This document shows, one piece after another, positions 1 through 64,000 of a stretch of 64,000 bases of DNA. Below the pieces are notes generated by a model. That model did not search any database, was not told the DNA's origin, and saw nothing but the letters and a program-made list of their open reading frames with translations. A program made the position numbers and the translations under genes. The stretch is from an uncultured delta proteobacterium (GTDB lineage: Bacteria; Desulfobacterota; DSM-4660; Desulfatiglandales; Desulfatiglandaceae): NCBI GenBank assembly GCA_963747555.1, contig CAVVFZ010000029.1:8876-72875 (forward strand). The letters run 5' to 3'. How positions within the stretch are numbered: position 1 is the first letter of the stretch; each line of letters opens with the position of its first letter.

Positions 1-159
1 CGGGATTGATACATCCTCCTGACCATCCTGATCGAGTGCCCAGCATAGAAAACGGCTGCCGCGAAAGAAATGGGGTGTATCCTGTATTTTGGTTCGGACT
101 GAAAAGTATTTACTTTATCACAGTCAGACAAAGCTTCTACAATAAAAAGCCATTTACGG

Positions 160-366
160 GTATCCTGTTTAAATTTTTCGACAACGCAATTGGTGTCAGG
201 AAGCCATTTCGTCACGAGGTCTTTTTTGCTGCCGCATCTGATTCCTAAACCGCAAAGAGATGAGTCCTTGATGGACGCGTTGTCCTTCCCCAAAATAAAT
301 ACCATCCTTCCATCCACGAAATGGGGTTTCCAACCCATTTTGGTTTTCCGCGAAACTGATAAGATT
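160..366 (+). mobile_element. Degenerate copy (E) of the ~255-bp palindromic MITE family defined in this window
   Basis: The left terminus GTATCCTGTTTAAATTT at 160 and the core CCATTTCGTCACGAGGTCTTTTTTGCTGCCGCATCTGATTCCTA (204-247) align with the left arms of the copies at 15396 and 56308. The right half is diverged, so the right boundary is approximate. Confidence 0.5.
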
Positions 367-488
367 ATAAAAAATATTTGCAATCTGGGCGGTTAGCCGT
401 TAGCGCTCAAAATAAGAGATTTCAGAGTCCTTAAGCACTCATGATTAAGAATTTTGTCGCCCCCGTCCTTGAAAACTGAGGCAGAGCC

Positions 489-516
489 AATGGCTAATGG
501 CTAATGACCAATGACC
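489..516. repeat. Tandem heptamer repeat (AATGGCT x2 then AATGACC x2) just upstream of rpiB
   Basis: Direct reading: aatggct aatggct aatgacc aatgacc. Confidence 0.8.
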
Positions 517-536
517 AACTGCATAGAGGAAGAATA

Positions 537-995
537 ATGCGCATCGGGATTGCCGCCGATCATGGCGGATATGATATGAAGCAGCAACTCATGACGACGC
601 TGGCGGCTTCTGGAAATGTGCTGGTGGATTTTGGAGCGACACGGCTGGATCCGGAAGATGATTACCCCCTGTTCGTGATCCCTCTCGCGCAGGCTGTTGC
701 ATGCGGCGAGGTGACCCGGGGGATCGCCGTCTGCGGAAGCGGCGTGGGCGCCTGCATTGCGGCCAATAAAGTCAGAGGGGTTCGGGCCGCATTGATCATG
801 GACAGCTTCTCGGCCCATCAGGGGGTGGAAGACGATGACATGAACGTCCTCTGCCTCGGAGGACATGTTGTGGGGTTTTCCCTGGCGAGAGAGCTGGCAA
901 TAACATTTTTGGACGCTCGGTTCAAGGGCGCGGAACGATTTCGACGTCGTTTGGAAAAGATCGAAATCTTGGAGAAAGGGGAAAAAGAGCCATGA
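537..995 (+). CDS. rpiB: Ribose-5-phosphate isomerase B (RpiB/LacAB family)
   Basis: MRIGIAADHGG N-terminus and the CGSGVGACIAANK motif are typical of RpiB. The ATG at 537 follows an AGAGGA Shine-Dalgarno, and the 152-aa length fits the family. The stop overlaps the tal start (ATGA). Confidence 0.9.
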   Translation: MRIGIAADHGGYDMKQQLMTTLAASGNVLVDFGATRLDPEDDYPLFVIPLAQAVACGEVTRGIAVCGSGVGACIAANKVRGVRAALIMDSFSAHQGVEDDDMNVLCLGGHVVGFSLARELAITFLDARFKGAERFRRRLEKIEILEKGEKEP

Positions 996-2122
996 AGAAA
1001 AATCCTTTACTTGCAATCCAGGAATTCGGCCAAAGCATCTGGCTGGACTTTATTCAGCGAAAAATGATTGCCTCAGGAGAGTTGAAACGGTTGATAGAGG
1101 AAGACGGCCTTCGAGGGATAACCTCCAACCCCAGCATCTTTGAAAAAGCGATTGGGGGAAGCGAGGATTACGACGATCATATCCGGGCGCTCGTGGCGGA
1201 GGGAAAGTCCACCGAGGAGATTTACCAGACCCTGACGGTGAAAGATGTGGGGGACGCCGCCGACTTCTTTCGTCCCCTCTATGACAACTCCGATGGCGGA
1301 CACGGGTTTGTCAGTTTGGAGGTGAACCCGCACCTGGCCCGTGACGTGGAAGGCACCCTGTCGGAGGCCCGGCGGCTCTGGTCGGCCCTGAATCGGCCGA
1401 ATGTATTTATCAAGGTGCCCGCCACCAGGGAAGGGTTGACCTGCATCACGTCGTTAATCAGCGAGGGGATCAACGTCAATGTGACCCTCCTTTTTGGTCT
1501 GCCCCGTTACAGGGAGGTGGCCGAGGCCTATCTCGCGGGTCTTGAAAAAGGGATGGAAAACGGAAAACCCTTGTCCCGGGTCGCGTCGGTAGCCAGTTTT
1601 TTCCTGAGCAGGATCGATGTCCTGGTGGACCCTCTGTTGGAAAAAAAGATGAAAGCCGGGGGTCAACAGGCGGAAACGGCCCAACGGATTCATGGCGAAC
1701 TGGCCATTTCCAGCGCCAAGGTCGCCTATACGATCTACAAGGAGATGTTCGGCGGCGAACGGTTCCGCCGATTGGCCGCGCAAGGCGCGCGGTCCCAGCG
1801 CGTCCTGTGGGCCAGCACCAGCACCAAAAACCCTGATTATTCCGACGTCAAATACGTCGAACCCCTCATAGGCCCTGAAACCGTTAACACCTTGCCCAGG
1901 GAGACGCTCGATGCTTACAGAGACCACGGATCGCCCGCGGCGCGACTGGAAAAGGGAGTGAAGGAAGCCGAGGAGACGCTGCGGGAACTCTCCCGGCTGG
2001 GGATCCAGCTGGATGATGTGACAAGGCAGTTGGTGGAGGAAGGCATTGAGAAATTCAACAAGCCCTATGATGCATTGATGGAGACCTTGAGAAAAAAGCA
2101 CGCCGGCTATGCCGGAGAATGA
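992..2122 (+). CDS. tal: Transaldolase (long bacterial form)
   Basis: QSIWLDFI, GITSNPSIFEKAI and FIKVPAT(R)EGL (Schiff-base lysine context) motifs; 376 aa. Confidence 0.95.
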   Translation: MKKNPLLAIQEFGQSIWLDFIQRKMIASGELKRLIEEDGLRGITSNPSIFEKAIGGSEDYDDHIRALVAEGKSTEEIYQTLTVKDVGDAADFFRPLYDNSDGGHGFVSLEVNPHLARDVEGTLSEARRLWSALNRPNVFIKVPATREGLTCITSLISEGINVNVTLLFGLPRYREVAEAYLAGLEKGMENGKPLSRVASVASFFLSRIDVLVDPLLEKKMKAGGQQAETAQRIHGELAISSAKVAYTIYKEMFGGERFRRLAAQGARSQRVLWASTSTKNPDYSDVKYVEPLIGPETVNTLPRETLDAYRDHGSPAARLEKGVKEAEETLRELSRLGIQLDDVTRQLVEEGIEKFNKPYDALMETLRKKHAGYAGE

Positions 2123-2219
2123 TGAACGGAAAAAACCCTTCATGTTCTTCATGCTCTTCATGGTAACCAAAAAAGTTTTGCGTTCTAATTAGGGTATGTC
2201 TTTTAAAGGTGAACAAGAT

Positions 2220-2473
2220 GTATCTTATGCAAGAATCCCGGCAGGAATGAAGTCACGAGGTCTTTTTTGCTGCCGCATCTTGGATAAACCTTCACGGTCC
2301 GTTGAGAGGCCCTTCCATGCTGGTACAACAAACCCCCTCGAGATTCCTCCTTGGTCGTACCAGCATGTAAGGACCGGTGCTCCCATGGGAATCAGATGCG
2401 GCAGCAAAAAAGACCTCGTGACGGAATGGTTTTTCCTGGTCATCCTTTTGCTACCAGGAATTGAATAGGATAC
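2220..2473 (-). mobile_element. Full-length MITE copy C, inverted relative to the copies at 15396 and 56308
   Basis: Termini are GTATCTTATGCAA (2220) and TTGAATAGGATAC (2461-2473). The 28-bp arms GTCACGAGGTCTTTTTTGCTGCCGCATC / GATGCGGCAGCAAAAAAGACCTCGTGAC are present. The flanking 8-mers AACAAGAT (2212-2219) and ACCAAGAT (2474-2481) match at 7 of 8 positions. Confidence 0.85.
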
Positions 2474-2521
2474 ACCAAGATTCATTCACGGGTATGGGAT
2501 CTAAATGGGAGAGGGACGGGT

Positions 2522-3139
2522 ATGAAATCTTCGCGGTTTGAAGCGCTGTTTCTGGATATCGGGGGCGTTCTTCTCACCAATGGTTGGGATCGCCACATGC
2601 GCAGGAAGGCGGCGGAAAAGTTCGGGCTCCAGTATGAGGAGATGGACGAACGCCATCACCTGACTTTCGACACCTATGAAGAGGGCAAATTGAGTCTGGA
2701 TGAATATCTCCTCCGCCTGGTTTTCTACAGGGAGAGGCCATTTACACAAGAGCAGTTCAAAGAATTTATGTTCGCCCAGTCCCGACCCCTGTCGGAGATG
2801 ATTGATTTTATTTTTCAATTGAGAAAGAATTACAGTCTCAAAGTGGCGGCGGTGAGCAATGAAGGACGAGAGCTGACCATTCATCGCATCGCGCGGTTCA
2901 AGCTGAGGTCGATTTTTGATGTGTTCATCTCTTCCTGCTTCGTGCACTTTCGCAAGCCGGATAAGGATATCTATCGGTTGGCCCTGGACTGCGTTCAGGT
3001 TCCTCCCGAGAAAGTGATATACATCGATGACCGCGCCATGTTCGTGGAAGTTGCAAAAAGCATGGGGATACAGGGCGTTCATCATACCGGTTATCAGTCC
3101 ACGCGAACCGCCCTGGAAACACTGGGCCTTTCCATATAG
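2522..3139 (+). CDS. HAD-superfamily hydrolase/phosphatase
   Basis: The N-terminal FLDIGGVL matches HAD motif I (DxG variant context), and the C-terminal YIDDR matches motif IV. A GGGAGAGGGA Shine-Dalgarno region precedes the ATG. Confidence 0.8.
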   Translation: MKSSRFEALFLDIGGVLLTNGWDRHMRRKAAEKFGLQYEEMDERHHLTFDTYEEGKLSLDEYLLRLVFYRERPFTQEQFKEFMFAQSRPLSEMIDFIFQLRKNYSLKVAAVSNEGRELTIHRIARFKLRSIFDVFISSCFVHFRKPDKDIYRLALDCVQVPPEKVIYIDDRAMFVEVAKSMGIQGVHHTGYQSTRTALETLGLSI

Positions 3140-3153
3140 CAAAGGAGAAATTC

Positions 3154-4584
3154 ATGAAAGACAAGGAATGCGACATAGGGTTGTTCGGTCTCGGCGTGAT
3201 GGGCGCCAATTTTGCCCTGAACATGGCGGATCACGGTTTTTCCGTGGGAGTTTATAACCGCACGAAGGAAAAGACCCGAAAATTCATGGAAGAGAGGGTG
3301 GGAGATCGACCGATCCGCGCCGCCTATACCGTGGCGGAATTTATCGCGCTGCTGCGCCGCCCGAGGGCCATCCTCATTTCCGTGCCCGCGGGTGAGCCGG
3401 TGGACGAGGTCATCGATGAGGTTACCCTGGGGCTGGAATCAGGAGACCTGATCGTAGATACGGGCAACTCCCATTTCAGCGATACGGATCGACGGAACCA
3501 ATCCCTTGCCAAGAATAAATGGTTGTTCATCGGCATGGGCATATCCGGGGGCGAATCCGGGGCCCGCCACGGACCGAGCCTCATGCCGGGCGGCTCCAAA
3601 GAAGGATATGAACGCATTCGACCCATCGTGGAAGCGGCCGCCGCCCGGGTAGACGGGACCCCCTGTGTCGCTTATCTGGGTCCGGGATCCGCGGGGCATT
3701 ATGTGAAGATGGTTCATAACGGCATCGAATACGGGATCATGCAGATGATCGCCGAGACCTATGATCTGATGAAACGCGGCATGGGGTTTGATGCCGATCA
3801 GCTCCACCAGGTCTATCACGCATGGGCACAGGGAGAGCTTAACAGTTATCTGATGGAGATTACTTCGGACATTTTTCTCCGCAAAGACGAAAAGACGGGC
3901 AAGCCTCTGGTGGATATGATTCTGGACCAGGCCAAACAGAAAGGTACGGGTGAATGGACCTCGGAAACGGCGCTGAAACTGCAGGTGCCCCTTTCCACGA
4001 CCCATATGGCCGTAACCGCGAGGGACATGTCCGCTTACAAGGAGGAGCGAAAGATCGCGGCGGGAATACTCCACGGACCGGATAAAACCGACCCGAAACC
4101 CGGGAAGGACTTTATCGACAAACTGGAGGGCGCTCTTTACGTGGGAATGGTGAGCTGCTACGCCCAGGGCATGGCCCTGCTGCGACAGGCCGGCAAGGCC
4201 TATGACTACGGACTGAGTCTGGAAACGGTCGCGACCATCTGGAGAGGAGGATGCATTATAAGGGCGAAATTGCTGGAAGATATCCGGAAGGCCTATGCGC
4301 TTAAGCCAGATCTTCCAAACCTCCTGCTGGACCCCGGGCTAAGCAAAGCGGTGGTGGCCAGGCAGGAGAATCTGAGGGATGCGGTCTCCACGGCGGCTCG
4401 TCTGGGCATACCCGCGCCGGGGTTGATGGCGTCTCTGTCCTATTTCGATGCATACCGCAGTGAACGGCTGCCCGCCAATCTCCTCATGGCGCAGCGGGAT
4501 TACTTCGGCGCCCACAAATATGAGCGAATCGACAGCGAGGGGACGTTTCATACCCGCTGGATGGATACAAAGGAGGAAAAATGA
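3154..4584 (+). CDS. gnd: 6-phosphogluconate dehydrogenase, decarboxylating
   Basis: GLGVMGANFALN Rossmann motif, the GMGISGGESGARHGPSLMPGG signature and HNGIEYG(I)MQ; 476 aa. Confidence 0.95.
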   Translation: MKDKECDIGLFGLGVMGANFALNMADHGFSVGVYNRTKEKTRKFMEERVGDRPIRAAYTVAEFIALLRRPRAILISVPAGEPVDEVIDEVTLGLESGDLIVDTGNSHFSDTDRRNQSLAKNKWLFIGMGISGGESGARHGPSLMPGGSKEGYERIRPIVEAAAARVDGTPCVAYLGPGSAGHYVKMVHNGIEYGIMQMIAETYDLMKRGMGFDADQLHQVYHAWAQGELNSYLMEITSDIFLRKDEKTGKPLVDMILDQAKQKGTGEWTSETALKLQVPLSTTHMAVTARDMSAYKEERKIAAGILHGPDKTDPKPGKDFIDKLEGALYVGMVSCYAQGMALLRQAGKAYDYGLSLETVATIWRGGCIIRAKLLEDIRKAYALKPDLPNLLLDPGLSKAVVARQENLRDAVSTAARLGIPAPGLMASLSYFDAYRSERLPANLLMAQRDYFGAHKYERIDSEGTFHTRWMDTKEEK

Positions 4585-6132
4585 AAACCGGTTTGCATCC
4601 CGAACCCACGGTATTTGTCATCTTCGGCGCCGGAGGCGACCTGGCCTGGCGCAAACTGATTCCCGCCCTTTACAACCTCTTCCTGGACGGCTGGATGCCG
4701 AAAGAATATGAAATCCTTGGTCTGGGCCACGGGGAAATGGGTGAAGAGGATTACCGGGCCTATCTGCGAAAGGGCGTGGACAAATTCTCGCGCAGAGGCA
4801 GGGCGAAAAAGGATTCCTGGGACGATTTCGCGTCCCATGTCTCTTTCGTCAATGCCGAGTTGGGGGAATCGAAGGTCTATGAGGACATGGCCAAAACATT
4901 AGCCGGCCTGGATAAAAAGTGGGATATCCACGCGAACCATATTTTCTACCTGGCCCTGCCCCCCGCCCTGATAGGAGACGTGATAAAAGAACTGGCGGCT
5001 GCCGGACTCAACGGAAAACAGGCACGGATCGTTGTGGAGAAGCCGTTCGGAAACGATCTTGAAAGCGCCCGGGAATTAAACAGCAGGCTTGGGGAGATCT
5101 TTAAGCGAAAAACAGATTTTTCGGATCGACCATTACCTGGGCAAAGAAACCGTGCAGAATATCCTGGCCTTTCGTTTCGGAAACGCCCTCTTTGAGCCTG
5201 TCTGGAACCGGCGTTATATTGACCATATCCAGATCACCGTGGCCGAGGACGTGGGGGTGGAACACAGGGGGCATTATTATGAAAAGGCGGGCGCCCTTCG
5301 GGACATGATTCAGAATCACCTGCTTCAGATTCTCTGTCTGGTGGCCATGGAATCGCCGATCTCGTTGAATGACAACGAGGTGAGAAACAAAAAAGTGGAC
5401 GTCCTGCACGCGGTCCGGCCCATCCTTCCGGAAAGTGTTCATCAGCACGCGGTCAGCGGACAATACGGCACGGGATGGATAGCGGGAAAACATGTCAAAG
5501 GATACCGGAGCGAACCCCGTGTGGCCGAAGACTCCTCCACGGAGACCTTTGCCGCTTTAAGGTTGTTTATCGATACCTGGCGCTGGCAGGGTGTTCCCTT
5601 CTATATGCGTACCGGCAAGCGCCTGCCCGCGAAGATTTCGGAGGTTTCCATTCAGTTCCGGGCAGCGCCCCATCAGACCTTTCCTCCGGCCGCACTCAGA
5701 GACTGGCATCCCAATCGGCTGATTATCTCCATTCAACCCGAAGAGGGGATATTCCTTCGATTTCAGAGCAAGTATCCCGGCCCCGCCATGCGGCTGTCTC
5801 CGGTCATGATGCAGTTTTATTATAAGGAAACCTTTGACATATCTCCCCCCGATGCCTATGAAACCCTGTTGCTGGATGTGATGATCGGCGACGCTACTTT
5901 GTTCATGCGGGCCGATCAGGCGGAGGCGGCATGGGCCATGATAACTCCGATCCTGGAGGCCTGGACCCTGTCAAAACCAACGGATTTCCCCAATTATCAG
6001 GCCGGAACCTGGGGGCCGGAAGAGGCGGAAACCCTTATTGCCCAGGATGGATATAACTGGATGTCGCCTACCTACCTGCAATGCCAGGATGAGACGGCCA
6101 CCTGCAGGGTAAGCATGGAACCTCGATTGTAG
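4581..6132 (+). pseudogene. zwf: Glucose-6-phosphate 1-dehydrogenase, reading frame broken by a 1-nt insertion near 5100-5104
   Basis: ORF 4581..5195 carries the NADP motif FGAGGDLA and EKPFG. ORF 5089..6132 carries the active-site RIDHYLGKE. The two join as ...LGEIF|SEKQIFRIDHYLGKE if one A at 5103/5104 is removed. Confidence 0.85.
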
Positions 6133-6140
6133 TCCAGGCC

Positions 6141-8813
6141 TCATTCCGGATTCGGCCCCAGGCTTACCTGAACGAACCCCTCCGGCCGGATCCATTTGGC
6201 GAATGCCGCCTGCACCTCTTTCGCGGTGATCTCCCTGTATCGCTCCGCCGCCCGGAGGGGCTCGTCCATGGGCAGACCCAGGAGCGCGAGATGGAGCAGG
6301 GTCCCGCCAATCCCGTCAAAGCTCGATTCGGAAAGGGTCATCTTCTTCAAAAGAAGCATCCTTGCCTGCTGTAGTTCGGCCTCTGTAACAAGGGAGGTTT
6401 GCATGTCTCGGAGATCCCTCTTGACCAGGTCTCCGGCTCGCGATACATTCGGGGGATCGCAGGCATAGAAGACCTCAAACACGGAACGCGTTTTGCCCAC
6501 TTCCACTGAGGATTCTACCGCGTAAACCAGCCCGGCCTTTTCCCTCAAATCATGATACAGGCGGGTCGCGTAAAAGGCGCCGGAGAGTACATGATTGCCT
6601 ACCTGCAACGTGTAGTAATCAGGATTGAAACGGGTCACTCCCAGGGTCTCGGCCAGCAGCACCGCGTCCTGAACCCTGCTGGCGTCGGGAACGATCGTTT
6701 TAGACGGTTTATTCATGGGGACGGGGGAAAGATCCGTCTCTGGCTTCGGCCCGACAGCCTTCCACGAGCCGAAATATTTCTCTATGGTCGCCTGGGCCCG
6801 GGCAGGGGTCACATCGCCGATGAACACCATAGTAGTGAGGTCGGGTCGGAATACACTTTCATAGTAGTCTTTGACGTCACCCAGAGTGAGGGAGGCCACG
6901 GTTTCCGGGGTGGGCTGGCGCAATGCCGGATCTCCCGCGGGGTATAGAGCCTTCAAGAGGGCCCTCTCGAACAGATACTGGGGGCTTTTCAAAAGCCCGG
7001 CTACCATGCCTTTGGTCTCCTCCTGAACGACTGTGAAAGCGGCCTCGGGAAAGCCCGGGTGCAAAAGGTTGTCGGCGAGGAGTTCCACCGCCCGGTCAAG
7101 ATGATCCGTCAAGACGGCCACGGAGAAATCAGACCCTACTGAAACACGGGCAGCGATATCATCCAGGGCCTTTTGAAAAGCCAGACGGCCCAAGGTGGTG
7201 GTCCCGTAGGAAAAAAGGTTTCCCATCACATCGGCGACGCCTTCCCTGCCTTTTGGGGTCTGAAGGTCGGCGTTGTTCTTGACCGTTCCGTAGATGCAGA
7301 TGGTGGGGCTGATCGACTCCTTTTGAACGATGAGCCGCAAGCCGTTCGGCAGGACCTTCACGGTGGGGTTTACTCTGGACGGAGGCATGGGCGCTTGAAC
7401 CAGGGCCTTTTTGGCCCATTCCGGCAAAGCGACCGGCTTAACTTCCTTTGGAGCAAAAGACTCACTCCCGCGAAAGGTATGCGATGCCCGGGCTTTGCCC
7501 CCGGAAGTCGGCCGTAGAATGCCTTCGATAGCGGTCTTGTTGACGAGATATTTTCGGGCAACCCGATTCACGTCTTCCACCGTGACCTTCTTGATTGCCT
7601 CGACATCCTCTTCCGGGGAGTTTTTCCCTTCCACGGCGAGGGCCTGGGACCACTGAGCGGCCAGATCCTGCACCGAATTTCTGCTAAAAGCAGCATCCGC
7701 GACCTCATGACGTTTTGCGGCTTCCACGAGTTCAGCGGGCATCCCATCCTTGAGATAGGACTCGATGATGTTCCTTATCCTTCCGACAAGGTCACTGCCG
7801 TCCTTTCCATGGGGGAAAGCGCCGGAGGCATAACCGAAACCCGACCCGGGCAGAAAATCTGCTGAAAAACCCGCCTCCAAGGCCTCCCCTTGCGGGACCA
7901 AACCATAGAGATTGCCTCTCTCGCTGTCCAGGACGTCCGCCAGAATCTGGACTGCCGCAAAATCCGGACTGTCGTAGCCGGGCAGACGATAGGCCACAAC
8001 CGCCAATCCATAGGGCAGGTCGGTGTCCTGTTCAATGGTCCCGCCATTCAGTTCCTGTAGTTGGATGGTTGGCCTGGAGGGCAAAGGCTTGGACGGAATC
8101 GCTTCAAAGAGCGTCCTCACCATGGACAGGGTGCTGCCGGGGTCCACATCCCCAACGATCACCATAATGGCATTGTTCGGCACATACCATGCATCGTAGA
8201 ACGCCTTGAGCATGTCACCGGTGGTTTTCTGGAAGGAAGGTCGCGTGCCCAGGGCATCGTGGGCATAGGGTGTGCCTTTAAACATCTTTTGAAGAAGATC
8301 CTTATAGAAGACATAGATCGGATTTGAGAGGTCCTGCGCAACCTCCTGATCGATGGCTCCCCTTTCCTCCTTCCAAAGTCCTTCCGAATCCAACACACCT
8401 GACATGCGGATGGCCTCAATCTTCAGGGCAACTTCCAGATCCTCGGTGGGAACAGTAAAAATATACTGCGTCACTGTTTGCTGCGTATCCGCATTGAACC
8501 CACCCCCCATGGCAGCGATGAGAGCGGAAAGCTGGGCTGCCGAAAGGCCGGGACTGCCTCGGAACATCATGTGTTCCTGAGCGTGGGCCATGCCGGGAAA
8601 ACCGGGCGGCGCTTCGTCCGAACCCACAACGTAGTTGACCATGGTAGTCACGACCGGACTCAAATCGTTGGGCACAATGACTATCCTCAGGCCGTTTTTC
8701 AAGGTAGCCCGGACCACTTCCGAAGCCGACGCCGATCCCGCAAAAAACGCCCACAGCGCCGCCAGGCCGATGAGGATCCAAAGGATGCTCTTCCTTCGCT
8801 CTTTCGTTTTCAT
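6141..8813 (-). CDS. Secreted M16-family (pitrilysin/insulinase-like) zinc peptidase, double-domain
   Basis: HxxEH zinc motif (HAQEH) and a signal peptide (ILWILIGLAALWAFFAGSASA). A GGAGGG Shine-Dalgarno lies 4 nt before the ATG at 8813. The second half resembles the inactive M16 domain. Confidence 0.9.
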   Translation of the reverse strand: MKTKERRKSILWILIGLAALWAFFAGSASASEVVRATLKNGLRIVIVPNDLSPVVTTMVNYVVGSDEAPPGFPGMAHAQEHMMFRGSPGLSAAQLSALIAAMGGGFNADTQQTVTQYIFTVPTEDLEVALKIEAIRMSGVLDSEGLWKEERGAIDQEVAQDLSNPIYVFYKDLLQKMFKGTPYAHDALGTRPSFQKTTGDMLKAFYDAWYVPNNAIMVIVGDVDPGSTLSMVRTLFEAIPSKPLPSRPTIQLQELNGGTIEQDTDLPYGLAVVAYRLPGYDSPDFAAVQILADVLDSERGNLYGLVPQGEALEAGFSADFLPGSGFGYASGAFPHGKDGSDLVGRIRNIIESYLKDGMPAELVEAAKRHEVADAAFSRNSVQDLAAQWSQALAVEGKNSPEEDVEAIKKVTVEDVNRVARKYLVNKTAIEGILRPTSGGKARASHTFRGSESFAPKEVKPVALPEWAKKALVQAPMPPSRVNPTVKVLPNGLRLIVQKESISPTICIYGTVKNNADLQTPKGREGVADVMGNLFSYGTTTLGRLAFQKALDDIAARVSVGSDFSVAVLTDHLDRAVELLADNLLHPGFPEAAFTVVQEETKGMVAGLLKSPQYLFERALLKALYPAGDPALRQPTPETVASLTLGDVKDYYESVFRPDLTTMVFIGDVTPARAQATIEKYFGSWKAVGPKPETDLSPVPMNKPSKTIVPDASRVQDAVLLAETLGVTRFNPDYYTLQVGNHVLSGAFYATRLYHDLREKAGLVYAVESSVEVGKTRSVFEVFYACDPPNVSRAGDLVKRDLRDMQTSLVTEAELQQARMLLLKKMTLSESSFDGIGGTLLHLALLGLPMDEPLRAAERYREITAKEVQAAFAKWIRPEGFVQVSLGPNPE

Positions 8814-9153
8814 GGTTCCCTCCAGTAACATTCTCCAGAGATATTTTTTTCTGGCGGTTTTCGGACCGCACGAATTCTTCCGGATATTATCGAGACAGGG
8901 TAAGAAAGGGAATAATCGATATCCTGTATTTGTGCGGATGTTCGCCGGTATTTTGGATAAACAGGGATGCCCTGTCCCAGGTTATTTACATTCTTTTCAT
9001 TCACACCCCCAGAGTAAAAAATACCGTGAATCCCTCTGACAAATGAGAGTTTCACCGTATTCCATTTGAGCGAATCTTTCCTGTATGCTGTGGGCTGATG
9101 CAGGGTCATTAGAGAAATCCAGTGCGGAAAGTTAGCCATCGGAGGAAGATAAA

Positions 9154-11193
9154 ATGAAAGCAACGAAAAATGTGGTTTGCGTTTTGGTCGCGTCGGCCTG
9201 GCTGGCCTTTGGCGGCTTCGGTTTTCATGTGATTCAAGGAGCCGATGCACAAACGGAAAAAACTTCATCCCCCGCATCCTCCCTGGAGCAACTGGAAACT
9301 TATTTTCAAAAGGCCAAAGAAGCCATTGGAAACCAGGCCTATGATGAGGCCGCTTCTGAGGTCCAAAAAGGCGCCGACTTTCTGAATACCGAGGCTGGAC
9401 AGGCCACGGGTCAAGTCAGGGAATCGCTCCTGCAGGCCGCGAAGGGATTGGATCGATTGGCTTCCGGACTGGAGAAGGGCCAAGTGAAATCAGTCAATGA
9501 GGCCGAGGAGCCTCTGTCTCATGCGGATAATGCCCTGGCCGAATACTATAGCGCCAGGGCCTCCGAATCATGGAAAAAGAAGGCGATATCAGAGACGGGA
9601 ACCTATTTGAACGCGGCTGCCCTCGCCCTTGAAAAAGCCTGGGCATGGTCCGGTCGCGCGATCGAATCCGGGGCAGACGCGGCCATCCGCTATGCCAGAG
9701 AAGTGGGCGACCGCCTTGAAAAAGAGGAGGACCAAGTATCCGCGGAGGTTGTCGAGGCAGTGGATAAACTGGGAAAGGAGATTCACGGATTCGAACACAA
9801 AAATCTCAAACAATCCAAGAGCAATTTGAAAATCGTATCCCTTCGGCCCTGGGACGCAGTTGGGCCTCCCGGGGAGCTGTTGACTGCCATCAGCAGGGTT
9901 GCGGAGGAGATCATCCCTTCCGTGGTGCAAATACTGATAGAAGGAGGGATGGAAGTCCCGAACCCTTTTCTTCCTTTTGAGAGAAGTCCCTTTTTCCGTA
10001 AGTACTTTGGCCTTCCCAAAAAGATGCCGAAGAAATTCAAAGAAGAATTCGTGGGCCTGGGTACAGGAATCATCATAGACTCCAAAGGGTACATTCTTAC
10101 CAACGACCATGTGGTCTCCGAGGCCAAAAAGATCAAGGTCCTTTTATCCGGCGGGGATGAATATCCGGCGGAAGTTGTGGGCGTCGATCCCAAGACGGAC
10201 CTGGCCATCATAAAAATATCTACCGGCAAGCCCCTTCCCGAAGTGACGTTTGGAAATTCGGATCAGGTAAAAGTCGGACAATGGGTTGTGGCCATCGGCC
10301 AGCCGAGGGGTTTGGACAAAACCGTGACCCAGGGTATCATCAGCGCCAAGCATCGGACAGGCATTAGCAACCCGAGCGGATATCAGGATTTTCTCCAGAC
10401 GGACGCCCCGATTAACCCCGGCAATAGCGGAGGTCCCCTGCTGACGCTTCAAGGAGAGGTCATCGGCATCAATTCGGCGATAGTCACCCAATCCGGCGGG
10501 TTCGAAGGCATCGGGTTTGCCATTCCCAGCAACATGGCCGTTCCCGTAGCTAATGCCTTGATCTCCCATGGAAAGGTGGAACGCGGCTGGCTGGGGATCA
10601 GCATTCAGGAAGTGACCGCGGATCTGGCCAAATCCTTTGGCCTATCCAGGCCCATGGGGGCCCTGATCGCGGATGTGATGAAGGGCGGACCCGGAGAAAA
10701 GGCGGACCTCAAGAGGGGGGATGTGGTCCTGGAATACAACGGACACAAGGTGCCCGATGCCTCGCGGTTCAGAAACTGGGTATCCGAAACGGCCATTGGG
10801 TCGGAGGCGAGCCTTGTCGTTTGGCGCAACGACAAGAAACTGGAACTGAGCGCCAGAATCGAAAGTATCGAGCAGTTTAAAAAGATGTTGACTCCTTTGG
10901 CCAAAGAACGCCTGGGCGTTGTTGTGGGACCTGTGACCGCAGAGCAGGCAGCCGCGTATGGTCTTCCGGCTCCCATGGGCGTCACTATTCAGTGGTTAGA
11001 TCCCAAAGGCCCTCTCGGCAAGGCGGGATTCGAGAAGGGAGACCTGATTCTGGCTATCGACCGTCGCCCCATAGATGGAGTGGACGCATTCCTCAGTATC
11101 GCCAGTAGACTGTCGCGTAATCAAAAGGTTATCCTGCTCGCTCTGGATCACCAAAGCGGGCAGACCAGCTATGTTCAGGTGACGGCCTCGTAA
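9154..11193 (+). CDS. htrA: HtrA/DegP-family periplasmic serine protease with two PDZ domains and a long helical N-terminal extension
   Basis: Catalytic triad contexts TNDHVV, DLAIIK and GNSGGPL. There are two PDZ-like segments, a signal peptide, and a GGAGGA Shine-Dalgarno. Confidence 0.9.
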   Translation: MKATKNVVCVLVASAWLAFGGFGFHVIQGADAQTEKTSSPASSLEQLETYFQKAKEAIGNQAYDEAASEVQKGADFLNTEAGQATGQVRESLLQAAKGLDRLASGLEKGQVKSVNEAEEPLSHADNALAEYYSARASESWKKKAISETGTYLNAAALALEKAWAWSGRAIESGADAAIRYAREVGDRLEKEEDQVSAEVVEAVDKLGKEIHGFEHKNLKQSKSNLKIVSLRPWDAVGPPGELLTAISRVAEEIIPSVVQILIEGGMEVPNPFLPFERSPFFRKYFGLPKKMPKKFKEEFVGLGTGIIIDSKGYILTNDHVVSEAKKIKVLLSGGDEYPAEVVGVDPKTDLAIIKISTGKPLPEVTFGNSDQVKVGQWVVAIGQPRGLDKTVTQGIISAKHRTGISNPSGYQDFLQTDAPINPGNSGGPLLTLQGEVIGINSAIVTQSGGFEGIGFAIPSNMAVPVANALISHGKVERGWLGISIQEVTADLAKSFGLSRPMGALIADVMKGGPGEKADLKRGDVVLEYNGHKVPDASRFRNWVSETAIGSEASLVVWRNDKKLELSARIESIEQFKKMLTPLAKERLGVVVGPVTAEQAAAYGLPAPMGVTIQWLDPKGPLGKAGFEKGDLILAIDRRPIDGVDAFLSIASRLSRNQKVILLALDHQSGQTSYVQVTAS

Positions 11194-11425
11194 CATCCCA
11201 TCGCGAACCGAGGGCCTCCCGCACGGAGGGGAGAGACGGCGACCCCACGCCCGGGCCGCCGCGCGGTTCGAGGATGCCGCCGACGATACGGTGCCCCTTT
11301 CGTTCAACATCAAAACCCTTGATGTCAGGGCCAGGTCAGAGAAAAATGGCGCTGCTTACCGCTTTTGTCGGGTTCCAGGTTTCAGGAAAGGGGCTGTACG
11401 GTGCTGACGCCTGACACCCGAAACC

Positions 11426-14101
11426 TTACTCTTGCGGCGTCAAAATTCCCTTTAACCCCTCCATCGCCTTGCCGAAATCCTCCCAGTGCCCGTTTTCCAT
11501 GGCCTTCTGGACCTTTTGGAATTCCTTCGCGGCACGGAGCAATTCCCCGGTTTGAACAGCGGCCGGGGCAGCCTGCCTCACCCCGGATTGGGAGGCGCCG
11601 AACAAGGCATTGATGGCTTGGTGAAGCGTCGGCTCCATCACGACCTTGTTGCCGGAAACCGCGATAACCCGCTTGAGCTGGGGAATGTCGGTCCCTTCGG
11701 CGGTCAGGTAAACCGGTTCCACATACAGGAAAGAATTGTCGATGGGGATGATCACCAGATTGCCTCGGATGACCCGGCTGCCTTTCTGATCCCACAGGGA
11801 CAATTGTTCGGATATGAGGGTGTTCTGATCGATCATGGCCTCGATCTGGATAGGACCCAATGTGAGACGTTCCTTGGGAAGCTGGTAGACCATCAGATCT
11901 CCATACTGGGGGAAATCACATTTCGCCGCCATCCACGCCACCATGTTGTCCCTGCCCTGGGGCGTGAAAGGCATCATGAGGATATACTGAAGCTCCTTCG
12001 TATTGGGCAGGCGCATGAGGATATAATAGGGTTGCAGAGGGACCGGCGAACCGGCGTACTTTTCCTCGGAAGATGTCCAGAGATCCTCCTGATTGTAAAA
12101 GACCTGGGGTTCGATCATGTGATAGGTCTTGTACATATCCGCCTGAATGGTGAACAGGTCCTCAGGGTATCGCAGATGCCGTTTCAGATCCGGGGAGAGA
12201 TCGGCAAGATCCTTGAAAACCCCGGGAAAGGCATGCCGGTAAGCCAGAAGTACGGGATCTTTCGGATCCATGATATAAAACCGGACGGTCCCATCATAGG
12301 TGTCCACGATCACTTTCACCGAGTTTCTGATATAATTGAGCCGCCGGCCGGATTCCGCCTCGCAGGGCTCTGAATAAGGAAAGCCGTCGGACACGGTGTA
12401 GGCATCCTGAATCCAATAGAGCTTTCCCTCGCTTAGAACCAGATAGGGGTCCCTGTCCAACTCAAGAAAGGGCGCGATCCTTGAGACCCGATCCCGGACT
12501 TTACGCCAGATCTGTATGCGGCTTTCAGGACCCAGATAGGATGTCAACAAGATGTTGATCTCGGACCGGGTCCAGGCGAACAGGATCCTTTTCCAGAACC
12601 CATCCAGAGGGATCCCTCCCCTTCCCCGGTATTCCGTGTATACATTGTCATTTCCCCTGGGGTAGTCAAACTCCTTGACTCTGGTTGCAACGATACGGTA
12701 TCCGGCCATATTTTCGCCGTAATAGATGGCCGGCCGACTCACCGTCAGGCCGTAGGACGAGACGGGCGGGATATTTTCGATAATATACTGGGGGAATCCC
12801 CCTTCCGCCTCTTTCGAAACAAAATTCATGACCAGACCGTAGCCATGGGTGAACTGGAGCCGTTCATTGACCCATGTCGACGCCTTGGGAGGAAGCTTGT
12901 TCGCCAGTTCCCTGGCGGAGAGCATCACCTGGTGAAATCCTTCCTTTGTATGATAGCGATCCACGTCCACGTTGTAGAACTGGTAGTAAAGACGAATTTC
13001 CTGGGTCTGCCGATAGGTTTGAAGAATCGGGCGCCAATCCCACAGGCGGATATTATCGATGGTGTCTTGGTTTCCCTGAATATCCCCCGGCGTAAGATCC
13101 GTCAAAGACGGATAGGCCTCCTCCCGGATTCGGTCCAACTGAAAAGCCTTCCGCGTAAGACGGATATTGTTTTTCAAATAGGGGGTTTCCAGCGCCAGTT
13201 CATTGGGCGCTACCTTATATTTTTGAACCAGGCCGGGAATGATGGCGATGAGGATGAAATAGAGCAGGAAATAGCCGCCGACCTCCACCAGCACCGTTGG
13301 AAAACGGGGTTTCCATACATTGAGCAGGATCAGCACGCCAAGGACCAGGGATGCAAAGAGCATGATCCAGAGGCATATTTTCGTCACGTGGTCGGCGGTA
13401 TATCCGACGCCGTACACAACGCCCCGCGTGGAATAGAGAAGCTCAAATCGGTCCAGGTAGAAACCCCAGGCCAACGTTGCAAGAAAGAAAAAAAAGAGGA
13501 TGCACAAGTGACGGGCAACCGTCGGATTGATTTGCGGATGGGATAACCGCTCAACCTGAAGCGCTCCGAAAGATGCGTATAAAAACGAGAGGATGATTAG
13601 GGCGGTCAGACTAAGCCCCAGCAGGCCGCCCTGTATCAATTCATAGAATGGGAGACGAAAAAGATAGAAACCGATATCCAGGCCATAGATGGGATCGGTT
13701 TCGCCGAAGCCGCCTCCCCACAAAAAACGTAGATACTTGTCCCATTCGCCGTAAAATATGCGCGCGAAGATCAAGGCGACAAAAAGGGACAACAATACGG
13801 GGATCACCCTTGTCATCGCCGAAGAGATTTTTACCGCATCTCCCTGAAAGACCGAACCGCTCCTCACGGCAAAGCGAAGATTGACCCACAGGTAGATAAA
13901 GACGCCGAGAAAGGCAAACCCGAATAAGGTCCACTTAATGGAGAGGAGGCGCCAGAAGATATTTCCATAATCCAGCTGGCGCATCCAGAGCCATTCCACA
14001 ATCCAGCCTGACAGAGCGGATAGCAGGATAAGAAAGGCAATAACCGATGCCCCCGCCACAACCCAGAAAACAGGTCTTTTTTTGAACCAGTCCAGCTTCA
14101 T
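11426..14101 (-). CDS. UPF0182-family large integral membrane protein
   Basis: 891 aa. The N-terminal multi-TM region, a large soluble part containing YYQFYNVDVDRY, and the overall size and architecture are typical of UPF0182 (COG1615). Confidence 0.8.
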   Translation of the reverse strand: MKLDWFKKRPVFWVVAGASVIAFLILLSALSGWIVEWLWMRQLDYGNIFWRLLSIKWTLFGFAFLGVFIYLWVNLRFAVRSGSVFQGDAVKISSAMTRVIPVLLSLFVALIFARIFYGEWDKYLRFLWGGGFGETDPIYGLDIGFYLFRLPFYELIQGGLLGLSLTALIILSFLYASFGALQVERLSHPQINPTVARHLCILFFFFLATLAWGFYLDRFELLYSTRGVVYGVGYTADHVTKICLWIMLFASLVLGVLILLNVWKPRFPTVLVEVGGYFLLYFILIAIIPGLVQKYKVAPNELALETPYLKNNIRLTRKAFQLDRIREEAYPSLTDLTPGDIQGNQDTIDNIRLWDWRPILQTYRQTQEIRLYYQFYNVDVDRYHTKEGFHQVMLSARELANKLPPKASTWVNERLQFTHGYGLVMNFVSKEAEGGFPQYIIENIPPVSSYGLTVSRPAIYYGENMAGYRIVATRVKEFDYPRGNDNVYTEYRGRGGIPLDGFWKRILFAWTRSEINILLTSYLGPESRIQIWRKVRDRVSRIAPFLELDRDPYLVLSEGKLYWIQDAYTVSDGFPYSEPCEAESGRRLNYIRNSVKVIVDTYDGTVRFYIMDPKDPVLLAYRHAFPGVFKDLADLSPDLKRHLRYPEDLFTIQADMYKTYHMIEPQVFYNQEDLWTSSEEKYAGSPVPLQPYYILMRLPNTKELQYILMMPFTPQGRDNMVAWMAAKCDFPQYGDLMVYQLPKERLTLGPIQIEAMIDQNTLISEQLSLWDQKGSRVIRGNLVIIPIDNSFLYVEPVYLTAEGTDIPQLKRVIAVSGNKVVMEPTLHQAINALFGASQSGVRQAAPAAVQTGELLRAAKEFQKVQKAMENGHWEDFGKAMEGLKGILTPQE

Positions 14102-14197
14102 CAGACTTCATCCTTTCAGGAATTCAGGGGGACTGAGAGCGTGCCCCTGAAGTTCCTGCACGGATTATTTGAGCCAGTTGAGGCCCAGACCCCCTAT

Positions 14198-15112
14198 TTA
14201 CTTGCCTGGAGGGAGAAGAAGTTTCTGTCCAGGATAAATATACTTCTTGTCCTTGAGATGGTTCAGCGTAACCAATTGAGCGACGGTTGTGCCTTGCTTT
14301 GCAGCGATCTTGGACAATGAGTCCCCTGCCTGAACCGTATAATAATCCCCCCCACCTTGCGAAACGGGTTTCATTTTTTCGCCCTTTTCAGCCATTTTGG
14401 GTTTGGCCGCCATGGTTACAGTCTTAAGCAGCTTGTCCGACGCCGGGTTTTGGACATCTCCCCGAATAAGAATGTCGGTTGGCGTCACGCCCTTTTTGCC
14501 ATAATAGGCCTCGTTCCAACTGTTTCGCACCCCGACAACCGCACCGTCCAATGAAATACCGGCGTACAATCCTTTCGACAAGGCGTAGACGAGGATGTCG
14601 GCACTGATATTGGCCGTGGCCGCGGCAGCGCCAACCCCGACGGGTCCTGCCGCCGCCCCTACGTCCGCACCCAGCTTCACACTGGGCGACAAGAGTGCAT
14701 TAACGCCTCTATCGGTCATGGCAAGCATGATCACCTGAGAGGCCTTGCCGCCTATCTGAAGACCAAAACTTACTTCGCCGATGGTATAAAAAGCCGGTCC
14801 TTTCCAAATCCCTGTTTTTGCGTCGCGGACCACGAATACACCGCTTCCGCCGGAGGCGCCAAAAACAAATGCTCCTTCCAGCACCTGCGGGGAGATTAGG
14901 ACGCCTTTCGCCTTGCCTAAGAGGTCGCGAAAACCCGGCAATGCTTTCGAAGCCAGGAAGTTATCCAGGGTTAGTACGGATTTCACCACAAGCTGCGACG
15001 TATCTGAAGCATCGTCGGCGAAAACAGGGGTGATATTGAAAACCGTAAATGCAAACGCCAAAACAACGACTGCCACCATACCTCTTATCAACGACATCTT
15101 CTGTTTACCCAT
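14198..15112 (-). CDS. Ysc84/SYLF (DUF500) lipid-binding domain protein with C-terminal LysM domain
   Basis: Signal peptide, SYLF-like [26 protein letters not shown], and a C-terminal LysM ([28 protein letters not shown]). Confidence 0.75.
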
Positions 15113-15395
15113 AATTCCTTTTCCTCCTCTTTCGGTTTAGATTTAACGATTACGTTATCGAACAGATCCACATACGCATTATAATATTTTTACTTAATGA
15201 TACAATGCCAAATAAAAGGGAATGGGCGGAATCATGTATTTTGCCCTCAAAAGGGAGGTAGAACGCAAACAGAGCCCTTTGACGGAATGACTTTGCTGAA
15301 TCTAAGTGGTTTCCAGAGATTTTGAATAGGACACAGCATGGCCTGGCCCTGCTGCATTAACTCTGGAAAACGAGGAAAAAAAATGATATAAAAAC

Positions 15396-15652
15396 GTATT
15401 TTATTCAAATTCCCTGGCAGGGAAATGCGGAATCAGGAAACCCATTCCGTCACAAGGTCTTTTTTGCTGCCGCATCCAATTCCTACGGCAGCACCGGCTC
15501 TTTAGGCTGGTACGGACAAGTGGATGAAACTCAAGGGGTTTGGTTGTATCAGCCTAAAAGCGCGTCTCCACGGTCGGTGAAGGTTTATCCAAGATGCGGC
15601 AGCAAAAAAGACCTCGTGACTCCATTACCGCCAGGATTTTTGAATATGATGC
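15396..15652 (+). mobile_element. Full-length MITE copy A
   Basis: Termini are GTATTTTATTCAAA and TTTGAATATGATGC, with the conserved 28-bp arms and an apical stem. The flanking 8-mers ATAAAAAC / CAAAAAAG are only 5/8 identical, which suggests an older insertion. Confidence 0.85.
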
Positions 15653-15777
15653 CAAAAAAGAGTATTTTCACCCTATTCGAATTTCGTGTGTGACTTCTCT
15701 GCCGGCAACAAAACTTTTCATCACGTCAACCTTGCAAGTCGCGACCGGGGAAACGGGGGCGTGGAAATGAGTATTTT

Positions 15778-16584
15778 ATGGGATTAAATCGTATCTGGAT
15801 GGGGAGAAAAGAACGTCTGGAACAACTGGACGAATATGTGCAACGAGAAAACCTGGCCCACTTCGGTTTTGAAGAGCTGAACGAGGCGGACAAAGCCGAA
15901 CGGGTGCGCCGTCATTTTGATGCGGTAGCTCGCAAATATGACGTGATGAATACCCTGCTCAGTTTCGGCGCCCATTATCTATGGAAACAGCAGGCTATCC
16001 ACATGCTGGACCTGAAGCCCGGCAGTAAGATCCTGGATGTTTGCGGGGGCACCGGTGATCTATCCATTTTATCCCAACGGGCGGTGGGGTCCGCAGGCCG
16101 GGTTGTCCTCTACGATATCAACCGCTCCATGATCACGGCCGGACGGCGAAAACGTACCAACCAGGCGACCCGAAAACAAATCACCTATATTCAGGGCGAC
16201 GCAGAAAAGATTGCGTTTCAAGACAACACCTTTGACGTAGTCATGATCGGATTCGCCGTACGAAACATCACCCATATGAAGCAGGCCTTCAGGGAAATGG
16301 TTCGCGTCCTTAAACCCGGCGGCACGTTTCTTTGTCTTGAATTTTCCAGACCTGTATGGCCCTGGTTCCGATGGCTTTACGATTTCTACTCCTTTTACAT
16401 CATGCCGGTCCTGGGAAACGCCATCGCCGGGGACAAAACCGCCTACACCTGCCTGCCGGAAACCATTCGGCTGTTTCTCCTCCCGGATGAACTCTCGGAC
16501 ATCTTCCGGGAGGTGGGTCTTTCCGACGTCAACTACAGATTATTAACCAATGGTATCGCCGTAGCCCATACGGCAATAAAATAA
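15778..16584 (+). CDS. ubiE: Demethylmenaquinone / ubiquinone C-methyltransferase (UbiE/MenG)
   Basis: FDAVARKYDVMN, LDVCGGTGDL (SAM motif I) and YLPETIR-like C-terminal motifs. Confidence 0.9.
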   Translation: MGLNRIWMGRKERLEQLDEYVQRENLAHFGFEELNEADKAERVRRHFDAVARKYDVMNTLLSFGAHYLWKQQAIHMLDLKPGSKILDVCGGTGDLSILSQRAVGSAGRVVLYDINRSMITAGRRKRTNQATRKQITYIQGDAEKIAFQDNTFDVVMIGFAVRNITHMKQAFREMVRVLKPGGTFLCLEFSRPVWPWFRWLYDFYSFYIMPVLGNAIAGDKTAYTCLPETIRLFLLPDELSDIFREVGLSDVNYRLLTNGIAVAHTAIK

Positions 16585-16592
16585 GGGTTGCC

Positions 16593-17303
16593 ATGGACAA
16601 TGCGGACGGTACCGAGATTGCTAAATTTGATCGCCTGGCCTCTCGCTGGTGGGACTCCTCGGGACCGCTAAAATCCCTTCATGAAATCAATCCTCTAAGG
16701 CTGCGGTATATCCGTCAGCGGGCATCGCTGAAAGGAACAAAGGTTCTGGACGTGGGTTGCGGCGGCGGGATCCTCTCCGAAGCCCTGGCCTCAGCCGGCG
16801 CCCGGGTTACGGGTATCGATCTGGGGGCTGATGCCCTGGCTGCGGCGCGTCATCATGCCGCCATGAAAGGATTGAAGATTGATTATCGGCAGGAGGCGGT
16901 GGAAACCCTGGCATCATCGGATATGGATCTGTACGATCTGGTGGCCTGTATGGAACTGCTGGAGCATGTCCCCGATCCCCGATCCGTAGTCCGCGCGTGT
17001 TCCCGGCTCCTGAAGCCGAACGGAGATCTCATCTTCGCGACGATCAACCGCAATCTGAAATCCTTCCTCTTCGCCATTATCGGCGCCGAATATATCCTCC
17101 GTCTCCTGCCCACGGGCTCCCACCGGCATACCAGGTTTATCAGGCCGCATGAATTAATCGGATGGGGAGAAAACGATCATTTGGAAATACGGGATACAAC
17201 CGGACTGGGATACAACCCTTTCACGCACGGGTATTTTCTGACCAGGGATACAAGCGTAAACTATTTTGCCCATTTTAAGAAGAGAAAGGGGACAGGCAAA
17301 TAG
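16593..17303 (+). CDS. ubiG: 3-demethylubiquinone-9 3-O-methyltransferase-like (UbiG family)
   Basis: EIAKFDRLASRWWD, LHEINPLRLRYI and VLDVGCGGGILSE motifs. Confidence 0.85.
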   Translation: MDNADGTEIAKFDRLASRWWDSSGPLKSLHEINPLRLRYIRQRASLKGTKVLDVGCGGGILSEALASAGARVTGIDLGADALAAARHHAAMKGLKIDYRQEAVETLASSDMDLYDLVACMELLEHVPDPRSVVRACSRLLKPNGDLIFATINRNLKSFLFAIIGAEYILRLLPTGSHRHTRFIRPHELIGWGENDHLEIRDTTGLGYNPFTHGYFLTRDTSVNYFAHFKKRKGTGK

Positions 17304-17379
17304 TTTTTGATTGTCGCTATTCAACCCCACTCCTTTTGAAGGGAGAACTCTACTGAAGAAGCCCGTCCTCAGTTCCCAC

Positions 17380-18291
17380 TCATTGATTCGGGTCTAAGAA
17401 ATCGGCCTTTGCGAATTCAGGATTTGGGTAGGTATAGAATCCGCGGCCGGTCTTCATCCCCAGCCGGCCCGCTTCAATGAGCTCTTTCAGCGCGTTGGGC
17501 GGTCGATCTTCCGGCTTTTGGGATTCCTGAAAATAGACCATTTCAATGTCCCAGATCACATCGAGACCCACCGTATCCATCAGGCCAAAGGGTCCCCAGG
17601 GAGTTTTGGCAAACACCATAAATGCTCGATCTACATCCCTGAAATCCACAATGCCCTCCGCCCACATGAGCAACACTTCTTTCTTGATAGCCCGCCAGAC
17701 CCGGTTGAAGCAGAATCCCAGTGACTCTTTCTTGACCCTGAGAGGAATAACATTCAGTGATTTGACAAACCTTACACCTGCCTCCAGAACTTCCGGCGAC
17801 GTCCTGGTGCCGCCCATCACATCAGCCATGTTCTGTCCCAGAACCAGTTGGTAGAAATGAATGTTAAGGCATCTTTCAGGGCGCTTCGTAACATTTTCCA
17901 GTCTGGATACCGGCATAGAAGACGAATTGGTGGCCAGGATAGCGCCATCGGAGCAATGTGCATCCATTTCCGCCCAGATCTTCCTTTTTATTTCCAGATT
18001 TTCAGGAACCACTTCAATAATTAGGTCGGCATCCTGAACAGCTTCCCGAAAGCCGCCTGAAAGCGCCACCTGCCCTGCGGCACCCTTCCATTTTCCTAAA
18101 TCCACGGGTCCGGATGAAGAACCGTTTGCAATAAGATGATTGAAGTTTTCGAGCATTCGACCGAGAGCTCCACGATCCGGATCATACCCCCGAACGTTGT
18201 ATCCCATGGCGGCAGACTGAAGCGCGATCTGAGCGCCCAGTGTCCCCAGACCCAGAACCGCAACACTATGTATTATAGTCTTTGCTTCCAT
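17380..18291 (-). CDS. 3-hydroxyacyl-CoA dehydrogenase (NAD-binding, Hbd-like)
   Basis: VAVLGLGTLGAQIA Rossmann motif, DLIIEVVPENLEIKRK, and C-terminal LGMKTGRGFYTY. I prefer the ATG at 18291, downstream of a GAAGGA Shine-Dalgarno, over the TTG at 18309. Confidence 0.85.
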   Translation of the reverse strand: MEAKTIIHSVAVLGLGTLGAQIALQSAAMGYNVRGYDPDRGALGRMLENFNHLIANGSSSGPVDLGKWKGAAGQVALSGGFREAVQDADLIIEVVPENLEIKRKIWAEMDAHCSDGAILATNSSSMPVSRLENVTKRPERCLNIHFYQLVLGQNMADVMGGTRTSPEVLEAGVRFVKSLNVIPLRVKKESLGFCFNRVWRAIKKEVLLMWAEGIVDFRDVDRAFMVFAKTPWGPFGLMDTVGLDVIWDIEMVYFQESQKPEDRPPNALKELIEAGRLGMKTGRGFYTYPNPEFAKADFLDPNQ

Positions 18292-18305
18292 TAACCCAAT
18301 CCTTC

Positions 18306-19241
18306 TCAAAAACCAACCTTATCCAGGCCTTTCAGACCCAGGATCTGTCTTGCCTCCTCGGGGGTCGCGGGTGCGAGACCCAGTTCGCGGGCAATACGAA
18401 TGATTTTGGCCACCTGTTCTCCGCTGTTCTTCGCCAAGACACCCTTTTCCAGATACAAATTATCTTCAAGCCCCACCCGGCCGTTACCGCCCATGATCAG
18501 TGCCTGAGTCACCATTGGGAACTGATTTCGCCCGGCCGCGCACACCGACCATACAAAATTCCCGATGCGACGTTCCGCCTCGCCCAAAAGGTATACCAGG
18601 TTTTCCGCCGATGCTGATATGCCACCCAGAATTCCCAACACGAACTGCAGATACACCGGCGGTTTTACGTGACCTTCCTGAATTAAAAAGGCCACGTTGT
18701 TGATCATGCCCACATCATAAATCTCAAATTCGGGTTTAGTCCCCTGCCGGGCAAAGTTCTCCAGGAACTTTCGCATGGTGTAAAAGGTGTTCGGGAAAAT
18801 GTAGTCCTCGGTTCCGGCCAGATACTCCTTTTCCCAGTCATGTTTCCAATCGGTAAATTTATCCGCTACATGAAACAGGGCGAAGTTGAGGGAACCGGCA
18901 TTTAAAGAGGCCAATTCCGGACGCAGGGAGTTAACCACCCGAACCCGGTTTTCCACCGGTTCACCCAGCCGTCCGCCCGTGGTGGTGCACAGAATAATAT
19001 CGCAGCGCTTTTTGACTTCGGAAGCGATATATTTGAAGGTCTCCTGATCCGCGTTGGGAACACCCGTTTCCTGGTCACGCACGTGAACATGGGCGACGGC
19101 GCCCCCCGCTTCGTACACGGACAGGATATCCGCGATGATCTCATCTGCGGTAACCGGAAGGTGGGGTGACATGCTTGGCGTATGAATGGCGCCGGTGACG
19201 GCTGCCGTAAATATTCTTTTGTTGCCTGGATTTGCTTTCAT
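18306..19241 (-). CDS. BKACE-family enzyme (3-keto-5-aminohexanoate cleavage enzyme-like, DUF849)
   Basis: FTAAVTGAIHTPS...AVAHVHVRD and later GGNGRVGLEDN motifs are characteristic of BKACE. The ATG at 19241 gives 311 aa. Confidence 0.85.
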   Translation of the reverse strand: MKANPGNKRIFTAAVTGAIHTPSMSPHLPVTADEIIADILSVYEAGGAVAHVHVRDQETGVPNADQETFKYIASEVKKRCDIILCTTTGGRLGEPVENRVRVVNSLRPELASLNAGSLNFALFHVADKFTDWKHDWEKEYLAGTEDYIFPNTFYTMRKFLENFARQGTKPEFEIYDVGMINNVAFLIQEGHVKPPVYLQFVLGILGGISASAENLVYLLGEAERRIGNFVWSVCAAGRNQFPMVTQALIMGGNGRVGLEDNLYLEKGVLAKNSGEQVAKIIRIARELGLAPATPEEARQILGLKGLDKVGF

Positions 19242-19371
19242 AATTTTCTCACGCTTATTTGTAATGTTCCTGATCTGCAGCTTTGTGCCACGCATAGATC
19301 AAATCTTTTCAAAACAGGATTGCCTCCATCCGTTACAAATCCGAATGGAGGCAAAGACCTTATTTTGAGCC

Positions 19372-20415
19372 CTATTTTCCAAAACCAGGACAGCCGGTTT
19401 TCTCACAGGGAACCGTCACTTTTTCAGCAGACACTTCCTTAGGGGTGCCCACATAGGCATGCTTGAAATAGGGATTGCTTTTGACAATCTCTGCTATCCA
19501 TATAGGCATCTGCGCCTGATGGTCGCAGGCCCGCATGGTCCATTTTCCGGCCGGACCATCGTACACCAGACCTTCCCATGCCGCAATTACTTTATCCACA
19601 TCCGTACTGCCGGCTTTCTCAATGGCCTTAAAAAGAAAAGTAGCGGCCAGATAAGCTTTGCCCTGGAGCCAGGTGGGGTAGTGCCCTTCGGTCTTTTTGA
19701 ACTGTTCCACAAACTTCTTGTTGGCCTCGGTGGGAATGGTAACCATATAGGTCTCGGCGGTTACACTGCCGGTGACGGCTTCGTCGTTGGCCACCACTTG
19801 AATGGCGTTCTCATCATTGAGATAGTAACAGGCAAACCAGGCTTTCAGGCCCATCGGTTTGGCCTGTTTGAGCAGCAGGGTGAGATCATTTCCCCAGTTG
19901 GACGTAAATACCACCTCTGCGCCCGATGCGATGATCTGGCTCACATAAGGGGCAAAATCCTTGGTGCCCATGGGGTGCATCACGGTCCCAACAATTTCGG
20001 CTTGGGGATTGAGTTCTTTGAGTTTGCTCACAAAAGCTTCCACCGCCTCTTTTCCAAAGGAGTAGTCCTGTGCGATGCAGAAGACTTTCTTGAATTTCTG
20101 ATCAGCCACCCAGTAGGCCAAGGCATAGGATTGGTTGTCGGTAGTGGCGCAGGCGCGAAAAAAATTGCGGGCGCACTTTTCTCCGGTAAGACTCGTGACG
20201 GCCATGCCATAGCTGAGCATAATGGCGTTCTTCTTGGTAGCCCAAACCGACATGGCGCCCCCCACCGAACTGCCGGTCCCCCCCATAAAGAACTTGACGC
20301 CGTCCTTCATCATGAGCTTGGTGGCCTTTTGCACGGCCACTGCAGGTTTCAATTCACTGTCCATGGGAATAACTTCAACCTTTTTTCCCAGAAGCCCACC
20401 ATTTTCATTGACCAT
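19372..20415 (-). pseudogene. LivJ/LivK-type ABC substrate-binding protein lacking its signal peptide and N-terminal ~50-60 residues
   Basis: Family-like NENGGLLGKKVEVIPMD...MGGTGSSVG, but no signal peptide. An in-frame stop lies only ~36 codons upstream, and the 5-prime end overlaps the tail of the upstream dehydrogenase fragment. Confidence 0.6.
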
Positions 20416-21168
20416 CTTGGCCGCGTACTGCGCTTTCCAAAAGCGACGAAGGCACTGTGGAACGGTCCAGACGGGGAAACAGATCTTTGTGAACGAGGCA
20501 CGTCAGGTCAAGCCCTGCCAAATCGGCAGTCTGCAAAGGCCCCAGAAACGCAAGCCTGATTCCAAAGCCATAGCGTACCACGTCGTCCACATCCTGGGGT
20601 GAGGCAATGCCTTCTTCCACCAGTTTGATGGCCTCGCGCCACAGGGCGTGCTGCATCCGGTTCCCTAAAAAACCGGGGACGTCTTTCAGCACCCTCACCG
20701 GCTTTTTGCCTACGTCCAGCAGAAGCCCGTAGACTGTTTCAAACACTTGCATACTGGTCTCCATTCCTTTTATGACCTCCACACAGGGAATAACGTAGGG
20801 TGGATTCCAGAAATGGGTTCCAACGATTCGCTCAGGACAATGGGCATCACGCGCGATTTTGGTGATGCTGATGGCAGAGGTATTGCTGGCAAGGATTGTA
20901 TCCGAAGAAACTTCTTCTTCCAGTTGGGAAAATACCTGGCGTTTTACTTCCAGCCTTTCACTCACCGCCTCAATGATCAGTTCCACCCCCTGGCAGAGTT
21001 CATTTATGCCTTCGCAGAGATCAATATGCGCAAGCGTGTTTTCAACCTATTCAGGGCCGGTCATGTTCAGCCGTATGAAAAGAGCGTCGAATACAAAAAG
21101 TTGCTGTTTCGGCGGATTGCGAATCCGGCGCCCAGCACGCCTATCTGTTTTAAATGATGCTGTACCAT
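20405..21168 (-). pseudogene. Decayed 3-hydroxyacyl-CoA dehydrogenase paralogue
   Basis: The central and C-terminal parts are intact (ELIIEAVSERLEVKR..NTSAISIT..HFWNPP). The N-terminal Rossmann region (MVQHHLKQIGVLGAG at 21168) is separated by stops and at least two frame changes, and is ~25 residues too short. Confidence 0.65.
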
Positions 21169-21181
21169 AAGACCCAACTCC

Positions 21182-21745
21182 TTAACCGAGGGGTGTAAAA
21201 ATAACCATCAGAACCTTGACCGCACCCTCACCCACCGAAACGCCTTTGTGGGGAATGCCTGAATCGAAATAGATGCAGTCTCCTTCGTGCATCATATATT
21301 CATTTTCCCCGTGAATAAATTTCATGCTTCCTTCCATAATCATCATCATCTCTTCGCCTTTATGCTGAAAAAGGGGATGTTGCTCCACTTCCCCGGGGAT
21401 GGTCAGAATATAGGGTTCCATATGTTTATGGGGGTATTTATGGGCGAGGGTTTCATAGGAATAACCGAACATGGTTCCGTCACGCGCCATGAGTTGACGG
21501 TCACCTTTCCTGACCAGAGAACAGGAAGTTTCGTCTTGCACTTCCCCCAGAATTTCGGAAATGCTCACTTGGAGGGCTTTTGAAATGTTCAGCAGAGTTG
21601 ATACAGGGGGGGCTTTGTCAGAATGTTCCACTTTCGACAAATAGCCCCTGCTTAAACCAGACTTTTGGGCCACATCCTCAAGGGTCAAGCCTCTTTCTTT
21701 TCGTATGCGCCCTATCATTTTCCCGATTTCATCTTCCGGAATCAT
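21182..21745 (-). CDS. XRE-family HTH transcriptional regulator with C-terminal cupin domain
   Basis: The HTH_3 segment IRKERGLTLEDVAQKSGLSRGYLSKVE, plus a cupin-like C-terminus (GEEMMMIMEGSMKF...GDCIYFDSGIPH). Confidence 0.85.
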   Translation of the reverse strand: MIPEDEIGKMIGRIRKERGLTLEDVAQKSGLSRGYLSKVEHSDKAPPVSTLLNISKALQVSISEILGEVQDETSCSLVRKGDRQLMARDGTMFGYSYETLAHKYPHKHMEPYILTIPGEVEQHPLFQHKGEEMMMIMEGSMKFIHGENEYMMHEGDCIYFDSGIPHKGVSVGEGAVKVLMVIFTPLG

Positions 21746-21958
21746 CTGCTCAGACCCTTTTGTAATTTCATAAAATCTCTTTCCGATGATGCTGTCAGAA
21801 GAAACAATAATTATCCTATGGGCAACAGATGCCTATTATGTTTCCATTTGTCAAGCAGAAAGTTTCCTAACAGGAACTTTTATACTGGCATAAGGAAACA
21901 ATCAATCCCCGCCTTTCGGGTATCTGATGGGGAAGGGCTTTAAGCGTGTAAGAAGAAA

Positions 21959-21985
21959 GAGAAAGGAGAGAAAGGAGAGAAAGGG
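21959..21985. repeat. Tandem 9-mer (GAGAAAGGA x3) inside a ~36-nt all-purine tract
   Basis: Direct reading of 21951-21986: agaagaaagagaaaggagagaaaggagagaaagggg. Confidence 0.8.
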
Positions 21986-22166
21986 GCAAATTATTGTTGA
22001 CAGGCTTAATCCGTGGCCGGAGTTTGGGGAAGAAGGGGGAAAAGAATTAAGGTAGTGTCTTTTTTGGCTTTGAGGGAGGGTGATGGGAACTATTGATCTG
22101 TTCCCTCCCTTTTCCGACTGAACATGCCAGACCGTTTTCAAAGATAAATTCTGTGGAGACTTGCTC

Positions 22167-23870
22167 CTATTTTTTGCCGGATCGGATGATGCTGATGATA
22201 AGCCAGATACCTAAGAGCGTGGCGATGGTATAGCCGGACAGACCGAGTAACGAAGTCAGGGAAATAGACTTTCCACCCAAAAAGCCTACGTTGAAAAGAA
22301 GTATCTTTTCGGATGCGTCAAACGCAGCGGCACCCGCGATGATCGAGGCAGCGACCAGGATGGCCAGGATCAGCCTGTTCAGTCCTCGATCCAGACGTCT
22401 TGAGATGTTATCAAATCCACTGTGACGAAGTTCCAGACTCTGTTTCCCCTGGGCGGTCTGCCGCAGGATATCATGCAGAAATTTGGGAGCGAGCCGAAGG
22501 AGCCTTCCGGCGGTCCAGGCATCTCTTCCCATGGACCGCAGAATTTTTTCCGAATCGTACCCCCGCTGCAACAAGGCCTTTGCGTAAGGTCTGATTACCA
22601 AAAGGATGCTGGCGTCACTCCCCAAAATTTTACCCAGCGCCTCCGTTTGGATAAAGGTTTTCAAGAGCAGCAGAAGGTTCTGCGGCAGCCGGATCTGATA
22701 TTTGAACAGCAGCCGGATCACCTGATCGTAAATGTCCACCACCGAAATGGTCTGAAGCGTTCGGCCGTAGAAAGGTTCGCTCATCTCCTTGAGGTCGTTT
22801 CGGAAGGCCCGCAGATCCATGTCTTCATCGATGATCCCGGTTTCCAGCAGGGATTCCATGACCAGACCGTAATCATGCTCGGCGTACCCCAAAAACAAAC
22901 GGGCGATCTGGATCATCAACTCCTCATCCAGATGGGCGGTAATGCCGAAATCCACAAGGCCTACGCGACCATCGGGCATCACGATGGTATTGCCGGGGTG
23001 GGGATCGGCATGCACGAATCCGAATTCCATCAACTGCCGGGACAGACTGCGCAGACCGATCATGGCAATCTCTTTGGGTTCAAGCCCCATTTCCCTGATG
23101 GCATCCACCTGATTCACCCGGACTCCCGGAACAAACTCCATGACCAGAACGGATTTGGTGGTCCATTCCCAATAGACTTTAGGAATGCATATTTCCTGGA
23201 TGGGCCGGTAATAATGGGAAAATTTCTCGATGCTTCCGGCCTCGATATGCATGTCGAGTTCATTAAAAATCGACCGCTCGAACTCCTTCACCACATTTCT
23301 GGCGCCGATGACCCGAGCCAATTCAAAAGCCTTTTCCAATTTCCGGGCAAGATAATACATCACCCGGATATCACTCCGGATCTGCCTGACAATGCCCGGT
23401 CGCACGACTTTCACGGCAACCTGCTCTCCGGTATTTAACCGGGCCTTGTAAACCTGGGCGATGGAGGCGGAGGCCAGGGCGGTCTCGTCAAATTCCTTGA
23501 AGGCACGGTTCAAAGACCCGCCCAGCTGTTTTTCGAGGAAAGGTTTAATCACACTGAAGGGCTGAGGAGGAACCTGATCCTGTAGCTTTTGAAGTTCCTC
23601 TATATATTGTGGTGGGAACAGATCCGCCCGGACACTCATAAGCTGCCCGAGCTTGATAAAACTGGGGCCCAGCTCGGTCAGGATATGACGCAGCCGGGCC
23701 GGGGATGGGACTGCGATGGAAGGACGTTCTTCCGCATACTTCAGGTCTCCCGCGGGACGGTTGACCAGAGCCTCGGCAAACATTCCAAAACCGTTTCGTA
23801 CCAGCACCCCGATGATGACGGCGAAACGCTTCAGGCCGTTAATGCCGATGAAATCCTTCTCAGGTTTCAT
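22167..23870 (-). CDS. ubiB: ABC1/UbiB-family atypical kinase
   Basis: ASASIAQVYKARL, HADPHPGN and DFG contexts, with C-terminal TM helices; 567 aa. Confidence 0.9.
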   Translation of the reverse strand: MKPEKDFIGINGLKRFAVIIGVLVRNGFGMFAEALVNRPAGDLKYAEERPSIAVPSPARLRHILTELGPSFIKLGQLMSVRADLFPPQYIEELQKLQDQVPPQPFSVIKPFLEKQLGGSLNRAFKEFDETALASASIAQVYKARLNTGEQVAVKVVRPGIVRQIRSDIRVMYYLARKLEKAFELARVIGARNVVKEFERSIFNELDMHIEAGSIEKFSHYYRPIQEICIPKVYWEWTTKSVLVMEFVPGVRVNQVDAIREMGLEPKEIAMIGLRSLSRQLMEFGFVHADPHPGNTIVMPDGRVGLVDFGITAHLDEELMIQIARLFLGYAEHDYGLVMESLLETGIIDEDMDLRAFRNDLKEMSEPFYGRTLQTISVVDIYDQVIRLLFKYQIRLPQNLLLLLKTFIQTEALGKILGSDASILLVIRPYAKALLQRGYDSEKILRSMGRDAWTAGRLLRLAPKFLHDILRQTAQGKQSLELRHSGFDNISRRLDRGLNRLILAILVAASIIAGAAAFDASEKILLFNVGFLGGKSISLTSLLGLSGYTIATLLGIWLIISIIRSGKK

Positions 23871-23890
23871 GAGACCATTTTATTCCGGCA

Positions 23891-24115
23891 TCAACCGATT
23901 TTAGGCCATCTGATGGAAATCTCTTTAAGCTTCACGGGATCCGAAATATAGCTTTCCACATAGCCGCACTGGGTGCACACATAGTTATCCAGTGCGGCAA
24001 TGGAGGTTATGTTGACGGGAATGGAATTGCTTCCAAACGGTCCGCTCTTCAGTTTAATGTCGGAACCACAATACACCTCGTTAGAGCCGCATTTAGGGCA
24101 TTTTCCTTGTTTCAC
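23891..24115 (-). CDS. Small zinc-ribbon protein (two CxxC pairs), function unknown
   Basis: CPKCGS...CTQCGY. It lies 20 nt upstream of ubiB on the same strand. Confidence 0.6.
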   Translation of the reverse strand: MKQGKCPKCGSNEVYCGSDIKLKSGPFGSNSIPVNITSIAALDNYVCTQCGYVESYISDPVKLKEISIRWPKIG

Positions 24116-24210
24116 TTTTCACCTCTTCTCATTTAAAGGCCTCGGCAAAAACCGATCGTTTCTGAGAAATTAACTCTAATAAACATGGACCGGCTTGTCA
24201 AGATTGAAAG

Positions 24211-24930
24211 CTATTTCAGAAAGGAACTCTCGTAAAGAGGGTTATCCGCCATCCGGCGAATATCGTCTCCCAGCAGATCAAAGAGGCTGAAATCAAATCG
24301 ACAAAGCCTGGACTTCATAAAGTCTCGTTCTGAAGGGTCGGCATTGCGCAACCATTCAGTAAAATCTGCCCCATTTTCAAACTGCTGGCAGGCCAGATAG
24401 GCACACAGGTCCGCCACTCGCTTTTCCCGCGACTCAATGGAAGCCAGATACGAATCATGAAAAAATCCGGAAATTTTCAAACGACTCAGGAGATCGGGGA
24501 GAAGGGCTTCGGTTCTGGTTTCAAGAATGGTCTGTGCCTTCAGCCATTGAACCACGCCCCCTCTTGTTAAAGCCGTATGGCTGAACTGTTCCGTAAGCGC
24601 GGTGTGTCGTTCCTTGACAATGGGCTGCTGACGTCCTCGAATATGGATCAGGATACGTCTTGGGTTTAGAAGCAGATCCCCTGTCAGCGTGAACTCGCAA
24701 CTCTCGGCGTAGTTTCCCGCACAGAGGAGGACCAGCTCGTTGATGCGCGCAAGCGACAGCCAGTAGAAATGATCATGAACAAAGGAGGTTTCCTCCAGGC
24801 AGTCCAGAAATTGAATCAGCTTTTCCTCGTTCAAATTGTGTACGGCGGCCTTTTCTTCCATCATCCGGTTAAAATCAAGGATGGCGTTCTGATGCTCAAC
24901 CAGCGTGTTCGATGCAAGGTTTTGATGCAT
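24211..24930 (-). CDS. Hypothetical protein, 239 aa, no recognised domain
   Basis: A long ORF with ordinary amino-acid composition, co-oriented with the zinc-ribbon gene and ubiB. I recognised no motif. Confidence 0.55.
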   Translation of the reverse strand: MHQNLASNTLVEHQNAILDFNRMMEEKAAVHNLNEEKLIQFLDCLEETSFVHDHFYWLSLARINELVLLCAGNYAESCEFTLTGDLLLNPRRILIHIRGRQQPIVKERHTALTEQFSHTALTRGGVVQWLKAQTILETRTEALLPDLLSRLKISGFFHDSYLASIESREKRVADLCAYLACQQFENGADFTEWLRNADPSERDFMKSRLCRFDFSLFDLLGDDIRRMADNPLYESSFLK

Positions 24931-25424
24931 GATATCTTTTCCTCTTATTCCCCCGCCACATGCTTCTCCAGTTTTACCGCACAGACCATGAAATCGGGTG
25001 TTTTGGATACGGGATCAAGAAAGGGACATGTGGTCCTGACACATTTATAGTCCATAATAAATCCTCTCTTTAAGAATCAGCCAAGTTCATTATCAAGAAA
25101 TTGGCTATGCCATATACGACATATTGCATTGCAAAGTTTTCCTACCCGGGTTCGATTGTCAGGATTTCCGTTTAGGGGGATTAAAAGATATGCTTGCTTA
25201 ACATTTCCTGAAAGGAAATTCTCTTAGGAGCGTTATCCTGCGATCCCAGGCTCTGGCTGGAAAATTCCACAGCGATTTCGATAACTGAAGTTTCACATGA
25301 AGGCACCCAGTTCGTCTGCCTATATCAGAACGCTTTTAACATGTCAACACAGACATAACCGATAGATGTGCTTTTCTCTTTTTCCAGTTGCGGCATTATC
25401 CTTAGTGTGCTAAGAAATTCATTC

Positions 25425-25794
25425 ATGAATCAGGGAACCGCATTGCATATCCGCTCAAAAATCTGGATTGAGGATGAATCGGGACAGGTGGTTTTTGGTC
25501 TTGGCAGGCTCCGAATCCTTGATGCCATAGATCGCCTGGGCTCCATCCAAGGGGCGGCCAAGGAATTAAAAATGAGTTATCGGGCGATCTGGGGGAGGAT
25601 TAAGGCAACGGAAGAACGCCTTCACCAGTCCCTTGTTGGTCAGGAACGTAGGAGGGCACAGAGGAGGAGGATCCCAGTTGACGCCCTTCGCATTAAACCT
25701 GCTGGTACATTTCCGCCACCTCCATCACCGCATCACCACCCTGTCCGATTCAGAATTCGAAAAGATCATGGCGCCTCATTTTGAATCGGATTAG
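25425..25794 (+). pseudogene. ModE-N-terminal-like winged-helix regulator, frame broken by a 1-nt indel near 25623-25626
   Basis: GLGRLRILDAIDRLGSIQGAAKELKMSYRAIWGRIKATEERL is followed, in the +1 frame, by SPLLVRNVGGHRGGGSQLTPFALNLL, which is the expected family continuation. The annotated frame instead reads as Arg/Pro-rich nonsense. Confidence 0.7.
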
Positions 25795-25877
25795 CGTTCT
25801 GCTGATGATATTATCCCCCCATCACAACCGATTTTTCACCTTCTTTGGCTATCATAATTTTTTCAGGAGAGATAACC

Positions 25878-26967
25878 ATGCGGCATTATAGCGGAAAAGT
25901 GTTTCATTTTTTTAACCTTACCCCTTTGTTCTGCCTTTTCATGTTTACCACAGCACCCCTTCAGGCCATGGAAAGCAACGACTGCCTGGGCGCTATCAGC
26001 CTGCAGCTTGCAAGAGGCATGGCGATACCCCTGGAACACGTAGCCCAAAGCATCAAGGCGTTGGCCGCAGAGTACGTCCGCATCTATGAGATGACCCGGC
26101 CCATGGACCAGTCGGAAAAAGGCCTTTGGATGAAACAGCCCCTGGAAAAAGGAAAAACCATAAGTTTCCGACGATTTTCAACCGGCTCTGAACCGGCTTT
26201 TCAAGCGCCGGTTCCCGCCTATCTATTTTACGACGGCCGCAATATCACACCCCAGGTGACCCGGGAGCTAAAGACCTTTGTGGCACTGGTTCCGTTATTC
26301 AGAGTGGCCTACGAAAGCTTCCATTATTCCTGGGTCTACCTGACCACGGTTGACGAGGCCTTTTTCATCTATCCCTATCTCCCCTTAAAGGATGCAGTCA
26401 ACAATTTGCCCCCGACGGAGCAGGACTTTCTACAGGGTAGCGGATTTTGCAGGAAAGGGTTTCAGTTGGACACGGCCCTATCTCGATCTCGCGGGCGCCG
26501 GCATGATGGTAACGGTTTCCTATCCGATCTATGGCCCGGAAAAGCTCCTTGGGGTGATCTCCAGGGACATTACCCTGACGCAGCTTTCCTACAGGTTGCT
26601 GAAGCCAGTCGCGGGTCGATCCGGAAATCTGGTCAGCTTGATCATGGACAAGGAAGGTCTGGCCATCGGGACCAACAGGGCAACCGCCACGAAAGAGATC
26701 AACACGCTCAACACCGAGGCAGGCAGCGCCGTTTTATATTACCGTACCCCTCAGGGGCTCAAATCTCTTGGAAGTCGAAAAGCGGTTGGCTCGTCCAACG
26801 GCCTGTTCAACGAGGCAGGGGAGGAGGCACTGGCCTGTGTGAAAAAAGACCCGAATGCCGAGATCCGGCTTTTGGATGTAAAGGTAGGGCAAACGACACA
26901 CAAGGCGGCTGTGGCAAAAATTTCCGCAACCGGCTGGTTGTTGATTACGATTGATACCAATTCCTGA
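25878..26967 (+). pseudogene. Secreted/membrane-anchored Cache (PDC)-like sensor domain protein without output domain, frame broken near 26427-26430
   Basis: The N-terminal signal/TM is followed by ...LPPTEQDF. The sequence continues in another frame as YRVADFAGKGFSWTRPYLDLAGAGMMVTVSYPIY..LLGVISRDITL, which is a Cache signature. One extra nt sits in or next to a TTT run. Confidence 0.7.
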
Positions 26968-27028
26968 TGGGTCGCCCGTACCCATTCGGCATCGGCGACC
27001 TGTTAAGGATGAATAATAATAGCTTCGT

Positions 27029-27132
27029 TGTACCAGCATAAAAGAACCTCTCGACGGTCGATGAAGGTTTATCCAAGATGCGGCAGCAAAAAACCCTCGT
27101 GACTGCATTCGATCCATTGTTTTTGAAGTGCA
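27029..27132 (+). mobile_element. 5-prime-truncated MITE copy F (right arm only)
   Basis: GTACCAGCATAAAAGAACCTCTCGACGGTCGATGAAGGTTTATCCAAGATGCGGCAGCAAAAAACCCTCGTGAC aligns with the right arms of copies A, B and C. The terminal repeat is degenerate. Confidence 0.7.
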
Positions 27133-27334
27133 CGATTTCATAGATAAGGCGTCCATTTTCAGTGCTCTGAAAAAGACCGACGCTGTCTGGAGAGCGGCGG
27201 CTATGCTGAGAATTGGAGAGGGTACCCTTTATCGTAAGATCAAGACCCACAAACTTGAGAGCCGAAAGAAAATTTTCGTCCGCATCATATTTTTTTTGTA
27301 CAAATTTGGCTCATTGCTGATTAACATGAGATGA
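27128..27334 (+). pseudogene. Relic of the C-terminal Fis-type HTH of a sigma-54-dependent (NtrC-family) activator
   Basis: IFSALKKTDAVWRAAAMLRIGEGTLYRKIKTHKL matches the HTH_8 pattern (AL..t.gN..rAA..LGI.R.TLYRKlK). There is no AAA+ domain upstream. The ORF starts with GTG inside the truncated MITE. Confidence 0.5.
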
Positions 27335-27699
27335 GGAATGAAGGGAGTCTGGCTGGCTATAGTCCGAATCGAGGTGTCAATGAAAAACAAATGGTTAATA
27401 ATTTCATTAAATTATTTAATATTGCAAAACTCTTAAAGGGGAAACTCAGGCGGCAGTTTCTGGTCCATTTCAGGTCCACCGAATATCATTCCGCCTTGAA
27501 CAAGCGCCAAGGGAGATGCCTGCAATGTGCCAGTTGCTGCCGTTTCGTATTCCGATGCCCATTCTTGTCAAGCACCGGCCGTTGCGTAATCTACAACGCG
27601 AAGTTCAGGCCGAAAGCCTGCATACATTTTCCGTTGTGTTCCAAGGATTTGGAAGATGTCCGGGTAGCTTCCGGAAGGATTTGCGGCTATCGGTTCTAA
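27331..27699 (+). CDS. YkgJ-family (CxxCxxCC) cysteine-cluster protein
   Basis: GRCLQCASCCR...CPFL..GRCVIYNAKFRPKACIHFP. The start is uncertain (alternative ATG at 27391). Confidence 0.6.
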   Translation: MRNEGSLAGYSPNRGVNEKQMVNNFIKLFNIAKLLKGKLRRQFLVHFRSTEYHSALNKRQGRCLQCASCCRFVFRCPFLSSTGRCVIYNAKFRPKACIHFPLCSKDLEDVRVASGRICGYRF

Positions 27700-27736
27700 C
27701 CCTGTAATGTTTGCCCCGTTGCGCATTTGGGTAAAG

Positions 27737-30343
27737 TTAGGGCGCAGGTTCTTCTCCATCGCTTTTGGAAGTCTTGACATTCTCATCCTTTTCCTCGGCC
27801 GGAATCACTCCCAGTTTTTCCGCATCCCGCGTGGAAGCCAGTACCCTTGCCTTTGCTTTGGCGGCCTTCTTTTCCTTTTTCAGCACTTCTTCCCGGGCTT
27901 TTTTGGCCTCCTCAATGGCTTCTTCGATTTCCATCATCTTCTCTCTGTCCATGCCCGGCCTGGCCGATTCCAGGATTTGCTGCATTCTCCTGTCCGCTTC
28001 TTCCGCGCTTTCAATAGCTTGTGTCGTTTCCTTTTCAGCCTCCCTGGCCACCTTTTGGGCGTCCTCCAGGGTGTCCAGGGCGCCGGCCACCTCCCCATAG
28101 GCACCGCTTTCAGGTTCGGCATCCAGATCCACGTCTTCGGCAGCCAGCACCAGAGCCGTCAAAGGTCCTCCGGCCATCAGGTCTTCCATTGTCGTACCAA
28201 ACGGGAGAGAAATCCTGTTTTCATGGATGCGAAAAGGAACGATTGCAAGAGCGGCATCTCCCGAATTTTGTGTAATGGACTGGGCATCAGGATTGGAAAC
28301 GACCCGCGGATCGGCCTCAATCCGGAAACTTTCAAGCATCTCCAGTAGGGTCTCCCTTTCGGGCGTTTTCCCATCCCCGTATCCTGAAGCCACCAACCGA
28401 ATCCCGGCATCCTGCCAGTTCTCATGTCTTGTTATCAGATACGCCATCAACAACATGAGGGTTCCGGTTTTGTCACCGCTCCACCATACGTCGATACGCC
28501 GCCCGCTGCCCGGCAGCTCCTGCAGAACGGACCATTTGCGCTCATCCGCCACTAACACAATAATGTTACAGCCCATGCGAAAGGCGGCCCTGAGATTTTT
28601 TGAATATTTCGCTTCTCCGATGCCGAAAATCCCTTTCTGCGTCGATCCGAGGTAGTTAAGCAGCACCGTATTGGCCTTGAGAGGTCCCACACCAAAGGAT
28701 TGCAGAAGAACCGGAAGACCCGACTGGACAGTCGGCATCAAAACCACAAGAGAAAAGGCGCCGGCCTTCTGCACCGCGGCGTCTTTTCGAAGTTCCTCCT
28801 CCGCCTCCTCTCGGAGTCGGTTCATTTTCATCCCTTCGCCTTCCAGCATGCGAACAGCCGTGATCAATCCGCTTCCGCCCTGGATCCAGGAGGCAAAAGC
28901 GAGAAGTTGTTCCCGCCTTTGCGTATGATCGGAAAAGGCGAGTATTTGAGGTCGCCAATCCCTCGGATGCTCCGGTTCTGCAGATGCCGCCTGCAGATGC
29001 TCTTTCATGTGCTGAAGGTGGTAGGAACGCCTGCTGTCCGCCCACCTTGCCGGTCCCGCGGTTCGCCTGAGATATTGGAAGATGGCGAAAAGGACAGCGA
29101 CCGCCACAATTCCCGCCGTAAGATCAATGGCTAACATGGCGCCAAGGCACGCCAGAGATCCCACGAGGCTGAGACGGTAATCAAACCAACGGAAACGGGG
29201 TCGAAAAGAAGGGCTGGCGGTCCGAACTTCGAAAAACGTGGCGTAGTTGAGAAGGCCGTAGGATATGAGAAAAAACATGGAAACCACTGGAGCAATCAGG
29301 TTCAGATTGCCGAATGCAACGGTAATGAACGCAATACCGGCAGATAGAAGCACTCCTCTACGTGGGTTATTCGAAGGACCCACTCCTTTTGAAAAGGGTG
29401 TGAGGAAAGGGAAGATCCGATCGCGGGCAAGGGACTGAAGGATCCGCGGCGCCCCCAAAAAGGAGGCCACGGCGGAAGAAAGGGTAGCCGCAACAACCCC
29501 GGCATCAATCAGGAAACCAAATCGGGCCACCCCCCACATGGATGCGTAGTCCTGGGCCAGGTTTTCCCGGGGCAACACGCCGGCAAACAGGATGGCCGAT
29601 CCGAAATAGACCACAATGGATACGCCCACCGCAAAAAAAGTACCCAGCGGGAGACTTTTCCCCGGATCTTTCAGATCGCCGGACATGCTCACACCCTGGG
29701 TGAAACCGGTAACCGCCGGGAAGAAAATGGCAAAAAGAATCCAGAAGGGCGGCCCGGCTTCGGGACCACCCCAGTTCTGCGCCAACCGTGCGGTTTCCCA
29801 CCTTGGAAGGCCCCCGGAAAAAAATGAAAAAAGGGCGGCAGCAAGCAGGGCCATGACCACGTATTGAAACCTTGTGGCCCAATCTGCACCCATCCAGGCA
29901 AGAATGAACAGGAGGGAAACAGCCCCGGCCGCAACAATTCGGGTGGACAACCAGGGGATATCGCCCGTGATGCCCACGATGGCTTCCCCGAAACCAATGC
30001 AGTAAAAAGCGATGGAAACGGACTGGGCCAAGAAAAGGACCACCCCGATAGCGCCGCCGAACTCAACGCCCAGGGTCCTGGATATGAGATAATAATCACC
30101 CCCGCCCTTCACCTTGAGGTTGGTGGCAATGGCGGCTAACGAAATGCTGGTCAACACGGAAATGGCGTTTGCCAGGCCGATCATGATCAGGGCCCGCCCC
30201 AGCCCGGCATTCCCCACCACGTACCCAAGCCGCAGAAAAAGGATAATGCCTAATATGGTGAGAACGCTGGGAGTGAAAACACCGGCGAAGGTTCCCAGAG
30301 CGCCTTTGGAGACATTTATTGGTTCCGTCTTTTTCGAATACAC
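27737..30343 (-). CDS. Cation-chloride cotransporter-like (CCC/SLC12, APC superfamily) permease with large cytoplasmic C-terminal domain
   Basis: LGTFAGVFTPSVLTILGIILFLRLGYVVGNAG and KVKGGGDYYLISRTLG are typical of the CCC family. It has ~12 TM helices plus a ~400-aa C-terminal region ending in a K/E-rich coiled coil. Confidence 0.85.
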   Translation of the reverse strand: MYSKKTEPINVSKGALGTFAGVFTPSVLTILGIILFLRLGYVVGNAGLGRALIMIGLANAISVLTSISLAAIATNLKVKGGGDYYLISRTLGVEFGGAIGVVLFLAQSVSIAFYCIGFGEAIVGITGDIPWLSTRIVAAGAVSLLFILAWMGADWATRFQYVVMALLAAALFSFFSGGLPRWETARLAQNWGGPEAGPPFWILFAIFFPAVTGFTQGVSMSGDLKDPGKSLPLGTFFAVGVSIVVYFGSAILFAGVLPRENLAQDYASMWGVARFGFLIDAGVVAATLSSAVASFLGAPRILQSLARDRIFPFLTPFSKGVGPSNNPRRGVLLSAGIAFITVAFGNLNLIAPVVSMFFLISYGLLNYATFFEVRTASPSFRPRFRWFDYRLSLVGSLACLGAMLAIDLTAGIVAVAVLFAIFQYLRRTAGPARWADSRRSYHLQHMKEHLQAASAEPEHPRDWRPQILAFSDHTQRREQLLAFASWIQGGSGLITAVRMLEGEGMKMNRLREEAEEELRKDAAVQKAGAFSLVVLMPTVQSGLPVLLQSFGVGPLKANTVLLNYLGSTQKGIFGIGEAKYSKNLRAAFRMGCNIIVLVADERKWSVLQELPGSGRRIDVWWSGDKTGTLMLLMAYLITRHENWQDAGIRLVASGYGDGKTPERETLLEMLESFRIEADPRVVSNPDAQSITQNSGDAALAIVPFRIHENRISLPFGTTMEDLMAGGPLTALVLAAEDVDLDAEPESGAYGEVAGALDTLEDAQKVAREAEKETTQAIESAEEADRRMQQILESARPGMDREKMMEIEEAIEEAKKAREEVLKKEKKAAKAKARVLASTRDAEKLGVIPAEEKDENVKTSKSDGEEPAP

Positions 30344-30448
30344 AATATCTCCATGTACGCGCCTGTTTCCAACATCAACCGGTGAACTCTCTTCTTACTC
30401 AAAATCTCACTCATAATCGAGCAGGCGAAGTATTGAAATTCTTTGATC

Positions 30449-30478
30449 TTGACACCTGAATCACTCTTCTCATATATT
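30449..30478 (+). promoter_or_regulatory. Candidate sigma-70-type promoter (TTGACA-18 nt-TATATT)
   Basis: TTGACA at 30449-30454 and TATATT at 30473-30478, about 135 nt upstream of the DUF1232 gene. Sequence match only. Confidence 0.3.
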
Positions 30479-30612
30479 TTCAGTTATGACAAGTTTGAAA
30501 GAGGTTTCAATCCTATAACATTGCGGTCCAATTTGAACAATACGAACAAGCCGAACCGCCCAAAAACCTTCAACACCGGATCCGCACAGAGAGATCACGC
30601 GTAGATATTTCA

Positions 30613-30921
30613 ATGGGAAAAGGCAGCCTCATAAAGATCGGACTCTGGAGCCGTCTGCTGCAGGATATCAGGCTTTTGTACCGGCTTCTGAAGGACTACT
30701 GGACCGGTGCGTATCGGGATGTTTCTTTCTGGAGCATCCTGATTTTTTTTGCGGGAATCATCTATGTCCTCAGTCCCTTCGATATTCTTCCCGATTACAT
30801 TCCTTTCGTAGGGCAGATTGACGACGCCGTAATCCTCATTTTCTGCATCTTTTTTCTTGAAAAAGACCTTCTCAAATACGGGGAATGGAAGATTAGAAAT
30901 TCAGAATCGCGGGAAAGGTAA
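30613..30921 (+). CDS. YkvA/DUF1232-family small membrane protein
   Basis: LSPFDILPDYIPFVGQIDDAVI is the DUF1232 signature. Confidence 0.75.
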   Translation: MGKGSLIKIGLWSRLLQDIRLLYRLLKDYWTGAYRDVSFWSILIFFAGIIYVLSPFDILPDYIPFVGQIDDAVILIFCIFFLEKDLLKYGEWKIRNSESRER

Positions 30922-30958
30922 TTCCAATATCCATATCCGTTTTCATGAAGAGTTCCCA

Positions 30959-31693
30959 ATGAAACACAACCGTTTCCCACTTACCATGCTCCATTGCCCG
31001 GCTTTCACTCTTCTCATTTTCTTAAGCTTCTTCTGGGCAGACAGGGCCGGAGCAATGGAGGGTTTTACCCGTCTCCGGGATCGAATGGTAAAGGAGCAGA
31101 TCGTTGACCGGGGAGTCACGGATCCCCTCGTTGTGGGCGCCATGAAAAGGGTTCCGCGACATCTTTTTGTGCCCGAAAACCAAAGGGCTTATGCCTACGG
31201 GGATTATCCTCTTTCCATCGGCCATGGGCAGACCATTTCGCAACCGTACATTGTCGCCTTCATGACGGAAGCCCTCTGCTTGAAGCCGGAGGACAGGGTG
31301 CTTGAAATCGGTACGGGGTCAGGATACCAGGCTGCGGTCCTTTCTCAGCTGGTTCGGGAGGTATACTCCATTGAGGTTGTCCCGGACCTGGGAATGAGGG
31401 CACAAAAGACCCTGAAGAAACTTGGTTACGACAATGTCCGGGTAAGGATTGGAGATGGCTACAAAGGCTGGCCCGAGAAGGCCCCGTTCGATGCCCTTAT
31501 TGTCACCTGCGCACCGGAAAAGATCCCCGAATCGCTGGTGCGGCAGTTGAAGGAAGGAGGCCGCATGATCATTCCGGTTGGAAAGGCCGGGACCGTGCAG
31601 AAACTGATCAGAGCCGTCAAAAAAGAAGGCCGCCTCGTCGCCCATGAAGTGATGTTTGTCCGTTTTGTCCCCATGGTGCGAGGCGACCCTTGA
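30959..31693 (+). CDS. pcm: Protein-L-isoaspartate O-methyltransferase, with hydrophobic signal-like N-terminus
   Basis: VPRHLFVP, GQTISQPYIVAFMTEAL and VLEIGTGSGYQAAVLS. I chose the ATG at 30959 over the upstream alternative start, which overlaps the previous gene. Confidence 0.9.
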   Translation: MKHNRFPLTMLHCPAFTLLIFLSFFWADRAGAMEGFTRLRDRMVKEQIVDRGVTDPLVVGAMKRVPRHLFVPENQRAYAYGDYPLSIGHGQTISQPYIVAFMTEALCLKPEDRVLEIGTGSGYQAAVLSQLVREVYSIEVVPDLGMRAQKTLKKLGYDNVRVRIGDGYKGWPEKAPFDALIVTCAPEKIPESLVRQLKEGGRMIIPVGKAGTVQKLIRAVKKEGRLVAHEVMFVRFVPMVRGDP

Positions 31694-31707
31694 AAACAGA
31701 TCGCCCG

Positions 31708-32307
31708 TTACCCCTCCAACTGATCGATAAACTGATCCGCCGTCATCGTCTTCCCTAACAGGGGGAAAATCTTTTCTTCCACATATTTTTGTTCTTCCGG
31801 GGAATTGGCAGCCGTGGCGTCTTTGATGAGTGTAACGCTGTAGCCCTTATCGTAAGCCGTGCGCGCGGTGCTCTCCACACAGAAATTTGTCAGAAAACCG
31901 CTGACCGCCACGTTTTTGATCTTGTTGTCCTTTATGATCCCTTCCAGGTCGGTCTTGTTAAACCCGCACAAGGTACATTTCCCGGTTACGACACGATCAC
32001 CTTCCAGGGGTTTCAACTCCTCTATGATTTCAGCGCCCCAGGTATTTTCGCGAAAGGCATTGCCGTCGGCCACAGCTTTCACGATCCCATCCATGACATT
32101 GTCCCTGAAATAACCTTCGTTGAAAACGAATGGCGCGTAGATCACCTTGGCCCCTTTCTTTCTTGCTCCCTCAGCCAGTTTCATCGCATTGGCAATGGTG
32201 CCCTGCCTTGCCATTTCACCTTTGACGCCATCGTGGAGTTTTCCCCCTTCCTTGCAGAATTCATTCTGAAATTCGATCAAAATCACCGCGGTTTCTTTTG
32301 CTTTCAT
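31708..32307 (-). CDS. Isochorismatase-family cysteine hydrolase
   Basis: VILIEFQNEF, a conserved K, and the GFLTNFCVESTAR catalytic-Cys context. Confidence 0.85.
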   Translation of the reverse strand: MKAKETAVILIEFQNEFCKEGGKLHDGVKGEMARQGTIANAMKLAEGARKKGAKVIYAPFVFNEGYFRDNVMDGIVKAVADGNAFRENTWGAEIIEELKPLEGDRVVTGKCTLCGFNKTDLEGIIKDNKIKNVAVSGFLTNFCVESTARTAYDKGYSVTLIKDATAANSPEEQKYVEEKIFPLLGKTMTADQFIDQLEG

Positions 32308-32561
32308 GGTTTACCCTCCCTGAATGAAGTTTTGGAAAATCCCTTAAACAATGGCCACGGCCGCCCGGCGCTCTACTTGTGGGGCTGCCGTGTTTAAGTA
32401 TAGCGAAAAGGAATCTCGGGATCAACGCTGAAATATTCCGGTTTGGGAATCCTATTTGATATTTTGCCGGGCCATTTCAGATTTCCTTTTGCCTAATGAA
32501 GATTAGAGGGTATAAAGAGATACATATGCAAAAGGATAGAATCATCAAGGAGGATTCATAG

Positions 32562-33695
32562 ATGCATTCCGAAAAAGAAGAGAAAATATCTCTCGATGTT
32601 TACACAAAATTGAGGGAACACCTGGATGAACTCCCGGCCGGCTTTCCCGCTACGAAAACCGGTGTGGAAATCCGCATCCTCAAACGTCTTTTTGATCCGG
32701 CGGAGGCGGAACTGGCCCGGCATGTGAGCATGAAGCTGGAGCCTGCTTCCGCCATTGCCCTGCGCGCAGGCGTGGATGAAAAGAAAGCAAGGGAGATGCT
32801 GAGCCAAATGGCCCGGAAGGGCCTGATTTTCAGCATTGAGTCTCCGGATCGTCCCCCCGCCTATATGGCCGCGCAGTTTGTCGTGGGAATCTGGGAATAC
32901 CATGTAAACGACCTGGATGAAGAATTTGTCAAAGATATGGATGAATATTTCCCCCTGCTGGCAAAGGAAGCCTTTGATCACGTCCCCCAGCTCAGAACCA
33001 TTCCCGTGGGAAAGAGCATTGAAGCCGGACTGGAAGTGCTCTCCTATGAACAGGTGGAGGATCTGGTCAGGAAACAGAAGAAATTCCTGGTGGCGCCCTG
33101 TATCTGCCGGAAGGAACACCACCTCAAGGGAAAGGGATGCGACAAAATGATGGATGCCTGCCTGGTATTCGGCTGGGGCGCGGAATATTATGAACGTAAC
33201 GGATTGGGCCGCGTAATCACCCTGGAAGAAACGCTGGATATTATCCATAAAGCCGATGAAGAAGGCCTGGTGCTTCAACCCAGCAACGCCCAGGATATTG
33301 TCAATATCTGTTGCTGCTGCGGGGATTGTTGCCAGGTCCTCATGAACCTGAAGAAACATCCGGCGCCGGCAAGAATGGTGGCCTCTTCCTTTGTGGCTGC
33401 AATGAACAGGGAGGCATGCATCGGTTGCGAAACCTGCCTGGATCGCTGTCAGATGGGCGCACTGAGCATGGAAGGTGAACAGGCGGCCTTGAACGTGGAG
33501 CGGTGCATCGGTTGCGGCCTCTGCATATCCACCTGCCCCAGCGGCGCCTTGACTTTAACGAGAAAGCCGGATGCGGATCAGGTGCAAGTTCCAAAGAACA
33601 CCATGGAGACCCACGCCTTGCGAAAGAAGGCCAGAGAGAAGGCGAAGGCGGAATTGGCGGACAAACTGGAAAGGCACAGAGCGGCTGAAAATTGA
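32562..33695 (+). CDS. Fe-S protein with Cys-rich central region and C-terminal 2x[4Fe-4S] ferredoxin domain
   Basis: CIGCETCLDRC and CIGCGLCISTCP motifs, plus an upstream CICRKE...CCCCGDCC cluster. Confidence 0.75.
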   Translation: MHSEKEEKISLDVYTKLREHLDELPAGFPATKTGVEIRILKRLFDPAEAELARHVSMKLEPASAIALRAGVDEKKAREMLSQMARKGLIFSIESPDRPPAYMAAQFVVGIWEYHVNDLDEEFVKDMDEYFPLLAKEAFDHVPQLRTIPVGKSIEAGLEVLSYEQVEDLVRKQKKFLVAPCICRKEHHLKGKGCDKMMDACLVFGWGAEYYERNGLGRVITLEETLDIIHKADEEGLVLQPSNAQDIVNICCCCGDCCQVLMNLKKHPAPARMVASSFVAAMNREACIGCETCLDRCQMGALSMEGEQAALNVERCIGCGLCISTCPSGALTLTRKPDADQVQVPKNTMETHALRKKAREKAKAELADKLERHRAAEN

Positions 33696-33729
33696 GAAGG
33701 ATAACAATGAAATTCAGGAGGTAGGGATT

Positions 33730-34374
33730 ATGGATGCACATCAAATGATCTGGAACGAAAAAGTGGCCGGTGGAATCATCAAATGGCTTGAAAAACGGCG
33801 AATGGCGGGGAGCTATGCTGCAACCGCCGCACAGGCCAAAGAAGAAATTCTATCCATGATTCCGGAAGGATCGACCGTTTTTCGCTGCGGTTCCATGACG
33901 GCCGGAGGTCTGAACCTGTGGGAGGCCATCGCCGCCCTGCCCGGCATTGACCTCATCGACCCTTACCAGGCAGGTCTGGCCCCTGAGGAAGGCCTGGAAC
34001 TGAGGCGAAAGGGACTGACCGCGGATTTCATGGTGGCAAGTTCCAACGCCATTACCCTGGATGGAAAGCTGGTCAACCTGGACGGCATGGGCAACAGGGT
34101 GGCGGCCATGACATTCGGCCCGAAGAAGGTCATACTGGTAGTGGGTATGAACAAGGTAGCCCCCGACCTGGAGTCGGCCATGTCCCGTGTCAAACATTAC
34201 GCAGGGCCGGTGAATACCATAAGGCTCAACATGGACACCCCCTGCGTGAAAACCGGGTTATGTTCTGACTGTCGATCGCCCCAGCGCATCTGCAACATGT
34301 GGAGCATTATAGAAGGGCACATGATCAAAGATCGCATCCACGTGAAACTTGTGGGTGAAAACCTGGGGTACTGA
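33730..34374 (+). CDS. LUD-domain (LutB/LutC-like, DUF162) protein
   Basis: SSNAITLDGKLVNLDGMGNRVAAMTFGPKKVILVVGMNK resembles the LUD fold signature. The ATG at 33730 is preceded by AGGAGG. Confidence 0.7.
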   Translation: MDAHQMIWNEKVAGGIIKWLEKRRMAGSYAATAAQAKEEILSMIPEGSTVFRCGSMTAGGLNLWEAIAALPGIDLIDPYQAGLAPEEGLELRRKGLTADFMVASSNAITLDGKLVNLDGMGNRVAAMTFGPKKVILVVGMNKVAPDLESAMSRVKHYAGPVNTIRLNMDTPCVKTGLCSDCRSPQRICNMWSIIEGHMIKDRIHVKLVGENLGY

Positions 34375-34382
34375 TTTTCTTT

Positions 34383-35291
34383 TCAGACTCCCCGGTAACC
34401 GACGAGTTCTTTTTCCACGGATTCGATCTGTTCTTCCAGCTCCTCGATAACCATGATCTGGTGAGGCCGCACGGAATGGGCCGGCAGTGCCTTTTCCCGG
34501 TCTTCCAGGTCTTCCCTGAGTTTGTCCAACCTGGCCAGGAGGGCTTGTTTTTCAGCCTTCAGTGCGTTTTCAGCCCTCCTGGTCTCCTTTACAAAGCTTT
34601 CCACCCGACCAAAGTCCTTCTGGAATCGTATGGGTTTTCCTCTGTCATCCACCCGGTTGGTCAAGGTGCAGCTGTCCGCCCCCGCAGGCCGCAGGTCCAG
34701 CAAGATCTTGTGAACATTTTCAGGAGACAAACCTCCTGCCAGAATAACCGGAATGCGGCTCTGGAGGACAAGGGACCGGGCCGTGGTCCGATCCACCGTC
34801 TTCCCTGTGATCCCGATAAATCCCTCCACAGGCTCTTTCCCCAACCAGGTATCCGTCAGGAAGAAATCAGTGAAAGGTTCCAGTTCCAGCGCCAGCTCCA
34901 GACAGGGGTATCCCCGCGCCGCCCCTTCCGGCGGAATCGGTATGCTCCGGATGATGCGGACTTCAGGAAATTTTTCCCTGATATCCCGCTGAAGTCCAAT
35001 AAACCCGGATAAATCAGCGGCAACACCGGTCGAACCCGTGAGCGTATCGCAGAAATGAATAAAGTCGGGCACGTAGTATTCCAGAACCCTGCAGGTCGTG
35101 TCCAAATCGTAAAAAAGGGGAATAAGGCTGTTTTTCGTTCCCGTTCCACGGCAGATTCGAACGGCTTCTCGCAATACTGGATCTTTCCAAGCGTCCCGAT
35201 CAAGAATAACGCTTCCAATATGGTCCACGCCCAGTTCGATGCATTTTTCAGCCTCTCCGGGCGTTTGAATTTCATAGATTTGAACGATCAT
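34383..35291 (-). CDS. TrpF-like (phosphoribosylanthranilate isomerase family) TIM-barrel protein with C-terminal coiled coil
   Basis: The N-terminus IVQIYEIQTPGEAEKCIELGVDHIGSV resembles the PRAI KICGIT..EDA...GAD.IG pattern. The last ~70 aa are heptad-like (LKAEKQALLARLDKLREDLEDRE). Confidence 0.5.
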   Translation of the reverse strand: MIVQIYEIQTPGEAEKCIELGVDHIGSVILDRDAWKDPVLREAVRICRGTGTKNSLIPLFYDLDTTCRVLEYYVPDFIHFCDTLTGSTGVAADLSGFIGLQRDIREKFPEVRIIRSIPIPPEGAARGYPCLELALELEPFTDFFLTDTWLGKEPVEGFIGITGKTVDRTTARSLVLQSRIPVILAGGLSPENVHKILLDLRPAGADSCTLTNRVDDRGKPIRFQKDFGRVESFVKETRRAENALKAEKQALLARLDKLREDLEDREKALPAHSVRPHQIMVIEELEEQIESVEKELVGYRGV

Positions 35292-35366
35292 ACTCTGCCT
35301 CCGATATTTTCATTTCCTTCAATTTGCGTCTTGCAATTCATTTGCGCAACCATTAAATTTTCGCTT

Positions 35367-36161
35367 ATGCTTACCAAAATAATCTCAGGAGGGCAATCGG
35401 GGGCCGACCAGGCGGCTCTTGATGTGGCCATCAGTCTTGGCATACCCCATGAAGCCTGGATTCCAGCGGGATGGGGTGCGGAGAACGGTATCGTTTCCGG
35501 ACCCTACGATTTCCGTGAGATGCCCACATCCAGTGTTCCCCAATGGATCAAGCATAACATCCTTTACTCCAACGGGACCCTCATCCTCTCCCACGGGTTG
35601 CTTACGGGAGGTTCTCAAGCGGTATGGGAATCGGCGGAGCCGCGTGACCGTCCAATTCTCCATGTGGATCTTTCCGAGACGGGTGAATTTGCGGCAGCCC
35701 AGCTCATTCATGCCTGGTTTGAAAGAAACGAAATAGGCATCTTGAATGTAGCAGGGGCAAGAGCCGAAAAAGATGTCGGCATGTATAACGCGGCAACGCG
35801 GGTCCTGGAAACATCGCTTCATCTTGGGATCATCGAAACAAACCTGCTCACTCCCATAAGGCCGTCGCCGGCGCCTCGCAGCGTCGCGGAAGCAGTAGAC
35901 CATATCCTTGCCAAACTCTCGTTGAAAGAAAAAGCGGCCATAGCCAAGATGCAGGATTTTGATCTAAATTTCTTTTCCCCGGCTCTCGTGAGAATCATCA
36001 GGGAGAATTTCGGAGCGTATGCCGGAAATGAAGAGCTCCTGACATCCTGCAGAGCATTATACGGCCCACATGAAACCGACGAAAATGGTCCCACCGTCGT
36101 CATTATCAGGGGGCTTTGGAAAAAGCTGCAAACCACCCACGCTCTTCGAGTCGTAAAATAG
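35367..36161 (+). CDS. SLOG-superfamily 'putative molybdenum carrier'/YpsA-like domain protein with an extra C-terminal domain
   Basis: IISGGQSGADQAALDVAISLGIPHEAWIPAGWGAENG matches the PF12694-type GGQ(T/S)GADRAALD motif. The C-terminal ~100 aa are a separate domain. Confidence 0.7.
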   Translation: MLTKIISGGQSGADQAALDVAISLGIPHEAWIPAGWGAENGIVSGPYDFREMPTSSVPQWIKHNILYSNGTLILSHGLLTGGSQAVWESAEPRDRPILHVDLSETGEFAAAQLIHAWFERNEIGILNVAGARAEKDVGMYNAATRVLETSLHLGIIETNLLTPIRPSPAPRSVAEAVDHILAKLSLKEKAAIAKMQDFDLNFFSPALVRIIRENFGAYAGNEELLTSCRALYGPHETDENGPTVVIIRGLWKKLQTTHALRVVK

Positions 36162-36253
36162 CCCCCTTCCCTTCCCGTGGACCAGTCTTTGGCGCGGACG
36201 GGAATGTAAACGTCGGCAACCGGCAACCAAACCAAGTTTTTCTGGAGATTTCC

Positions 36254-36637
36254 ATGCACTATTCTTTAGACCATATCCATCTCCGCTGCAGCGATGTTGC
36301 GGCAAGCGTTGACTACTTCAAAAAGATGTTTGAAGCGAAAGAGGTTGCCAGGGGCGGGACCAGGGAAATGCCCATTACCATCCTCGGGATGGCCGGGGAA
36401 CATTTCTCCTTTTCTCCCAAACGTGAAGGGGTAAACATCCGCGTCCAACCAGGCGAACCGGGTTGGGGCATTTATCAAATAGGGTTGAAGGTGGACAACC
36501 TGGATGCATCCTTGGCGGAGTTAAAAGAACGGGGGGCCGATATTTCAGCAGGACCACTCACGGTGAGAGAGGGGCTTCGAATATTCTTTGTAAGGGGACC
36601 CGACAACCTTGAAATAGAAGTGATGGAATACAGCTGA
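36254..36637 (+). CDS. VOC-family (glyoxalase/bleomycin-resistance/dioxygenase) protein
   Basis: LDHIHLRCSDVAASVDYF and the C-terminal PDNLEIEVMEY pattern; 127 aa. Confidence 0.8.
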   Translation: MHYSLDHIHLRCSDVAASVDYFKKMFEAKEVARGGTREMPITILGMAGEHFSFSPKREGVNIRVQPGEPGWGIYQIGLKVDNLDASLAELKERGADISAGPLTVREGLRIFFVRGPDNLEIEVMEYS

Positions 36638-37288
36638 TTAGCCTACAACCACCCTCACATGGAGGGAAGTCTCTTTCAAACCCAAATCCTCCATGGATAG
36701 GATGATCTCCGTCCCGTGTGTCACATTGGGCGGGATGTTCAAGGAAAAGACCCGCTCCGCCTCCGCCATCCCGTAACCTGAGCATGCCGGGCAGAAAAAG
36801 CCTTCCACATATCCGGTTCCGTTGCATCTCGGGCAGCGCTCACGGACCGGAACGGACACAGGAAACAGTCCGCCGTTTCGCGCTTCATTCGGGGAAAGTA
36901 CAGCCTCGAAATAGAGATCCTTACCCCTGATTCTGCCCCGTTCCAAGTCAAAGAATCCCGGCAAAAACCCTTCAAAAAATTCGTCGGCGGGAGTAAAAAA
37001 ACTCTCCAGTGCGCTGAAAATGGAAGGTCTTTGTTCTATGGGGCCGGACCTCTTCATCCGCGGGTCTTGGAAGGCCTGTCTTTCCCGATTCTGGTCGTAA
37101 AGCCTTCGTTTTCTTTCGTCGGACAAGGTCTCATAGGCCTCACGAATCTCTAAAAACCGCTCTACGCTCTCTTCTGAAGCAGTGACATCCGGATGAACCT
37201 CCTTGACCATCTTCCTGTAGGCCTTCCGTATCTTATTCAGGTTGGCGCCCTTGCTGACGCCCAGGGAAAAATAGTAGTCCTTGGCCAT
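36638..37288 (-). CDS. DnaJ-like protein: J domain plus a single CxxCxGxG zinc-finger unit
   Basis: DYYFSLGVSKGANLNKIRKAYRKMVKEVHPD (HPD motif) and CPRCNGTG...CPACSGYG. Confidence 0.85.
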   Translation of the reverse strand: MAKDYYFSLGVSKGANLNKIRKAYRKMVKEVHPDVTASEESVERFLEIREAYETLSDERKRRLYDQNRERQAFQDPRMKRSGPIEQRPSIFSALESFFTPADEFFEGFLPGFFDLERGRIRGKDLYFEAVLSPNEARNGGLFPVSVPVRERCPRCNGTGYVEGFFCPACSGYGMAEAERVFSLNIPPNVTHGTEIILSMEDLGLKETSLHVRVVVG

Positions 37289-37355
37289 AAAAACCTCCGC
37301 CCTCTTTTTGAATCATAAGTCCACGGCGCTAAAGAGCGCCTGGAGATTGCAGGGC

Positions 37356-37389
37356 GACCCCGATCAAACCACAAGGCTTGATCGGGGTC
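37356..37389 (-). promoter_or_regulatory. Perfect 12-bp stem-loop between hsp20 and the dnaJ-like gene
   Basis: GACCCCGATCAA-10 nt-TTGATCGGGGTC. A second 6-bp hairpin, GGCGCTaaagAGCGCC, sits at 37325-37340. No U-run follows either one. Confidence 0.6.
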
Positions 37390-37417
37390 CTATGCGATTC
37401 TTGATGGTGCAACAAGG

Positions 37418-37834
37418 TTATCCGGCCTTCACCTCGATTTTTCTGGGCGCCACGGCCTCGATTTTGGGAAGATGCAGTCGCAGGACACCGTCCTTCAGCT
37501 CGGCCTCAATTTTGGACTGGTCTATGACATCGGACAGGTTGAACTTACGGTAATATTTACCGGTCTGATATTCCTTAAAAACATCCCTCTCTTCAGACTC
37601 TCCTTCCGCCACAGGTTCGCTTGAAAGCGTTAAAACGCCCTCCTTGAGATCAATGGTCAGGTCCTTTGCATTCACACCCGGGAGATCAGCCAACAAGGTC
37701 AGCGCATCGTCCGTCTCAAAAATATCCACGGACGGCGCAAAAGTGGGTCCCGGTCTAATGCCTTCGGCGGCCGATTTCAACTCTGCCTTTTCCTTGGCCT
37801 GTAATGCCTTGTTTTCCGTATCGGTCATTGTCAT
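37418..37834 (-). CDS. Hsp20/alpha-crystallin small heat-shock protein
   Basis: The alpha-crystallin core ADLPGV..DL.I.. and GVLRLHLPK. Confidence 0.9.
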   Translation of the reverse strand: MTMTDTENKALQAKEKAELKSAAEGIRPGPTFAPSVDIFETDDALTLLADLPGVNAKDLTIDLKEGVLTLSSEPVAEGESEERDVFKEYQTGKYYRKFNLSDVIDQSKIEAELKDGVLRLHLPKIEAVAPRKIEVKAG

Positions 37835-37861
37835 TCCCCCCTTTCCGTATCCGAATTTGCG

Positions 37862-38332
37862 CTATTCGCTTTTCACTGTAATCTGTTTAGGTTTGGCCGC
37901 CTCCGACTTCGGGAGGATTACCTTCAAAATTCCATCCACGGTGCTTGCCCCAACCTTGTTTGTGTTCACCTGAGACGGCAATGCGATAATTCTGCTGAAT
38001 TTTCCGGCCTCTCTTTCCCTTCTGTGATATTTTGCATTCTTGTTCTCTTCCGGAATCTTCCTCTCTCCCGAAATGGACAGGGTGTCTCCGGTAACGGATA
38101 TGTCCAAGGCGTCGGCCTTGATTCCGGGGAGTTCCGCCCGCACATAGTAATTCTCACTGTCTTCCGTCATATTCATCAGGGGAAAGACACCGGCCGAAGC
38201 TTCCGTAAGAAGCCTTCCAGACAGGCCCTCGCTCAAGAGTTCCATCTGTCTTCTCAGCCGCTCCACGTCATCCCATTGCCCTCGCCAATTCCACGTCGGC
38301 CATTCATTTACTCTTCGAAAAATCATATCCAA
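37862..38332 (-). CDS. Hsp20/alpha-crystallin small heat-shock protein
   Basis: AELPGIKADALDISV and DGILKVILPK motifs. Confidence 0.9.
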   Translation of the reverse strand: MDMIFRRVNEWPTWNWRGQWDDVERLRRQMELLSEGLSGRLLTEASAGVFPLMNMTEDSENYYVRAELPGIKADALDISVTGDTLSISGERKIPEENKNAKYHRREREAGKFSRIIALPSQVNTNKVGASTVDGILKVILPKSEAAKPKQITVKSE

Positions 38333-39220
38333 CCCTCCTTTCCTTGATTGCCAAGATTGAACGACAACCGTTTGTGTTGCCCTTCCTCCGCATAAAACAG
38401 CTTTTCACCTTCCTGGGGCCTGGATCATCGGCAATTTCCGGTTTGTTTCCACCGATCCGCTTTCAATAAAGGATTTCTTCGCGAAAAAAGTCTGAGAAAT
38501 GAACAGGGAGGAAAGAACGAAGACGAGATAGTTCCTGAGTGATGCTGCAATTGCATCTTCACTTCGCTGTTTCTTTCCTTTGCGAACAATCCGGAAAAGC
38601 TCCCCGAACAAATCGAATTCAACACAATCCTTCAGAAAGAATGAAAAATGATTACAGAAACAATAACAGACATTTAGGCCCATTTGTCGGCGTTATTCAA
38701 AAAATAAACATCATTGTTTTTGTGTCAAGAAAATTTTTAGGGGAAAGTCAAAGTCAAGATCCCGAATTCAGGGAGGAGAAAAATCAGGAAAATCTTCAGC
38801 AATTCTCATTTTGGCCTTTTGCCTAAAATCGGCCATGGGGGTCTGTCTCAAAACGGCGCCAAAATCCATTGGTCATTCCATGGCACGGCGGTAAAGCTTC
38901 AAAATGTTGGCCAATGATCAGACACCTGTAAAAGGAATCCTGTGCAAAAACCTTCTTACCGCCTGTTGGGTAATGTTAAGATGGAATTATGCCTCTGCAA
39001 AAGGTGTCCGAAGCGGACCATTGGCGCCATTTCGAGACAGACACCCATGGCCTCAGATTACAGAGAATCCAAAATGAGAATTGCTGGAAAATCTTGTGGA
39101 ATGTTGCATGATTTTGACGGTTGTGACATACTGTCTTTATATCGGGAGGGCAAGAAAAAGTGAGCCATTTCCAAAAGAGAGATCTCGATCGGAGATTATC
39201 CATGTATTGAGGTGGGATGA

Positions 39221-39727
39221 ATGACCCAAAAACCAACCTACAAGGAATTGGAGAGACGAATCAGGGTTCTGGAGAGTGAACTACTGAAACGCGACGAGAT
39301 AGATCTTGAAAGAGCCCAACGGGTCGCACATATCGGAAGCTGGACCTACGACCCCGCGACACAACTTCCCACCTGGAGCAAGGAAATGTTTCGGATCTTC
39401 GGAATGGCGCCGGGGACCGAAGCGCCGGCTTATGAAGAGCACCGCAGCTTGATTCATCCCGAAGACTGGGATCGATTTGACGCCGCGGTCAGCAGGGCAA
39501 TCACGGAAGGGGTGGGTTATAACCTGGAAATCAGGATTATTCGTCCCGACGGCGAGGTACGGTATGTCCAAAGTCTCGGCGAGGCAACGGGAAAAGGGCA
39601 CGGTGGAATGTTCCAACTCATAGGAACAACGCAGGATATCCACGAAAGAAAAGTGATGGAGGAGACCCTCAAACAAAATGAGAGAAGGTATGAAAGAGCG
39701 GAGAAAATGGGGAACTTTGGACATTAA
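39221..39727 (+). CDS. Single-PAS-domain protein, probably the 5-prime remnant of a longer sensor
   Basis: The PAS core is IGSWTYDP...WSKEMFRIFG...IHPEDW...EIRIIRPDGEVRYV. It ends 10 residues into what looks like a second linker/PAS start (ERAEKMGNFGH), 16 nt before a MITE. Confidence 0.75.
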   Translation: MTQKPTYKELERRIRVLESELLKRDEIDLERAQRVAHIGSWTYDPATQLPTWSKEMFRIFGMAPGTEAPAYEEHRSLIHPEDWDRFDAAVSRAITEGVGYNLEIRIIRPDGEVRYVQSLGEATGKGHGGMFQLIGTTQDIHERKVMEETLKQNERRYERAEKMGNFGH

Positions 39728-39743
39728 TCCAAACAAAAAATGC

Positions 39744-39839
39744 GTATCCTATTCAAATTTCCTGGTAGCAAAATGATGACCAGGAAAAACCATTCCATCA
39801 CGAGGTCTTTTTTGCTGCCGGGATTCTTGAATAAGATAC
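39744..39839 (+). mobile_element. Internally deleted mini-MITE copy D (96 bp) with perfect 8-bp target-site duplication
   Basis: The left 72 nt are identical in layout to copy C's left end (GTATCCTATTCAAATTTCCTGGTAGCAAAATGATGACCAGGAAAAACCATTCCATCACGAGGTCTTTTTTGCTGCC). They are joined directly to the right terminus GGGATTCTTGAATAAGATAC. AAAAATGC occurs at 39736-39743 and again at 39840-39847. Confidence 0.85.
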
Positions 39840-40006
39840 AAAAATGCACACCAGGGAATCTCTGGAGCATTGGTATATTGGAATTTGAGATTTATTTGGT
39901 TTTTGGGGCTTGAATTTTGGAATTTCAGGACTCTTGATCTGGTCTGAAATGAAGGATGCCCGCAATCTGATGTTCTCTGATCCACTCAAATAGAAAGGCA
40001 ACGATC

Positions 40007-42949
40007 ATGACGACAAAGAAGAAAAAAGCGCCGTCGGCCAACAAAAATTCCATGGAAAAGGGTAAACAAAAGGAAAAACCAAGAAATGCGATTCCGTTCC
40101 CTATCATCGGCATCGGCGCCTCGGCCGGTGGCCTGGAAACCCTCAACGCTTTCTTTTCCATCATGCCCGCCGACAGCGACATGGCCTTTGTGGTCATCCA
40201 GCATCTGAGCCCCCAACACAAGAGCATCATGGCATCGCTGCTGGAAAAACAGACTCCTATGGTTGTCAGTCAAATTGAGGACGGCACAACGGTTGAGCCC
40301 AACCATGTTTACCTGAATCCGCCGGGCAAAAATGTGGCCATTTTCAACCGCCGCCTTCATCTGATGGAACCGGTAAAAAGCACCTCCATCAACCTGCCCA
40401 TTGATTTCTTTTTCAAATCGCTTTCCGAAGACCAGAGTGAAAATGCCATCGGCGTCATTTTATCGGGAACGGCATCGGATGGGACCCTGGGAGTCAGGGA
40501 GATCAATAGCAGGAGCGGTATGGTCATGGTCCAGGAGCCGGATACGGCGAAATACGACGGCATGCCCAGAAGCGCCATCAATACCGGGCTTGTTGATTTC
40601 ATCGTGCCGGTGGAAAAAATGCCGGGAACGCTAATCCAATATGCCCGGCATCCTTTTCTTGAGTCATTAGACAAAGTCAAACTCAAAGAACCTCCGATTC
40701 AAAACCAGATACAGAAAATTTTCGTATTGATTCGCAGCGCAACCGGCCACGATTTTTCCCATTATAAACCGAGTACCATTGCCCGTCGCATTGAACGCAG
40801 ACTGGCGGTTCATCAGATAAAGGCCTTGTCCGATTACATCCTCTATCTGCAGAAAAACCCTGCCGAGATCGACGTGCTGTTTAAGAATCTGCTTATAGGC
40901 GTTACCAGTTTCTTCAGGGACCCGGAAGCCTATGACCTGCTTTTGAAACAGGCGTTGCCCGCGTTGTTGAGCCAAAAAGCGCCGGACACGAAGATCCGTT
41001 TATGGGTTGCAGGCTGCTCCACCGGTGAAGAAGCCTACTCCCTGGGCATGATCCTTTTCGAAGTGATGGATGCCCTCAAAAAAACCTTCGACGTCCAGAT
41101 CTTCGCCACGGATATCGATGCGGCCGCCCTGAATATTGCCCGCAAGGGGGTCTATCCTGAAAATATCAGTGCGGATGTTTCAAAGGAGCGGCTCAAACGG
41201 TTTTTCATCAAAGAACCGGGATCATTCAAGGTCAGCAAACCACTCCGGGACATGGTCGTTTTTTCTGTTCAAAATGTCATCAAAGATCCGCCCTTCTCCC
41301 GGCTGGACCTGGTGAGCTGCCGGAACCTGATGATCTACATGGACAGTGTCCTGCAGAAAAAGATTCTCCCCCTGTTTCACTACACCTTAAACCCCGGAGG
41401 GATTCTGTTCCTTGGCACCTCAGAAAGCATCGGCGAACACACGGATTTCTTCGAGCCTATTAATTTCAAATGGAAGATCTTCGGACGTAAAAAAGGGCTT
41501 TCGGAAATGATCCCTACTTATTCCACCGAAGTCGATTACCCTGCCCGTCAGAGAATCGAATCCGATAAAAAAGGCAATCCTCCCGGGGAAAGTGCGATTC
41601 AGGAAATGGCTGAAAGGGCAATCCTCGATGAATATGCGCCCGCCGGCGCTCTGATCAATGACAAGTATGAAATCCTGCACTTTGTGGGGAAGACGGATAG
41701 ATTCCTGGCGCCGCCCACGGGGAAGCCCAGTTTCAATATTCTGAATATGGTACGCGACGACCTCAAACCGCCACTGACGACAGCGCTTTACAAATCGGTT
41801 CGGGAAAAAACAAACGTGTTCTTAAAGAGCATTCGCGTCAGCTATAATGGCGCGTTCTGCGTGGTGGATTTATCCGTTAAACGGATGGAGCCCGGCTTAC
41901 TGCTCGTCATATTCGAGGATAAAACGCCGGAAAAGGCAGCAGGAGAAAAGGCGCCCGCAGCATTGAGAACAAAAGAGCAGGACGCGGGCATGGAACATCT
42001 TGAGCAGGAACTCCAATCCACCAGGGAATATCTTCAAGCGACCATCGAGGAACTGGAAACCTCCAATGAGGAACTCAAAAGCACCAATGAAGAGCTCCAA
42101 TCGGTCAACGAGGAACTTCAAAGCACCAACGAAGAGTTGGAGACGTCCAAAGAAGAGCTTCAATCCACCAATGAGGAGCTGTCCACGGTGAATGCGGAAC
42201 TTCAAAACAGGGTGGAGGAATTTTCCAAGGCCAATGATGACATGAGCAATCTCCTGGCCTCAACGGAAATCGCCTCCCTGTTTTTGGATACCGACCTTCA
42301 CATCAAACGCTACACCCCTGCCGCGGCAAAGATTATCCATTTGATTCAGACGGATGTGGGCAGGCCGCTCAATGACCTGAAAACCTGCTTTCCGAATGTC
42401 GATTTAGTCGGCCTTGGGGAGAAGGTCCTTAAAGACCTCAATACGGTTGAAATAGAAATCTTATCAAAAGATTTGACCTGGTATGCCTTGAAGATCCTGC
42501 CGTATCGGACCACCCGGAATATCATTGACGGCGTGGTGATGACCTTTGTGGATATACACACCGTCAAACAAGCGGATAAGGTAAGACGCTTGGCCACTGT
42601 ATTGGAAGATGCCAATGATGCCGTAACCGTGATGGATTTGAAGGGGCGGATTCTTGCCTGGAACAAGGGTGCGCAGCAGCTCTACGGGTGGACCGAACCG
42701 GAGGCCCTGCAAATGAATTTTGTGGACTTTCTTCCAAGGGAAAGCCAAAACGATTTTGGAGAAATTGTTGATAAGCTGCGGAAAAGCGGAACCATAAAAT
42801 CGTACCGGGCCCGGCGGATGACAAAAGACGGCAAAATTCTGAACATCTGGCTGACCGCCAGCGCCTTAATGGATGAAAACGGTCAAATGGTTGAAATGGC
42901 GATCACGGAACGTGATCTGGACTGGTTGGCCGGAACACAGGAGGGATAA
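40007..42949 (+). CDS. CheB methylesterase - CheR methyltransferase fusion protein with coiled coil and C-terminal PAS domains
   Basis: CheB-like GASAGGLE...VVIQHLSP, CheR-like RLWVAGCSTGEEAYSLGM, the repeated EEL(Q/K)STNEEL coiled coil, and PAS repeats. Confidence 0.9.
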   Translation: MTTKKKKAPSANKNSMEKGKQKEKPRNAIPFPIIGIGASAGGLETLNAFFSIMPADSDMAFVVIQHLSPQHKSIMASLLEKQTPMVVSQIEDGTTVEPNHVYLNPPGKNVAIFNRRLHLMEPVKSTSINLPIDFFFKSLSEDQSENAIGVILSGTASDGTLGVREINSRSGMVMVQEPDTAKYDGMPRSAINTGLVDFIVPVEKMPGTLIQYARHPFLESLDKVKLKEPPIQNQIQKIFVLIRSATGHDFSHYKPSTIARRIERRLAVHQIKALSDYILYLQKNPAEIDVLFKNLLIGVTSFFRDPEAYDLLLKQALPALLSQKAPDTKIRLWVAGCSTGEEAYSLGMILFEVMDALKKTFDVQIFATDIDAAALNIARKGVYPENISADVSKERLKRFFIKEPGSFKVSKPLRDMVVFSVQNVIKDPPFSRLDLVSCRNLMIYMDSVLQKKILPLFHYTLNPGGILFLGTSESIGEHTDFFEPINFKWKIFGRKKGLSEMIPTYSTEVDYPARQRIESDKKGNPPGESAIQEMAERAILDEYAPAGALINDKYEILHFVGKTDRFLAPPTGKPSFNILNMVRDDLKPPLTTALYKSVREKTNVFLKSIRVSYNGAFCVVDLSVKRMEPGLLLVIFEDKTPEKAAGEKAPAALRTKEQDAGMEHLEQELQSTREYLQATIEELETSNEELKSTNEELQSVNEELQSTNEELETSKEELQSTNEELSTVNAELQNRVEEFSKANDDMSNLLASTEIASLFLDTDLHIKRYTPAAAKIIHLIQTDVGRPLNDLKTCFPNVDLVGLGEKVLKDLNTVEIEILSKDLTWYALKILPYRTTRNIIDGVVMTFVDIHTVKQADKVRRLATVLEDANDAVTVMDLKGRILAWNKGAQQLYGWTEPEALQMNFVDFLPRESQNDFGEIVDKLRKSGTIKSYRARRMTKDGKILNIWLTASALMDENGQMVEMAITERDLDWLAGTQEG

Positions 42950-42951
42950 GG

Positions 42952-44688
42952 GTGGAAAAGCAGGGAAATTTACCTGACGGCGCGGAACTAAGGAGAATTG
43001 CCGAAGCGGCTTTTAAAGCCTCATCCAATGAAGAGGAAGATCTTTCAAGGATTTCCCCCGAAGACAAGGAAAAGCTGATTCATGAGCTTCGCGTACACCA
43101 GATAGAGCTGAAAATGCAAAACGAAGAGCTCCGACGGGTTCAGTGGGAATTAGAAAAGGCCCGGAATCGCTATTCGAGCCTTTATGACTTTGCTCCGGTC
43201 GGCTATTTTACAGTCAGTGAAAAAGGAATCGTTACGGAGGCAAATCTCACGGCCGCCACCTCGCTGGGAATGGAAAGATCTTTCCTTATGGGCAGTCCAT
43301 TCAACCGTTTTATCCTGCAAGAGGACCAGGATATTTTTTATTTATACCGAAAACAGCTGATGGATACGAAAAAGCCTCAGTCCTGCAGACTGCGAATGGT
43401 TAAAAAAGACGAAACCGTTTTTCACGCGAATCTGGAATCCAATATTATTGAAGAAGAGGAAGACTACCCCGGGCAGGTCAGAGTGGTGGTCAGCGACATA
43501 ACCGAACAGAAGGACCTGGAAAGCCAGCTTCGGCAAGCGCTGAAAATGGAAGCCATCGGCACCCTTGCAGGCGGAATTGCACACAATTTCAATAATATAC
43601 TGGCTGTGATGATCGGTTTTACCGAGCTTGCACTCGAGGACGCGGAAAAAGGGACCCCGTTGGCGGATTATTTGAAAGAGGTCCTGATCGGGGGCCAAAG
43701 AGCAAAAATCATGGTCCAGCAGATTTTGACTTTCAGTCGGAAGGCTCCTCGAAAGGTGGCGCCGGTATGGCTGGAGGCATTGATCCAGGATTCCGTCAGG
43801 ATGTTAAGGGCGACGATACCCGCGGACATTGAAATCGGAGTAAAGATGAACTCGGCCGTGGCCCCCTGCGTACTGGGAGACGAAATGCAGATTCATCAAA
43901 TCATTATGAATTTGTGCATCAACGCCGCCCATGCCATGGAAACCAAAGGGGGAAAAATAACGATCGGTGTGGACGCCGTTACATTAGACAACGATCAAGC
44001 ATTCAAACTCTCGAAGCTTCCACCCGGGGAATACGTCAAACTCAGCGTCGGCGACACGGGTTCCGGCATTTCCACTGAAAATATCGATCGAATCTTTGAA
44101 CCCTATTTTACCACCAAGGAGCCGGACAGGGGGACCGGAATGGGCCTTGCGGTTGTTGCGGGGATCGTAAAGGCACACAAAGGGCACATTGTAGTGATGT
44201 CTCAACCGAAAAGGGGAACGACCTTCACCGTATTCTTGCCCATGCATGAAAATGTGGAGTGTACGCCATCTGATGCTCCGCGGGAGACGCTGCCTGGAGG
44301 CACGGAACATATCCTTTTCATTGACGACGAATTGTCCATTGTGAAACTGATCAAAATGATACTCGAGAAACTTGGCTACCAGGTTACCACAAGTACCGGC
44401 AGTCTTGGGGCGCTGGAATCTTTTCGCATGGCGCCACATAGGTTTGATCTGGTAATTTCCGACATGTCCATGCCGAATATGACAGGCGACAGGCTGGCTG
44501 CCGAGCTGATAAAAATCAGGTCCGACATCCCTGTGGTACTTTGCACGGGTTACAGCAAAAAAATATCAGAAAATTTGACCGCGGAAATGGGGATCAAAGC
44601 ATTTGCTTACAAGCCTATTGACAAGGCGGAACTGGCCAAAATGATCAGAAAAGTTCTGGATGAGGCCAAAGGCTCAACGAAGGAATGA
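42952..44688 (+). CDS. Hybrid sensor histidine kinase / response regulator with PAS domain (GTG start)
   Basis: H-box AHNFNNIL, the N and G boxes (GTGMGLA), and a receiver domain (DLVISDMSMPNMTG, VVLCTGYS). Confidence 0.9.
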   Translation: MEKQGNLPDGAELRRIAEAAFKASSNEEEDLSRISPEDKEKLIHELRVHQIELKMQNEELRRVQWELEKARNRYSSLYDFAPVGYFTVSEKGIVTEANLTAATSLGMERSFLMGSPFNRFILQEDQDIFYLYRKQLMDTKKPQSCRLRMVKKDETVFHANLESNIIEEEEDYPGQVRVVVSDITEQKDLESQLRQALKMEAIGTLAGGIAHNFNNILAVMIGFTELALEDAEKGTPLADYLKEVLIGGQRAKIMVQQILTFSRKAPRKVAPVWLEALIQDSVRMLRATIPADIEIGVKMNSAVAPCVLGDEMQIHQIIMNLCINAAHAMETKGGKITIGVDAVTLDNDQAFKLSKLPPGEYVKLSVGDTGSGISTENIDRIFEPYFTTKEPDRGTGMGLAVVAGIVKAHKGHIVVMSQPKRGTTFTVFLPMHENVECTPSDAPRETLPGGTEHILFIDDELSIVKLIKMILEKLGYQVTTSTGSLGALESFRMAPHRFDLVISDMSMPNMTGDRLAAELIKIRSDIPVVLCTGYSKKISENLTAEMGIKAFAYKPIDKAELAKMIRKVLDEAKGSTKE

Positions 44689-44709
44689 TAATCCTATTTT
44701 TATGGGAAA

Positions 44710-44856
44710 ATGAGCTCCCATATGCCGTTCATTCTTTGCACCGGTTATAGCAAAGTATGCCTGAGGAGATGGCCGGAAACCCGGCATATGGAACTACATT
44801 AGAAGCCGATCGAACTGGAGACTCCGGCAAGCCTCTTTCAAAAGAGGAAGACTATC
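44710..44856 (+). pseudogene. Relic of a receiver-domain 3-prime end in the spacer between the two kinase genes
   Basis: Read across three frames, it gives PFILCTGYSK / MPEEMAGNP / (Y)I.KPIELETPASLFQKRKTI. This parallels PIILCTGYSAKISEEKAMKLGIKKYIEKPIQMEIL at the end of the next kinase. The last segment is in frame with the ATG at 44857 but is blocked by a TAG at 44800. Confidence 0.45.
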
Positions 44857-47754
44857 ATGAAATTTAAAACAAGCTACTTTCTTTTGCCCATCCTGATAGG
44901 GTTGTTCGGGTATATGGCCTTTTCTGTTTATGACGAAGTAAAAGACAAATCCATAGCAGAATTCAATAAGCAACAGATGATTTTAGCGGAACAGGCTGCA
45001 AAGGGTATCGAAAGATTTTTCAATGGTCTCCACCATGGACTTTCCTATCTTTCCAATGCGGGGTCTGTGGTTTCCTTAAATGATCAAGGCAAAAAATTAA
45101 TGCAGGATTTCTACGGCGAGAGACATAACGAAATCAAAGCCATTTCCCGTGTCGATGCAACGGGCAGAATTATTTTCACGATTCCGTCTAATCCCACGAT
45201 TCTCGGTAAAGACATCTCCTCCCAGCAACACATACAAACTATCCTGCAAACTCATGAGCCCGTTGTGAGTGATGTTTTTAACTCTGTGCAGGGTTATCGT
45301 GCCCTCGCCTACCATGTGCCGGTGTTTGAAAATAAGATCTTTCAAGGGACTATCGGCGTTTTCATTCCATTTGAAACCCTCGCAAAGGAGTACCTGGAAA
45401 AAATCAGGATCGGCAAAAGCGGATACGCCTGGGTACTCAGTGAAAAGGGAGTGGAGCTCTACTGTCCGGTTCCAGGGCACACCGGTAACACCATTTTTGA
45501 AACATCCAACAAATTTCCTGCGGTTTTAGCCATGGCAAGGGAAGCGCTGAAAGGCCAGCGGGGAACAACTTCATACACCTATGCCAATATCCGGGGGGAA
45601 AACGTTGAAAACATTAAAAAGTTAGCGGTATTTCTGCCCATTGATTTAGGGAATACGTTCTGGTCCATTGTCATTGCGACACCAGAAAGCGAGGTCCTGG
45701 GCAATTTGACAGGGTTCAGGAATAAGTTATTCCTTATCGTGGCGTTACTGATGATCACATCGATAGCTTATTCCTATTATCTGGTGAAGGCCTGGGCTAT
45801 TTTAAAGGAAGAATCAAAACGCAAACGGGTAGAGGAAGCGCTGAAAGAAAGAACGACCTTCCTTGACAAGATCATCGACAGTTCAGCGGTGAGCACATGG
45901 ATATCCGATGAGAAGGGAACCGTCATCAGGACGAATCCTGCCTGTCTTGAATTTTTTGGCGGCACCAAAGAAGAGGTCATCGGGAAGTATAATCTTTTCA
46001 AGGATGTCGTCCTTGAAAAGCGGGGGTTCATGCCGGACATCAGAAGAGTCTTTGAAAAGGGTGAAGTTGCCAACATCCTGGTGGATTATGATTTCGGCGC
46101 TGTTGATCACGTGGAGGTGAAAAAGGCCACACACAAGATTGTGAACTCGATCTTCACACCCGTTTTGGACAGTGACGGGAAAGTTTGCAACGTAATCGTC
46201 CAGACCATAGATCTGACTGACATCAAGAATGCGGAAAAGGCGCTTCGGAAGAGCGAAAAGAAATACAGAAGACTGGTGGACAATGCCGTGGTGGGAGTTT
46301 ATCAAGTAACCAAAGAAGGCAGACTTCAATTCGTGAATGAAAAAATGGCGGAGATGTTCGGGTATGACAAACCGGAAAGCTTTCTGGAGGAGGTTCCCAA
46401 TATTACCGAACTCTATGTCCGTCCGCAAGAAAGACAGGGCGTTCTTCAGGAAATGGATGAAAAGGGTCTTATTCACGGAAGGGAAGTAGAATACAAGAAA
46501 AAAGATGGCAGTAATATCTGGGTCGCCCTTTCCGCAAGAAGGGTAATCGATGATGGAAAAATATTTTACGAAGGGTTGATGGAAGACATCACGGAGCAGA
46601 AAAAGCTCGAAAATGAACTGCAACAGGCCCAGAAAATGGAGGCCATCGGGACGCTTTCGGGAGGAATCGCCCATGACTTCAACAACATCCTGGGGATCAT
46701 CCTGGGGAACACGGAACTGGCCATGGACGATATCCCAGACTGGAATCCCGCCAGAAGAAATCTGGAAGAGGTGCGCGAGGCCTGTCTCAGGGCAAAGGAC
46801 CTCATTCAGCAGATCCTCAGTTTCAGCCGTAAGACGGAATCGGAAAAGAAGCCGATTAAAATAGTTCCTATTGTCGAAGAATCGCTCAGGTTATTGCGGG
46901 CATCTATCCCCACCAGCATAGAAATCCGCAAACATATGGATACCGTGGAAGACACAATCCTTGGAAATCCCAGCCAAATCCACCAGATTCTCATCAACCT
47001 TTGCGGCAATGCAACCCATGCCATGGAAGAGACCGGAGGAATTCTTGAAGTTCATCTCCATAATATCGTCCTGGATGCGCAGGAAGCCTCCCGATACCAC
47101 CAGATAGGCCCTGGTCCCTACCTGAAACTGATCGTGCGGGATACGGGCCATGGAATCGATGCCGCGACCATGAAAAGGATATTTGATCCCTACTTCACCA
47201 CCAAGGATGTGGGAAAGGGCACGGGGATGGGCCTGGCAATAGTTCACGGCATTGTAAAAAGGCACAACGGGGCCGTTACCGTTCAGAGCGAACCGGGTAA
47301 GGGAACCTCTTTTGATATTCTTTTTCCCCTGATCGGGCAGGCTGACACGGAAGAGGTGAAAATGAGCCATGACCTGCCGGGGGGGCACGAAAGAATCCTT
47401 TTTGTGGATGATGAAAGTTCCATGGTTGAATTCAACAAACAGAGACTGGAGCGCCTTGGCTACTCGGTTGAAACCAGAACGGATCCTGCAGCGGCATTGG
47501 CTTTTTTTGCTTCCGACGCGGATGCATTCGACCTGGTGATCACGGACATGGCCATGCCCCACATGACAGGGGATGCACTGGCCCGGGAACTCCTGAAAAT
47601 CCGTCCGGACCTGCCGATTATCCTCTGCACCGGATACAGTGCAAAAATTTCGGAGGAGAAAGCCATGAAATTGGGAATTAAGAAATACATCGAAAAGCCC
47701 ATCCAAATGGAAATTCTGGCAAGATCGGTCCGGGAAGTCTTAGAGCCTGTTTGA
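44857..47754 (+). CDS. Hybrid sensor histidine kinase / response regulator with periplasmic Cache-like domain and PAS domains
   Basis: Two TM helices flank a Cache-like region (GYAWVLSEKGVELY). There are PAS repeats, the H-box AHDFNNIL, GTGMGLA, and a receiver domain (DLVITDMAMPHMTG). Confidence 0.9.
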   Translation: MKFKTSYFLLPILIGLFGYMAFSVYDEVKDKSIAEFNKQQMILAEQAAKGIERFFNGLHHGLSYLSNAGSVVSLNDQGKKLMQDFYGERHNEIKAISRVDATGRIIFTIPSNPTILGKDISSQQHIQTILQTHEPVVSDVFNSVQGYRALAYHVPVFENKIFQGTIGVFIPFETLAKEYLEKIRIGKSGYAWVLSEKGVELYCPVPGHTGNTIFETSNKFPAVLAMAREALKGQRGTTSYTYANIRGENVENIKKLAVFLPIDLGNTFWSIVIATPESEVLGNLTGFRNKLFLIVALLMITSIAYSYYLVKAWAILKEESKRKRVEEALKERTTFLDKIIDSSAVSTWISDEKGTVIRTNPACLEFFGGTKEEVIGKYNLFKDVVLEKRGFMPDIRRVFEKGEVANILVDYDFGAVDHVEVKKATHKIVNSIFTPVLDSDGKVCNVIVQTIDLTDIKNAEKALRKSEKKYRRLVDNAVVGVYQVTKEGRLQFVNEKMAEMFGYDKPESFLEEVPNITELYVRPQERQGVLQEMDEKGLIHGREVEYKKKDGSNIWVALSARRVIDDGKIFYEGLMEDITEQKKLENELQQAQKMEAIGTLSGGIAHDFNNILGIILGNTELAMDDIPDWNPARRNLEEVREACLRAKDLIQQILSFSRKTESEKKPIKIVPIVEESLRLLRASIPTSIEIRKHMDTVEDTILGNPSQIHQILINLCGNATHAMEETGGILEVHLHNIVLDAQEASRYHQIGPGPYLKLIVRDTGHGIDAATMKRIFDPYFTTKDVGKGTGMGLAIVHGIVKRHNGAVTVQSEPGKGTSFDILFPLIGQADTEEVKMSHDLPGGHERILFVDDESSMVEFNKQRLERLGYSVETRTDPAAALAFFASDADAFDLVITDMAMPHMTGDALARELLKIRPDLPIILCTGYSAKISEEKAMKLGIKKYIEKPIQMEILARSVREVLEPV

Positions 47755-47804
47755 AAATTATCCCTGCTGCGGTCGGCTGTGGCTTCCAATGGCTGCTTCA
47801 GCTG

Positions 47805-48152
47805 CTAAAATGGGTTCAATTCCAGGTACATAAAGAGGATCAGAAGTGTTGTACCCAAAGCAACGACCCCCGTGCCTATGGCTCCCGTCCGTCGGTTGTC
47901 ATCGTTGCTGAAGATCGTGACGATTCCCCCTGTGACAGCCATGGCAAATGCCACCAGGCAGGCTATCTGAAGCACAAGAATGGGTTCTCGTCTCACGTTT
48001 ATGAAAAAAGAGATCAAAAACGCACCTGCCACAATGGAACCCATAGTCTGCTTGTCTCTATCCTTATGAAAGATGGTTGCCAATCCACCGATTACGGCCA
48101 TGACAAAAGAAACTATGGAAATCAACTCACGCACGTTAAAAACCCCCGACAA
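47805..48152 (-). CDS. Small membrane protein with an internal duplication
   Basis: Four hydrophobic segments. FVMAVIGGLATIFHKDRDKQT and FAMAVTGGIVTIFSNDDNRRT are repeats. The antisense ORF 47751..48230 has a non-protein-like composition. Confidence 0.55.
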   Translation of the reverse strand: MSGVFNVRELISIVSFVMAVIGGLATIFHKDRDKQTMGSIVAGAFLISFFINVRREPILVLQIACLVAFAMAVTGGIVTIFSNDDNRRTGAIGTGVVALGTTLLILFMYLELNPF

Positions 48153-48278
48153 TCTTTTCCTTCAACCTTGTCATGCATGGCTCAGGATGATTATATTTCT
48201 TTTATTGATTTCAGGTATAAAAGAGAGTGAGAAAATGTTCAACTTAATTTTTAGTCGCCGGAAACGGAGGTCAACAAT

Positions 48279-49412
48279 TTGGAATCGAATCTTCCTGGTT
48301 TGCCCAGAAAGTTTTCTCTGGTTGAGTTTATCCCGACGGAGGCTTCCGAAGCTCTGTGGGAGGCCTATTTTGAGCTGTCGGAAACCATTTTCCGTGAATT
48401 TAAACAAAAAGGCCGACTGCCCGATCGCGACGTGGTGAGACGACATTTCTCGACGCCCAACCCCTTCTATTGCGTGAACAGATGGATGGTGTTCGACAAA
48501 GCTAAAAAAGCCGTTGCCTTTGCTTCCATATCCTATGATACGGAAATCTCCCCGGATTACGAGAGCAACAGGCATCTTTGTCAGATTCATATCTCGGTTG
48601 CCCCCGCGCATCGGAGGAAGAAAATTGCAACGATCCTGCTGAAACACCTGGTGGAGACGGCAAAACTCCTGGAAAAAACTACTGTCATCACGGAGGTGGA
48701 TAACCCCCTGGGACTGGAATTTCGTAAACAGCTTCGAGGCGATTTGGTCCATGAAGAAATTCAATTCAGACTGGACATGGAAGACGTGGATTGGCAGGTG
48801 GTGAACAAATGGCTCCAAAGAGGAAGGACGAAACACTGGGATACGAAAATGGAGTTTTTTCGAGAATGCCCTGAGAACGATATTGAGGAATTCAGCCGGG
48901 TCTACACGGAAATCATCAACCAGCGCCCCACCGGTGATATGGGAGACGATCTCATTACAACTCCGGAATCCAGAAGGATTGAGGAACGCAATTTAAAAAA
49001 AAGGGGTATAGAATGGTATACGATGATCAGCCGGGAGCATGATGGGAGAATCAGTGGCCTGACGGACATCATGTACAATCCCGAGGAACCCCATCGCGTG
49101 AATCAATACTTCACGGGGATTCTGGTAAAATATCGAAAAAGGGGTCTGGCCAAACGTTTGAAAGCTGAAATGCTTGCGGTCATCAAGGAAAAGTTCCCGG
49201 AAGTGGAATATATTACCACCAGTACGGCAAGGAGTAACCGGCCCATGCGGGCGATCAACAAGGACCTGGGTTTTCAGCCCATCAAGACCTCTTTCATGTT
49301 CCAATGGCCCCTGCGGGAGTTGAAAAAACAAACGAACGGGATCCTTGCGGACGAATTTTACAGATCAAAAATGGAAAATGGATTATCGAAAGGGTTGCCC
49401 CTTGTGATGTGA
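48279..49412 (+). CDS. Tandem GNAT-family N-acetyltransferase
   Basis: Two acetyl-CoA-binding-type motifs (HRRKKIATILL and YRKRGLAKRL, R-x-x-G/K-x-A pattern) sit in two ~170-aa halves. Confidence 0.75.
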   Translation: MESNLPGLPRKFSLVEFIPTEASEALWEAYFELSETIFREFKQKGRLPDRDVVRRHFSTPNPFYCVNRWMVFDKAKKAVAFASISYDTEISPDYESNRHLCQIHISVAPAHRRKKIATILLKHLVETAKLLEKTTVITEVDNPLGLEFRKQLRGDLVHEEIQFRLDMEDVDWQVVNKWLQRGRTKHWDTKMEFFRECPENDIEEFSRVYTEIINQRPTGDMGDDLITTPESRRIEERNLKKRGIEWYTMISREHDGRISGLTDIMYNPEEPHRVNQYFTGILVKYRKRGLAKRLKAEMLAVIKEKFPEVEYITTSTARSNRPMRAINKDLGFQPIKTSFMFQWPLRELKKQTNGILADEFYRSKMENGLSKGLPLVM

Positions 49413-50374
49413 AATTGGAGGTTCTTCAGATCCATGATGATGGAGGTAACGGTCATGGACGTGTCATCCGTGAGCCATGGGTGAGAGAAGGGGTTGCGGC
49501 AGATGGGATACTCTTCATCGGTGGAATCTCTCAGGATGTCCTTCATGGACTGCACCGAAGGAACCTGGAGCATCTGCAATAATTCCTTGGCTCGACGATA
49601 CCGGCCCAGGGTGTTGGGAAATAACTGGAGATCGTAGTCCACTTTTGTCAGGAAATGATTCGTGTGAGCAAAGCGGTCTTCCACAGGAATAGAATGGAAT
49701 TCATCGCCGCCGATTTCAATGTCCTCCATTTTTCCGGTCCCATCCGCCATCAGGATATTGCCCACCTTTCCCATGAGATGGGGTTCTATGAGGGAAAGTG
49801 CCTCCTCCATGGTTTTGCTGTCAAGGATTGTTCTTAATATGACATGCAGCGGAATCCCATATGGCCGGTAGTCTTCGATGCTCATGAAATTCAGACAAAC
49901 ACCGAGACCGCTGCTATTCATCCCGATCTTGCCGATCATCCCCGGCTCGGTCATGGTGATGATCCGATGGCCGTCCTCTTTTTCAATATCCAGAATGACC
50001 GCCAATTCCTCCACTTCCAGGTCCCAATCCCAGTTCTGGCCGATCAGGGCCTGTTTCCTGAAAGCCAGTGTGGTGCATTCCATGGGGTTCAGGTTCAGAA
50101 GCTCCGTACGGCCATTCAAGGCATAGATCCACAAGGGGTCGGCTTCCGCAGCCTGGGCAATGGCTTCGATTTCAAGGTACAGATCTTCCCGGAAACCCTT
50201 GGTGGACTCCCTGAACTCATGGGCAATCCTAAGAATTTCGTCTTCCGGGATAAGGAATTGTCTCTTGTAAAAATCGATTGTCCTGTGGATTCGCTCTCTT
50301 AACAGGCCTCCCTGCTGTCGGCCGCGATCTTCGGACCCGCCTCGTATTTTAATAACAGGAAAATATTTATCCAT
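49358..50374 (-). CDS. Peptidase C45 / acyl-CoA:6-APA acyltransferase-family Ntn hydrolase
   Basis: A propeptide is followed by ECTTLAF (nucleophile Cys context), then GQNWDW and MTEPGMIGKIGMNSSGLGV. The ATG at 50374 gives 338 aa. Confidence 0.75.
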   Translation of the reverse strand: MDKYFPVIKIRGGSEDRGRQQGGLLRERIHRTIDFYKRQFLIPEDEILRIAHEFRESTKGFREDLYLEIEAIAQAAEADPLWIYALNGRTELLNLNPMECTTLAFRKQALIGQNWDWDLEVEELAVILDIEKEDGHRIITMTEPGMIGKIGMNSSGLGVCLNFMSIEDYRPYGIPLHVILRTILDSKTMEEALSLIEPHLMGKVGNILMADGTGKMEDIEIGGDEFHSIPVEDRFAHTNHFLTKVDYDLQLFPNTLGRYRRAKELLQMLQVPSVQSMKDILRDSTDEEYPICRNPFSHPWLTDDTSMTVTSIIMDLKNLQFHITRGNPFDNPFSIFDL

Positions 50375-50707
50375 CGTTTTATCTATGCTTTCTCGGAATG
50401 TATATTGCCTTATTACAAATATTAAATGAAACCCATATCTTATGGCTTTTGGAATGAAAACCCCAAAAGAGGAGAAACGTTGGGCAGGTAGAACAACACG
50501 AAATCCTCTGGGGAGTCGGAGAATAGGAGATGAATGCCTGTAAGTCAACGGGAAAATCATTTCCTGAAAAGACTTTGATCATATCGTCTAAAAAATACAA
50601 TTAGTGGTTAACTAACAAAGGAAATACCGAAGTACCTCCCGGTCTAATGTTCAATTCGTTAAAGTCTGTTCCCAGGTGGAGCCCGGCAACGAAGGAAGTT
50701 GAGATTT

Positions 50708-53700
50708 TCAGCCCGCCTGTTTTTCGTTTTCCTTGATCTTCTCATGCAGGTTTCGTATCCGTCCACTCAGCGTCCTGCAAATATGAAGGGCTATCTGCGG
50801 ATATTCTTGAACGATCTGGGTAAATTCCCGTTTGTGCAGGACCAGGAAAAGAGAGGGGCTGATGGTTTGAATGGTCGCCGAACGGGGCGCCTCCTGAAAT
50901 AAGGCCATTTCCCCAAAATAGTCCCCGGACTTGATCCGGTCGATCTCTACGGCAGGACCTCCTTCCGCTTTAGGCTCCTTTCTGACCGATACTTCTCCGT
51001 CGATAATCAGATAGAGGGTGTCCCCACGATCTCCTTCCCTGATGACCGGCTCTTCGGCCGGATACGACACTTTTCCCGTCGCCGAACCGATCGCGGCCAG
51101 TTCGCTCACATAGAGGCCTTCAAAAATGCCGATCTTTTTGAGGTACAAAATCCTCTCGGCAAGGTCTATCCCCGTCTCCGATTGGTCCATGCCGGCGGCC
51201 CTGTCGGGCGCCACCGCTATCAAGGCTTGCCGGGCCATATGACGCACGGGAACATTTTCAGATGCGGCCAGGGTCTGCAGGATGTCGGGCGAGACGCCAA
51301 CCATTCCCTGGTTCGCCACCAGAACAAGGGCCAGCAGTGAGGCGACCCAGTCCGCTCCCGCAAGAAAACGGGAAACCAAAGCCTCAGGGGTCCCGCCAAG
51401 GTCGGGGAGGCTGAAATACTTTCTTCCGATCCTGAGACGCTCTTCGGACGGCATTTCTTCGAGAAGCGGCACCAGGATTTTGCCGAGGGCCTTATCCAAC
51501 AAGTCGGACAAGGCCTCAACGCTATTGGACCGCCTGCGTGAATCCGACGAGTACAGCCCCCTCCAGATAATACGCATCTGGCCCGACGTATCCTGGATGG
51601 AAAGAACGCGAAGGATGTTTTCCACCGTGGTCTTCCTCTCCTGGGTCAGGTGGTCCATGAGCAGATCCCTCTCCGGACTTTCAGGCAGCTTCCCCAGTGC
51701 CTCCACTTGGGCAAAGAATATATAACTCTTTTCCGCCTGGGATCGCGCGAAGCGGAAAAAATCCACGTTCTTGATGTTCAGTTTTTCCAGGATTTGAAAG
51801 AGACCATCCCGCACCTTTCGTCTCGGGATATTGAGCGATTCCACCAGCACCAGCGGATTCTGATAGGCCCCATTGTGAATCTTTTCTATAGCCTTCGCGC
51901 TTATTTCCGGGGAAGGATCTCCCATGAATCCGATGACGGCCGAAAGACCATGATCGTCCCGGATATCAAAGGCTTCCAGTGCCCCGAGCCGAACCGGATC
52001 GGCGGGATCCGTAAAATACCTCTCTAAAACGTCATTGAGGTTGGAATCCTTTAACTGGCGAAGAGATCGAAAGATCGCCGAAAGGATGGAAGGATCTGTT
52101 TCCTTGGTGATCATCTCCCGAAGGGCTGCAATGAAGACTTCGTTCCCGGCCTCCCCCGCAGCAACGACGCCGGCCCTTCTCTCTGCCAGCTCGCCGGAGT
52201 CAAGCATGGCTTGAATAACCGCCAGGAGCCTTTCCGGGTCATCCCGGTAGAGCCCGACAGCGGAACAGGCCTTCACTTCCGGATCCCGGGTCGCTTCAAA
52301 GATTTCCCGGTTGAAATCCCGGCTCACTTCAGCGGGAAATCGATTGGCGGCCTTGACCATAGCCAGCAGGAGCTGCGGCCTGTTCATGTCCATGATTTCC
52401 TTGAAAACGGGGATGGCCGATTTGCCCGCAGGAAGAGACAGAAAGGCCATCAGGCCTATCCGTGTCGCGTCATCTTCCTCTTTTCTCATGACTTTCAGCA
52501 CAGACTCATCAAAGTCAGGGATACCCTGACCCCGCAGAAGTTCAGCATACCAGAGGCAGTCCTCTCCACGGGAAGAGAGAAATCTGTCCATCAGATGGGC
52601 GTGCATCTTCTTGTCTTTAAAGACCTGAACCACATCCTTATGCTCAAGAGACTTCAAATCCAGCATGTTTCTGGAGATGAGATCCAAAAGAATCCGGGGA
52701 TACTGTTTTTTGAGGATGAAATCGTAGGTAAGCCACACCGACATACAGCCGATGGCTATGATGGAAAGATATCGGGGGTGGAAAAGATCTCCGGAAACCA
52801 GAATGATCCCCGACCCCAGGAGGGTGCCGATCCGAACTACGGTTCCCCGCAGAAAGGGCCTCACCAAGGCCCGCTGCGAGGGATGAAACAGCCCCATCAA
52901 GACCGCCATGGCGGGATTGTTGATGGTGGTCCTGAGGACATTGGTGGAGATCCTTGCGTACATGGCGGAATAGATGTCAAAACGAAACAGGAAGGCAAGG
53001 AAGGCAAAGACATAGTTGATGGGGTGTATCAGGAGGGAAACGGGCAACCCCCATTTTCCATAAATCTTCCCCACAAAAAGCAGGATCACGAGGCTGATGC
53101 TGTTCAGAAAGCCACGGAAAACCGCAAAAAAATGGAGCATCCCCCCCTCTGTGGCATAGTTCTCATTGACCGCAAAATTGAACTGGTAATTGATAATGGT
53201 AATGACAATATTGGCCATAAGGGAGAATGCGATAAGCACCTTGACAAGGGTCGATTCCTTAATCAAAGGCGCCACTTTTTTGAATTCCTGAACGATGTTT
53301 TTTGGGGACACGCCCTTTTTGCTCTTTTCACCCGCTTTTTCCGCCGGTGGGGCGTCCTGCACCAGCAACGTAGGATAAAGCTGCCCCATCCGCCTGACAA
53401 CAGCGGCCGAAATCAAGGAGATCACACAATAAGCCAAAAGGAGATTGTCAAAACGAATTAATTTTGCAAGGGGCGCCGTTGCGAAGCTCCCTAAAATGGC
53501 GCCCACAACCCCTCCCGCAGTCAAGAGGGGGAAAATCCTCTTGGATTGGCGGGTGTTGAAAAGGTCATTGGCCATATTCCAGGACACAAGGGCCAGGAGA
53601 ACCTCAAGCTGTGATTTGAGCAGAAAAAGAACCGGGTAAAGGAGGTCAATGCCCAGGGGAATGACAAACCGCAACGCCCCCACCAGCAACCCGCTCCACA

Positions 53701-53965
53701 CCAGCATATAGGAGAGGAGTCGGCTGTCCGGCATCCTGGCCATGAAGCCCGTGATCACCCCCATGATGAAAAAGGTGGCGACCGCATTGATCATGGTAAC
53801 AATAGGGAGATACTGGACCCCATATCGTTTGAGAAAGGCCGTCTCCGCAACGTTGTTGAAGAGGATGTTTGCCACATGGATGAGAAAGAGCAGGAAGGCA
53901 GCCCAGAGAAAAAGACCGACCTCGTCTTCATAGATATTCAACCACTTCCTGAGTAATGCGTACAT
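50708..53965 (-). CDS. Fusion protein: TLC/MFS-type (Npt1/Npt2-like) transporter + HEAT-like repeats + C-terminal cyclic-nucleotide-binding domain
   Basis: The N-terminal ~430 aa are polytopic with a TLC-like start (E..GLFLWAAFLLFLIHVANILFNNVAETAFLKRYG). The central part has helical repeats. The C-terminus has cNMP motifs (FGEMALF...PRSATI). Confidence 0.8.
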   Translation of the reverse strand: MYALLRKWLNIYEDEVGLFLWAAFLLFLIHVANILFNNVAETAFLKRYGVQYLPIVTMINAVATFFIMGVITGFMARMPDSRLLSYMLVWSGLLVGALRFVIPLGIDLLYPVLFLLKSQLEVLLALVSWNMANDLFNTRQSKRIFPLLTAGGVVGAILGSFATAPLAKLIRFDNLLLAYCVISLISAAVVRRMGQLYPTLLVQDAPPAEKAGEKSKKGVSPKNIVQEFKKVAPLIKESTLVKVLIAFSLMANIVITIINYQFNFAVNENYATEGGMLHFFAVFRGFLNSISLVILLFVGKIYGKWGLPVSLLIHPINYVFAFLAFLFRFDIYSAMYARISTNVLRTTINNPAMAVLMGLFHPSQRALVRPFLRGTVVRIGTLLGSGIILVSGDLFHPRYLSIIAIGCMSVWLTYDFILKKQYPRILLDLISRNMLDLKSLEHKDVVQVFKDKKMHAHLMDRFLSSRGEDCLWYAELLRGQGIPDFDESVLKVMRKEEDDATRIGLMAFLSLPAGKSAIPVFKEIMDMNRPQLLLAMVKAANRFPAEVSRDFNREIFEATRDPEVKACSAVGLYRDDPERLLAVIQAMLDSGELAERRAGVVAAGEAGNEVFIAALREMITKETDPSILSAIFRSLRQLKDSNLNDVLERYFTDPADPVRLGALEAFDIRDDHGLSAVIGFMGDPSPEISAKAIEKIHNGAYQNPLVLVESLNIPRRKVRDGLFQILEKLNIKNVDFFRFARSQAEKSYIFFAQVEALGKLPESPERDLLMDHLTQERKTTVENILRVLSIQDTSGQMRIIWRGLYSSDSRRRSNSVEALSDLLDKALGKILVPLLEEMPSEERLRIGRKYFSLPDLGGTPEALVSRFLAGADWVASLLALVLVANQGMVGVSPDILQTLAASENVPVRHMARQALIAVAPDRAAGMDQSETGIDLAERILYLKKIGIFEGLYVSELAAIGSATGKVSYPAEEPVIREGDRGDTLYLIIDGEVSVRKEPKAEGGPAVEIDRIKSGDYFGEMALFQEAPRSATIQTISPSLFLVLHKREFTQIVQEYPQIALHICRTLSGRIRNLHEKIKENEKQAG

Positions 53966-54079
53966 TCGGACGCCTCTCGAAACGGTTCTTGACTTTGGAG
54001 ATGATTTCGTTTTCTATTATATGATATATTTCAGAAAGATACCATAAATCTGTTCGACCATCAGATGGAGGAGGAAACC

Positions 54080-55300
54080 ATGGGACAGAAGGAGATGAAT
54101 AGAAGAGATTTCATCGTAAAAACCGCACTGGGTCTGGCAACGGCCGGCCTGAGCGCCTCCCCGGTTCGGGCGGCTGTTACAGCCCCTGTAGAATCGCAGA
54201 AGATCGTGTATCGAACACTGGGAAGAACGAACCTGAAAATTCCCGCGGTGAGCTTTGGCGTCATGAACTCCGACAGCCCCGATCTGATCCGAAAGGCGAT
54301 AGATATGGGGATCAAACTCCTGGATACGGCCCATCTCTATCTGAGGGGAAATAGTGAAAAGGTTATCGGTGAGATCCTGGAAGAAAGAAAATGCAGGGAC
54401 AAGGTCTATGTGGCCACCAAGATGTATTTCGCACGGGACAAGGAAAAACAGATCTTCAGCGGCGAGGGGAGCGGAAGACATCCCGGAGCAACCGAGGCGA
54501 GTTTCACCGAACAACTGAATACCAGTCTGAAACGCCTTCGCACGGACTATGTGGATATCCTTTACCTGCACAACTGCTTTGGTCCTCTGATGCCGACCTT
54601 CGAACCCATGATAAAGGCCTTTGTTAAGGCGAGGGAATCGGGAAAAGTCCGATTTATCGGCATATCCACCCATTCCAATGAGCCTGAGACAATCCGCGCG
54701 GCCGTGGATGCGGGGGCCTGGGACGTTGTTCTTACTTCGTACAACTTCATGCAGGATCATAAGGACGAAGTGAAAAAGGCAATCGCCTATGCCGCGCAAA
54801 AGGGGGTGGGCGTCATCGCCATGAAAACCCAGGGTGGTGCAAAGCTGAACAGGGAAACCCAGGTCAACCACGGAGCTGCCCTCAAATGGGTGCTCAATGA
54901 CGGAAATGTGTGCACAACAATTCCCGGAATTACCACCTTTGATCAGATGGACCTGGACTTCGGGGTCATGTCCGATCTATCCCTTTCAAGCGGAGAGAAG
55001 AGGGATCTTAAGATATCCTCCATGATCAAAGGACCATTATACTGCCAGCAATGCGGATCGTGCACATCCTCCTGCCTGAAGGCGGTGGATATCCCGACGC
55101 TCATGAGAACCTACATGTATGCCGAAGGATATGGCAATCTTATCCATGCCGGATTGACCCTCGATTCGCTGCCGCGGGAGAAAGGGCTGGCGGCATGCAT
55201 GAGCTGTTCGCAATGCACCGCGGTCTGTCGTCAGGGGATAAGGATATCCGAACGTCTGCAGTCCCTGATGGCTATGGGCTTGGCAGGGGACAAACGGTAA
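54080..55300 (+). CDS. Tat-signal aldo/keto reductase with C-terminal Cys-rich (ferredoxin-like) extension
   Basis: Twin-arginine NRRDFIVKTALGLATAG, the AKR motifs LLDTAHLY and DILYLHN, and C-terminal CQQCGSCTSSC...CSQCTAVC. Confidence 0.85.
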   Translation: MGQKEMNRRDFIVKTALGLATAGLSASPVRAAVTAPVESQKIVYRTLGRTNLKIPAVSFGVMNSDSPDLIRKAIDMGIKLLDTAHLYLRGNSEKVIGEILEERKCRDKVYVATKMYFARDKEKQIFSGEGSGRHPGATEASFTEQLNTSLKRLRTDYVDILYLHNCFGPLMPTFEPMIKAFVKARESGKVRFIGISTHSNEPETIRAAVDAGAWDVVLTSYNFMQDHKDEVKKAIAYAAQKGVGVIAMKTQGGAKLNRETQVNHGAALKWVLNDGNVCTTIPGITTFDQMDLDFGVMSDLSLSSGEKRDLKISSMIKGPLYCQQCGSCTSSCLKAVDIPTLMRTYMYAEGYGNLIHAGLTLDSLPREKGLAACMSCSQCTAVCRQGIRISERLQSLMAMGLAGDKR

Positions 55301-55315
55301 TCTGAGGGGAGTCTC

Positions 55316-55903
55316 ATGAAAAAAATACAATCTTTCTCTTTAGGCCTGTTCGTTGCGCTGCTTATCCTTTTTATGGGGGCATGGGATTCAGAAGCTGTCT
55401 CCCAGGGAACCTCTGGCGGAGAGCAGGAAGACCTGCGAGCCCTCCTGCCGGAAGACGGTGCCATAGCAGGATGGAAAATTGCACCAGGTTCAAAAATATT
55501 CAAACCGGAGGACCTTTGGGAACAGATCGACGGACAGGCGGAATTCTACCTTGATTATGGGTTTCAACAGCTTCTTACCGCGGACTATACCCCATCGGAA
55601 GGGACCCATTTCATTACCCTGGAAATCTATCAGATGGAAAATCCGGATGATGCCTTCGGGATTTACGCCGCCGAACGGTCCCCTGAAGAACATTTTCTCC
55701 AGGGAGAGTTTCAGGGGTATTCAGGAAAGAACTTCCTGAACTTCTGGAAAGGTTCCTGCTACGTAAAGCTTGCCTCTGTTCAAAATGATTCGGACATGGG
55801 CGCAACCCTGTTAGAACTCTCCGGCATCATCGCGAAAAAGATAAAAGGCCCCAACACGGAACCTGCATTGTTCTGCTCTGTTTTCCCGAAAGGAGCAGGG
55901 TGA
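55316..55903 (+). CDS. Secreted hypothetical protein
   Basis: Signal peptide MKKIQSFSLGLFVALLILFMGAW. I recognised no catalytic motif. Confidence 0.6.
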   Translation: MKKIQSFSLGLFVALLILFMGAWDSEAVSQGTSGGEQEDLRALLPEDGAIAGWKIAPGSKIFKPEDLWEQIDGQAEFYLDYGFQQLLTADYTPSEGTHFITLEIYQMENPDDAFGIYAAERSPEEHFLQGEFQGYSGKNFLNFWKGSCYVKLASVQNDSDMGATLLELSGIIAKKIKGPNTEPALFCSVFPKGAG

Positions 55904-56259
55904 AAAGGAGTGAACGGTTTATCCCCAAAAATTTCCTGGGACAACCCTACATGAAAAACGGTTACCGGGTGGACTATGCACAAGGAGAATTCAAGTATCA
56001 ACTATTCCTGATCCGGAATGCTTCCCAAGAGGAAGCGAAGCAGGTTTTTGAAAAATATCAGAAGTTCCTCGCATCCAAAGATGAGATTCTTCTGCCCATG
56101 GAAAGACCGGGCTACCGGGAACTTGCCGTCAAGGGGAAAAATGAATCTGTCTTTCAATACAAGGCATTCGTAGGCGGGATTTTAAACGCTGGCGGCTTCA
56201 AAGGAGCCGGCATGATCATCGACGAAGTTGTCCAGAGATTGAAGAAAGATGGAAACTAA
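55900..56259 (+). CDS. Hypothetical protein (GTG start overlapping the previous stop as GTGA); may be the C-terminal half of one frameshifted gene
   Basis: An AAGGAG Shine-Dalgarno lies 4 nt before the GTG. The sequence reads as a plausible continuation of the upstream ORF (..FPK... / ..SERFIPKNFLG..). Confidence 0.5.
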   Translation: MKRSERFIPKNFLGQPYMKNGYRVDYAQGEFKYQLFLIRNASQEEAKQVFEKYQKFLASKDEILLPMERPGYRELAVKGKNESVFQYKAFVGGILNAGGFKGAGMIIDEVVQRLKKDGN

Positions 56260-56307
56260 ACTGTATTCACAAGCATTTGCATCAAGTAGATCCATGAGGG
56301 CGCGAAT

Positions 56308-56565
56308 GTATCCTATTCAAATTTCCTGGTAGCGCGGAGTACACAGCCGGCGAACCATTCCGTCACGAGGTCTTTTTTGTTGCCGTATCTGATTCCTACG
56401 GATGCGCCGGTCCTTCTATGCTGGTACGGAAAAATGGAGGTATGACAACAGCTTCCTTGTACCAGCATAGAAGGACCTCTCGACGGTCTGTGAAGGCACA
56501 TCCAAGATGCGGCAACAAAAAAGACCTCGTGACTCCATTTCTGCCAGGATTTTTGAATAGGATGC
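56308..56565 (+). mobile_element. Full-length MITE copy B (archetype) with perfect 8-bp target-site duplication
   Basis: Termini are GTATCCTATTCAAA and TTTGAATAGGATGC. GCGCGAAT occurs at 56300-56307 and again at 56566-56573. It has 28-bp basal arms and a perfect 19-bp apical stem, GGTCCTTCTATGCTGGTAC / GTACCAGCATAGAAGGACC. Confidence 0.9.
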
Positions 56566-57326
56566 GCGCGAATGTGCCGAGATGGGTAAGAACTGTTTTC
56601 CACGATTTTGGAAAACACAAAATGATCGAAACCAGGTTCATTGTTCGCCAGACGTGTAAGGAGTTCTTCGGCGGAGATTTGATAATCTCCCCCGGAAACA
56701 TACCTGCAAAACCATCCGCGCACTTATCATTCTAAGTTCGTCCACAGGAGATTCACTCCCTTTCCAGCGTTCTGGAATCATCACGAGCCATAACTTGATT
56801 GAATTATTTCCTGATGGAAAAATACTTGGACCTCTCCGGTTAGTCAAGTCACTTCAGACCCTGAAAGGGGCCACACTCGGAATCATTCCATTTGAATGTG
56901 CAGGGGCGACAAACCCTTGCCATGACCAGTCTATAACAAGGGCATCTGTTTTCATAACCGTAAACCGGTAACTGGAAACCGTGGACAGCTACTTTCTTTT
57001 CCCATCAGCGCCCATTTTGCGAATGGGGCAAAACCCTCAAAGTTTCCTTTTCAGGAAGGAAAACAAATGACAATAGTTTCCTCATGGACAAGGAAACTTT
57101 GTGGCCATGATCATGGCCAACTTTGTCAACGCGTCTTACAGCGTGCAGGGTGTGGATACGGCAAAAAGAGAAGTGAGTGGTCTGGAAAATGTAAAGAGCC
57201 TCCATCCGGAGGCCCTCGATGCCCTCGTGCTAAACGATTGGGACCCGGGTTTAATTCCGACAAACACAAAGGTTATCCCGGCCTGGCAATTTCTTCTGTT
57301 CGGCTTCAAATAGAAATCGTCTTCCC

Positions 57327-57692
57327 CTACCTTCCGGGCACGATGATGCGGGACTCATTCTTTTTCTGTGCAGCCTGCTGCTGCTCCTGCATCTGCTTCG
57401 ACCTCTCCACCATCTCTTCAAGAGCTTTCTTCATGGCGCCGGGAAATTCTTCTATGGCATCTTGGAGGGTGGTCGCCTGTAACAGCGTTTGAAGCGGAAC
57501 AAATCCCTGAGGGGTATTGAGCTGGGTGTGTCCTACAAAGATGGTTTGACGGCTTTCATCGTTTGTCCCATCCGGTTTGATGGGCCGGAGACACCTGATA
57601 GATCCAACTTTGAGATCCGTAACAGACTCCTCGCGACACAGATTTTGCTTGTTAAAAGTAAAGTCGATCTGACCCTGGTTGCTTTCCGTCAT
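57327..57692 (-). CDS. Hypothetical cytoplasmic protein, 121 aa
   Basis: The ATG at 57692 is preceded by a GGGAGA Shine-Dalgarno. It has a Q/E/K-rich C-terminus and no recognised domain. Confidence 0.55.
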   Translation of the reverse strand: MTESNQGQIDFTFNKQNLCREESVTDLKVGSIRCLRPIKPDGTNDESRQTIFVGHTQLNTPQGFVPLQTLLQATTLQDAIEEFPGAMKKALEEMVERSKQMQEQQQAAQKKNESRIIVPGR

Positions 57693-57751
57693 TGTTTTTC
57701 TCCCTGGAGTTTTGCCCAATTATTCCTGTTTATGGCACTTTAAATTGACTT

Positions 57752-57838
57752 GTATCCCAATTCAAATTCCCCGGGCCAATCCCAAATCCGGAAAATCCCC
57801 TGCCGCCGGGGTGCTTGAACAAGGCAGCTTAATTGCTC
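57752..57838 (+). mobile_element. Degenerate internally deleted MITE copy G
   Basis: GTATCCCAATTCAAATTCCCCGGG ... CTGCCGCCGGGGTGCTTGAACAAGGCAGC parallels the two ends of mini copy D. The flanks AATTGACT / AATTGCTC are only loosely similar. Confidence 0.45.
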
Positions 57839-58000
57839 TTTGCATTTTTACCTATCATGACAAGGGGCAAATAGCAACCTCCGTCTCCAGTTTTGCTTTG
57901 ACTTTAAAGAAGAGTTTTTTTTATACTCCTCCCTCCGAAAATGAAACATTATGGATTTGCCCAATGAATCAACGGGGCTGATTAAAAAGGGATAATAATC

Positions 58001-59128
58001 ATGTCAAAGGCTCTCGAAATGATGGCGGATAGACTCCGCAACGGCCCGGCCGTGCTTGCCCAAATCAAGGCCGGAACATCCAAAAAGATGATAGGATATT
58101 TCTTCCCGGTGTTCCCGGAAGAACTGATCTACGCAGCCGGACTCCATCCTGTTCAGATTTACCCCCTCTTGCAGGAAATGATTACGGACGCGGATGCCCA
58201 TCTTCAATCCTACCTCTGTTCCTACGTAAGAGCGACCTGGGACCAGGTGCTCAAGGGAAAGGCTTCCTACCTGGACGGCATCATCATTCCGAGAAGCTGT
58301 GAGGCCGTCACGTTCCTTTACCAGACGTGGAAGCGGAACCACCCTCTTCCATTTACAGAGTATATCAACGTGCCATGGAAGAAGAGCGAAAACACCATCC
58401 TTTTTTTTACAAAGGAACTTGAAAGGGTCAGGAACCACCTGGAAACCTTTACGGGGAATAAGATCTCCAATAAATCCCTGGAGGAGGCCATCGCGTTATA
58501 CAACAGGCATCGGTCACTCATGAGGAAGGTCTATGACCTGCAAAAGGCTGACGTCCCTCCCCTTTCCGGGCTGGAAACCCTTCAGATGGCCATGTCCGGT
58601 TTCCTCCTCGACAAAGAGGAACATTCCCAACTATTGGAGGAGGCTTTGACGGAAATCGAGCAAAGGTCCGCTCCTTTAGAGTCGCCCGTTCGGCTCCTTC
58701 TTTCCGGGGGATGCGTCATCGATGTCCGGCTCTGGGAAATGATAGAATCCTGCGGCGCTTCCATTGTCGCGGACGACGTCGCAAATGGCGCCCGGGCATT
58801 TTCCCATACCGTGGAGGAAGGCCAAGATCCCCTTGCCTCTCTGGCCAAAGCTTACATATCGGTCCCCTGTGCTTTCAATACATCCCTTGCGGACCGGTTC
58901 GCGTTTGTTTCGACGGTCATCAAGAGTCACAGGATCAAAGGCGTTATCTTTGCCATCAACAGAAACTGCGAAACGGAAAAGTTTGATTATCCGGAACTGA
59001 GCAAAATGATAAAGAAGGAATTCGGCATCCCCACTTTCCTTATTGAAACCGATTACATGAGCAACATGGAACCCCTGCGGACACGCATAGAAGCGTTCAT
59101 TGAGATGCTGCGGGACGACGGAGAGTAA
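58001..59128 (+). CDS. 2-hydroxyacyl-CoA dehydratase / benzoyl-CoA reductase BcrB/C-type subunit family protein
   Basis: The N-terminus KKMIGYFFPVFPEELIYAAGLHPV is typical of the HgdB/BcrC (PF06050) family; 375 aa. Confidence 0.75.
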   Translation: MSKALEMMADRLRNGPAVLAQIKAGTSKKMIGYFFPVFPEELIYAAGLHPVQIYPLLQEMITDADAHLQSYLCSYVRATWDQVLKGKASYLDGIIIPRSCEAVTFLYQTWKRNHPLPFTEYINVPWKKSENTILFFTKELERVRNHLETFTGNKISNKSLEEAIALYNRHRSLMRKVYDLQKADVPPLSGLETLQMAMSGFLLDKEEHSQLLEEALTEIEQRSAPLESPVRLLLSGGCVIDVRLWEMIESCGASIVADDVANGARAFSHTVEEGQDPLASLAKAYISVPCAFNTSLADRFAFVSTVIKSHRIKGVIFAINRNCETEKFDYPELSKMIKKEFGIPTFLIETDYMSNMEPLRTRIEAFIEMLRDDGE

Positions 59129-59132
59129 AGCG

Positions 59133-60353
59133 ATGGGGGAAGAGAAAAAAAGGGAACGACCGTCCTTTAACAAAGATGTCTCGAAAGCCATGGCGAGGCA
59201 CTATACCCATGTACAGACCAAACGGCCTCTGGCCTATACACTGATGTCCTCAAACCCGCTCATCGAGGTGGCCTATGCGGCGGACATTCAACCCGCGTTT
59301 CCGGAAAACTACGCCTGCGTAACCGCGGCCAGACATAAGTCCGGGGAGTATTGTGAAAGGGCGGAGGCCGCAAGTTATACGCAAGACATTTGTTCCTATT
59401 GCAGAAACCACCTGGGCTACATCAACAGTTCGGACGCGGACCCTCCCATGGGGGGCATAGGAGACCCGGATCTGCTTCTCATGAGCAGCAGCGCCTGTAC
59501 ACACTATTTTAAATGGTGGGATACCCTTCGAGAGATAACCGGCAAACCCCTTATTTTTGTAAATACCCCCCGGGTCATGGAAACAAAGGCCGTGCCCGAC
59601 TACTATCTGCCGTTTACCATGGAAGAGATCAGGCTGGCCATCGCCGAGATAGAGAAGGTCCTGGGCATTCAAATCAGTCCGGAGAGACTCGCACAGGCGG
59701 TCCACCTGAGCGACCAGGTGGTCCTTTACTGGCAAAAAATCCTGGAACTTCAAAAAGCAATTCCCGCTCCCCTGGGGCTCTCCGATCTGGGAAACGCCCT
59801 TTTCGTCCTGATCGTGCTGGCAGGCACACAGGAAGGGGCGGACCTTATGAAAAAAATTTATGAAGAAACCGCCCAACGGGTAGAGGCGGGAACGGGAATC
59901 CTGGAAAGGCAGGAGGAAAAACACCGTCTCCTGTGGTTGAACATCCCATTCTGGCATAACCTCAAGATCTTCGGGTACTTCGAAGAAAGGGGGTGCGCCT
60001 TTCCCATGGCGGACTACAGCCAGTACATATGGGGCGCCACGCGGATGGACAGTCGGCATCCTTTGGAAAGTCTGGCCCGCAAGGCCCTTTGGGGCGAACT
60101 CAACACCAGCGTGGATGCCCATATCGACAGGATAATCGACGACATTCATGCGTATGGAATCGACGGCGTCGTCGCCCACTCAAACAAAAGCTGCCGTGTA
60201 CTGTCCGTGGGCGCCCTGGACGCCGTGCACGCCATACGGGAGAGGCTGGGCATTCCGGTGCTCATCCTGGACGGAGATCATGCCGACGAGAGAGCGGTTG
60301 CCAAGGATGGGCTGATGAACCGGATCGATATTTTTCTGGATATGCTTGGATGA
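59133..60353 (+). CDS. 2-hydroxyacyl-CoA dehydratase family protein (HgdA-like partner subunit)
   Basis: Same family layout (PLIEVAYAADIQPAFPENYA, conserved Cys residues CSYC). It starts 5 nt after the previous stop. Confidence 0.75.
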   Translation: MGEEKKRERPSFNKDVSKAMARHYTHVQTKRPLAYTLMSSNPLIEVAYAADIQPAFPENYACVTAARHKSGEYCERAEAASYTQDICSYCRNHLGYINSSDADPPMGGIGDPDLLLMSSSACTHYFKWWDTLREITGKPLIFVNTPRVMETKAVPDYYLPFTMEEIRLAIAEIEKVLGIQISPERLAQAVHLSDQVVLYWQKILELQKAIPAPLGLSDLGNALFVLIVLAGTQEGADLMKKIYEETAQRVEAGTGILERQEEKHRLLWLNIPFWHNLKIFGYFEERGCAFPMADYSQYIWGATRMDSRHPLESLARKALWGELNTSVDAHIDRIIDDIHAYGIDGVVAHSNKSCRVLSVGALDAVHAIRERLGIPVLILDGDHADERAVAKDGLMNRIDIFLDMLG

Positions 60354-60370
60354 AAGGGGAAAACACGAGA

Positions 60371-61780
60371 ATGACGAAACAATGGCCGCCCGACTATGAT
60401 GAGGATTATTTCCCCGCGGGAGATACCGCCTACTGGAACCGAGAAGTGGAAACCATGGATCCGGAGGAGCGGGAACAAAAGATCATTCTTCCAAAGCTGC
60501 AGGGACAGTTAGCATACGCCTATGCCCGCTCGCCCTTTTACAGGAAAAAATGGGACGAGGCAGGCGTAAGACCCGAGGATATTCAATCCCTGGAAGATTT
60601 TGAACAAATTCCTTTTGTAACCAAAGACGAAATTCGCCGGGATCAGTTGGAACATCCGCCCTTCGGCAGTAACCTCTGCATACCCAAAGGTGAAATTGCA
60701 AGGGTTCACGGGACATCGGGAACAACGGGAAAACCGACCGCTTTCGGCCTGAGCAGGGACGACATGAAGCGAATTGCAGAGGCCCACGCAAGGATCATGT
60801 GGGGGTTTGGAATGCGTCCCGAAGACACCGTCTTTATCGGCTCCTTTTTCAGTCTGTATATGGGAAGCTGGGGAGCCCTGGTGGGAACGGAACGGCTGGG
60901 AGCCGCGGTATTCCCCTTTGGCGCAGGCGTCCCTGGACAGACGGAACGGGCCATCGAATGGATGCAGGAGGTCAAACCGACCATCTTTTACGGCACTCCT
61001 TCCTACAGCCTTTATCTTGCCGAAAAGGCCAGAAACCTGGGGGTCGATCCTCGCATCGATTTCGCGTTTCGCATCCTTTTCTTCTCGGGTGAACCGGGCG
61101 CCGGGGTATCCTCCACCAAAAAGCGCATTGAAGAAATCTACGGCGGCATCTGCATTGACTCGGGCTCCACGGCGGAGATGACCCCATGGATGGCAAACTG
61201 CGAATGCAGTCATCGGCAGGGGATGCACCTGTGGCAGGATATCGTCTACGCGGAGCTGGTGGATCAGGAGACGAAAAGGCGGGTGCCCTATGGATCGGAA
61301 GGAGTCACGATCTACACCCATCTCGAACGAACCAGCCAACCCATGATCCGTTTCTGGGCCGGGGATATTTCCCGATGGACAAACGATCCCTGCCCCTGTG
61401 GCCGAACCTATCCCCGCCTGCCTCGCGGGGTGTACGGAAGGGCCGACGACATGTTTGTGGTGCGAGGCGAAAACGTTTATCCCAGCGCCATAGAAGAGGC
61501 CATCCGGGGAATCGAAGGTTTCGGGGATGAATTCCGAATCATCGTCACCCGGGAAAAAACCATGGATGAATTGATCGTGCAGGCCGAGCCGATCCCCGGG
61601 CTGGAATCCTTGCGCGTGCGGGAACTGGCAGGACAACTGGGAACTGCATTGAAGAAACGGGGGCTGAGGACCACGGTACAGATGCTCGAACCCGATACGC
61701 TGGAAAGAACGGAGTTCAAAGCCAGAAGGGTGATCGACCGGCGAGACCTTTACGAGGAGATCCGGAAAGGCCAGGCATGA
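60371..61780 (+). CDS. Phenylacetate-CoA ligase-like adenylate-forming enzyme (PaaK / F390 synthetase family)
   Basis: FYRKKWDEAGV, VHGTSGTTGKPT (AMP-binding core), and a DDMFVVRGENVYP C-terminal motif. I chose the ATG at 60371; the longer ORF from 59993 overlaps the upstream gene. Confidence 0.85.
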   Translation: MTKQWPPDYDEDYFPAGDTAYWNREVETMDPEEREQKIILPKLQGQLAYAYARSPFYRKKWDEAGVRPEDIQSLEDFEQIPFVTKDEIRRDQLEHPPFGSNLCIPKGEIARVHGTSGTTGKPTAFGLSRDDMKRIAEAHARIMWGFGMRPEDTVFIGSFFSLYMGSWGALVGTERLGAAVFPFGAGVPGQTERAIEWMQEVKPTIFYGTPSYSLYLAEKARNLGVDPRIDFAFRILFFSGEPGAGVSSTKKRIEEIYGGICIDSGSTAEMTPWMANCECSHRQGMHLWQDIVYAELVDQETKRRVPYGSEGVTIYTHLERTSQPMIRFWAGDISRWTNDPCPCGRTYPRLPRGVYGRADDMFVVRGENVYPSAIEEAIRGIEGFGDEFRIIVTREKTMDELIVQAEPIPGLESLRVRELAGQLGTALKKRGLRTTVQMLEPDTLERTEFKARRVIDRRDLYEEIRKGQA

Positions 61781-61846
61781 GGGCTCGGCAGCTGATCGCT
61801 GAAGAAACATCTTTTACATCCAACCCCGATTGAAAGGTGGGTGATC

Positions 61847-62338
61847 ATGTCCCAAAAGAAAGAGATCGCATCTTCGGAATCACAGGAAGGCATTCACACC
61901 ATACGGACCAAGGAGATTATCTTCGCCATCCGCAGGCTGATGCAGGCGGGCGAGCATTACACGAAGGAGCTGAACAAGATTTACAATGTCAGCGCGGCCC
62001 AGATAAACTGCCTCATCGCCCTCCAGGAACACGGACCCCTTTCTCCTTCCCAGATCGCCAAACACGTGATGGTCAATTCCAGCACAATCACCGGGATCAT
62101 CGACCGATTGGAGAAAAAAGATCTGGTGAGGCGTTTGAGGATATCGCCGGACCGCAGGGTGGTTACGGTCGAGTTAACCAAGGCCGGCCAAATACTGGCG
62201 CAAAATGCCCCTCCGCCCATACAGCAGAAGCTTATTGACGGACTTCAAAGACTCTCCCCGAAGGAAATCGACGAAATCGCTTCCACTCTCAAAAGGCTCA
62301 TCGATATGCTGGATGTGCGGGATCTGAAGGTGACTTAA
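61847..62338 (+). CDS. MarR-family transcriptional regulator
   Basis: The winged-HTH segment LSPSQIAKHVMVNSSTITGIIDRLEKKDLVRR. The ATG at 61847 comes after an AGGTGG Shine-Dalgarno. Confidence 0.85.
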   Translation: MSQKKEIASSESQEGIHTIRTKEIIFAIRRLMQAGEHYTKELNKIYNVSAAQINCLIALQEHGPLSPSQIAKHVMVNSSTITGIIDRLEKKDLVRRLRISPDRRVVTVELTKAGQILAQNAPPPIQQKLIDGLQRLSPKEIDEIASTLKRLIDMLDVRDLKVT

Positions 62339-63096
62339 TGATCAAACCATATCCCCATCCAATTATGAAAGTTGATAAGCATCCGAATTCACCGAACAAA
62401 CGCAAGCGAGTAATGTTAATCCACGCCTTGAGGGAATCGATGGACCCCATCCACAAGGCATTCGGGACCCATTGGCCCGAAGCCGAAATATACGACCTGC
62501 TGGATTCCTCCCTTTCCGCGGACCATGCCGGCAACCGGGGAGTTCTTGATGAAAAGATGATGGAACGCTTCCAAACCCTGGGCCGTTACGCCGCCGTCGC
62601 CGGTCCCGGGGGTCAAGCTACGGATGGAATACTGTTCACCTGTTCGGCCTTTGGCCCGGCTATCGACGCCGTAAAACAGGAACTGGGGATCCCCGTTCTT
62701 AAACCTAACGAAGCGGCTTTTGCAAGAGCTCTTAAAACCGGACATCGTATCGGCCTGCTGGTAACTTTCCAGCCGTCACTGCCGTCACTTTCCGCCGAAC
62801 TGCGCGCCATGGCGGCGGAGAAGAAGATTCCCCTCGAATTGGAGGCCCGGGTCATTCCCGAGGCACTGGCTGCCTTGCGCCAGGGCAAGCCGGAGGAGCA
62901 CGACAATCTCATCGCCCGGACAGCGGCCGGACTGGGCCCGGTGGATGCCCTGGTTATCGGGCAGTTTTCCATGGCCAGGTCCGCCAAAGCCGTCGGTCTT
63001 CGGGTGAATGTCCCTGTTATCACTACGCCTGACAGCGCCGTGTTGGAGTTGCGCCGATTGCTGGAGGCGCCTGAGGGCGGTCCGATGGGAGTCTAA
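62338..63096 (+). CDS. Asp/Glu/hydantoin racemase-superfamily protein (racemase or arylmalonate-decarboxylase-like)
   Basis: ILFTCSAFGPAID and ALVIGQFSM Cys/Ser-containing half-site motifs. Its start overlaps the marR stop (TAATG). The exact start is uncertain. Confidence 0.6.
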   Translation: MIKPYPHPIMKVDKHPNSPNKRKRVMLIHALRESMDPIHKAFGTHWPEAEIYDLLDSSLSADHAGNRGVLDEKMMERFQTLGRYAAVAGPGGQATDGILFTCSAFGPAIDAVKQELGIPVLKPNEAAFARALKTGHRIGLLVTFQPSLPSLSAELRAMAAEKKIPLELEARVIPEALAALRQGKPEEHDNLIARTAAGLGPVDALVIGQFSMARSAKAVGLRVNVPVITTPDSAVLELRRLLEAPEGGPMGV

Positions 63097-63112
63097 GAAC
63101 AGGAGAATCATA

Positions 63113-64000
63113 ATGGAACGGAAAATCGGATTTATCGGGCTGGGAGAAATGGGGAAATGGATGTCTCTGAATTTGGTAAAGGCCGGTTTCGATGTTTCGG
63201 TCTTCGACATCAACTCTGCTGCCGTCACATACCTGACCGACCGTGGCGCCAAAGCATCTCAATACCCCGCGGAGTTGGCGGGCCGGGTCGACTGGATATT
63301 TCTGAGCCTGCCGGACGCCCGAGTGGTTGAAACGGTTATATTCGGAGAAAACGGCATTATTCACGGTGCAAAAAAGGGTCTGGTAATCGTCGATTTCAGC
63401 ACGATCAGCTATATCCGGACCCTGGACATTGAGCGAAAGCTGGAGGATAGAGGCATTCTTTTCGCTGACGCCCCGATTTCCGGAATGGAGGCCAGAGCCA
63501 GGGAAGGCAGTTTGACGATTATGTTCGGGGGAGACCGGAACATTTTCGAGACGCTTCAACCGGTACTGAACGTCATCGGAAAGGATATCGTCCACATGGG
63601 GAAAGTGGGCAACGGCCAGTTGACCAAGCTGATCAACCAGTTGCTTTTTAATGTCTGTTGCGCCGGAATTGCCGAGGTGCTCCCCATGGCAGCCAAGCTC
63701 GGACTCGATCCTGAAAAAGTGACACAAGTCGTCACCACCGGGACAGGTCGAAGCTTTGCAGCGGAATTTTTTCTGCCGCTGACCCTTGAGAACCGGTTCG
63801 ATCAGGGGTATCCACTGAAATCCGCCTATAAAGACATGATCAGTGCCACGGAAATATCGGCCCACGAGAAGATCCCCCTGCCTGTGGTGCAGGCAGCCGC
63901 CACGACATTTAAGATGGCCTTGCTGCAGGGACTGGGCGACGAGAGCAAAGGGGCGCTTATAAAGGTTTTTGAACGTATGCTCAATGTGGAGTTTCGTAAA
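63113..64000 (+). CDS. NAD(P)-dependent 3-hydroxyisobutyrate / 2-hydroxy-3-oxopropionate reductase-family dehydrogenase (3-prime end outside the window)
   Basis: This ORF is missing from the supplied track because it runs off the window edge. It shows IGFIGLGEMGKWMSLNL (Rossmann), DAPISGMEARAREGSLTIMFGG and GNGQLTKLINQ. AGGAGA lies 6 nt before the ATG. Confidence 0.85.
   Translation, partial: MERKIGFIGLGEMGKWMSLNLVKAGFDVSVFDINSAAVTYLTDRGAKASQYPAELAGRVDWIFLSLPDARVVETVIFGENGIIHGAKKGLVIVDFSTISYIRTLDIERKLEDRGILFADAPISGMEARAREGSLTIMFGGDRNIFETLQPVLNVIGKDIVHMGKVGNGQLTKLINQLLFNVCCAGIAEVLPMAAKLGLDPEKVTQVVTTGTGRSFAAEFFLPLTLENRFDQGYPLKSAYKDMISATEISAHEKIPLPVVQAAATTFKMALLQGLGDESKGALIKVFERMLNVEFRK

What the first reader, a model, noticed from the sequence alone, without database searches (positions are those of the whole stretch)
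15396..15652. Compensatory base changes in the MITE apical stem suggest the hairpin itself is maintained
Each full copy folds on paper into a ~100-bp imperfect hairpin. The basal stem is a 28-bp duplex, GTCACGAGGTCTTTTTTGCTGCCGCATC / GATGCGGCAGCAAAAAAGACCTCGTGAC, followed by an asymmetric internal loop and an apical stem. Copy B pairs TCTATGCTGGTAC with GTACCAGCATAGA. Copy A has TTTAGGCTGGTAC with GTATCAGCCTAAA. That is two double substitutions that keep pairing (C:G to T:A and T:A to G:C), plus one G:C to G:T wobble. In copy C, both arms changed the same pair from T:A to C:G (CCATGCTGGTAC / GTACCAGCATGT..). The loop sequences differ freely between copies. This pattern is what one expects if the structure is selected, either as an RNA or as a DNA cruciform/transposase substrate. 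Neutral decay of a dead repeat would not produce it.
Basis: partly seen in the sequence, partly recalled or inferred. Interest (0 to 1): 0.6.

Follow-up and report, generated by a model that had tools for sequence, protein, structure and literature searches.

The report
Palindromic MITE with concerted arm changes
The hairpin belongs to an ordinary small mobile DNA element; its two arms really do change together more often than chance allows, but equally on both strands, which points to DNA-level upkeep of a palindrome and not to a functional RNA.

Summary
Window 15396-15652 is one copy of a ~258-nt near-palindromic MITE. It has 14-24-nt terminal inverted repeats and 8-bp target duplications. 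The genome (an uncultured Desulfatiglandales bacterium) holds 228 loci: 86 good full copies and about 140 partial ones, 41 of them complete short derivatives. The family is confined to one genus. Most copies of related species are empty sites here. Its ends match a ~1.9-kb IS66-like insertion sequence.

On a tree of the 86 copies there are 44 same-branch Watson-Crick-to-Watson-Crick double changes at 95 pairs, against 8.4 expected. Of these, 33 lie on terminal branches in 24 copies. An independent set of 37 foreign copies also shows an excess.

The inference to selection, or to an RNA, is not supported:
- G:U and A:C mismatches are equally common.
- Both strands fold equally well.
- There is no orientation bias relative to genes and no Rfam match.
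- Deletion derivatives of 70-104 bp lacking both stems still spread, so the stems are not a transposase requirement.

A known non-selective process, quasi-palindrome correction by replication template switching, produces exactly such paired changes. Stem sequences are also conserved in propagating lineages. This is a new member of a known kind, of modest interest.

The parts
15396..15652 (+). Full-length MITE copy A (257 nt), the finding itself. The flanking 8-mers ATAAAAAC / CAAAAAAG are only a degenerate target duplication.
   Evidence: nhmmer scores it 283 bits on the + strand and 90 bits on the - strand.
15396..15419 (+). Left terminal inverted repeat (GTATTTTATTCAAATTCCCTGGCA). It pairs with the right terminus at 15629-15652.
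   Evidence: The first ~24 nt match the end of the IS66-like element.
15449..15476 (+). Left arm of the 28-bp basal stem (GTCACAAGGTCTTTTTTGCTGCCGCATC).
   Evidence: It is the most conserved part of the family: 0.53 changes per column on internal branches and 2.43 on terminal branches.
15501..15513 (+). Left arm of the apical stem (TTTAGGCTGGTAC). It carries the subfamily-2 states at pairs 107:163 and 110:160.
15546..15558 (+). Right arm of the apical stem (GTATCAGCCTAAA).
15593..15620 (+). Right arm of the basal stem (GATGCGGCAGCAAAAAAGACCTCGTGAC).
2220..2473 (-). Full-length copy C. It has the compensated pair 108:162 T:A to C:G.
56308..56565 (+). Full-length copy B. It has compensated pairs 72:208 (C:G to T:A, an internal-branch event shared by two copies) and 97:190 (A:T to G:C, on its own terminal branch).
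39744..39839 (+). 96-bp internally deleted derivative with no basal or apical stem and a perfect 8-bp target duplication, AAAAATGC.
159..247 (+). Truncated copy with the left arm only.
27007..27128 (+). Truncated copy with the right arm only.
15265..15340 (-). Degenerate left-end remnant of the same family, about 55 nt upstream of copy A.
   Evidence: 34 bits.
32520..32531 (.). Empty insertion site. A related species carries a full copy exactly here (L013:1670-1931).

Best explanation
The feature is one copy of a ~258-nt non-autonomous transposon (MITE). It is mobilised through its ~25-nt terminal inverted repeats by an IS66-like transposase and makes 8-bp target duplications.

Almost the whole element is an imperfect palindrome. 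Its arms are kept complementary at the DNA level, equally on both strands. The most economical cause of the 'compensatory' changes is concerted correction of the quasi-palindrome. A substitution in one arm creates a mismatch in the fold-back that forms during replication. Template switching, or another arm-to-arm copying step, then either reverts the change or copies it into the other arm.

In addition, the stem sequences themselves are conserved in the lineages that left descendants. Some purifying selection on the propagating elements therefore acts as well.

Shown here: the MITE anatomy and mobility, the excess of paired double changes, the strand symmetry, and the fact that derivatives without stems still spread.

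Inferred: template switching as the copying mechanism, and the reason why the stem sequence is conserved.
For: MITE identity:
- Terminal inverted repeats and 8-bp target duplications.
- 228 loci in the genome.
- About 11 of 15 mapped copies of ~90%-identical relatives are empty sites here.
- Restricted to one genus.
- An IS with a 556-aa IS66-like transposase, the same termini and a perfect 8-bp duplication.

Concerted arm changes:
- 44 double changes against 8.4 expected, 33 of them private to single copies.
- Replicated in cell counts on foreign copies.
- One orthologous pair, L027 and G000 C34, shows changes made in place after insertion: 71:209 G:C to A:T, and 56:224 T:G to T:A.

DNA level and symmetric:
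- G:U 249 against A:C 261 cells. Folding energy is -114.0 kcal/mol on the + strand and -113.1 on the - strand, p = 0.24.
- WC-to-GU 208 against WC-to-AC 210 events.
- On the sense strand, terminal-branch transitions are 124 G:U-making against 125 A:C-making.
- No orientation bias, 22 against 20.

Copy-like signature:
- Doubles have a transition:transversion ratio of 30:14, like single changes at paired sites (418:219). Two independent hits would give about 39:5.
- The ratio of doubles to pair-breaking changes is the same on internal (11:128) and terminal (33:520) branches.

Established knowledge: template switching corrects imperfect inverted repeats in bacteria (PMC5941160, PMC7202029).
Against: - No mirrored indel was found among about 30 one-sided indels in the stems (low power, about 2 expected).
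- Double changes are not surrounded by a zone cleared of mismatches. The mean distance to the nearest non-WC pair is 5.3, as for random pairs, and 10 of 30 doubles have a non-WC neighbour. Any copied patches would have to be very short, or later mutation has refilled them.
- Correction alone does not lower the substitution rate, yet stems change 2.5 to 6.6 times less than loops. Selection of some kind must also act.
- Transversions are relatively rarer in stems than in loops (transition:transversion 1.74 against 1.16). This could mean that selection filters mismatches, and it weakens the transition:transversion argument.
- Events were inferred by parsimony on a FastTree tree of short, possibly recombining sequences from a metagenome-assembled genome.
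Confidence: 0.5

Rival explanations
1. Selection among element lineages for a DNA fold-back. A full-length copy must extrude or fold its interior (as a cruciform or single-stranded hairpin) to bring its two ends together for the IS66-like transposase. Copies with broken stems then stop spreading, and only compensated lineages leave descendants.
For: Stems are far more conserved than loops, and the contrast is stronger on internal, propagating branches: 0.53 against 3.5 changes per column, compared with 2.43 against about 6 on terminal branches. Transversion mismatches are relatively depleted in stems. The strand symmetry fits a DNA structure.
Against: - 41 derivatives of 70-190 bp, nearly all lacking both stems, carry perfect 8-bp duplications at different loci. 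Several share one deletion junction, so they spread without the hairpin.
- The IS shares only the terminal ~25-40 nt with the MITE.
- Doubles are not enriched relative to pair-breaking changes on internal branches (p = 0.44).
- At least one compensation happened in a resident orthologous copy.
Confidence: 0.2
2. A functional structured RNA. The element is transcribed and its hairpin is selected at the RNA level, for example as a processing, stability or termination signal, as proposed for bcr1 of the Bacillus cereus group.
For: There is a precedent for compensatory changes in a transcribed bacterial repeat (PMC3184786). The RNA fold is very stable. Counting cells on the strand of co-directional flanking genes gives a weak excess of G:U over A:C: 149 against 112, p = 0.026.
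Against: - That excess vanishes when only terminal-branch changes are counted, the ones that can have arisen at the present locus: 124 against 125.
- There is no G:U excess in element orientation, both strands have equal folding energy, and there is no orientation bias relative to genes.
- There is no Rfam match at gathering or E <= 1 thresholds beyond chance-level miRNA hits, and no terminator-like or promoter-like site in the copy.
Confidence: 0.12
3. No maintenance at all. The apparent covariation is a by-product of subfamily structure, tree error, recombination between copies or alignment.
For:
- Many unpaired columns also show high mutual information.
- The number of pairs with a both-side change is not significant in the foreign set: 19 against 17.4.
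- The RNAalifold covariation term is small, -0.97.
- Pair 110:160 recurs six times on the tree, which suggests homoplasy or recombination.
Against: Controls that keep the tree (non-partner complementary columns, rate-matched partners) expect 8 to 15 doubles against 44 observed. Thirty-three doubles are private to 24 copies and lie in well-aligned, otherwise invariant stems. Slid-partner controls give less than half the observed cells.
Confidence: 0.05

Closest known systems
Bacterial MITEs derived from IS elements (for example Correia/NEMIS of Neisseria, ERIC, RUP, MITEAba12)
   Same: Short and non-coding, with terminal inverted repeats, target-site duplications, many intergenic copies, presence/absence differences between relatives, and termini shared with an autonomous IS.
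   Different: Nearly the whole 258 nt is a palindrome, and its interior is unrelated to the partner IS. The partner is a distant single-ORF IS66-like element. The host is an uncultured Desulfatiglandales genus. It is a new family by sequence.
bcr1 repeat of the Bacillus cereus group (Klevan et al. 2007, as reviewed in PMC3184786)
   Same: A mobile repeat of ~150-250 nt with target duplications, in which compensatory base-pair changes keep a long double-stranded fold.
   Different: bcr1 is reported to be transcribed and its structure is argued at the RNA level. Here no strand-specific signature was found and transcription could not be tested. The target duplication is 8 bp, not 5 bp.
Quasi-palindrome correction by replication template switching (Ripley 1982; Lovett laboratory reporters, PMC7202029; comparative evidence in Proteobacteria, PMC5941160)
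   Same: Imperfect inverted repeats whose arms change in concert, independent of strand, without any need for selection on a product.
   Different: The published cases are short inverted repeats (arms of a few to tens of nt) or reporter genes. Here the substrate would be a ~125-nt-arm mobile element present in about 90 copies. The expected multi-nucleotide patches and mirrored indels were not seen.
REP/REPIN elements mobilised by RAYT (IS200/IS605-like) transposases
   Same: Abundant intergenic palindromes that fold as single-stranded DNA.
   Different: REPs are 20-40 nt, lack terminal inverted repeats and target duplications, and are recognised as strand-specific hairpins. This element has both features and shows no strand asymmetry.

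Membership tests
MITE (non-autonomous DDE transposon) | Terminal inverted repeats | tested here: met
   GTATCCTATTCAAA... / ...TTTGAATAAGATAC are 90-99% conserved in 86 copies.
MITE (non-autonomous DDE transposon) | Target-site duplication of fixed length | tested here: met
   8-bp direct repeats flank most full copies and 17 of 41 short derivatives perfectly.
MITE (non-autonomous DDE transposon) | Small, non-coding, many dispersed copies | tested here: met
   The element is 258 nt and sits at 228 loci. Only 1 of 86 full copies lies inside an ORF of 150 aa or more.
MITE (non-autonomous DDE transposon) | Mobility: filled versus empty orthologous sites | tested here: met
   About 11 of 15 mapped copies of related species are empty sites in this genome. 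One such site lies at window ~32520-32531.
MITE (non-autonomous DDE transposon) | An autonomous element with the same termini | tested here: met
   L068:445-2406 is 1962 bp, has a GTATCCTATTCAC... inverted repeat and the perfect duplication TCTCCTTT. The own-genome copy L069:530-2364 has a right end identical to the MITE over ~24 nt.
IS66 family (partner transposase) | Transposase matches the IS66 DDE models | tested here: inconclusive
   Pfam PF03050 scores 37.9 bits (cut-off 23.1), but only over profile positions 4-90. NCBIfam transpos_IS66 scores 94.8 bits, below its cut-off of 180. It is a distant relative.
IS66 family (partner transposase) | 8-bp target duplication | tested here: met
   That IS66 elements typically make 8-bp duplications comes from my own knowledge.
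Structured functional RNA (Rfam family or bcr1-like transcribed repeat) | Match to a curated RNA family | tested here: not met
   There are 0 hits at gathering score. Only two chance-level miRNA hits appear at E = 0.12 and 0.84.
Structured functional RNA (Rfam family or bcr1-like transcribed repeat) | Strand-specific pairing: G:U tolerated more than A:C on the functional strand | tested here: not met
   Counts are 249 against 261 cells, 208 against 210 events, and 124 against 125 for sense-strand terminal changes. A weak cell-level excess of 149 against 112 was not reproduced.
Structured functional RNA (Rfam family or bcr1-like transcribed repeat) | Orientation bias relative to transcription | tested here: not met
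   22 opposite against 20 same with ORFs of 150 aa or more. A bias seen with crude ORFs of 90-100 aa (22 against 8) did not hold.
Structured functional RNA (Rfam family or bcr1-like transcribed repeat) | A discrete transcript | not testable with these tools
Quasi-palindrome under template-switch correction | Both arms change in concert beyond a phylogeny-aware expectation | tested here: met
   44 against 8.4 doubles, and 71 against 31 +/- 5 co-changes.
Quasi-palindrome under template-switch correction | Events occur in resident copies, not only in transposing lineages | tested here: inconclusive
   One informative orthologous pair shows 71:209 G:C to A:T. Only 2 cross-species pairs were found by the both-flank comparison, and one of them is near-identical.
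Quasi-palindrome under template-switch correction | Copied patches: mirrored indels or multi-nucleotide tracts | tested here: not met
   There are 0 mirrored indels among about 30 and no mismatch-free zone around doubles. The only adjacent double is 59:221 with 60:220, on one internal branch. Power is low.
REP/REPIN | No terminal inverted repeats or target duplication; 20-40-nt strand-specific hairpin | tested here: not met
   The element has terminal inverted repeats and 8-bp duplications and is 258 nt long.

The most novel reading that the evidence does not exclude
A MITE family could serve as a natural population-scale record of quasi-palindrome self-correction. About 90 copies per genome would each repair arm mismatches in place by fold-back-templated copying, so long palindromic mobile elements would stay foldable without any selection on structure. 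If so, 'covariation' in DNA palindromes would be a systematic false positive for RNA-structure tests. Such families could also be used to measure template-switch rates, patch lengths and strand dependence in uncultured bacteria.
Probability: 0.3. Interest if true: 0.5.

Novelty: new member of a known kind. Interest (0 to 1): 0.3.

Why it matters
The case is a useful caution. Compensatory-looking double substitutions in an inverted repeat do not by themselves show selection on an RNA or DNA structure, because arm-to-arm correction produces them too. Three cheap discriminators are available: the symmetry of G:U against A:C mismatches, orientation relative to genes, and the behaviour of deletion derivatives.

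For genome annotation, the case defines a genus-specific MITE family, its short derivatives and its IS66-like partner in Desulfatiglandales. These explain many long intergenic spacers and truncated genes in these metagenome-assembled genomes.

Tried and rejected
1. My first family alignment mixed both strands, because nhmmer hits each near-palindromic copy twice. This produced spurious symmetric pair counts. I fixed it by keeping the better-scoring strand of each locus.
2. RNAalifold on the 177-row mixed alignment gave almost no structure. I used the fold of the consensus for pair definitions instead.
3. An orientation bias of 22 against 8 appeared with crude ORFs of 90 aa or more. It disappeared with ORFs of 150 aa or more, so I rejected it.
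4. A sense-strand excess of G:U cells, 149 against 112, was not reproduced with terminal-branch changes. I treated it as inherited states, not as a local effect.
5. I searched this genome and the fetched loci for a long element bounded by the MITE termini with a target duplication. It found only a 481-bp composite. The IS was found later through a Pfam PF03050 search.
6. Two MITE ends at C25:240393-242406 enclose two kinase-like ORFs, not a transposase, and have no duplication. This is not the autonomous element.
7. I tested whether the tip of subfamily 2 is the flipped tip of subfamily 1, reading the consensus sequences by eye. It is not.
8. Mirrored indels and cleared neighbourhoods, sought as signatures of copied tracts, were not found.
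9. I looked for orthologous copy pairs to measure evolution in place. Only two cross-species pairs passed the both-flank comparison, one of them near-identical, plus two within-genome duplicates. The flank-mapping test had counted three filled sites. This is too few for statistics.

Full report
**What is at the coordinates**

The apical arms are TTTAGGCTGGTAC (15501-15513) and GTATCAGCCTAAA (15546-15558). The 28-nt basal arms lie at 15449-15476 and 15593-15620, with one A:C mismatch in this copy.

The whole 257 nt folds into one long imperfect hairpin, not only about 100 bp. As RNA the energy is -112.6 kcal/mol (z = -8.8). As DNA it is -63.4 kcal/mol (z = -9.7).

The window holds two more full copies, at 2220-2473 on the minus strand and at 56308-56565. 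It also holds a 96-bp derivative, two truncated copies and one degenerate remnant.

**What the element is**

The genome is 5.44 Mb in 36 contigs, with 50.6% G+C. nhmmer finds 228 loci in it. Eighty-six are good full-length copies.

The element has a definite orientation: about 300 bits on one strand against about 100 on the other. My first pass ignored this and mixed strands, which I then corrected.

- The copies end in GTATCCTATTCAAA... and ...TTTGAATAAGATAC.
- They are flanked by 8-bp direct repeats that differ from site to site.
- With ORFs of 150 aa or more, only 1 of 86 copies lies inside a gene. Divergent, tandem and convergent spacers are used roughly in proportion to their length.
- The exact 28-mer of the basal stem occurs only in three other species-level genomes, all uncultured Desulfatiglandales or 'delta proteobacterium' MAGs. 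It also occurs in 18 metagenome contigs.
- A whole-genome search of 30 relatives finds the element only in the window's own genus.

Syntenic DNA of the relatives is about 84-96% identical to this genome. Yet about 11 of 15 of their copies with mapped flanks correspond to empty sites here. One empty site lies inside the window at ~32520-32531. The family has therefore moved since these species split.

**The autonomous partner**

I tested this independently with a search for Pfam PF03050 in the four genomes of the genus.

- In G002, a 1962-bp element (L068:445-2406) has GTATCCTATTCAC... inverted termini, a perfect 8-bp duplication (TCTCCTTT) and a 556-aa ORF.
- This genome holds a copy (L069:530-2364, on contig C7). 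Its right end is identical to the MITE terminus over about 24 nt.
- The protein matches Pfam DDE_Tnp_IS66 above the cut-off, but only at its N-terminal part. It matches NCBIfam IS66 below the cut-off. It is a distant IS66 relative.
- Only the terminal ~25-40 nt are shared, so the basal and apical stems of the MITE do not come from the IS.

**Is the covariation real?**

The family has two main subfamilies of 44 and 40 copies. Mean pairwise distance is 0.21. Many unpaired columns are just as correlated. Counting copies therefore overstates the evidence, so I counted events by parsimony on a tree of the 86 copies.

- At 95 pairs there are 44 branches on which both partners change from one Watson-Crick pair to another. 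Eleven are internal and 33 terminal, spread over 24 copies.
- Non-partner complementary stem columns on the same tree predict 8.4.
- Rate-matched false partners give 31 +/- 5 co-changes against 71 observed, with a maximum of 51 in 2000 draws.
- On an independent alignment (37 copies from other genomes plus the 3 window copies), the pair-counting tool gives 73 both-side cells. Shuffles give 42 +/- 5 (0 of 500 as high), and slid partners give 17-34.
- In that set the number of pairs with such a change (19 against 17.4) is not significant. The RNAalifold covariation term is small.

The excess is real. It consists of a few subfamily events plus many scattered single-copy events. Most stem mutations stay uncompensated: 648 pair-breaking changes against 44 doubles.

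**On which molecule does it act?**

A structure selected in one RNA strand should tolerate G:U but not A:C. Neither is favoured:

- Cell counts are 249 G:U against 261 A:C.
- Event counts are 208 WC-to-GU against 210 WC-to-AC.
- The two strands fold equally well: -114.0 against -113.1 kcal/mol, p = 0.24.
- Element orientation is unrelated to the direction of flanking genes: 22 against 20 copies, or 46 against 41 with partial copies included.
- Counting cells on the sense strand of co-directional neighbours gave a weak G:U excess, 149 against 112, p = 0.026. Terminal-branch changes are the only ones that can have arisen at the present locus, and they are balanced at 124 against 125. I discount the cell-level excess.
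- Rfam has no match, and no terminator-like or promoter-like site lies in the copy.

What can be tested points to a symmetric, DNA-level process.

**Is the hairpin needed for transposition?**

Forty-one complete derivatives of 70-190 bp were found. Nearly all keep only the left ~55-75 nt and the right ~20-30 nt, so they lack both stems.

- Seventeen have perfect 8-bp duplications and more have one mismatch.
- Several share the same deletion junction and diagnostic bases at different loci.
- The simplest reading is that they spread after the deletion.

Together with the short stretch shared with the IS, this argues that the transposase needs only the termini. The stems are not a transposase substrate. 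Recurrent deletion in place at microhomologies (CTGCC, TTTTTG) cannot be fully excluded.

**Selection or correction?**

That does not hold for DNA palindromes. Replication template switching corrects imperfect inverted repeats to perfect ones in bacteria, and it has been proposed to conserve such repeats over evolutionary time (PMC7202029, PMC5941160).

Several observations fit a copy mechanism:

- The strand symmetry described above.
- A transition:transversion ratio of doubles of 30:14, like single changes at paired sites (418:219). Two independent hits would give about 39:5 (p = 4e-4, or 0.04 after removing the two recurrent pairs).
- The same ratio of doubles to breaks on internal and terminal branches.
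- A compensation made in place between orthologous copies: L027 against C34, 71:209 G:C to A:T, plus 56:224 T:G to T:A.

Several observations count against it:

- None of about 30 stem indels is mirrored.
- Doubles are not surrounded by a zone cleared of mismatches.
- Correction cannot explain why stems change 2.5 to 6.6 times less than loops, most strongly on internal branches.
- It also does not explain why transversions are relatively rare in stems.

I conclude that both processes act. Some purifying selection keeps the stem sequence in lineages that propagate, for a reason not yet known. Arm-to-arm correction is the most economical source of the paired changes. My odds:

- correction as the main cause: 0.5
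- selection for a DNA fold-back in mobilisation: 0.2
- a functional RNA: 0.12
- artefact: 0.05

**Comparison with what is known**

The element meets every defining feature of a bacterial MITE. By sequence it is a new family with a distant IS66-like partner. Compensatory changes in a mobile bacterial repeat have been described for bcr1 of the Bacillus cereus group (review PMC3184786). Concerted evolution of inverted-repeat arms is also known. The finding is therefore a new member of a known kind.

**Limits**

- The genome is a metagenome-assembled genome at about 91% completeness.
- Gene calls were my own crude ORF calls.
- Ancestral states come from parsimony on a tree of short sequences.
- Orthologous pairs were too few for statistics.

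Noticed in passing
window 39744-39839, and 40 other loci in the genome (for example G000 C9:19746, C10:161337, C28:21724): A population of 70-190-bp internally deleted derivatives of the MITE. Most have 8-bp target duplications. Deletion junctions recur at microhomologies (CTGCC, TTTTTG). Several share a junction and diagnostic bases, so they appear to have spread after the deletion.
   Followed up: partly
L069:530-2364 (G000 contig C7, about 21373-23207) and L068:445-2406 (G002 contig C9): A ~1.9-kb IS with a 556-aa distant IS66-like transposase and the MITE's termini. The G002 copy has a perfect 8-bp duplication. In the own-genome copy the left terminus is degenerate, but the ORF is intact.
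   Followed up: partly
G000 contig C25:240393-242406: A left MITE end and a right MITE end lie 2 kb apart in the correct orientation. They enclose two ordinary-looking ORFs, of 352 aa and 181 aa (the latter with a P-loop, GLPGSGKST), with no target duplication. These are either two truncated copies or a captured cargo segment.
   Followed up: no
window 15265-15340 (minus strand): A degenerate left-end remnant of the same family lies about 55 nt upstream of copy A. This spacer has therefore been hit at least twice.
   Followed up: no
family alignment of 86 copies, columns 119:151 and 120:150 (in copy A, G15514/G15515 facing T15544/T15545): Two G:T juxtapositions at the top of the apical stem are conserved in 76-80 of 86 copies in element orientation. 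On the other strand they are C:A. This is the only consistent asymmetry between the arms apart from the extra ~16-30 nt in the left arm (columns 25-53).
   Followed up: no
family-wide statistic: The transition:transversion ratio is 1.74 in stem columns and 1.16 in unpaired columns (p = 2e-4). Either strongly disruptive mismatches are filtered in stems, or alignment noise inflates transversions in the loops.
   Followed up: no
L044-L061 (metagenome contigs): The same MITE family occurs on contigs named BS_KBA_SWE02_21m and on several ERZ assemblies whose flanking genes are only 83-88% identical to this genome. The family therefore extends to more distant, unbinned relatives.
   Followed up: partly
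G000 C12:43985-44239 against C13:5665-5918, and C24:21981-22241 against C11:334049-334297: Two pairs of copies share both flanks at 92-98% identity within the one assembly. These are either segmental duplications or co-assembled strain variants in the metagenome-assembled genome. One member of the second pair carries many 1-nt deletions.
   Followed up: no

Follow-up and report, generated by a model that had tools for sequence, protein, structure and literature searches.

Positions 56300-56573 of the DNA analyzed here (64,000 nucleotides in all, referred to below as the window) are occupied by a palindromic repeat with inverted ends and short flanking duplications, and relatives of this repeat recur at other loci of the same window. 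The locus raises the question of whether such repeats are mobile units or structural elements of the host and, if they are mobile, which enzyme moves them. An earlier note, made by inspection of the sequence, had described a ~255-bp palindromic MITE. That description agrees with the present results, namely the lack of coding capacity, the 8-bp duplications, an orthologous empty site, and a DDE-encoding element with the same ends. We consider it very probable that the repeat is a MITE family moved in trans by the transposase of a ~2-kb single-ORF IS66-like IS.

Copies of the repeat in the window

Copies within the window were established by repeat finding, direct reading, and multiple alignment. 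The 14-mer GTATCCTATTCAAA, with up to two mismatches allowed, occurred nine times in the window compared to 0.32 occurrences expected, and none of 100 shuffles reached this number; the internal 22-mer CACRAGGTCTTTTTTGYTGCCG had eight exact occurrences compared to 0 expected. Eight MITE loci were distinguished, of which three are full-length, two are minis, and three are truncated. The element measures 250-265 bp and its minis 77-96 bp, and the full copies in the window are mutually 78-81% identical.

The full-length copy at the locus in question, copy B (56308..56565, forward strand, 258 bp), begins with GTATCCTATTCAAA and ends with TTTGAATAGGATGC. By sequence reading, it is bordered on the left (56300..56307) and on the right (56566..56573) by the 8-bp target-site duplication GCGCGAAT. 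Its left terminal inverted repeat, GTATCCTATTCAAATTTCCTGGTA (56308..56331, forward strand), equals the left end of the autonomous IS in metagenomic locus L123 described below, and the right terminal inverted repeat (56542..56565, reverse strand) reads TGCCAGGATTTTTGAATAGGATGC on the forward strand. Further inside, the left copy of the conserved core, CACGAGGTCTTTTTTGTTGCCG (56364..56385, forward strand), forms helix 4 by pairing with the inverted right copy of the core at 56510..56531 (reverse strand).

The other two full copies are copy A (15396..15652, forward strand, 257 bp), which has no recognizable target-site duplication, and copy C (2220..2473, reverse strand, 254 bp), whose flanking 8-mers AACAAGAT and ACCAAGAT match at seven of eight positions. 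The internally deleted mini D (39744..39839, forward strand, 96 bp) lies between perfect target-site duplications, AAAAATGC and AAAAATGC; in the left arm it is 97% identical to copy C, and a shared CTGCCG marks the deletion junction. Among the truncated copies, copy E (160..247, forward strand) retains the left ~90 bp of the element, and copy F (~27024..27132, forward strand) consists of the right half, has a degenerate terminus, and lies where the sequence is rearranged compared to a related MAG. The third is a truncated inverted left arm of ~75 bp (~15260..15334, reverse strand) located 61 bp upstream of copy A, so that two insertions fall within one divergent intergenic region. Finally, mini G (~57752..57826, forward strand) is degenerate and has no target-site duplication; the one point in its favor is its resemblance to 77-nt minis from metagenomes (score 11 compared to a shuffle mean of -15.8 with an sd of 4.4).

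Most of the coordinates proposed in the earlier note stand unchanged, namely those of the three full copies (with 2220-2473 inverted) and of the mini at 39744-39839. Its count of seven or more loci was also right, the eighth being the truncated arm at ~15260-15334. Copy E, which had been extended to ~366, ends near 247. For copy F, given as 27029-27132, the right half is present but the left limit moves to ~27024, and the degenerate mini, given as 57752-57838, is supported only by the similarity to the 77-nt minis and has its right limit probably near 57826. Among the 8-bp duplications reported at copies B, D, and C, those at B and D are perfect, whereas the one at C holds at only 7/8. The terminal inverted repeats, described as 14 bp long, are real, but the conserved ends extend over ~24 bp.

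All copies in the window are intergenic with respect to long ORFs, as had been stated before; for example, one is found in the interval between a transaldolase gene and a HAD hydrolase gene, and another intergenic position is upstream of a CheB-CheR-PAS gene. The ORFs that cross MITE copies are only unsupported frames of 90-190 aa. A tblastn search with the L123-type IS transposase found no transposase homologue in the window, in line with the view that neither a transposase ORF within the copies nor an autonomous partner is present in this stretch. A comparison of the whole window with Rfam gave 0 matches at the gathering score, and thus the suggested check of the consensus against RNA families returned no match; the sensitive mode yielded only sub-threshold miRNA-hairpin models (17.7-27.1 bits compared to gathering scores of 90-100). 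The core pattern had no match in viral contigs. The window also contains a 93-nt direct repeat (44092-44184 and 47179-47271, 71% identical) located within the neighboring ORFs 42952-44688 and 44857-47754. These two ORFs are probably paralogues with a common conserved motif, and the 93-nt repeat is unrelated to the MITE.

Related genomes and the unoccupied site

Two window proteins had no exact match in the assembly collection. A genome scan with the core 22-mer, covering one genome per species, identified 58 loci, nearly all of them from two MAGs, 'uncultured delta proteobacterium MFD02416.bin.3.208' (CAVVEP01) and 'Desulfatiglandales bacterium La6_metabat2.031' (JBBSAR01). One locus from a Roseobacter MAG (L015) matched the 22-mer without an nhmmer match and was treated as a chance occurrence. 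The contig CAVVEP010000015.1 is 90-95% identical to the window at 22.4-34.2 kb, and therefore the window comes from a close relative of CAVVEP01. Using an nhmmer model built from the three full window copies, we found 83 copies or fragments in the window and the 58 loci, with at least 53 and at least 23 of them in the two MAGs. In the MAG with at least 53, the covered sequence amounted to 37 blocks and 296 kb. These numbers, which are lower bounds, sustain only in part the suggestion that the family is very abundant genome-wide, and they do not obviously extend the density of one copy per 9 kb across the genome. The nearest relative of copy B is a copy in the related MAG that is 96.5% identical and occupies a different locus (L055), so that the subfamilies predate or cross the species split.

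Flanking 8-mers were compared for 33 full copies from the window and the two MAGs. The duplication was perfect (8/8) in 17 of the 33 and held at 7/8 in 7 more, giving 24/33 with at least 7/8, whereas the best match among the next 8-mers outward was 4/8. None of the 17 perfect duplications extended to 9 bp. The 8-bp duplications anticipated in further genomic copies were thus found. Two copies (L053 1441-1698 and L038 5661-5913) lack direct duplications and have partly reverse-complementary flanks, such as GGCAAAAA... and ...TTTTTGCC, which suggests either that they inserted into a hairpin already present or that an inversion took place afterwards.

The search for empty sites, also proposed in the earlier note, was successful at one locus. 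In CAVVEP010000015.1, a 262-bp MITE copy (L014 1670-1931) is flanked by GTATGCAT and GTATGCCT, and the orthologous position in the window (32526..32531) is unoccupied. When the element and one of its duplicates were subtracted from the L014 sequence, the alignment with the window at 32526-32531 was continuous through the junction. The filled site in the MAG and the empty site in the window show directly that the element inserted as a unit, through an 8-bp staggered cut, and that this MITE insertion is polymorphic between the window and the related MAG. At a putative second empty site (window 25.2-25.3 kb compared to L017 2961-3216), the flanks are too diverged for alignment.

The window at 25024-27308 is rearranged with respect to the 90-95% identical MAG contig (L017 1-5364 and L014 7191-8000). 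The MAG version contains two MITE fragments around an interval of ~2.9 kb, in which we observed a methyltransferase-like ORF and an ORF with a CxxxCxxC motif that, judging from its sequence, may resemble radical-SAM proteins. The counterpart in the window is a 369-aa ORF (25845-26954) without a Pfam match, followed by the MITE half F. The MAG copies L017 2204-2418 and 2961-3216 (full or partial) are missing from the window. At concatenated coordinates 551-2912 of the L017/L014 region, the MAG ORFs overlap and continue in different frames, which looks like long-read assembly frameshift errors rather than real pseudogenes.

Autonomous elements with the same ends and their transposase

Scanning of metagenomes with the terminal 22 nt, GYATCYTATTCAAAWWYMMTGG, returned at least 120 loci. 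Two of them, L112 and L123, contain two outward-facing ends separated by ~1.95-2.0 kb, with one ORF (575 or 555 aa) between them. Among the matches listed, ~18 complete elements of 1.92-2.07 kb were present, each with one ORF of 555-575 aa; a search for a longer element with the same termini had been proposed in the earlier note. All complete ~2-kb elements start with GTATCCTATTCAAATTYCCTGGTA and end with TTTGAATAGGATAC, and they have the ~24-bp ends in common with the MITE; the first 24 nt of the L123 element are identical to those of copy B. Beyond the terminal ~33 nt, the MITE and the recovered ISs have nothing in common. The contigs that bear the ISs have a G+C content of 35-46% compared to ~51% in the window.

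Full or partial homologues of the L123 transposase (44-85% identity) were detected by tblastn in ~30 of the metagenome loci listed, and wherever the end pattern led to a long element, the transposase encoded there belonged to this one clade. The same search found no transposase homologue in the window or in ~430 kb from the two related MAGs, which leaves current mobility in this lineage putative. Additional end matches in the genome loci comprised minis only and no long element. A 3.2-kb candidate for an autonomous copy in the L017/L014 region was rejected, since its two MITE fragments, 2.9 kb apart, enclose methyltransferase-like and other host-type ORFs and no transposase.

Perfect 8-bp duplications surround the elements in L078, L059 (the same locus as L111), and L147, and these are the only 3 of ~18 metagenomic ISs with a clean duplication. 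The other IS copies are mostly located on 2-3-kb short-read contigs of a multicopy repeat, and their flanks are plausibly chimeric. On an 8.16-Mb contig, the element of a transposase homologue has AATTAAGT on both sides. Taken over all elements, perfect 8-bp repeats flank L078, L059, L147, L179, and L180.

All five transposase proteins tested matched the PF03050 domain (DDE_Tnp_IS66) with 36.8-62.3 bits compared to a cut-off of 23.1. Residues D240, D369/D370, and E483 are invariant in a set of five homologues that are 30-71% identical. The presence of a DDE transposase in an autonomous element with the same ends corroborates the DDE-type transposition footprint that had been read from the duplications. 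The NCBIfam equivalog model transpos_IS66 matched the transposase with an E-value of 8.5e-29, but its score of 100.8 bits is below the cut-off of 180. The transposase is encoded by a single long ORF and has an N-terminal coiled-coil region; no other IS66-associated module was matched in the transposases by Pfam. In L123, only one ORF of at least 80 aa is present, with no tnpA and no tnpB.

More than 5,200 database proteins match the transposase at E <= 1e-10. The few matches with names come from Desulfosarcina, Desulfobacterales, or 'Deltaproteobacteria' MAGs, and they are labeled only as 'transposase' or 'hypothetical protein'. Homologues on plasmids of Nostoc (37-42% identity) and on those of Agrobacterium and Rhizobium (~31%) are likewise annotated merely as 'transposase'. 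One of them, a homologue with 42% identity and the same bare annotation, is located on the plasmid NZ_CP091914.1 of Nostoc sp. UHCC 0870 (L180 378-2181). The ends of this Nostoc element are GTATCGG...GGGGATAC (GTATC...GATAC), and GTTTATTT is duplicated on both sides, indicating that both the GTATC ends and the duplication of 8 bp extend to the wider clade.

The hallmarks of the IS66 family are inverted repeats of 20-30 bp beginning with GTAAGCG and direct repeats of 8 bp (PMC11946415). The ends of the partner IS, at ~24 bp, are within this 20-30-bp range; they start with GTATCC (GTATCG in Nostoc), which has only GTA in common with GTAAGCG. The missing tnpA and tnpB, a GTAT start instead of the canonical GTAA, and the NCBIfam score below the cut-off speak against an IS66-like partner, as do the lower G+C content of the IS-bearing hosts, the restriction of the common sequence to the terminal ~33 nt, and the small number of ISs with a clean duplication. 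We call the clade IS66-like and single-ORF because it has its domain, the length of its duplication, and a GTA start in common with IS66 and is otherwise different. The termini, which the earlier note did not recognize from a named IS family, can now be assigned to this single-ORF clade with an IS66-type DDE domain. Single-ORF IS66 elements are placed in the ISBst12 subgroup, and we take the layout of the partner IS, by its ORF arrangement alone, to be an ISBst12-type organization.

On AT-rich metagenomic contigs (21-43% G+C), the 24-bp ends were also found around unrelated interiors, with lengths of 77, 121, 174, 210, 271, and 294 bp. These unrelated MITE families with GTATCCTATTCAAATT... ends, many of which have perfect 8-bp duplications, include a 294-bp family (L079 172-465, L100, L103, L117, L120, L139, and L165), a 271-bp MITE (L072), a ~121-bp family (L077, L104, and L126), and a ~77-81-bp family (L060, L133, L138, and L173). 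The occurrence of the same ends around unrelated interiors suggests that the transposase clade has repeatedly spawned MITEs.

Origin of the family and comparison with known systems

The whole MITE is a palindrome with arms of ~125 bp, and the 258 nt of copy B fold into one long hairpin, with computed energies of -144 kcal/mol as RNA (z -16) and -75.5 kcal/mol as DNA (z -12.6). When 48 full copies were aligned, 89% of the consensus hairpin was paired. Pairing amounts to 95% in helix 1 (the terminal 13 pairs), 96.5% in the core helix, and 94.4% in the central helix. The conserved ends of the consensus are ~24 nt long, and the internal core is conserved at least as strongly as the termini. Changes on both sides were observed in 29 pairs compared to 20 +/- 2.3 in shuffles, none of 500 of which reached 29. 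The number of cells with double changes was 104 compared to 47 after shuffling and 23-49 when the 3' partner was slid by 1-3 columns. This arm covariation could mean either that the hairpin is under selection or that the arms evolve in concert at the DNA level.

Such features are also what can be said for the alternative that the repeats are structured RNA or DNA elements of the host (terminator or stabilizer hairpins, or regulatory sites), with the palindrome as the functional unit and mobility incidental or past: the fold is very stable, the arms show the 29 double-change pairs, the core is conserved no less than the termini, and all copies are intergenic. However, the 8-bp duplications and the empty site mark insertion as a discrete unit, and the signals of a host function were not found. 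The copies have no orientation bias with respect to flanking genes (12 same and 11 opposite) and no preference for a gene arrangement (counts of 13, 11, 10, and 9, with convergent 9 compared to divergent 11). With consensus G-U pairs set aside, G-U and A-C mismatches are equal (34 versus 34 columns), giving no strand-specific RNA signal. A simple scan of copy B revealed neither a promoter nor a terminator, and Rfam gave no match. A terminator or promoter role was accordingly rejected on the lack of orientation or context bias and of a consensus site in copy B, and a host structural origin in general appears improbable.

The identity of the mobilizing enzyme was weighed in the same way. Several IS families make 8-bp duplications, and no IS66-like transposase was found in the host sequence covered (the window and ~430 kb from the related MAGs), both of which are compatible with movement by a different resident family that duplicates 8 bp (e.g., ISL3, IS256, IS1595, or IS6), the match to the IS66-like elements being convergent. 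In contrast, copy B and the L123 element have the same 24 nt at their left ends, ~18 independent IS copies with these ends are found among the matches listed, one transposase clade is encoded in every long element with the end pattern, and the GTATC ends and 8-bp duplication are kept in distant homologues; we consider a convergent match very improbable. As for the possibility that the copies are products of in situ decay of full-length ISs by internal deletion, rather than a self-amplifying unit, deletion does take place, as is evident from the minis and truncated copies. Nevertheless, 48 full copies have one ~255-bp architecture in common, past the outer ~33 nt the MITE interior bears no relation to the recovered ISs, the copies are found at different loci with separate duplications, and independent deletions are not expected to converge on a single palindromic interior, which leaves decay in place barely conceivable.

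The repeats themselves, their duplications, the insertion polymorphism, and the ends in common with a transposase-bearing element are direct observations. From these, we infer that the IS66-like clade moves the copies and that a source copy exists or existed in this lineage. Under the preferred explanation of a MITE family mobilized in trans, the ~24-bp ends (GTATCCTATTCAAATTYCCTGGYA) would be the binding and cleavage sites of a transposase with an IS66-type DDE domain supplied in trans. Integration would occur by an 8-bp staggered cut, and gap repair would generate the 8-bp direct duplication. The family would be old and split into subfamilies, and it would also be the source of the deletion minis and truncated remnants.

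A more far-reaching proposal, which we offer tentatively and regard as rather unlikely, concerns the recurrent compensatory changes in both arms across subfamilies and species. The palindrome may be actively maintained, either because mobilization by the IS66-like transposase needs a hairpin or cruciform or because the host has co-opted it. Combined with the repeated origin of unrelated MITEs from these 24-bp ends, in hosts whose G+C content ranges from 21% to 51%, this would point to a distinct and unusually promiscuous GTATC-ended subgroup of IS66-like elements. To our knowledge, the mechanism of the IS66 family is poorly understood.

The MITE family can serve to mark recent changes in the genomes of an uncultured deltaproteobacterial lineage of the Desulfatiglandales and sulfate-reducer type, and it is a source of assembly breaks and annotation noise, the latter in the form of spurious 90-190-aa ORFs through the copies. 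It also provides a clean link between a MITE and the little-studied single-ORF IS66-like transposases, whose recognition and cutting of DNA could be approached with the conserved 24-bp end as a ready substrate, and the arm covariation is a testable hint that secondary structure matters. Current understanding is not overturned by this family. In the searchable literature, no paper was found that contains the terminal string, connects MITEs with Desulfatiglans, or clearly describes a MITE family derived from IS66. By comparison with Rfam and the literature, the family is new as a catalogued instance, and DDE-IS-derived MITEs are well known as a kind. The present analysis now identifies the partner family, locates an orthologous empty site, shows how broad the end-defined clade is, and describes the arm covariation.

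Correia elements duplicate TA, and REPs are 20-40 nt long, without such terminal inverted repeats and without target-site duplications. The window MITE resembles known bacterial MITEs, such as Correia/NEMIS of Neisseria, RUP of Streptococcus, MITEPsy of Pseudomonas syringae, and MITECca01 of Cardinium, in that it is small and non-coding, has terminal inverted repeats and target-site duplications, occurs in many intergenic copies with strong hairpin potential, and has ends in common with an autonomous IS (PMC3189936, PMC9769881). In contrast to these families, its sequence is unrelated, its duplication is 8 bp, and its arms are complementary over ~125 bp and not only at the tips. The partner IS is similar to the single-ORF (ISBst12-like) members of IS66 in its PF03050 domain, 8-bp duplications, GTA start, coiled-coil ORF, and length of ~2 kb (PMC11946415), but it differs from IS66 in its ends (GTATCC instead of GTAAGCG), in scoring below the NCBIfam cut-off, and in lacking tnpA and tnpB. 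The REP/BIME sequences mobilized by RAYT (TnpA-REP) transposases are comparable as abundant intergenic palindromic repeats, whereas the window MITE is distinguished from them by its 8-bp duplications and its DDE partner.
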